Part shown: positions 1 through 64,000 of the stretch, piece after piece
How positions within the stretch are numbered: the first letter of the stretch is position 1
Layout of the letters: each line of letters starts with the position of its first letter
Assembly: GCA_051294375.1 (NCBI GenBank)
Contig: CM119264.1
Location: 5,544,218 to 5,608,217 of the forward strand
Source of the DNA: Paraspadella gotoi
Lineage: Eukaryota > Animalia > Chaetognatha
Length of the DNA: 64,000 nucleotides
Direction of reading: 5' to 3'
Notes under the pieces: generated by a model
What the model was told of the DNA's origin: nothing
What the model saw: the letters and a program-made list of their open reading frames with translations, nothing else
The model's database searches: none
Program-made: the position numbers and the translations under genes

Positions 1-675
1 GACTGGCGGTAGAGGAGAGCCCTGCGCTATCATTTATTTATTAGAAATTTTTAAGTATTTTCTTTTTCTTTTTTTATTCTATTCATTTATTCATTTATTC
101 ATTCGTTTAATTTATCGATTAATCGTAGTTTTTATACGTACATTCAGTTTATTCCTTTATACTTTCATATACATTTTATCTTATTTATTTTTCTAATATT
201 CAAGAGTTAAGAGATTCAATTTTCCAATCGGTTTAAACTTTAACGTCCTCTAGACCGCTAATAAACTTCGCCGTCGCAAATAAACATAAAAACAAGGAAG
301 CAACAACTTTTTCTTCGAATCTGGCCGCCACGAGTTCGCGTCCCATGAAAGATACCAAGTCCACGAGCCATTCGTGACAAGATAAGTCAAGATTCCTGCT
401 TCCGCCTTTCGATGCCATATCAAGCTGAGCAACCTTCGCTATTCGCCCTCAACCGCGACGTGAGCTCTTTTGATGCTAACCGCTCGCGATGCCATAGGAC
501 CGCCAAACTGGTCCATTTCCCCATGCGCGTCTCGACAGTCCGGGATTTTGGCATCTCGAGGTAATGACGCGAATGGCTAGACGCCGATTTTCATTTCCGC
601 TTCCTCATAAATCACAAAAATGAGAATTTTATAACTCTGAGCGCCCGAGCAAGAGAGACGAGAAGAGAGAAGAGA

Positions 676-745
<70 letters not shown>

Positions 746-1712
746 AGAGAAGAGAGAGCTGGGTTGCCGTCGCTTTTTTGAAAAAATACAACCCCGTCTC
801 TAAGACACCTTTTTCTTTTCTCGCTTCTGAATGACATTAAAAAGGATTTTTGTTGTCTTAAGATTCTAAAGTCGCATGTATTAAGTTTAAAAATAATTAA
901 AAAATAAACATGTATATTAAGCAATTCAAGGAAACTCAAGATTTTTATTTGGCTAAAAAAAGAGAGCAACGAATCATGAAGCGTAAAAATAAAAAGAAGG
1001 AACGTTCGGTGCGAAATCGTAAGACCCATCAGAAAAAGCCTATTCACTCGATTCGATGCCGGAAAAAGAATATGGCAAATAAGAGAGAGAGAGAGAGAAG
1101 AAGAGAGAGAGAGAGAGAGAGAGAAGAGAGAAGAGAGAGAGAGAGAGAGAGAAAAGAGAGAGAGAGAGAGAGAGAGAGCGAATAAAAAGAAAGTTGTCGC
1201 CCGGAGGCGAGAGCCGTTTCCAGTTATCGCGATTTTTTTTTTTCCAGCGCCCAAAGCGTCGCTCGCGANNNNNNNNNNNNNNNNNNNNNNNNNTCGGCGA
1301 AGGAGGTTATCTGGGTTCCATGGGGTCGAAAGGAAGCGATTAATTTCAATTTGAATATTTATTTTAATTTTAATAGAGAAGTCCTTTTTTATTAGAATCT
1401 TTTGTGAATAATTCGATTCTTACGTAATCTAAAAGATCCTTTCTTCTTTCGTGTCAGAGTCGTTCTTTTCAAGAGCAATTTCTTCTTGAGACTGGGCGAA
1501 CAAAAATGGCGAAATTGATAATTTATTTCTTTTCAAATGTTTTACTAGTGAATGGGTCCGAAATGGGTTTTTTTTTTTGTTATAGAATATGAAATATTAA
1601 AACTTCAAACAACTACTCTTTTTCACCACAGGTTCGCTGCTGCTTTCAAAAGTTTCTAATTTCTATTTCACGTCTGAAGCAGTAAAATTTGACTCGACTG
1701 AGAAAGGAATGA

Positions 1713-1774
<62 letters not shown>

Positions 1775-2365
1775 CGAGCTACTTGCCAGGCTTTTTTTGA
1801 GTAAACCAAAACGATTAGCAGAAGTCATTAAAGTGAAGCTGCTAACTTGACGGTGGAGAGAGGAGGGTGTCGCAAGATGGAGAAGGAGATGCTGGAGAGA
1901 GTAGAAGATGGAGAGAGGAAAGATGGAGAAGAGTGTTGACATTTGATGGGGTGAATAAAGAAAAAGGAAATGTTGGAGAAAAAGGATGGAGAAAGAAAAT
2001 AGAGCGGGAAGAGTTCATGTGGTGAGAAAAGAGGCTGGAAAGAGTACAGATATGCGGAAGAATGTTTAAAGTTTACGATGTGACAAAGAGGAAAAGTAGA
2101 ATGCTGGAGAAAGAGGGATGGGAATAGAATTGATGGAGAGAAAAGATGATGAAGAGAAGTGATGATGGAGAAGAAAAAAGGAAAGTTGTAAAGGGGATTG
2201 GCGAACTGACGAAAATGGCTCAAAGACGAAGGTCGTAATCGTCAAATAAAAAAAAACGAAGTCTGGAAAAATTTAATTCCAAGAAAAAAAAATCAAAATA
2301 AAAAAAATGAACTGAGGAAGTTAAAAAGAAATCAAGGATTTCAATAATCTCTCACTCACCTTGGC

Positions 2366-2440
2366 ACACGCCCTGCCCCTCACACGCCCTACCCCTCACA
2401 CCCGCTGCCCCTCACACGCCCTCTCGTCACAACCCGCCCA
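2366..2440 (+). repeat. 16-bp minisatellite (cacacgccctgcccct)n
   Basis: About 4.5 degenerate tandem units visible. Confidence 0.8.
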
Positions 2441-2996
2441 CGTCGAACTTTACTTCATCCTTCTCGCTCCGTTTTTCTCTTAACTGCTTTTTATGGTTTT
2501 TCCTCGGGACGATTTTTGGGCCATCGACTCGGAGGGAGAAAAAAAATAGCTCTTTTGTCGTCGTCGTCGTCGTCGTCTTCCTTGTCGTCGTCGAGGTCGT
2601 TTTTGTCGTCGTCGTCGTTTTTGTAGTTTACATTTGTCGTCTTATTTTTTGAGTCTTTTTATTATCTCTTTAATTTTTTTCTATCGTTTTTGTTATATTT
2701 TTACATGGTAGCCTTTTTTATTTGTACTTAGAGTCATTTTTTATTGTCATGTTGTCAGTTTCGTTACTGTCGTCCTCCTTTGAAATTGCAGTATTGACGT
2801 CTCACGCCGCGCGACCATCAGCTGTCTTGCAAACTCGTCATACCTCATCAGTGAGATCGTCTACTCGGTTGTCATTTCGATGATTTTTTTTTGTGAAAAA
2901 ATCGTTTCAGTCTTCACCGATTTCATTGTATTCACGTCACCTTAAAATCGATCACAGTCTCGACGTCAAGGTCGTTGCCCTCTGTCGACTTCGTCT

Positions 2997-3034
<38 letters not shown>

Positions 3035-3121
3035 TACGTCTTTTGTTGACTCTCCAGTAGTTATCCTCGTCGTTCGCAGTCGCGACCTCTCGAGGACCTT
3101 GACCGAAAAAGTATTACAGGC

Positions 3122-3650
3122 ATGAAGAAAAGAGAGAGAGAGAGGATAATGAAGAGAGGTTGAGGAGAAAAGAAGAGGAAGAGGAAAAAGAGAGAGAGGA
3201 TAATGAAGANNNNNNNNNNNNNNNNNNNNNNNNNNNNNNNNNNNNNNNNNNNNNNNNNNNNNNNNNNNNNNNNNNNNNNNNNNNNNNNNNNNNNNNNNNN
3301 NNNNNNNNNNNNNNNNNNNNNNNNNNNNNNNNNNNNNNNNNNNNNNNNNNNNNNNNNNNNNNNNNNNNNNNNNNNNNNNNNNNNNNNNNNNNNNNNNNNN
3401 NNNNNNNNNNNNNNNNNNNNNNNNNNNNNNNNNNNNNNNNNNNNNNNNNNNNNNNNNNNNNNNNNNNAGAGGAAGAGGAAAAAGAGAGAAAGGATAATGA
3501 AGAGAGGGGGAGGAGAAAAGAAGAGGAAGAGGAAAAAGAGAGAAAGGATAATGAAGAGAGGTTGAGGAGAGAAGAAGAGGAAGAGGAAAAAGAGAGAAAG
3601 GATAATGAAGAGAGGTTGAGGAGAGAAGAAGAGAAAGAGGAAAAAGAGGG
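3122..3650 (+). repeat. 54-bp purine-rich minisatellite (interrupted by gap)
   Basis: gataatgaag recurs at 3145, 3199, 3493, 3547 and 3601 (period 54). Confidence 0.9.
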
Positions 3651-5489
3651 GTTAAGAAGAAAAAGAAAAACTGAAAAATAGAGAAAAAAGAAAGAGAGTT
3701 CGATAATAATTGTAATTTTTATTATTATCCTTTTAAAAACAAGTAAATTTCATGAATTAATTGCCTAATTAATTGTATAATTTATTAATTAATTATACAC
3801 AGTATGAAGACTTGAAAAGCATTTTAATATTGGCTCGTTTTCCCCAGAATGAATTCTTTGAATACATTTCTCCTTCATCAACAGCGGAATTAATAATAAA
3901 ATATCACCATCGCCGAGAGCAATAAAAAAAATTAAAAGCCAAAGATTTATAAAAAGAAAAAATGAAATGTATATTAATACTAGTGATCAATAGAAAAAAA
4001 ACCTGAAATTGAGATAAAGGAAAAAAAGAAAAAGAAAAAAGGAAGAAATCGCGAGAGAAGAAAAGGAGAAGGAAAAATGAACAAGTAGGCAATTTCCGGG
4101 AAAAGAAGATAAAAGTGAGAGAAAAGTCTCTCCCTCCACATCCCTTCTTCGTCCCTCCACATCCCCACTTCTCCCNNNNNNNNNNNNNNNNNNNNNNNNN
4201 NNNNNNNNNNNNNNNNNNNNNNNNNNNNNNNNNNNNNNNNNNNNNNNNNNNNNNNNNNNNNNNNNNNNNNNNNNNNNNNNNNNNNNNNNNNNNNNNNNNN
4301 NNNNNNNNNNNNNNNNNNNNNNNNNNNNNNNNNNNNNNNNNNNNNNNNNNNNNNNNNNNNNNNNNNNNNNNNNNNNNNNNNTTTCCCCCCTTCCACATCC
4401 CCACTTCCTCCGCCCCGAGTTTCGCTTAACAGAAAGAAGAAAAAGGTCGACCTTCCGTTTGTCGCGAGATAAAAAAAGGAAATAAAAATGAAAAATAAGC
4501 GAAGAAATGAAAAGGAGGCTGTGATAAAAATGAGAACCGGTCGATGATAAAAATGGATATTGTGACATTAACGACGACTTTTTCCTTTTCCCCGCGTATG
4601 AGCTAGTATATCAGNNNNNNNNNNNNNNNNNNNNNNNNNNNNNNNNNNNNNNNNNNNNNNNNNNNNNNNNNNNNNNNNNNNNNNNNNNNNNNNNNNNNNN
4701 NNNNNNNNNNNNNNNNNNNNNNNNNNNNNNNNNNNNNNNNNNNNNNNNNNNNNNNNNNNNNNNNNNNNNNNNNNNNNNNNNNNNNNNNNNNNNNNNNNNN
4801 NNNNNNNNNNNNNNNNNNNNNNNNNNNNNNNNNNNNNNNNNNNNNNNNNNNNNNNNNNNNNNNNNNNNNNNNNNNNNNNNNNNNNNNNNNNNNNNNNNNN
4901 NNNNNNNNNNNNNNNNNNNNNNNNNNNNNNNNNNNNNNNNNNNNNNNNNNNNNNNNNNNNNNNNNNNNNNNNNNNNNNNNNNNNNNNNNNNNNNNNNNNN
5001 NNNNNNNNNNNNNNNNNNNNNNNNNNNNNNNNNNNNNNNNNNNNNNNNNNNNNNNNNNNNNNNNNNNNNNNNNNNNNNNNNNNNNNNNNNNNNNNNNNNN
5101 NNNNNNNNNNNNNNNNNNNNNNNNNNNNNNNNNNNNNNNNNNNNNNNNNNTTTCGTTAACCAGCTCAAAGTTTCAAGAATAGTTTCGTAGTTATATTTTT
5201 AAATTGACATAAAATGATAATAAAATACCTATTACCTAATAATATTAGAAACAACTTATTACTGTAATAGACATTGGAAACAGAAAACGCATAAAGATTC
5301 ACTATGGAAAAAAAAGGAAACCGAAATGACGAAGACGACGGCGACGACGACGACAACGACGACGACGACGATGAAGAAGACTCGGATCGGTGACCTCGGC
5401 GAAAATCTCGTTTTGACCCCGACATTTCACCATCTCCGAAGATAAACACGACGGGAAGACCCGACGCAAAACGCTTTTTCGCCCAGCCA

Positions 5490-5549
<60 letters not shown>

Positions 5550-6979
5550 TCTCTATCTCTCTATCTCTCTGTCTTTTTCAGTCTTTATGAGTCTGCCGCG
5601 GCAGCCAAATTTTTTTTCATTTAAATATCTAAATGTGAACCATTTTATAAATAATAGAACAGTGACAACCATGAATCATTAAATGGGAAAATAAAATAAA
5701 TTTAAACGAGGAATAAACAGAATTGAAAAAAACATACTTGTGTCCTCTTTCTCTTCTTCTCTTCTTCTCTTTTCGTCTTTCTCATCCTCTCTCTTCTCTT
5801 CTCTCGTCATATCCTCTCATCATTCCCTCTCTCTCTTCCCTGTATCTCTCCCCCGTATTGGGTAATACAAAAACAATAACGAGGTCTAACAAAAAAAACA
5901 AAAACAATTACCTCCTTGGCGCGAAAATTCGATTCCGCATGCGTGTTAACTCACCCATACTTACATTTCAACAATCCTGTGAATTTTCTCCCCCTAAGTT
6001 CTTTTTGTTCTATGTTCTTTTGTCTTTTTAACTGTCACCACTTTTTTCTATCTATCTATCTATTTATGTTTTAGTTTATAATCTCTCCATCCACCTCTCT
6101 TCACTGGACTTTAGCTTCCCATTTTCTTCGCATCACCATAGCGTCAAACCATTCACATACGGGCTAAGACGTCGTCTCAACCGCCCCGCATGTCGCCTCG
6201 TGACCTTTGACCTTTCGACGACTGAAGTTCCTTGTCTCAATTCTCCACTATTAAATTACAGACAAGTCACCCCACGTTAAATAAGAAAACACAGAAAATG
6301 TGCATTGAGTAATTTTCAGCTCAATATCTTCTCCAATAACATTAACTTTGACACATATAATTGTTTTCCTGTTAAGTTTTTTCGTTTCTCTATTAATCGT
6401 ACCACGCACACCATTGCCAGATCCGTTTGTTTGGTTGTATTTTTGTTCCATTTCCTCTTTGTTATCCTTTCATTGTTCTTAATAATGCGATGTACAATAT
6501 AATTAAACCATAAAATAATATTTGAACGCGCAAAAACAGAAAAAAAAAAATCAGATTAACCGGAAAATGGGGGGTTTTGTCGGCGATTTAACGGCAAGAA
6601 TGTTTATTTTCCCGGTTCTTGTGCCAAAACATCGTCATCAGCACGGTCGAGTTTTGAAACTGTTACGGTAGGGATTCTAACGTTAAGGAATTAGATGGGC
6701 GCTGGCAGAGAGGAGAGAGAAGAAGAGAGAGAGAGAGAGGAAGAGAGAGGAATAGTGGGACGGGAGCGCTCTTTCTTTCTTCTTTACAAAATTTATTGAC
6801 TTTTTCCGCTAAAGAGAATTAGTTCCCTGTTTCTTCGAATTTATATTGTCCTTTTTTGTTCTCCAAGTGGATCATAAGTCGCCAATAGACCGTTTTTATA
6901 TTCCTCTGCTCTCTCGAGCAAGTCGTCGTAGCGCTCGCACTTCTTCAAATTCCAAGTGTAGATTCAATTGTAGCTCGAA

Positions 6980-9900
6980 AATGTGTCTGTTACCTCCAAT
7001 CACATTTCACTGAAAGATTGTTCGTTCAATGGGATTCGATGTCGACGTGGGAAAAACCCACAGAGTAACGAGATACATTGCTTAATTCTGCGGCCTTCAT
7101 ATCAACTATCCATACTCTGTTTTAAGACTCTTACTCGCGTAAAAAGTTGTTTAGGTCGGGATGCCTGCTTGATCAGCAGATCCGATCTATAACTACTTTC
7201 TAGTCATCTCTCACTCTACATCTTTCGGTCCGTCTTCGGAGTCCTCGCCCTCCTAATATTGTCGGGCACAAATGTCTTATGTCTATGTGCAGTAACATCG
7301 AATATGCGTATGTATGCTACAGATCTCTGATCGACTCAAAAAAGAGTGAGTGTCAGTTTCTTCCGGTCGGGTGGCCTTGTTTATATGAGTCCGTGTCCGT
7401 TTTTCTTCCTCTGTTCGACCAACAGGAGGGGCGGCGGGGCGGGGGGCAGGGGAGCGCGCCCCGTAGGAGTAGCGGCGCTCGTTCTTCCCGGTATCTCATC
7501 TGCTGTTTCACACCTTAGAAAACACACGACCATTAACTCGGTGATTGGTCTGGATGATTCTAAAATGAAATTTTTGTGTGTGGAATAGGTAAGTGTGTGG
7601 AATTGAGCTAAATAATGAAGCTTTCGATGGAATGCGTCGACGAGTGGAACTTCACCGGCAGGCGAGTTTTACACACTGGATGCAAAAACAAAAAAATATA
7701 GTTCAGCTATTTGAGAGAGCGGAGCCCCGTAGTGTCTGCCATGAGTCATGTCATTTGCGCGTGCGAGGCAGCGCCTGAGAATATTAAGTATGCATCGGAG
7801 CGGCCGGCAAGCGATGTGATGGATCTGACACAGCGAAGTGCGACAGTTTCTGATGGAGGATACGTTGAGTGCTCGAGAGATAGATGTGCAAAATGGACCA
7901 CAAGAGCAGATCACAAGACTGTTTTCAGTCTCATCATGGTGATTGATGCTCGTATTCTTCGTGTCCCCTTTCTATAGTTAAATCCGTACTTCTAGCAGGC
8001 AATGTAAATAATACAGAATATACAATTGGGACGAGGTTGTGATTGACATCATACGTGCACCTATAACACACTTCAATCCACTCAATTATTAATTAGTCAA
8101 GTCAAGTACAGTCCACTGCCGCCCGGTCGCTCGTCCCATCTTAGGCAAGCGTCCAAGTCGATTTGGCCTCGTGATTGGTGGTTGGATTGGAAATTAAATT
8201 TGTGTTGTGTCCACGTTGTAAGCGCTGGCAAAGTCGTGAGTGATTATTTTTTGCCTTGATAGCTTATTAACACAGATGTTGCGCGATTGTTCACGAATCG
8301 TGTAGAGTGGAATCGGTAGATATGCAAAATGTGACAGTATCATACACGAGTTCGATAATCTCCTGACATCGTTGTAATCTACTTCACTTGTTAAGTTCAG
8401 GAAGACATAATAGATAGCCGACGCGCCTTGAGTATTAGTTATCATCCCATCACATGGTTATTTGTGTGTCACGATTCTCTCACATTGCCAGTGAAATTTC
8501 GTGTGTGTGGTAGGAAAACGTATGACGACACGCTATGTTATTTTATCGTTTCAGTGGATAATCTCGGTACAGTTATGAATGAGTATTAGATAAAACAATA
8601 TAGTCCACGTTTGACATATGAATCTTTTCATCTTATTCTTAACCACCAGTTGTATTAGACTCTGAGTGATGAAATTATGTGTGAGGCCGGTAGGAAAGGT
8701 GAGTGAAGAAGGCCTAGATAATAAAGTTTTGACGGAATGCAAGTTGTAAGAACAATTTTATCCAAGAGTTGTGTAATAATAATTGATCGATCTTAAAAAA
8801 ATATCGTAACGTCATGTCTTGATTCTGTGTTCTAGTCTAAATTAGGTCATTATAATAGTTTAGAGAGAGATGAGAGAGAGAAAGGAGTAGAGTTAGGAGA
8901 TGAGAGAGAGATAGAGTGGAGAGAGAGAAGAGACGAGCATGTAAAGTATGAGTGAGTATGCGAGCAGATAGTAGACGTAGACATAAAGATATGCGAAGAT
9001 ATAATCTTCATTTAAAGTACTCTAACGACTTTCGTGATGCCAGAGTCCCTTACGTATCATAGGTAACACGGCTTATATAGAACAACAGAACACAGAACGA
9101 AACTACGAACGTAATGCAAGTCATTTTCGCGATAGCACGAATTGTTGCGGGAGTGTACTGAGTCAAATTCGAGTCTCGTTAGGGTATATTATTTCTAAAT
9201 TGAATCTGATATGGTTATTAATACCGGTAATACGGTTCTAATTCTGATGTAATAGCGATTTGATGAATATTGTGATTCGACTATAATGCAATTGATTGAA
9301 CTGCTGAATATAGTCATTTTGCACTGTTGTGGCATAGCATACATTCACTAGTTGATGCGATGATTGTTTCTCTTCTATTCGTTGCGAATCCTGCGAACTG
9401 CATTGCTCTACTTTCTCATCCATGCATAAGCAGACTGATAGTCAATCACACACCATAACAAACAAACTGCGTTATGAGCTAGAAAGAAGCAGCAAGAGAG
9501 AGGAGAGCATGAGAGAGAGAGAGACGAGAGAGAGAGAGAAAGAGAGAGAGAAAAGAAAGAGAGAGAGAAAGAGAGTAGACGGAGAGATGCAGAAATAAAG
9601 CGACGAATAACTCACAGTCACTCCGAAAAATCTCGGATCGAATATGGGGACGTCTATATAGGATATTTCGACAAATAAGCGCGGAATCAAAATGGCAATA
9701 TAAAAGTTTTAGACACCAGGCAAAAAAATATCTCAGCAATCTCTTCAACACCCAACAAGCGATGCCAGCCAGCACAAAGGATCGGAACAGGATATTGGCC
9801 GACGAACGACAGACACCCCACGATGAGAACGAGCTTAGAAGATCGAAGAGGGAAATTCGAAGATCGGCATCTCATTCGAGAGACATTCGAGAGCAACAGG

Positions 9901-12327
9901 CACGCTTATGAGTATACCCTCGGAGCAAAAGTAAGGTTCTTCTAAGATGCATAGCAGTACAGAAGAGATCTCAGCGTTCGAGATAGAGAAGCAAAAAGAC
10001 TTGAATATGATGTAAAGAGCCGATAGAATATAATGCGTTTACCATCAAGAGAGAGAGAGAGAGAGAAGGCTCTACAGCCCCTTTACGTCTCGTTTTTAAT
10101 ACTGTAATCGAGCAAGTTGAGCTTATGGCGCCAATGTAAATTCGAACGTTGATGCGTGAGGGCTATAATCTCTCACACAGCATAAGATATCTATCCTTTC
10201 AAACAGTGATATGTAATTAGTTCGATATTCTCGGGTTGCATGCCTCTCCTAATTTCGCTTGCGATCAAAAAGTGAGAATGCTATTTTTAACATTAGTGAT
10301 ATTAGCCCACATTTTATATTTTCTATATTTTTTGCACCGATTTAAATTGGCGTCTTTGTAATAAATATAATAATAAGATTTCAAAGCAGAAGGAGAGAGA
10401 GAGGAGCAGAGAGAGAGAAAGAGCTGCAGGCGGCGACAATTTCAATTTTTATCTAATTTTGCCTCTGCTAGTTAATCGTGAGTGGTTTTGCGCTGGAGTG
10501 AGAGCGTCCGTTGAATGTTCACGTTCGTTTTTTTAGTGATAGAGCACGTGACGGAGAAGAAAGAGAGAGAGAGAGAGCGATCACTAGGTCAATCTAAGGT
10601 TACCGCTTTTCGGCTGTTTTCTGTAAAAGATCACAAGACAGTCTCAGCATTAATACCATACGTGAATACCTGGAATCAGATGAGTAATGTCGTCTCGATT
10701 AGATCGATCTGTGATGATTTAGTTCAACTAGTTCTACATCTACAATAAACGATAATATTCAATCTTAAATTCGCCGTTATTGAATTATTCTATCTATAAT
10801 ATTATGGTCTCCAAGTGTTGCCTTCAGAAGTCTTCGTCATGTATGTATGAGACAATGTAGAAAACGTTGTATCTCTCACGGTAGATAATATAGTCAGGTG
10901 CACTATAAAAGAAAAATAAATCTAGACAGTCGTCGAAGTTCTGCGGCGTTCATGGCCCGCCTGGGCTTCACGACATTACATATGAGCGATATGTTGTTTG
11001 TTGTTGACTGAGAGATTGCATCAATACAAATAACATCCCATTAGAATCGAATGCTGTACTCTTGACCCCTCAATGTCATAAGGTTACAGTTTAGAGCTAT
11101 GAATGAACATAAGCATCGAAGATAAATTATAACTTAATCTCATGTACATCAATCTGAGATCGTATATCGAATAATATTCATACATTAGAGAGTGTATTAA
11201 GTTATATTGCTAACATCACAATCATTAATCGATCATTAGCATTTCAATTAATTATGCGTAACAGGCAGATCGCTGAGTCATGTGAGATTTGCTATACAAT
11301 CGAGACTAAATGTTTAGACTAACCCAGAATATCGGTCACACAACTAAAATATACATTTATTATATAAATCTGTGCTTACTTTCTTTTAATAATAACATTA
11401 TACAAATCTGCTTGTTATTTCTCCAAAAAAAGGCCACAGTGTGTAGAGAAAAAGAATGTATTACGACAAACGGAATGTTTACCAATATATAATTCAATGC
11501 AACTTATTATATTCTATGATGAGTTACGATGCAGAGTCGCGAAGTAAAATAATGCTGCGAATATGAGGTTTATGCTCTGAGAACAATAAGCATGAGTAGT
11601 ATGGAGTTAAAGACTGACTGAATGAATGACTCTTTACATACTATAAATAGATGTCGCCTAGGACGCCGATGATATTATTGCGTTTGATTCAAATGTGATC
11701 TATTATGTTTGCATTCTGCAGAGGCGGATCGAAATAACAATGAATGATCATAAGGAACAATACTAAAGACGTATGATGAGGGTCGCGTAAGTTGGAACAA
11801 TGACGACAATTCTCTACTAATTGGGTCATCATTTCCTATAGCCCGTAACCCTCTTTGATAATTTTAACTAAAATATTTCGCCGCAGATATCATATCCTTG
11901 CAAACCCTTGTCAAGCATCGTCATGCGAAATGCGAGTCTTGCTGTAAGTTCGTGCCCGGTTACCTTGGCGTATCTTTTTTGTAAATGTTGGGCAATCAGT
12001 TTTGTCTTTGGCCAGGTCATCTTTTTGGATATTTTAATGATTTACCTAGTTACTAATCGTTATTAAACGAGAAATATTAAGACTTTACTCGTACTATGTT
12101 ACCATTTGTTCCAGAAGGGTGGGACAGCAATCCCAGAAACTGCCGAGCTTCCGTACACCTCAGAGAGAAATCATCAAAACGCGGCCGCTGGCAATTATGG
12201 ATAAATTGATCAGCAGAGAGAGGCTAGTTACGAATAATGCTGGTTGCCTTGGCTTTTTAACTTCTATCTCAAACGTCGCTAAACACCATCTAGATTGTTG
12301 AGGGAAGACGAAAAAACCCATAAGGCG
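6980..12327 (+). other. Low-quality, insertion-inflated sequence, partly a stretched copy of ~13450-13930
   Basis: Anchors in the same order: gagcttagaagatcgaa (9831 vs 13463), gacaatttca.ttttatcta (10435 vs 13737), gtggttttgcg (10482 vs 13769), ccaagtgttgcc (10811 vs 13919). Ends at a 25-N gap. Start boundary approximate. Confidence 0.6.
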
Positions 12328-15300
12328 NNNNNNNNNNNNNNNNNNNNNNNNNCCCCCCCCTCGACTTTCCTCCTCCCATAATCAAACTCTTTCCAGTCTC
12401 TTTTCCACTATTTGCTGCGCGGGGTTTTTTTTGGCGGGAAAAAAAATATTNNNNNNNNNNNNNNNNNNNNNNNNNNNNNNNNNNNNNNNNNNNNNNNNNN
12501 NNNNNNNNNNNNNNNNNNNNNNNNNNNNNNNNNNNNNNNNNNNNNNNNNNNNNNNNNNNNNNNNNNNNNNNNNNNNNNNNNNNNNNNNNNNNNNNNNNNN
12601 NNNNNNNNNNNNNNNNNNNNNNNNNNNNNNNNNNNNNNNNNNNNNNNNNNNNNNNNNNNNNNNNNNNNNNNNNNNNNNNNNNNNNNNNNNNNNNNNNNNN
12701 NNNNNNNNNNNNNNNNNNNNNNNNNNNNNNNNNNNNNNNNNNNNNNNNNNNNNNNNNNNNNNNNNNNNNNNNNNNNNNNNNNNNNNNNNNNNNNNNNNNN
12801 NNNNNNNNNNNNNNNNNNNNNNNCACGCCCGCGGGAGGGCGGGTTTCGCTGCTTTCCTTCACGCGCGAATCACACCCCCACAGACCCGCGACTGGGCTCG
12901 GAGTATTTCGCCCTCATTTTTCTTTCTCCTTTTCCACCCTAGATCCAAAAAAGGGAGGGTGATGCTTCTGCCCTTCCACCCCCTCCCCGCCCCCTCGTAG
13001 GCGTTGCCCCATTTCTTTTCCTCCCAGTTTTTTTTTTTCTTTTCGCGTTTTTCTCTTCGGATCTCGTATTCAGCGTCTGGCCTCAAACCTCGGAAGTTCA
13101 GGCCGAAGCGTGAATTTCACTCTTTTTGTGTGCCTCTTTCACATTTTCCGCCTTTTTTTTTACTTGGAGAAGAACATTCGCCATTTTTACCTTCATTTAG
13201 TTTTTTCTTTCGTCTTTTTTTAAGTTTATCACTTAAAATTATCATCATTTAAACTCTCAATTTCTTTTCTACCTTTTTTTTTCCTTTTAACTCTACGTCG
13301 TTTTTCTTATTTTTTTATGACATTAACTCCTACTCATGATGACTGCTCAACTTGTTTTCACATCATTTTTCTTTTCGTCCCTACCGCTTCTCTTCCAGCC
13401 AAACTCCCCTTCTACCTCACCATATCACTAACCCCCCCCCTACCCCACCCCCAGGATGAGGACGAGCTTAGAAGATCGAAAGAGGGAAATCGCAGATGCG
13501 CTTTTCTTCGTCTCCGCTTTTCTCCGTTTCTGCGTAATTCGAGAAAAACTTCTTATGCTCCGTAGATGCGTCCACTCGTTTTTCTGCGGTCTTGATAATC
13601 GATTGTCCAAATTTCCAACTTGATATCTTTCAAACTGATATTTAATAGTTGATATTCTCGCATGTCTTATTTTTGTCAAAATGTAGAAGCTTTTAATTTG
13701 GTATTTTTTTCGATTTACCGTTTTATTTCAAACGGTGACAATTTCATTTTATCTAAATTTTCTTTCGTGTGGTTTTGCGTGAGTGACGTTTTGTTCACGT
13801 CGACGTCGTCATCGTTTCCTTCGCTCGAGTCACGTTCGTCGTCGTCGTAGTCGTCGTTGTCGTCGTCTTCTACATTAGTAACTTTAATTTAATTTTTCTT
13901 TTTTTTTTAAATATGGTTCCAAGTGTTGCCAAGTTTGTCATGTTAAAATTTAAACTTTATACGTAGATTATCTCTGACTTCAAAGTCATCATCGTCGTCG
14001 TCATCATCATCATCGTCGTCGTCATCATCATCATCGTCGTTCTCTTCCCTCAAGTCAAGTTGTTTACTGCTGTCGTCGCCATCGTCGTCGCCATCGTCGT
14101 CTTCACCATCATCGTCATCGCTGTCGTATTTCAAGTCGAAAACGCGTCAAATAAATAATTTTTTTCCTGCAAAAAAAATTTTATTTCGTTTTTTTTTTCT
14201 CGTTTTCCAAAAAAAAGGGGGAACCTCATATATTCATATCAAACGACAGCGCGATAAAAAAGGTAGGTTAAGTGAAATGCAGGAGTAAGGAAAGGCTGAA
14301 ATGAAACTTAATAATTATACCAAACGTTAATTACAAGTTTCATTCTGCAAATGAAAAAGTAATGCATCTAAAATTGGGCAAGCAACCACGAGTTCCCTTA
14401 GCCTCAACGTCAGCCTCTAATATTCTTTCCTTCCCTTCGCCTCTTTGGCAGTNNNNNNNNNNNNNNNNNNNNNNNNNNNNNNNNNNNNNNNNNNNNNNNN
14501 NNNNNNNNNNNNNNNNNNNNNNNNNNNNNNNNNNNNNNNNNNNNNNNNNNNNNNNNNNNNNNNNNNNNNNNNNNNNNNNNNNNNNNNNNNNNNNNNNNNN
14601 NNNNNNNNNNNNNNNNNNNNNNNNNNNNNNNNNNNNNNNNNNNNNNNNNNNNNNNNNNNNNNNNNNNNNNNNNNNNNNNNNNNNNNNNNNNNNNNNNNNN
14701 NNNNNNNNNNNNNNNNNNNNNNNNNNNNNNNNNNNNNNNNNNNNNNNNNNNNNNNNNNNNNNNNNNNNNNNNNNNNNNNNNNNNNNNNNNNNNNNNNNNN
14801 NNNNNNNNNNNNNNNNNNNNNNNNNNNNNNNNNNNNNNNNNNNNNNNNNNNNNNNNNNNNNNNNNNNNNNNNNNNNNNNNNNNNNNNNNNNNNNNNNNNN
14901 NNNNNNNNNNNNNNNNNNNNNNNNNNNNNNNNNNNNNNNNNNNNNNNNNNNNNNNNNNNNNNNNNNNNNNNNNNNNNNNNNNNNNNNNNNNNNNNNNNNN
15001 NNNNNNNNNNNNNNNNNNNNNNNNNNNNNNNNNNNNNNNNNNNNNNNNNNNNNNNNNNNNNNNNNNNNNNNNNNNNNNNNNNNNNNNNNNNNNNNNNNNN
15101 NNNNNNNNNNNNNNNNNNNNNNNNNNNNNNNNNNNNNNNNNNNNNNNNNNNNNNNNNNNNNNNNNNNNNNNNNNNNNNNNNNNNNNNNNNNNNNNNNNNN
15201 NNNNNNNNNNNNNNNNNNNNNNNNNNNNNNNNNNNNNNNNNNNNNNNNNNNNNNNNNNNNNNNNNNNNNNNNNNNNNNNNNNNNNNNNNNCGCCTCTTTG

Positions 15301-15386
15301 GCAGCCTCTGCTTTTCTTCCTTTCCCCGGTTACAAATTGGAATCCCGAGTTATGCACATGGGACCGAGACGACGGGAAGACGCGTC

Positions 15387-15420
<34 letters not shown>

Positions 15421-17098
15421 TCGTCAATCTCGTTTTCCGCTAGGTGCCCACATCTCATCATCACCATCAGTGAAGGGCCTCATTTGCTCAGTCACTTCAT
15501 TCCACAAAAAGGGCGTCTTGTCCTCGTCGCCACGAGTTGTGGTCGTCGTCGTTGTTGTTGTGGTAGCAGTTGTCATTTTTTATGGTCTTCGTCATTATTG
15601 CATTTATTTTTGATGTTGTTGTTACATATTGTTGTTGTTGTTGTTTTTAAAGGTTAACTTGATTCCCTTTTACTTTCTGCGTCTACTGTAGATGTTAGTG
15701 ATGTACGAAGTTTTATTTAGTAAATTTTTGATATCTTTCCATGGACATCTTTGTATTGAACTCTATTATCGTTGTCAAAGAGATAGTCGCCATTGTCGTC
15801 ATAGTCATCGTCATCACCGATATCACCGTCATCATTATCACGGTCACCATCGTTCTCATCGTGATAGTAGAGTCGATGCAAAGTGCGTGAAAACTTCACC
15901 GCGGGCAATCGCAGCGTCAGAGATTTTTNNNNNNNNNNNNNNNNNNNNNNNNNNNNNNNNNNNNNNNNNNNNNNNNNNNNNNNNNNNNNNNNNNNNNNNN
16001 NNNNNNNNNNNNNNNNNNNNNNNNNNNNNNNNNNNNNNNNNNNNNNNNNNNNNNNNNNNNNNNNNNNNNNNNNNNNNNNNNNNNNNNNNNNNNNNNNNNN
16101 NNNNNNNNNNNNNNNNNNNNNNNNNNNNNNNNNNNNNNNNNNNNNNNNNNNNNNNNNNNNNNNNNNNNNNNNNNNNNNNNNNNNNNNNNNNNNNNNNNNN
16201 NNNNNNNNNNNNNNNAGGAAACTCGAAAACGACAAGAATCGAAAGATGATGACAACGAGGATCACAACAAAGACATTGAAAACCAGAGCGAATAAGTCGA
16301 GAATGACAAAGACGATAACGATTGCTACATGGACGACAATGATGACAAAGGACAACGACGATGACAACGACGACGATAGCGACGACAAAGACGACGAATA
16401 CAATGACGACAGCGAAGACGACAATGGCAAAGACGATGATGACGGCGACGAGGTTAGCAACGACCCTAACGTCAAAGACGAAAACGACTACAAAGACGTC
16501 AACGACGACGTCGGCAAAGACGATGATGACGGCGCCACAAGCTAGTTAAGAGACGTGGCAGTACAGAAATGAGACGACTGAACACATAGACCGCAACGAC
16601 GGACGACGCACGCGAGGCAAGAAGGAGACGAGGAGAGGGCAAACGACGAAAATTGACGAGACTGCAAGAGAGAGCACAACCGAGGCGACGAGACGCACGA
16701 CGGCCAAGACGAGGACGAGACGACGGGCGAGAAATGAGGCTGGTCCGCCGATGAGAAGCCTGTTATGTAGGGTGCACAAAGTAGGGCAAACCGGNNNNNN
16801 NNNNNNNNNNNNNNNNNNNCGCCGATGAGAAGCTTTTTAAGGTCCACAAAGTAGAGCAACGAAGCGAAACACCATGGATGAGAAGGAATCGGTGATGGCG
16901 CCCTTTTACCCACTCTTTTTGGGTTAATTCCGAATACAAAAGGAGGTGNNNNNNNNNNNNNNNNNNNNNNNNNNNNNNNNNNNNNNNNNNNNNNNNNNNN
17001 NNNNNNNNNNNNNNNNNNNNNNNNNNNNNNNNNNNNNNNNNNNNNNNNNNNNNNNNNNNNNNNNNNNNNNNNNNNNNNNNNNNNNNNNNNNNNNNNNN

Positions 17099-17132
<34 letters not shown>

Positions 17133-17769
17133 GATGAGCCGAGCCGAGGCACTCTGGTTGCGATTAACCGAGAGAAGTGACTCCCCCTTTGCGCTTTTGT
17201 TTGTGCTTCAGCCGAGATGTAAAACGCATTTAGCGGCGACTGCTCTTTTTTTTTCTTTTTTTCTTCTTCTTTCGTTTTTCTTTCTTTTTTTCTTCTTTTT
17301 TTTTCTATCTTTTTCTCTTATCTTTCTTTTTTCTTTTTCATCGCTTTTTCTTTCATTCAAGAAAAAAATTTTCTTCTTTGTCTATTTTAAAGAACTGTAA
17401 TGTTTTTTTTAGTTTATAGTAAATTTATATTGTTTGTTTTATATTATTTTTTTTCACTTCTTCCTCCGATACAAACATGCTTTTTCGCTTTACATAATAA
17501 TCTATCATTTGCACCCAATTACTTTTTCTTAGGTTCTTTTTCGTCCCTTTAAGGTCACGTGACTTTTTTCTGTCTCATTTTATTATATTTCTTTTGTTTT
17601 GTTTTTCTTTGGTTTTCAAACGAGTTTTTCTTCACATTTTTGTTTCGTCTCTTTCGCACGTTCCTCTCTCTATTTCCTTTCAGAGTTCATTGCGGCCTCA
17701 GTTTTTTGTCTTTCCTCTCCTGGCCTTTCTGTGTCTGTCTGTCTTTCTTTCTTTCTTTCTTTCTTTCTT

Positions 17770-18529
17770 TTCCTCTCCTGGCCTTTCTGTTTGTCTGTTT
17801 CTGTCTTCTTTCTTTTCTTTTCTTTTCTTTCTTTCTTTCTTTCTTTTCTCTCTTCTTCTTCTTTCTTTCTTCTTTCTCTCTTCTCTCCCCCCCCTCCCTC
17901 CCTCCTTCTCTCTCTCTCTCACTCTCTCCTCCTCNNNNNNNNNNNNNNNNNNNNNNNNNNNNNNNNTCTCTCTATCTCTCTCTCTCTCTCTCTCTTACAA
18001 CATGACAATAATAAACTAGAATTCCTCAAAAGACTTCTTTTTCTCGCTATGGGCTAACTAAGAAATATTAAGTACTGTTGATGACATACTTCCACAACAG
18101 TACATATAAAAAAAATGCACTAAGAAAATTGTTGGTCCAAGTATCAAAATTGGTGTCAAACTCCAGTCGTTTGTTTTCTTTAAATTTAAATTACATCCGT
18201 GAGACAAAATCAACAGGGGGAGCCGCAGTAAATAAGTGAAATATATGTATGAAATTCTACCGCTACACATACTAGAATGTTCCGATCTATGATTAATTCA
18301 AAATACTTGACAAGCAAAGTAAAAATAGCACAAGGGCTGCGAGGGAAAAGTGAATAGCGACGTTAGGTTCCATTTCGTTTGCCATTACTTTCCATATTTG
18401 TTTGGAATTGCTTGCCATCGTTGCTTGCCAATGCTTGCCAATGCTTGCCATCGTTTGCCACCAAGTTATTAAAAAGCGCTGAAGAGGAAACCTGAAATAC
18501 ATCATTTCCACCGAGGGAAGAGCCATTTC

Positions 18530-18564
<35 letters not shown>

Positions 18565-19356
18565 TCTCCTGGCCTTTCTGTTTGTCTGTTTCTGTCTTCT
18601 TTCTTTTCTTTTCTTTTCTTTCTTTCTTTCTTTCTTTTCTCTCTTCTTCTTCTTTCTTTCTTCTTTCTCTCTTCTCTCCCCCCCCTCCCTCCCTCCTTCT
18701 CTCTCTCTCTCACTCTCTCCTCCTCTCTCTCTATCTCTCTCTCTCTCTCTCTCTTTACAAATGGACAATAATAACTAGAATTCCTCAACAAAGACTTCTT
18801 TTTCTCGCTATGGGGCAACAAGAAATATTAAGTACTGTTGATGCGACATACTTCCACAACAGTTACATATAAAAATGCACTAAGAACAATGTTGCGTCCA
18901 AGTATCGCAAATTGTGGTGTCAAGACTCCAGTCGTTTGTTTTCTTTAAATTTAAAATTACATTCCCGTGATGACAAAGCTCAACAGGGAGTCCGCCAGTT
19001 AAATAAGTGAAAATAATGTATATGAATCTGCACCGCTACACATACATAGAATTGTTCCATCTATGCATTCAATCAAAATACTTGACAAGCAAAGTAAAAA
19101 TAAAGCATCGAAGGGCTGCGAGCGGGAAAGTGAATAGCCGACGTTTTAGGTTCCATTTCGTTTGCCATTACTTTCCAATTATTTGTTTGGAATTCTTGCC
19201 ATCGTTGCTTGCAATTGCTTGCCAATGCTTGCCATCGTTTGCCACCAAGTTATTAAAAAAAGACGCTTGAAGAGAGGAAACCTGAAATACATTCATTTCC
19301 CACCGAGTGGAAGAGCCGATTTGTCTCTCTCTCTCTTCTCCTCTCTCTCTCTCTCG

Positions 19357-19394
<38 letters not shown>

Positions 19395-19400
19395 CTCTCT
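17770..19400 (+). repeat. ~790-bp tandem duplication (second copy insertion-rich, followed by 25-N gap)
   Basis: ttcctctcctggcctttctgtttgtctg... starts at about 17770 and 18561. The unique part (aagtactgttgatg...cttgccaatg repeats...gaggaaacctgaaatacat) is repeated with extra inserted bases. Confidence 0.85.
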
Positions 19401-19850
19401 TTATAGATCAACCCGGGCCAAGTATAGGCCCGCNNNNNNNNNNNNNNNNNNNNNNNNNGGCCCGCTCCATACAGATCTATTTTCCCATCTCCTCTGGACC
19501 TTACTCTTGACTCACCTACTTACCTTTCCTTCCTCTTCCCTATTTGGGTCCGTTACACAGTATAAAAGACGCATGTATTAATAATGCATTATTAATGTAT
19601 TACCAATAATCCATGATTCACGTTTAACACTCTCCTCCGCTTCTTACTCTCCAATGTCGCAGTACTCCCCCCCACACTCCCCCTTCCTGGGGCCTCTCGC
19701 TCTCTCGATATCTCCCGATCCATGAAAAAGGATGCCGAGCACAAACCAGCCAAAGGTTCTCTCTCTCTATCTTTCCCTCTCCCTGATCCCTAGATACCTG
19801 CTTTATGTTTTTCCCCAGTTTTTTTTTCCTCCCTTTTTTGTTTATCTCCG

Positions 19851-20012
19851 CCGGAAGTCACGCCTCTTAAAACGACGGTCCGCTTCTCGACCAATGAGCG
19901 TTTTCCTTGACAGCCAATCAGCTTCTTTCATTCGACCTTTTTGAGCCAATCAGTGAGAACTGCCTCGGATGAGGTTTTTTTTTCTTTACCGCAACCTTAG
20001 GGCCGCCATGTT
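19851..20012. promoter_or_regulatory. Promoter-like cluster: ETS site, three CCAAT (NF-Y) boxes, YY1 site
   Basis: CCGGAAGT 19851-58; gaCCAATgag 19891, agCCAATcag 19914, agCCAATcag 19946; CCGCCATGTT 20003-12. Confidence 0.5.
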
Positions 20013-20517
20013 TCGGTTTAGGGCCACCAGGAAGACTCGAGGTCGTCTTGAAAAAACCAAGAAGCTAAGACGTCGTTGTCGTCGTTGTCGTCGTCGTTGC
20101 ATCGTCGTCGCTGTTGTCGTCGTCTAGACATAGTCGTCGAATGCATGATTCAGGTGATGCTGGATGGATCAGCCTTATCCAACATATTGACTTAATATAT
20201 ATTACGTATATATTGTATAGATTTAAAATAAAACTTCAAAAATGAACTTTAAAACTAAAGAAAATACTGAAGAATGTTGGCAAGAACCCTTGATGAATTT
20301 GGACAAACGTTAATGTAAAATCAGCGCAACCGGACAATTTCAACGAGAGGAGTTTTTTTTTCGTGTGGGGGGGGAACCAGAAGACGACAACGAAAACGAA
20401 AGAAAAGGTTGAACAATGGGAGGAAAAAGGTTTGGTTGAGTTTGGAAAAAGATTTTAGCAGGATTTTTGGTAGCAAAGTTCGTGTAAAATAGAGACGCAG
20501 AGAGAGAGAGAGAGAGA

Positions 20518-20549
<32 letters not shown>

Positions 20550-21095
20550 CGAGAGAGAGAGAGATTAGAGAGAGAGAGATAGGAGAGAGAGAGAGAACTC
20601 GACCTGCGACGTAATCCGAAACTCCAACGAAACCAAATCCCATTAGAAGCCGTTAGATGGACAAAAATCCCCAGTGGTTTGGCACGAGTTTTAAAATGAA
20701 AGGGAAAGGGACAGACGAGTCATCAGACAGACAGACAACAGACAGACAAGCGAAAAGCTTTCTAAGTTGTGGTAGCCTTTACACTGGTTTAATTGGCCAT
20801 TACCCTTTATTTGTCCTCAGTTAACCACATTAAATTAAAACTTTTAAATTTACGAGTTCCAAATCTAAAAAATTGAATTTCTCTCTCCTATTTAAATTGT
20901 AAATTGTAAAGTTCGATTTATAGAAACTAATTTGATTAATAGAAACAAAGTTTGAATGAAATCTTTTAATTCCCTCAGCTACGTCCATGCCGAAGTTCAC
21001 TCTGTTTGAATTTGTGTTCTGTTTTGCCGCAGTTCTTGGCATATGTTGCAACAGACGGAGAGATAAAAAAAATCCGTTCATCAATTTATCATTTT

Positions 21096-21150
<55 letters not shown>

Positions 21151-23235
21151 ATTTCTTTCTTTCCTCATTCACCCTCGAGTCGAGATCAAAAGAGAAGCGC
21201 GTAAAGATGAGAAGACGTTTCGTCTGCTCCTCTTCCCCTCCTCATTCCTCCTTCACTCCTTCACAACCTCGCTCCACCCATCCCGCTCCCCCAAGGATTG
21301 CTCCTGTTCTTTCTCCTTCCAGTCTCTCGTGATTCGTCCTCATTGTAGTCACCAGGCGGATCAGTGTACGGGCTGTGAATCAGTGCAGTCGGGTGGATCT
21401 CTTCTACACTTGCAATGTTCATTCCTTTTTTCCTCTTATTCCTGTATTCGGTTCCATGATGAAATAAGGTTTATATGTGGCAAGTAAACGGGACGAGGTT
21501 CAGATCGAGAATGAATTCATTCTCCAACAACATTTACAAAAACAGTAAACAATAGCTTTACCATGGAGGTAAAAAAGCAATATATATCTTTGGAAGTATG
21601 AAAAAGCGTCTTTCTTTTCTTTATTTTCAACGTTTTTATTTCCCATTCTCTCGCCTTAGCACATATATTCCTAAAAAAAAACCGAAAAAAACCCAAACCC
21701 CATTAACCTTAGTTCCGTCTAAACCTTTGCGAACCTGAAATCCTTTTTTTTTTTCACTTTGCCACTCTGAACTCACCGTCCTTACCTTTCCTCTTGACCC
21801 GCCTAAAATCCATTTTAGCCTTTTCTCTCTTTCTTCGCGAGTTCATCCTTTTTTTTTCCTCAACCCTTTTCAAACTGCCTTTTACCCTCTGTCCCATCCC
21901 ACCCTCCAATTTTCTCCCTTTCGCGAACGACGAAACCCGACGCCACCCATGCGTCCCACGCCCCCCTTTAACGGTGCCGGTGGAGTTTGTTACGCCCCAT
22001 TGCGCAACCCCGACCCAAAACTCAGAATCCGAACTAAGAGGGTACTAAACCACTCTCTAATGGACGACGCGGTAACTTCGAGGCATCCGGAATATTAAAC
22101 ATTGTAAAAAAGCTACTAAAAAAAAGTTACTATTGATAAATATCAAGTCTTTTTAAATAGTAATTACTCATAATCATTAACAGTTAATAACCTCAACTAA
22201 CTTTTTATTTTAGTTTAAATCTAGTTTAACATTCTACAAATATATTTTAACAAAACCATATATATTATGAATGTATTGATTCAACCGTGCTGCCCATAAA
22301 CCTTTCCCTCCCGGACTTCACTGCATCCCCAAAGTTCAAAGACTTTTCGGGTTAAAGGCCGATCACTAGATTGATAGATGTGTGTATTTCGATTGACTGG
22401 CTCTGACAGTTTACAGATTCGCTTAAATTCTCGTATAGATTGCTCTCTGTTATTACCCCGATACCCTGGATTGCTTTGACGCAATGGCTTTAGAAATAGC
22501 ATTTTTATTTTTATTATTTAGTCCTTCGAGTAGATATTTTTTTTTCACCTCTTTCTCAACCGGTCAACCTCAATTTACTACTCGCAAATATTTATCCTAA
22601 TTCATTTTTCGTTTTCGCTCGTCGATCCAAGTTAAATCAATTAGACTTGATTGTTTAATTCTCTAATTGATCGATTTTTTTTTTACCGGGTCTGCCGTGT
22701 TAGATTATTATGCTTTTGACTTATCATTCAGGTCAAAATATGTTTAAAGAAAGATAAGTTTATTGAAAAGAAAAGTAGCACTAAAATTTTTTTAAGTCTC
22801 AAGAAAACTGAAACGCTCGAAAACGTCGTTAATTGGGACCTTCAGCCCAAAGTCGATTTTAAATACTATGGCTTATAAAAGTTTGGCAAATGAAAGATAT
22901 GATTAATTGGAACCAGAAGAAATGGGCCTGTGACTATACAATGTTTTATGAGATAACAATATCAAAAAAGAAACATTCATTATCTAAAAAGAGTTTCAAG
23001 AACTAATATTCTTTACGACTTTTAAGAAAATGAAATAAATCCGGTTTTTTATAAAATCCCTGTATCCAATTATTGCTACCAACTATTTTTTTTTTAAATA
23101 CCAACTCCAACTGCCTAAACCACTTTTCTCCCTTCATTACATTTTTATTACTAGAAACATTTTGAAACATTTTCTATTGTTATTATAATTATTATTATTT
23201 TTAATTTTATAATTTTTTCATGCAATAAATAGAAA

Positions 23236-23323
23236 ATGATGCGTTTCCTTCTCCCGTTTCTTCTCTCGGGATCGATTTTCCTGCCGGCGTTGGTTCAAGC
23301 CACAGGAGTCAAACTATACGTGG
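23236..23323 (+). CDS. Secreted-type glycine-rich RRM protein, copy 1, exon 1 (signal-peptide-like leader plus RRM beta1)
   Basis: agaaaATGATG start. Translates MMRFLLPFLLSGSIFLPALVQA-TGVKLYV. Phase-1 donor G|gtaagc at 23324, same position as in copy 2. Confidence 0.82.
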
Positions 23324-23596
23324 GTAAGCGAGCATTGTACATTGTACCGGACATTGCACCTCGCGCCACTATGTATCGGCGGGTTAGATGCCCCTTCCCA
23401 CTTTCTTGTTTGAATCGCGTGAAAGCGAACCCTTTGACCTGTACTTCCTAAGGCGATCTTCGAACGAGTCGTGGAGTAATATGTACTAACACGACAATAT
23501 AATTACAGACGTTAACGAGATGCAAATTTTACCTTTTGTGAATAAACTAAACATCTTATTCATCAGCCATTTCCTTTCCCTTTCCTCCCCGGTCAG

Positions 23597-23807
23597 ATAA
23601 TCTGGACTCTTCAACTACAGAAGAAGACCTTCTTCCCCACTTTAAAGAGTGGTGGCAAGGGTCACGTTTCTGATGTCAACATCATTACGGACCGTGACAC
23701 GGGGCGTAGCAAAGGATTCGCCTTCGTCACTTTGGATGGTCAAAACACAACCAAAGCAGCTGTGGACGCCCTTGACGAAACTGAGCTCAATGGGCATAAG
23801 ATCAAAG
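23597..23807 (+). CDS. Secreted-type glycine-rich RRM protein, copy 1, exon 2 (RRM core, frameshifted as assembled)
   Basis: Acceptor ggtcag ending 23596. Reads (D)NLDSSTTEEDLLPHF, then two single-base deletions relative to copy 2 (about 23644-23654), then KGHVSDVNIITDRDTGRSKGFAFVTLDGQNTTKAAVDALDETELNGHKIK. Donor G|gtagag at 23808. Confidence 0.8.
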
Positions 23808-24160
23808 GTAGAGCGAGGGTTTTGTGTCTTGCCTCGATTACTCGCGAAGTATCTGGGTCTTTGTCTGTCTGTAAGTTTTGTAGTTTGTCTATCTGTCCAT
23901 CGGTCTCTCCTGCTTATAGATGCGTTATTCTTGTGTAATATTGAATCAATTTGATTTTGATGCTATATCATGAGACGCTTCTTGTTCATTTATTTCATCC
24001 TTGTGAAATGCTACAATAAAGGATAATAAGGCGTAAAAATTTGTAATTATTTTCCTTCTTATTCTCTTTGACCTATCCGTCCAATTTCGCTTTATGTCTC
24101 AATATTATCAATTTAATACGAATTCCTATGCTCACGAAATGTTTTTTTTTCTAAATATAG

Positions 24161-24679
24161 TTAATTTGGCGCAGTCAAGAAGGCAGGGCGGACCCGTTGG
24201 ATTTCCGAGTCACCCAAACTCCTAAGAAGAAGAGAGAGTGGAGGTGGATGGGGGAGGAGGAGGAGGTGAACGCTACGGTGTGGTGGCGGTGGTGGCGGTG
24301 GTGGGGAGGGGATATCGTGATGGAGGTTACGGTGGAGGTGGTGGTAACGGTGGTGGTAGCGGTGGTGGCTATCATGATCGCCATGGAGGTGTGGCGGTGG
24401 TGGCGGACGTTATGGTGGTGGCGGATGGTGGCGGGGTGACTATCGTGGTGGAGGTTACGGTGGTGGTGGTGGTAACGGTGGTGGTAGCGGTGGTGGCTAT
24501 CATGATCGCCATGGAGGTGGTGGTGGTGGTGGCGGACGTTATGGTGTGGCGGTGGTGGCGGTGGGTGACTATCGTGGTGGAGGTACGGTGGTGGCGGTGG
24601 TGGTCGATCCTACGAAGAGAGATTTGCCAAAGATTTAGTCTTGAAAAAATCTTCGGAAAAGTTTGAGTTCCGATGTTGA
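24161..24679 (+). CDS. Secreted-type glycine-rich RRM protein, copy 1, exon 3 (Gly/Tyr/Arg-rich tail; disrupted as assembled, 3' end uncertain)
   Basis: Acceptor tag ending 24160. Reads (V)NLAQSRRQGG..., with in-frame TAA at 24223-25. GGN-rich sequence follows, encoding GGYGGGGGNGGGSGGGYHDRHGG repeats with frame slips. One frame ends GGRSYEERF...TGA at 24677-79. Confidence 0.65.
24313..24600 (+). repeat. ~129-nt coding tandem repeat (about 2.3 units) within the Gly-rich tail
   Basis: tatcgtg[a/g]tggagg(t)tacggtgg recurs at about 24313, 24441 and 24570. ggtaacggtggtggtagcggtggtggctatcatgatcgccatggagg occurs twice. Confidence 0.85.
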
Positions 24680-25709
24680 AAGATGAGAAGAATTATATGG
24701 GTGTTGTTGTTGAAGAGACAGACTGGACCGCCTTGAAAAATGATTCATCCAAAGAATAACATTGGCCAAAAAAATAAAATTGCACCAGTAAATCCTACTA
24801 CAAATTGCTTATTCCTAAATTGTATGGGGTGTGGTTTTTATTGGGTCTTTCATGGAATTAGTATGCATGCATACTTGTTTGTTAACTTTAATAAAAATTT
24901 ATGTTCCCAGTGCTCCACTCTAATACATACGTCAATCATATGCGCAAATCCCGACTTAAAGTATTTATTTAATACTGATCTTTCTCTCATCTAATATTTT
25001 ATATTTTTTATTATCGATTGAAAATGAAAAAAATTACAAGACTTATCTGGAGGGATAGACTGGATAGACCCAGATCCTCAAATAATGATTTCAAAGTTAT
25101 TAAAAAATAAGATCAATGATTCTAAAACTTTTGAATAATATTCGATTTTTTACTTGATTAAGAACGGTCAAGTTTAAAAAAAATTAACTCTTAGACCGCT
25201 CGACCGATTGTAAAAAAAATTTATACATTTATAATTTATTTATTTTTTAAAAAACTTTATTTTTCTTAAATAACAGATAAAAATATTATTATGGAGCATT
25301 TAGATTTTAAGTTATAAAGTGGCGCGTTTTTTTACACAATGAGCGTACTGTAAATGATGGATATTTAGCTTTTGTAATAAAAAGTTTTTAAATTTTTTTT
25401 TGCTTGTTTTTAATACAAAATAAATGGTGCAAGTCTTAAAAATTGAAATCTTTCTTTTTGGTTTTTAAAAAAACCCGTGTCTCTATTTTCAACTCCCATT
25501 ATTTTTGGATCAGCATCGAGTCTTTTTTTCTTCGGATGGATGCTCTTGCTTCTTTCTTGCCAAACTCTTGATCCTCTCATCATCCTTCCCTTTTCATTTT
25601 CAGTATCACATTTCCTCTCTCAAGTTTAACCGTCTCGAAATAGTTTTTTTTTTAGTATTTTTGCGATCTATATATATAGAATATAGATAACTCTTAGCTT
25701 TACCTTTAA

Positions 25710-25930
25710 GAGACAGAATAATACTAATGGATTAATGAATAAACCGTTAATAATAAAACAGTCCCTGAACTTCGGTTCAGACTATAGCACCTCGCTATTG
25801 TCGGGTAAAATGCTCCGTCCCACTTTAATGCTATAAGGACACCCGGCGAAAATCTCGGACATTTGGGTTGGCACGCTCAATTAACCGCTGTGAAACGTTG
25901 GCGGATTTCAACCCTGCATATTAGGTACTT
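25710..25930 (+). repeat. Dispersed repeat copy (diverged match to ~49699-49940)
   Basis: Shared ordered blocks aaaccgtt / cagtccctga.cttcgg.tcag.ct / ccgtcc / ttgggttgg / ccgctg / tgaaacg / gtac. Confidence 0.65.
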
Positions 25931-26128
25931 AGTCTGGACCTAAATTATATTGAGTTATGTAAAAAGCGGCTCGCCTAAAAAAATTCAATCAACTATACGG
26001 CATTACTATTGACTATTGGCGTCTCATTGACAGACAAGTCGTTTGAATTATTCATATCTCGATGCCGATGAGAATATATTCGAAATCAAGGCGACCTACT
26101 TATTATATAGAGAGAGAGTGAGAGAAGA

Positions 26129-26188
<60 letters not shown>

Positions 26189-26509
26189 AAGAGAGAGAGA
26201 GACGATAGAGAGAGAGAGAGAGAGAGAGAGAGTTAATGGTATCAATAAAAGCTAAAGCGATTCAAATCGTACATAAGAGACCTCGGAAATCAGACTCGCC
26301 GATGATGTTAGCCGGAAAAGGGGAGGACCAAGGAAGAAACGCCGGAAAAGGGGCGTGACAGAAGTCGTCTGCCGGAAAAGTAAATGATGACGAGACGAGT
26401 GGACGCAGGAATTAGGACTGGGTCTGAATACACGTCGTCATATGTGAAATGGGAACAGGCAGGGAGGGTTAGTGATGCGAAATTTCTGCGTGATATTTGT
26501 ATTAGTTGT

Positions 26510-26595
<86 letters not shown>

Positions 26596-26842
26596 CAGAG
26601 AGGAATAAAAAGAAAGAGAGAAAAATAGAGAAAGATGCCTATCGCCACTGGTTACAGTGGTTACAGTGGTTAGGGTTGTGACAGTGTGTGGTGGCTACAG
26701 GAGTCTCGCTTGCATATTCATGAGAGATGTGTTACGGATCCATTGCGAAAGATAGTTTTGACAAGAAGCGACGATGACGACGACGACGATGACACGACGA
26801 TGACGACGTCTACGACGAAGATGAGAACAACATTCTCATGGT

Positions 26843-29800
26843 TTAGGACTCGGTTCCTCTTGAGGATAGAATAATTGAAGAGCTGAATAACGGATTGGAT
26901 GGATGGATGGATGGATGGATGGATGGATGGATGGATGGATGGACGGATGGATCGATGGATACATGGACGGATTAGAGGATGGATGAAAAGTTGGAAGAAC
27001 GAATGGATGGAATACTTCAACACGGAAAAAGTTCCATTTAACTCTGAATCGTGTAACTTTCCTTGTGAAGCGTGAGGCTCATTACCTCGTTCCTAAACCT
27101 TTAGTCTTTAAACTTCGGTCCTGAACTCTGTGCCACGAAACGTGCGTCTTGAAACTACAGCATTTGCCTAACTACAACGAACGACGACAACAAACGACAA
27201 CATCGAGAAAGCTTTCCAGATTCGAGGCAGCTTTAAAAAACAAAACAAAACGCGACCCCATTCCGCCCTCGTAGCCGACGACTCAGTCACCGGGCCTTCG
27301 GGCAAAGTCGTCGTAGTCGTCGTTCATTATCGTCGTCGCCATTGGAGTGGTTGTATGAGTCGTTGTTTCCCTCCCAGAAAAATAATATCCTTTTAACTTA
27401 AAGTTGTTATATTCGTCATTAAATTGATTTCATTATCCTGTATTTGTCATCCTAATACCAAACGTTCTCTTGGTACTTGTCATCATCGTTTTCAGCGTCA
27501 TCTTCTTTTCAGTCAGCGGAGTTGTTCTGTTCACCTTTGTCATATCTTTAATAAACTTAGTCATCGTTATCACCTTCTCAATTTTTTGCGTCTTCGTCAT
27601 TCTCTGTGTCATCTTTGTCTTATTTGCTTTATTCCTCATCGTCATCTCAGTCTTCGTCTTCTTCGTCGTCGTCATTTTCATCTTCGTCGTCTCTTCGTCG
27701 TCATCTCGTCGTCATCGCCTAGTCATCAATGATGCAAATTCCGATCTTCGATTCTCGCGCAGTTTTCCTTCATTTCTTTCGCCGGCGGCGGGGAAGGGAT
27801 TTTCCCTGGGAGAATGCGGAAAGGGGGATGGGGATCCACTTGGGGGAGGGAACGAAGAAGGGGGGAATTAGGGGGGACTGGGGGAACGACGAGTTTGGAA
27901 GTGACCCGTTGAGCCTCGCATTTCGGGTGTACGGTCGTCCCCTGCAGAATGGAGTGCTTGCAAGACTTAGCACACCCAGATTGCGGTGGGCCCATCACAT
28001 GCTGCTGTTGATTGTTGCGACGACGAGCAAGGACATTTCTGAGTGTAGGTTGCGTGCAGTTTATTTGTCGGTGGAATTTCGGATTGTAGGTCGGACCGAG
28101 GACCGTGCTGCAGTGCTCGGGCCTCGAATGAAGGTGGTTGCGTGTGCCTGAGTCCAGGTTGAGATCTCCTACAGCTTTGAAAAGTCCATGGGCGCCTAGT
28201 CGTTCTGTGTAATACTTGCGTTGTCCGTGGTATGACCTCTTTTGCTTTTCGTATTGAGACCTGGTTGTCTCATCCTTGGTAGCCCAGTTCGTCGGCTTGG
28301 CTGTCATTGACATGGTCCGCGCTTATGCTGATCCAACTTTCTGTGCTCCTGCCTCATACCGGTTTCAGCGAGTGCATCCAGCATCGCGCGCTGTCGTGTG
28401 CCCCGCGCTTCTCCCTCGGCCTACCTGTTGCTTCTTATCGGTATCATGAGATTAACGATCTCGGCGAGGAGGATTTTGTGCGCATCTGCCTTCTTTGCCA
28501 TGCTATTTTCCAAACAAGGAGGTTTGGTCTTGTAGAGAGTTGCGCGAGAGTAACTTGGCTCTGGTCCCAGCCCTTGCGTCGTCAGCGCGTTTATGCGAAA
28601 ATGCGCTCTCAAGCGTATTCCTAATACTGAAAAAGCTGTATGAGAGCACCAGTTATACTCTTTCCAAAAGGTCGCTGACTTGGAAATTAAAGAGCGAGGC
28701 ACGAAGCCGAAACCTTGGCGAATCAATGCAAAAAGACAAAAACGTGAGACGAGCGCCCCCGTTAAAATGCGCGAGCCCACGACATCTGGAACCTGGGGCG
28801 TGACCTTTGATCTTTGACGTTGATGTTAAACGCGCTTCAGCGTGAGTAAAATCACAGAAGACCGGCGGGCGATGGACACTGAGGCCGGCCAGCGTATCTT
28901 TCCTGCCCGGGAACTCTCCGCCGCGGATTCCGTCTATGATGTCTCAGAGGCCCCCGCGCGTAGTAGACGAGTTGAATCGGTCGGGACTCCTTCTGGGCGG
29001 AGGAAGACGTCTAAACAGGACGCCCAAAGAGACCTTAGGACTCTTGGAGGCGCCCTGCCTTTAGACAGCAGACAGTCACTTCACTTGGCGGTGTATTCGA
29101 TGAGCACGACAAGCGCGCGTGTATCATTTGGGCGGTTGGGCGCGCGCTGCCGCCGTTTGGGGTGAATGGGTGAAGTATCCGCTGGTTCACCTCCGATTGC
29201 CTCTAACCGTTTATCGTTTCTTGTCGTTATTAAGGAAGGGCATAGGATGAAATAAATTATTATGGACTAGCTTGAGTGTAAATGTGGAATTCGTTTGAGT
29301 CTCTTAAAAAATAATACAATGAAGATGTTACTGCTCATAAACCAGATCGCGTTAAAATGCTTGGATAGATTTGCCGTTCTGTTCATATATTAAAACCTCC
29401 ATTTTCATTCCATCAACGAAAAACCACTGTACAGGCTTAGTAGATTTTAGTTAAGTCAATTAAACTAGCATACTAGTCGAGCAAACAGTTATACGAGCTA
29501 TTCCTCACTCCGTGTAGCAATACTGGACCGCACATTAATGCGGTTATAAGATTTTTCTTCTTATTTTTCTTGCTTAGCTTAAAAATTGTTTAGGTAAGTT
29601 TCTAAGATATAAGCGCACTCCCGCTTCTACATTATATTTTATTTCACCTCCTCACGAATATAATACCCACAATAAGCGGCGAACCTAATTTGTTTTATCG
29701 TTTTCGGCGCGTAATCGATTATCAGATTAAGTCTTTATTACGTTTTTTTTTCCCAATTCACAAAGTATTAGTTCTATGCCGGGTGTAGCCGTGCATAAAT

Positions 29801-29905
29801 ATTTAGGAAAAATATTTCTCAGGCCTTAGCCAAGTGATTTTGTTTAAAATGGTCGATAATATTTTGGTAGAAGAGATAATTGGATCTTGAACTTTTTAAT
29901 TTTAC
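26843..29905 (+). other. Noisy duplicate of 29941-~31900 (probable raw long-read gap overfill)
   Basis: 26843-27905 matches 29941-31013, differing mainly by indels. 28790-29880 contains insertion-stretched versions of 31320-31900 (e.g. ggaacctggggcgtgac, cgtgtagcaatactg, caagtgattttgtttaaaatggtcga). Ends at a 25-N gap. Confidence 0.8.
26893..26985 (+). repeat. (GGAT)n microsatellite (also at ~29990-30095)
   Basis: Direct reading of tandem ggat units. Confidence 0.9.
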
Positions 29906-32394
29906 NNNNNNNNNNNNNNNNNNNNNNNNNAAGAGAGAGATTAGGACTCGGTCCTCTTGAGGATAGAATAATTGAAGAGCTGAATAACGGATTGGATGGA
30001 TGGATGGATGGATGGATGGATGGATGGATGGATGGATGGATGGATGGAGCGGATGGATGATCGATGGATGATAACATGGACGGATTAGAGGATGGATGAA
30101 AAGTTGGAGAACGAATGGATGGATACTTCAACCACGGAAAAAGTTCCATTTAACTCTGAATCGTGTAACTTTCCTTGTGAAGCGTGAGGCTCATTACCTC
30201 GTTCCTAAACCTTTAGTCTTTAAACTCTGGTCCTGAACTCTGTGCCAGAAACGTGCGTCTTGAAACTACAGCATTTGCCAACTACAACGACGACGACAAC
30301 AACGACAACATCGAGAAAAGCTTTCCAGATTCGGGAGCAGCTTTAAAAACAAACAAAACGCGACCCCATTCCGCCCTCGTAGCCGACGACTCAGTCACGC
30401 GGCCTTCGGGCAAAGTCGTCGTAGTCGTCGTCATTATCGTCGTCGCCATTGGAGTGGTTGTATGAGTCGTTGTTTCCCCTCCAGAAAAATAATATCCTTT
30501 TAACTAAAAGTTGTTATATTCGTCATTAAATTGATTTCATTATCCCGTATTTGTCATCCTAATACCAAACGTTCTCTTGGTACTTGTCATCATCGTTTTC
30601 AGCGTCATCTTCTTTTCAGTCAGCGTAGTTGTTCTGTTCACCTTTGTCATATCTTTAATAAACTTAGTCATCGTTATCACCTTTCTCAATTTTTTGCGTC
30701 TTCGTCATTCTCTGTGTCATCTTTGTCTTATTTGCTTTATTCCTCATCGTCATCTCAGTCTTCGTCTTCTTCGTCGTCGTCATTTTCATCTTCGTCGTCG
30801 TCGCGTCGTCATCTCGTCGTCATCGCCTCAGTCATCAATGATGCAAATTCCGATCTTCGATTCTCGCGCAGTTTTCCTTCATTTCTTTCGCCGGCGGCGG
30901 GGAAGGGATTTTCCCTGGGAGAATGCGGAAAGGGGGATGGGGATCCACTTTGGGGAGGGGAACGAAGAAGGGGGGAATTAGGGGGGACTGGGGGGAACGA
31001 GTTTGGAAGTGACTTGAGTAGTGAGTGCATGAGTACATCTCGTGAGGGAAGGAATTTCTGAGGTGAGTTTTATTTTCGTGATTCGGATGGTCGGACGAGA
31101 ACCGTTGTGGTTGTTGTGTTGTTGTTGTTGTTTTTGTTGTTGTTGTTGTTTGTCTTCCGGTTGAGGGTCTTTCTGTAAGGATCGGGGCTTCTCTTCGGGT
31201 CATAGATTTGCCTTTTCGAGTGAGAAAGAAAAAAGCTGATAAATTTTTAAAATCTAGGAAATTAAAGGAAAAAATTGAATCAAATGAAAAAAAGAAACGT
31301 GATAGAAAATGGAGCCGAATGGAACCTGGGGCGTGACTTTGATTTGACGTCGTTAACTTGGTGAGTAAAATCACGACATGAGACGAGTTCAGTGCGGATC
31401 CTAAACCAAAGACGTTAGAGAGAGATCACGTGATTGAGAGACGCGTGTATTTCGAATCTTCGATTGATTGGCTCTTACAGTTCACAGATTCGCTTAAATG
31501 CTTGGATAGATTGCCTTCTGTCATTCCCCCAAAAACCCTTGCTTGCTTAGACGCTCATTGCGAGCAAGTACGCTATCACCGTGTAGCAATACTGACGCAT
31601 TAATGGTAAAGATTTCTTTTTTTTTTTTGCTTAGTTAAAATTGTTTAGTATTAGATAAACCACCCGCTTTATATTTTATTTCACCTCCTCACAGATATAT
31701 ACCCACATAAGGCGAACCTAATTTGTTTATCGTTTTCGCGCGTACATCGATTAAATCAATTAGTCTTTATCGGTTTTTTTTTTCCCACATTCACAAAGAT
31801 TATTCTACCGGGTGTGCCGTGCATAAATATTAGGAAAAATATTTCTCAGCCTTGCCAAGTGATTTTGTTTAAAATGGTCGAAATATTTTGGTAGAGAGAT
31901 AAGTTTGATGGAAGGAAAACTGAAGCTTAAACTTTTTTGGTTTTCAGATTTTAAAACGTGAAAAAACCGGATCACCTGGAAAATCTCGTTAATCGCAACC
32001 ATCAACAAGTCTATCCAACCACGAGCCAATTTGAAGTACATACTATGTGCAATAACTTATATGAGTTTAAAAAGAATAAATATGATTAGGGAGAACTCGA
32101 AGAAATATACATTATTAAATATTTTTTCGACAAGCAAAAAAAAATTAGCTCCAAATATAAAAAAAATTTTAGATTTTCAAGGACGAATCTTCTATACAAG
32201 TTTTACGAAAAATAAAACCAATCCGGTTTTCTATTAAATCCCTGTATCAATATAAAAGCAAAGAACTCCAACTGGCTGAACCACTTTGGTACCGTCGTTA
32301 CATTTTTCTTTTCTCCTTGTCTTTTGAAACATTTTCTGTTGTTCTTATTTTTATTCATAGTTTTATAATTTTTTATTACAATAAATATAAAACA

Positions 32395-32479
32395 ATGCAT
32401 TTCCTTGTCCCGTTTCTCCTCGCGGGAACAATCTTCCTGACGGCGTCAGTTCAAGCGACAGGATTGAGACTCCACGTGG
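32395..32479 (+). CDS. Secreted-type glycine-rich RRM protein, copy 2, exon 1 (signal-peptide-like leader plus RRM beta1)
   Basis: ATG at 32395 in aaacaATG context. Translates MHFLVPFLLAGTIFLTASVQA-TGLRLHV(G): hydrophobic core, VQA cleavage-like motif, then start of RNP2. Ends at phase-1 donor G|gtaagc (gt 32480-81). Homologous exon at 23236. Confidence 0.85.
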
Positions 32480-32800
32480 GTAAGCAAAATTTTTCGAAGA
32501 CGGTGCCGCAAGCATTTTGACGTCGGTAGCAAACAAGTTTCAAGACTTTGGACCAAACATTATTACCCTATTAGTGGGTTAGACGCCCCATCCCGCTTTC
32601 TTGTGTTAATCAGCAGGGTGCGAACCCGACTACTTTGGAACGAGCTATCTCCGGCGCCATATACACTGTTGGTTCTTGTACACCCATTACCACAACAACA
32701 TATTTATAAACGTCAACGCGACGCAAATTTTCACTTTTGTAAATAAACTAAATATCTTATATTTAACAGCCATTTCCTTTTCCTTCTCCCTCGCGGTCAG

Positions 32801-33013
32801 GTAATCTGGACTATTCAACTACGGAAGAAGACCTTCGTTCCCTCTTTGAAAGAGTGGTCGGCAAGGGTCACGTTTCTGATGTCAACATCATTACGGACCG
32901 TGAAACGGGTCGTAGCAAAGGATTCGCCTTTGTCACTTTAGACAATCATAAATCAGCCAAAAACGCCGTCGATGTCCTGAATAGTAGTGATCTTGATGGG
33001 CGGACAATCAGTG
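32801..33013 (+). CDS. Secreted-type glycine-rich RRM protein, copy 2, exon 2 (RRM core)
   Basis: Polypyrimidine tract and cag acceptor ending 32800. Spliced frame reads (G)NLDYSTTEEDLRSLFERVVGKGHVSDVNIITDRETGRSKGFAFVTLDNHKSAKNAVDVLNSSDLDGRTIS(V), with RNP1 KGFAFVTL. Phase-1 donor G|gtgggt at 33014. Confidence 0.92.
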
Positions 33014-33353
33014 GTGGGTTGTTAGTAACTTTTCTGTCTGTCTTTGTCTGTTTTTCTGTATGTCTGTCAGTGTGTCTATTTATCTATAGGTCTGTCCTAC
33101 CTACGTTTAAATGATCGAAATTTGTGTATCATGTAATGCTGGATCAATTTGAATATTATTTGGCACACAATAGATTCTTGTTCATTTGTTCCGTGCTTGC
33201 GTTATCACGTGATTACTTAACATCGAGATACGATCTTGTTAATAAAATGTTAATACTTTTTAAAACTCAATCCGTCCAATGTCGCGTCAAGTCTCAATAT
33301 TATCAATTAAATACGAATTAAAATGCTCACTCAATTTTTCTTTTTTCAAATAG

Positions 33354-33461
33354 TTAATTTCGCGAAATCAAGAAGGCCCGGCGGTGATTCGGGATCTTCC
33401 GGCCGCTACGGGAGTGGAAGAGTTGGCGGAAAAGGAGGTGGACGCTTTGGTGGTGGCGGTG
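33354..33461 (+). CDS. Secreted-type glycine-rich RRM protein, copy 2, exon 3 (RRM beta4 plus Gly-rich tail; runs into gap)
   Basis: T-rich tract and tag acceptor at 33351-53. In-frame (V)NFAKSRRPGGDSGSSGRYGSGRVGGKGGGRFGGGG, then N gap 33462-33745. Stop codon not visible. Confidence 0.85.
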
Positions 33462-34819
33462 NNNNNNNNNNNNNNNNNNNNNNNNNNNNNNNNNNNNNNN
33501 NNNNNNNNNNNNNNNNNNNNNNNNNNNNNNNNNNNNNNNNNNNNNNNNNNNNNNNNNNNNNNNNNNNNNNNNNNNNNNNNNNNNNNNNNNNNNNNNNNNN
33601 NNNNNNNNNNNNNNNNNNNNNNNNNNNNNNNNNNNNNNNNNNNNNNNNNNNNNNNNNNNNNNNNNNNNNNNNNNNNNNNNNNNNNNNNNNNNNNNNNNNN
33701 NNNNNNNNNNNNNNNNNNNNNNNNNNNNNNNNNNNNNNNNNNNNNTGGTTCTTGAAAAGACTCGTGGGAAGAAGTTGAGGTCGGAAAGTTGAGAAAATTG
33801 TATGGTGTGGTTTTTATTGGGTCTTTGGTGGAAACGGTGCTCATTGCTCAATGTACCTACGACGTTTTTATTACATTATCCCGAGTCCAGATTTGCAATT
33901 TTCTACTCTAAATTATGGGTATATGCTTTTGTAATAAAACATTTTTTTTAATTTTTTTTGTTTGTTTTTATCTATACCAAATAAATGGTGTAAGTCTTAA
34001 AAATTGAAGCCGTTCTTCTTTTTTTAAAATTTACTTCGAATTATTTTCGTCTCCCATTATTTTTGGATCAACATTGAGTCTTCCTTCTCTCACGGATCGA
34101 TGCTCTCGCTTCCATTCTTGACAAACTCTTGATCCTCTCACGTCTCATCATTCTTCCCTTTTCGTTTTTAGTATCACATTTTCTTTAACATATTTAACGT
34201 CTCGAATTAGGTTTTAGAAAAAAGAAAAAAGCTGAAAAAGATTTAAAATCTGGGAAATGAAAAGAAAAAATGGAATCAAACGGGAAAAAATGTAGAAACG
34301 TGAGAGAAAATGGAACCGAATGGANNNNNNNNNNNNNNNNNNNNNNNNNNNNNNNNNNNNNNNNNNNNNNNNNNNNNNNNNNNNNNNNNNNNNNNNNNNN
34401 NNNNNNNNNNNNNNNNNNNNNNNNNNNNNNNNNNNNNNNNNNNNNNNNNNNNNNNNNNNNNNNNNNNNNNNNNNNNNNNNNNNNNNNNNNNNNNNNNNNN
34501 NNNNNNNNNNNNNNNNNNNNNNNNNNNNNNNNNNNNNNNNNNNNNNNNNNNNNNNNNNNNNNNNNNNNNNNNNNNNNNNNNNNNNNNNNNNNNNNNNNNN
34601 NNNNNNNNNNNNNNNNNNNNNNNNNNNNNNNNNNNNNNNNNNNNNNNNNNNNNNNNNNNNNNNNNNNNNNNNNNNNNNNNNNNNNNNNNNNNNNNNNNNN
34701 NNNNNNNNNNNNNNNNNNNNNNNNNNNNNNNNNNNNNNNNNNNNNNNNNNNNNNNNNNNNNNNNNNNNNNNNNNNNNNNNNNNNNNNNNNNNNNNNNNNN
34801 NNNNNNAAGAAGGGGCAGA

Positions 34820-35055
34820 GGAGGCGACGGTGGGTGAGTGCGTGACCGAAAAGGGCGCCGGAGGCCACGATCGGTCGCGCGCTCTTATTAACATCGAAAC
34901 GAGGCTCTCGCCCTCGACCTCGCGACCGATACGGCACGCCCCGCTCCTTATCGGGCCGAGCCCCCCTCCCTCCCTCCCCCCCACGCCGCGTCGATCGAGG
35001 GATCGGGAATATATAAAGGGAGTCAGGATTTGGTGGTGGGGTGCTATCAGTCTAG
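34820..35055 (+). promoter_or_regulatory. CpG-rich island with GC box and TATA box
   Basis: cacgccccgc at about 34935, C-rich tract, TATATAAAG at 35010, TCAGT Inr-like motif at 35047 (spacing a little long). Confidence 0.35.
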
Positions 35056-37066
35056 GGTCGAGAGGGATCAGGACTCAGGAGCGAGTCGGGGGTAAAGAGA
35101 GGGACTTTGGATCATCGAAATCCGGGTCAAATCTAGAATTTGGGGTCAGAGGATCGATGGAGGATTCGGTAGGAAAGAGGATCAGAGAGGGTCAGAGGAT
35201 AAAAGAGGGTCAGAGAGAGGGTTCGGGTTATCGGAGTCGACAATTCTGGGTCGGACGAGATTTTTTGTAGCTTTTATCGGGTTTTTTTTTTAAAGCTTCA
35301 GTAAACGAGTTTTAGAACAAACGCAGTCGAAAATAACGGGAGCGCAAATTAAATTCTCATTCCAGCCTTAAATCTATCTTTTCTTAAAAATATTTTCTTT
35401 CTCTCGCATCTGTAATACCATGTTCTATCTTTATTATCATCTCACTCTATTTCTTCCCTTGTCTTTACCGCTTCTTCTATCTTTAATGCCGTCTTTCATC
35501 TCTAATATCATTTCGTCTAGTTAATGATAATAATGATTTTGGTCTTTTCATGCCAATAATATTAAAAATAAAACAAATTATTTCTGGAGATAACATGATT
35601 TTTATTCTTGAATATAAGCAGTATTAAGCACTGATCTTCAGAGACTTCTGTCTCCCTNNNNNNNNNNNNNNNNNNNNNNNNNNNNNNNNNNNNNNNNNNN
35701 NNNNNNNNNNNNNNNNNNNNNNNNNNNNNNNNNNNNNNNNNNNNNNNNNNNNNNNNNNNNNNNNNNNNNNNNNNNNNNNNNNNNNNNNNNNNNNNNNNNN
35801 NNNNNNNNNNNNNNNNNNNNNNNNNNNNNNNNNNNNNNNNNNNNNNNNNNNNNNNNNNNNNNNNNNNNNNNNNNNNNNNNNNNNNNNNNNNNNNNNNNNN
35901 NNNNNNNNNNNNNNNNNNNNNNNNNNNNNNNNNNNNNNNNNNNNNNNNNNNNNNNNNNNNNNNNNNNNNNNNNNNNNNNNNNNNNNNNNNNNNNNNNNNN
36001 NNNNNNNNNNNNNNNNNNNNNNNNNNNNNNNNNNNNNNNNNNNNNNNNNNNNNNNNNNNNNNNNNNNNNNNNNNNNNNNNNNNNNNNNNNNNNNNNNNNN
36101 NNNNNNNNNNNNNNNNNNNNNNNNNNNNNNNNNNNNNNNNNNNNNNNNNNNNNNNNNNNNNNNNNNNNNNNNNNNNNNNNNNNNNNNNNNNNNNNNNNNN
36201 NNNNNNNNNNNNNNNNNNNNNNNNNNNNNNNNNNNNNNNNNNNNNNNNNNNNNNNNNNNNNNNNNNNNNNNNNNNNNNNNNNNNNNNNNNNNNNNNNNNN
36301 NNNNNNNNNNNNNNNNNNNNNNNNNNNNNNNNNNNNNNNNNNNNNNNNNNNNNNNNNNNNNNNNNNNNAAAGAAAGGAGAGAAAGGGGTTAAGAACGAGT
36401 AAGGATTGAGATTGGGAAAGTTTGAGCTAGAACGGGCAAAGAAAGAAAAAGGGACAGATGCGTGGAAATGGCTTCATATCGAATGTCAACGACGTTTATT
36501 TTCAATTCAATCCCATTTTTATTGCTTTTCTTTTCGATTTTTGTTCTCTNNNNNNNNNNNNNNNNNNNNNNNNNNNNNNNNNNNNNNNNNNNNNNNNNNN
36601 NNNNNNNNNNNNNNNNNNNNNNNNNNNNNNNNNNNNNNNNNNNNNNNNNNNNNNNNNNNNNNNNNNNNNNNNNNNNNNNNNNNNNNNNNNNNNNNNNNNN
36701 NNNNNNNNNNNNNNNNNNNNNNNNNNNNNNNNNNNNNNNNNNNNNNNNNNNNNNNNNNNCTCTCTCGTCGCCTTTGTTTTTTTTCCCCTTCTCTCTCGAT
36801 TTCTCTTTCTCTGCCTCTTTCTCTCTCTCTTTGTAATTTCGTTCCGCGCCGGGGGAAAACGTTTTTTCGCATGAGAGATCTTCAAAGAGAAATTAACGTT
36901 TCGTTTATTATGTTAATAAAACGAGAGAGAGAAAAAAAATGGCGTCAGTGAAAAAAAAAAGTGAAATGATTCGCCGCCGATTTTTGTCAAAAGTTTTCAA
37001 GAACATTTCATCCGGATTCACGCGCGAAACAGAAACTGTGGNNNNNNNNNNNNNNNNNNNNNNNNN

Positions 37067-48683
<11,617 letters not shown>

Positions 48684-48936
48684 CTCATAATTTTTACTTC
48701 TTTACAGACTCAAAAGATAAAGAGAGAGAAAAACTTTTTATTTCAATCGCGATCACAACTCGATCACAAACTTGCCTTTCGATGATTTCGTCCCTAAACA
48801 AGGAGGGGCTCAACAAAGAGGGATTTTCACGTACTTTTGGGAGGAATGGAACCAGCCATTCTAACTTATGTAAGTACTAAGGTAGTACTGAAGACTACTT
48901 GCGCATATAATTCAAATGACTGTCTGTCTAGTTCTA

Positions 48937-49197
48937 TGCATAAAAACCTAAAAGCAATCTAAAAACGCAATATCAACTGTGAAAGTTGATCAATTACGAA
49001 ATCTAAAAGAACCCACTATCTTACCAAACTATGGAAATCAGCTGGTTATTGAGAACAGGTATTTTATCAGTTTCAGCTCTGACTCAACCGCTGTTTCCAT
49101 AGTTTGGTAAGTTAGTGGTTCCTTGTGGATTCCTAGTTATACTTTTCACAGGTGATATTGCGTTATAAGATTAGCCTTTTTTAGTCTTTTTTATGCA
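48937..49197. mobile_element. ~260-bp foldback (MITE-like) element
   Basis: Left arm tgcataaaaa...aacgcaatatcaactgtgaaagt...cttaccaaactatggaaa is reverse-complementary to right arm tttccatagtttggtaag...acttttcacaggtgatattgcgtt...tttttatgca. Loop about 40 nt. No clear TSD. Confidence 0.7.
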
Positions 49198-49698
49198 CTT
49201 TGTAGTTTTGGAAAATTGGATATTTTTATAATTTGGTGAGAATTGGCGGTTTAGTTGAAAGTAATTTAAGTTCTTTTGAACAAGTTTTAAGGCGAAACGT
49301 AATAGTGCTGGATCCCGGAACCTTACAATGAAGATAAGGCCGAGGGCCCAAACGACATCTGCCGGCGCGTCGTCATTGCAATCCGCGAATTCCCAAGTTT
49401 ATTTTTCCTCCTCCAGTTAATTTGTAATCAAACAAATGATCAACTAGTGTTTAACTGTTAATTTCTGATTTTTAATGGCCAAATAAATTCCACTTTGTAA
49501 CTGTAAAAAAAACAACTTTATTATTGGCTTACCTTTTTTTATGAAATAAATGAAGTAAATGCCGCTGATTCGTTGATGTTTCAAAATTTTAAATTTAAAA
49601 TAAATTTAGAGTTAAGAATTCTATGTGGACCAAGTGCCTGATCTGATCTTGATCTGAGCAGATGTTTATTGGGTTCTGAGTAAAAACATGGTACTGAA

Positions 49699-49940
49699 GA
49701 CAGTAATTATATATGTGTTAGTGACAGAAACCGTTCATGTAAGCAGTCCCTGAGCTTCGGATCAGGCTGTAACACCATGTTACAGGCGGGTTTAAGCCGG
49801 CCCCGTCCTCTTCAACTGCCAGGCGACCACCAGGCTAAAACCCCCAGACCTTTTGGGTTGGGAGGCGAATGACTTGCCTCCGCCCAATGGCCGCTGAAAT
49901 GAAACGGTTGGTGGAATTTTAGTCCCTTCCATGAGTACGT
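49699..49940 (+). repeat. Dispersed repeat copy (diverged match to ~25710-25930)
   Basis: cagtccctgagcttcggatcaggctgtaacacc...ttttgggttgg...ccgctgaaatgaaacggttggtgga aligns with the 25.7 kb copy. Confidence 0.65.
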
Positions 49941-51479
49941 TTATTAAAGCAATTAAAATTTTAAGAATTTATTGTAATCTGAATGAAAAAAAATTAACAA
50001 AATTTTGTTGATAAATACGCACTTATTAGTGGATTTTCGTGAGAGCAAGTCATTTCTAAAGCTTCCTTTATCCGATTTTAATTATTTATTTATTCTAAAA
50101 TGGTGCCCTCCCAAAAAAAAATTATTTTTATTAGTTATCTATTAAATAATTATTCAAATCAAAATCAATTATTTATAAATTAGTTATTAATCAAGTCTAT
50201 CTTTACGTCGTCGTTACTTTTGTTGTTGTCAGTGGACGAAAAGAACCTAAAGATCAAACATTTCGATCAAATTAATTAATTTATTAATTAAAATTATTAT
50301 TTTAGTTTTAATAATAGTTTTTCATTAATTAATTCAATTATTATCGCTCATGAATCCTAGGGCGGATCCGACATTGTTTCTCCAACTGTTTTTAAGCGTT
50401 TCCTTAATAATTTTTAACTCTTCCTCACGTTCATTTTATTACTCAATTTAGTATTTATTGCCAAATTTTTTGTTAGTTTTTTTATTTTTATCATTCTTTA
50501 AGTTGTTTGTGCCTCTCTGATTCCTTTACTTATTTACTGGCTGACTTTTAGTTTCACACAAGACGTTAGGATTTTGAACTGGTTGGTAAGTTTATTTATT
50601 CAAAATTGGCGACGAAGAATGGAGAATAAAGTTGAGTTTATAAAACGATGGATGAAATTAAATGAATTTAATTTCGACATTAAACAGTAAAAAAATGACA
50701 TTAAAAAATAACCCAAACGCTGTGTTAGAAGCGTTTAACGTCCGCGGGTTTCGAGCGCACTATTTCCTCTCTAGCAAAACGATTCTAACAATATCGGGAT
50801 ATTATGGTAACGGGGGGTATGTGCGATGCCTGGGGGTGGAGGAATCCTCCCTACCGCTGGCCGCTCAGGGCTTTGGAACTGCAGAGACTACGTTTTCTTT
50901 AGTGGAGAAACGGACGAAGCGGGATCCCTGATATCAACGTCGTCGTGTCCCTAACCGGCACGGTCGTATCTTGTTATGACCGGCGTAAACACAGTTTATT
51001 TTTGCCATATATCGTTCAAAATAATGTATCTTCACCTTTATTTTTATTCTACTATCGGGTATTCTATATTCCGCTGAGTCTACGGTTTTTCAAGTCATTT
51101 TCTTATAGCCCGGACACGGGTGCAACAAGCTAGGCTAAATTCGGCGTTTCCTAATGATTTGAACTACGTAGTACTTTCTTTGTAAGAACCAAAACGGAAT
51201 CGCTTTAAATAGCGCGAGTTGATCCGCCGAGACAGCGTTTTTCGCGGTCTTTTTTTGCCTGATTACTTTTGAACGCTTATCCGGATTTTTATGAAATTTA
51301 GGATTTCGGCTATTTTCGCCATTCTCTTTCCAACGATACCAAATTTATATACTAATCGTCTAGTTTCGAAACGAAACTTGCCAGCCCAATATAAAGTAAA
51401 GGATAGCACAAGATAGAAGGGGAAAAAAAATTAAGAATCTTCCGCTTGCAACACTTGGGTTTACCATTCTGGGACGAAT

Positions 51480-52358
51480 AGAAGCCATCGGTCTCTTTAA
51501 TTCTTTTACTTCAAAGGTTTTCCATTTATTTTGTATTTTTTTGAAAATTTCTAAAGGATTAAAAGCAACGAAAAAATCGGAAAGAACAGAAAAAACGATC
51601 AGGGACTAAAAAAAAGTCTTGGTAAAAAAAACAAACAAAACAAAACCAAAAAAAAAAAAACGCCCGCGGAAACAAAAAATCGTTGTAAATGCAACTAAGC
51701 CGCAATTATAGAGTTTGAGCGTCACTGCGTCCACGGGTTGCTGCGAGCGCCGCGCGGTCGGCTCGACACTGCGTTTGCAGCAAACGGGGCTGGCAGTCGA
51801 AACGGGATTTCTTTCAGTAAGTCTTTTGGTTTTCTCTCGAACGTGACTCGAGTAATTCACAGTTTTTTTTTCTCTCTTCTCGTTTACTCCTGTTTCTCTC
51901 TCTCTCTTCTCTCTCTCTCTTCTCTCTCTCTTCTTCTCCTCGTCTCTCTCTCTCTCTTCTCTCTCTTCTCTCTCTCTCCCCCTCTCTCCTTCCCACAGTT
52001 TTCGAGAAAACAAAAGACTTACTGAAAGAAATCCCGTTTCGACTGCAGCCGTTTGCTGCAAACGCAGTGTCGCAGCACGACGCCGCGGCGCCGCAGCAAC
52101 CCCGTGACGCAGTGACGCTCAAACTCTCTAATTGCGGCTTAACTTGATTTACAACGATTTTTTGTTCCGCGGGGTTTTTTTTGTTTTGTTTTTGTTTTTG
52201 TTTTTGTTTTTTTACCAAGACTTTTTTTAGTCCCTGATTCGTTTTCTGTTCTTTCCCATTTTTTTTCGTTGCTTTTAATCCCTTTAGAAATTTTCAATAA
52301 AATACAAAAATAAATGGAAAACCTTGAAGTAAAAGAATAAAAGAGACCGATGGCTTCT
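51480..52358. repeat. Long inverted repeat (~360-bp arms around a CT-microsatellite spacer)
   Basis: 51480-51841 is reverse-complementary to about 52000-52358 (agaagccatcggtctcttt..., aaacgggatttctttcagtaagtctttt). Differences are mostly indels. Right arm ends at a 25-N gap. Confidence 0.9.
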
Positions 52359-52383
52359 NNNNNNNNNNNNNNNNNNNNNNNNN

Positions 52384-64000
<11,617 letters not shown>

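Follow-up and report, generated by a model that had tools for sequence, protein, structure and literature searches.

Two tandem genes for glycine-rich single-RRM proteins that carry a putative signal peptide, in Paraspadella gotoi

The window, by which we mean the whole stretch of 64,000 nucleotides that was analysed, contains two duplicated units on the forward strand, each carrying a gene of the same exon structure, referred to here as copy 1 and copy 2. The features are as follows.

22336..25648, + strand: duplicated unit 1, spanning about 3.3 kb including flanks, which on both sides can be aligned to the flanks of copy 2
23236..23323, + strand: copy 1 coding exon 1, a 22-aa predicted signal peptide (23236-23301) and the first RRM strand; an in-frame stop lies two codons upstream
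23597..23807, + strand: copy 1 exon 2, core of the RRM; compared with copy 2 it lacks one base after about 23643 and another after about 23653
24161..24690, + strand: copy 1 exon 3, a Gly/Tyr/Arg/Asp tail that contains an internal repeat of 128 nt; several frame shifts, true stop uncertain
31406..34215, + strand: duplicated unit 2, with 81-86% identity to unit 1 in introns and flanks
32395..32479, + strand: copy 2 coding exon 1, a 21-aa predicted signal peptide (32395-32457) and the first RRM strand to RNP2, from the translation and an X9 contig
32480..32800, + strand: copy 2 intron 1, 321 nt, GT-AG, phase 1; a joint skipping 321 nt is seen in X9 only
32801..33013, + strand: copy 2 exon 2, core of the RRM, where RNP1 reads KGFAFVTL and helix 1 is followed by a 3-residue insert, from Pfam RRM_1 and residue spacing
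33014..33353, + strand: copy 2 intron 2, 340 nt, GT-AG, phase 1; a joint skipping 340 nt is seen in X9 only
33354..33461, + strand: copy 2 exon 3, final strand of the RRM, then the first part of a Gly/Arg/Ser tail, entering an N gap (33462-33745) before any stop

The spliced frame of copy 2 is open for 135 codons as far as the gap at 33462, whose 284 N hide the C-terminus, and its translation gives a leader ending in VQA, the residues TG, RNP2 (LHVGNL), RNP1 (KGFAFVTL) and a Gly-rich C-terminal region with 15 Gly among the 31 residues read. This is the order that the original prediction had proposed, and its coordinates and junctions for copy 2 hold as well, as do the two phase-1 GT-AG introns, which are found in both copies. 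Run X9 joins 32479 to 32801 and 33013 to 33354 exactly, while neither joint was seen in the three DNA runs compared with the window. X9 is presumed to be RNA, by guess only, with no run on record as such; its contigs cover 32379-32478 (joined to exon 2) and 33353-33456 in copy 2, and read unbroken through the 16 nt 5' of the ATG. The splicing evidence comes from a single run of a single study, which we count against the reading preferred below. Taken singly, the exons are two strands short of the RRM fold. Elsewhere in the window, the Pfam cut-off was reached by none of the 143 open reading frames scanned out of 161 selected, the 18 left out overlapping the two RRM genes, and Rfam gave no match. 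Bacterial contamination is ruled out by the two spliced introns and the eukaryote-like, repeat-rich flanks.

Copy 1 has the same exons, but the expectation of two intact spliced genes is borne out only in part, as the two bases that it lacks in comparison with copy 2 bring its assembled frame to an end at codon 54. In exon 3 the Gly frame changes repeatedly. The joint between exons 1 and 2 is visible in a loose end of X9 that matches the 3' end of exon 1. We consider it somewhat likelier that copy 1 is an intact, faster-evolving paralogue mis-assembled from long reads than that it is a pseudogene. In favour of assembly error, 3 substitutions and 5 gaps separate the two repeat units in its tail, and indels likewise dominate near-duplicate segments next to 25-N gaps (gaps to substitutions 19/12, 25/4 and 45/11). 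Also in its favour, an X5 contig with copy-1-type letters needs a single gap to span the region, compared with 3 for the window copy. Counted against the preferred reading, no copy-1-type letters were seen at 32790-32801 in the best DNA run, X1, where they possibly fall below the 85% cut. The branch of copy 1 is about 2.7 times longer than that of copy 2 (0.45 against 0.17) in a tree whose careful search was incomplete. Helix 1 of copy 1 contains a proline, a further point that we count against the preferred reading.

That the pair is an assembly duplicate is ruled out by 18-19% substitutions and by separate contigs. The leader is indeed conserved in both copies, as had been noted earlier, but exon 1 is 81% identical between them, no different from introns and flanks (81-86%); because the introns are equally conserved (81%), this is weak evidence, and we no longer count the leader's conservation at the nucleotide level in its support. 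Signs of coding constraint come instead from the exon 1 alignment, which runs through its 85 columns free of indels (P between 0.004 and 0.115, according to the gap penalty), and from a pooled dN/dS of 0.49 (P 0.02), a value equally compatible with one constrained and one neutral copy. For the leader itself dN/dS is 0.38, which is not significant (P 0.14). A probable third paralogue, seen in DNA contigs, keeps the alanine at -1 through a silent change and has a tyrosine in RNP2.

Exon 2 of copy 2 matches Pfam RRM_1 (PF00076) with 67.1 bits and the 3' part of copy 1 with 45.2 bits, against a cut-off of 20.7, and RRM families are the only Pfam families found in these genes. RNP1 with its two aromatic residues is identical in both copies, and together with the preceding loop it is nearly invariant. 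Position 2 of RNP2 is a histidine in copy 2 but a tyrosine in copy 1 and in the third paralogue, and copy 1 has Asp for Gly; the position of the histidine is occupied by Y or F in 212 of 220 single-RRM matches. RNP2 is thus degraded differently in each copy, which also counts against the preferred reading. Identity to the single-RRM matches that were listed is 48-57%. No relative above 57% was present among the best 120 of 891 matches of 63-202 aa plus 14 of 203-2000 aa, among 150 listed of 17,239 matches, in which multi-RRM proteins dominate, or among 80 listed of at least 539 metagenome loci. Metagenome and viral contigs contained 0 matches to a family-specific DNA pattern. A search with a leader-plus-RRM profile (120 of 8,000 listed) was overwhelmed by the Gly tail that one bridging protein contributed, and makes a poor test. 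In an Atlas look-up of exon 2 a eukaryotic RRM cluster came first (0.91) and a bacterial one next (0.88). The plant GR-RBP 4c7q scored 50.8 bits and CIRBP 46.3 bits. With one RRM and a Gly/Arg/Tyr tail, the proteins resemble class IVa GR-RBP, CIRBP/RBM3 and the bacterial stand-alone Rbp proteins. Class IVa GR-RBP and CIRBP/RBM3, however, have an N-terminal RRM and no signal peptide, whereas here a hydrophobic leader of 21-22 residues precedes the domain. The excerpts of PMC8016797 and PMC5852109 likewise present CIRP, and class IV GR-RBP by definition, without a signal peptide.

The leader has a short n-region, a hydrophobic core of 13-14 residues, Val at -3, Ala at -1 and no acidic residues, and the best 15-residue Kyte-Doolittle means are 2.0 and 2.2. 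Our call of a signal peptide uses a crude home-made rule on n-, h- and c-regions and the -3/-1 residues, which 8 of 1,687 ATGs in the window pass, 3 of these 8 belonging to the two genes; base-shuffled leaders pass in 0.5% and 0.01% of cases. With 0-1 Arg and a net charge of 0 to +1 (0 in copy 2), the leader is unlike Arg/Ser-rich organellar presequences, as the original prediction had held, and a mitochondrial presequence is ruled out by the 0-1 Arg. In copy 2 its methionine is the only one in 135 codons, and no in-frame methionine occurs upstream back to the preceding stop. The predicted cleavage would place the RRM 2 residues from the new N-terminus, and the leader occupies the place where homologous stand-alone RRM proteins start: in 202 of 220 single-RRM matches the RRM begins no more than 6 residues from the N-terminus. 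Since the leader has the anatomy of a signal peptide, is not Arg/Ser-rich and provides the sole start available to copy 2 as far as its sequence is known, the best reading is that the protein enters the secretory route. Of the classical secretion proposed originally, the fit to signal-peptide rules stands as judged by the crude rule. Glycosylation sequons, present in 198 of 220 single-RRM matches, were dropped as support for secretion.

We favour, with a probability of roughly 0.55, a lineage-specific tandem family in which a single RRM with a Gly-rich tail follows a predicted cleavable signal peptide; the proteins would be routed to the ER, probably secreted, and would bind single-stranded RNA largely irrespective of its sequence. 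Judging from the sequence, cleavage of the leader would follow VQA and give the mature protein an N-terminus like those of the stand-alone homologues, RNA would be bound by the RRM sheet, and the disordered Gly/Arg/Tyr tail could add multivalent contacts. Extracellular or lumenal RNA-protein assemblies might then protect, hold or deliver RNA, following the model of MRJP-3 from royal jelly. A role as carrier, effector or in defence may be considered, but has no direct support. The C-terminus of copy 2 may carry a retention signal, as it lies unread in the gap. A more far-reaching version, in which a bacterial-type stand-alone RRM gene entered the nucleus, gained two introns and a signal peptide precisely where its N-terminus had been, and multiplied into classically secreted carriers of RNA or effectors that work outside the cell or in another organism, is speculative and we regard it as rather unlikely.

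The hydrophobic core is only moderate, so that it could be an uncleaved anchor, or it could be made internal by an unseen upstream exon; the RRM would then face the cytosol, tethered to the ER or an organelle surface and localising mRNA. We judge this improbable, although RNA is plentiful on the cytosolic side and the charges flanking the core are weak, more so in copy 2. With 13-14 residues the core is on the short side for spanning a membrane, and both copies have a clean -3/-1 site. Candidate AG acceptors do precede both ATGs. Copy 2 has an AG at 32359, preceded by a T-rich tract, from which an upstream exon in the same frame would start, and the presumed RNA cover begins only at 32379. In copy 1 the 92-letter loose end of X9, if colinear, would end exactly at the AG at 23231. 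These two acceptors, however, are at non-homologous positions, neither is conserved, and an in-frame stop lies just 5' of the copy 1 ATG.

No better is the prospect of a secreted Gly-rich structural or adhesive protein whose decaying RRM has lost RNA binding. A class of secreted Gly-rich proteins bearing signal peptides is already known, according to the portion of PMC5852109 that treats them, and the substitutions in RNP2 (His in copy 2, Asp in copy 1) as well as a dN/dS near 0.5 would fit such decay. Against it stand the near-invariance of RNP1 and its preceding loop between the copies, a Pfam score far above the cut-off and the canonical tyrosine in RNP2 of the third paralogue.

The signal peptide might finally route the protein through the endomembranes to a complex plastid, the periplastid space or an endosymbiont, to serve there as an RNA chaperone. 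A hydrophobic leader was found on 22 of the 379 RRM proteins fetched, all of them among the 159 multi-RRM matches and none among the 220 single-RRM matches; the original prediction had overlooked that a signal peptide combined with an RRM already occurs in such proteins. We read these leaders, by their motif, as being of a bipartite plastid type, and P0176, P0177, P0266 and others are proteins that we take to come from complex-plastid algae. In a bipartite plastid leader a transit peptide follows the signal peptide, with Phe at +1. Of 773 RRM domains, 14 have the 3-residue insert, and these all belong to 10 of the leader-bearing multi-RRM proteins; a joint clade of this group with the RRMs studied here is not rejected (p-AU 0.38), and the RRM is bacterial-like, a property fitting a target in a symbiont. 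Nevertheless we hold this to be the least probable of the alternatives, as the proteins from the window have no transit peptide, one RRM instead of 2-5, a first RRM starting at residue 24 instead of 42-153, none of the long spacer that all 22 carry, and Thr at +1 where Phe is mostly seen by eye; unconstrained trees, whose rows included no labelled eukaryotic single-RRM protein, place their RRMs with the single-RRM matches and away from the insert group, and the Pfam and Rfam scans revealed no algal sign in the window.

If the preferred reading of an ER-routed, probably secreted family is correct, a canonical RRM with a Gly-rich tail that enters the ER would offer a direct candidate for the means by which a eukaryote keeps RNA stable outside cells, scavenges it or delivers it there. 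A functional model is honeybee MRJP-3, described in PMC6509358 as a secreted, multivalent RNA binder without sequence specificity that forms extracellular granules; it serves as a model of function only, as no homology is seen. In the literature searched, with some listings covered in part, a signal peptide placed directly on a single RRM was not found; the portions of PMC5935387, PMC10799387 and PMC13389597 that were at hand mention nothing of the kind, and the chimera list of the last could bear on novelty. The secreted RNA binders compared have either a signal peptide without an RRM or an RRM without a signal peptide. To the former belong, in the extracts of the respective reports, Medicago SNARP (PMC6056668), Listeria Zea (PMC6907008) and Trichinella TsPUF (bioRxiv 10.1101/2023.05.29.542739), which resemble the present proteins in joining secretory-type sequence with RNA binding (predicted here) but have other domains or none described in place of a canonical RRM; SNARPs likewise form a small lineage-specific family. 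To the latter belong CIRP and, from the excerpted text of PMC8944911, Verticillium VdSSR1, an RRM protein of the ALY/REF type whose RNA binding is reportedly lost; it acts outside the producing cell, as the present proteins may, but has no typical signal peptide, where one is predicted here.

The two RRM genes of the window lie in a pair of units that align with each other:

22336-25648: duplicated unit 1, ~3 kb
31406-34215: duplicated unit 2, ~3 kb
23236-23323, 23597-23807, 24161-24690, plus strand: copy 1, exons 1-3
32395-32479, 32801-33013, 33354-33461, plus strand: copy 2, exons 1-3, the last running into an N gap

As both units are homologous at 81-86% across flanks, introns and exons, the whole locus was duplicated in tandem, and the same identity rules out an assembly repeat as the origin of the gene pair. 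We regard the pair as genuine and expressed, a lineage-specific variant of the glycine-rich RRM proteins that probably carries an export signal.

In its spliced frame copy 2 is open for 135 codons up to the N gap and encodes a 21-residue leader ending in VQA, Thr-Gly, an RRM split among three exons and a tail in which 15 of the 31 residues before the gap are glycine; exon 2 scores 67.1 bits for Pfam RRM_1. The original prediction had placed two GT-AG introns here and had called for an RNA-seq check of the junctions, and matching joints at both introns (skips of 321 and 340) were present in X9, alone among four sequencing runs. X9 is thus RNA and the exon model of copy 2 is confirmed, by contigs of a single run that are uninformative on start site or expression level. 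One X9 contig extends 16 nt 5' of the ATG. Note that in the DNA runs a part of intron 1 (32541-32671) drew many contigs with loose ends, at several times single-copy depth, which suggests a short dispersed repeat. At 32939-33270, a contig of the DNA run X1 skips 330 bases with non-splice ends and a short side of 28 letters, possibly a further, deleted paralogue.

The leader of both copies consists of an n-region of 1-2 residues and a hydrophobic core of 13-14 residues, with Val at -3, Ala at -1, 0-1 Arg and zero acidic residues. By a crude signal-peptide rule devised for this analysis and applied to window ATGs and to base shuffles of the leaders, 8 of 1,687 ATGs pass, 3 of them in these genes, as do 0.5% and 0.01% of the shuffles. 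The sole Met of copy 2 lies in the leader, and in copy 1 an in-frame stop precedes the ATG by two codons. Possible acceptors are found upstream at AG 32359 (copy 2) and AG 23231 (copy 1), neither conserved in the other copy, and an upstream coding exon may be joined through either. The leader had been described as conserved in both paralogues; it is present in both, but its nucleotide conservation equals that of the introns. Taken by itself, the leader's dN/dS of 0.38 falls short of significance (P 0.14), and the absence of indels between the copies has a P of 0.004-0.115. In 202 of 220 single-RRM matches the RRM begins at most 6 residues from the N-terminus, so that cleavage of the leader would restore the natural N-terminus of the homologues; as a rival, the leader might be a membrane anchor with the RRM facing the cytosol. 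We consider it a probable export signal.

In the mechanism that we consider most likely, the leader would route the protein into the ER, an entry to which we assign a probability of about 70%, and would then be cleaved, so that a soluble protein made up of the RRM and a disordered Gly/Arg/Tyr tail is set free. RNP1 is intact here, and RRMs of this kind are expected to bind single-stranded nucleic acids; the tail would contribute weak multivalent contacts. Alternatively, the product could be a secreted structural protein whose RRM is decaying. Beyond the gene structure, we infer every step of this mechanism. Our working model for the exported protein would be an RNA aggregator like MRJP-3, described as secreted, non-specific and RNA-protecting (PMC6509358).

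CIRP is without a signal peptide (PMC8016797), plant class IV GRPs lack one by definition (PMC5852109) and VdSSR1 has an RRM without a typical signal peptide (PMC8944911), whereas copies 1 and 2 carry a predicted one. SNARP, Zea and TsPUF are described as secretory RNA binders of other kinds (PMC6056668; PMC6907008; bioRxiv 10.1101/2023.05.29.542739), unlike the present proteins. In literature searches, mostly at the level of listings, no single RRM placed directly behind a signal peptide came to light.

Among the matches listed from protein and metagenome searches, including one with a leader-plus-RRM profile, no relative exceeded 57% identity. The best were short single-RRM proteins with a Gly tail, and for the full 81-residue domain single-RRM matches reached at most 78 bits versus at most 65 bits for domains of multi-RRM proteins. 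Trees on 78 columns, covering rows without any labelled eukaryotic single-RRM protein, group both copies with single-RRM proteins (SH-aLRT 94 and 93, unstarred). An organism was named for 5 of the 120 listed matches, all 5 bacteria, and an Atlas look-up ranked a eukaryotic cluster first; a horizontal origin of the RRM gene is at this stage a lead only. Among the top rows of RRM searches, mostly bacterial-looking and no census, a hydrophobic leader occurred in none of 220 single-RRM proteins and in 22 of 379 fetched proteins, each of the 22 having several RRMs, of which the first begins at residue 42-153. These leaders resemble bipartite plastid leaders, and delivery of the RRM protein to a plastid or endosymbiont is a further rival to export. 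The 3-residue insert of our query recurs in 14 of 773 RRM domains, from 10 multi-RRM proteins, and common descent with these is a topology not rejected (p-AU 0.38). The fetched proteins P0149, P0174, P0216, P0230, P0266 and their kin are three-RRM proteins with a 3-residue insert after helix 1; they form their own clade, several members having plastid-type leaders.

A loose end in X9 joins the 3' end of exon 1 of copy 1 to exon 2, its RNP2 Asp matching the window, and copy 1 is therefore spliced too. Of the two genes originally described as having a full RRM, only copy 2 reads through as assembled, since single bases are missing at two places in exon 2 of copy 1 and the frame ends at codon 54; in exon 3 the Gly frame switches repeatedly. 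A 2.7 times longer branch, a Pro in helix 1 and an Asp in RNP2 all fit real decay, as does the pooled dN/dS of 0.49, which is compatible with one neutral copy, but we lean slightly towards sequence error. Between the two 128-nt repeats of the tail there are 3 substitutions and 5 gaps; in contigs aligned to copy 2 coordinates, one from X5 with copy-1-type letters crosses 32760-32861 with 1 gap, against 3 for the window copy, and the rows listed there include no deletion in X9 (5 further rows lie outside the list). Near-duplicates adjoining 25-N gaps, which mark long-read gap filling, likewise point to error: three pairs (26987-27876 and 30099-30985; 29600-29860 and 31655-31890; 18000-18520 and 18760-19320) differ chiefly in small indels, as is typical of error-prone long reads, rendering ORF breaks anywhere in the assembly suspect.

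Contigs of X1 and X5 unlike both copies (35 letter differences and 9 gaps over ~310 nt) point to a third paralogue, though they may represent a very diverged allele; with their listed changes the -1 Ala is retained and RNP2 has Tyr. At 32831 another letter is found in 5 X5 contigs versus 1 in X1, a hint that the samples differ in family size.

The window is eukaryotic DNA rich in repeats and poor in genes (40% GC, CpG observed/expected 1.15, 19 N gaps), and Pfam and Rfam scans recognised no gene in it besides the RRM pair. Between the copies, the GC-richer stretch 27720-29200 holds several overlapping ORFs of 100-200 codons with no Pfam match and may be a frameshifted remnant of a mobile element or gene. 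A sequence of at least 11.6 kb is present twice in identical form (37067-48683 and 52384-64000, spacing 15,317); this duplicate, with a 25-N gap before each copy, is most likely an assembly artefact. Degenerate TTAGGG-like repeats lie at 48375-48440 and in its duplicate, away from a sequence end.
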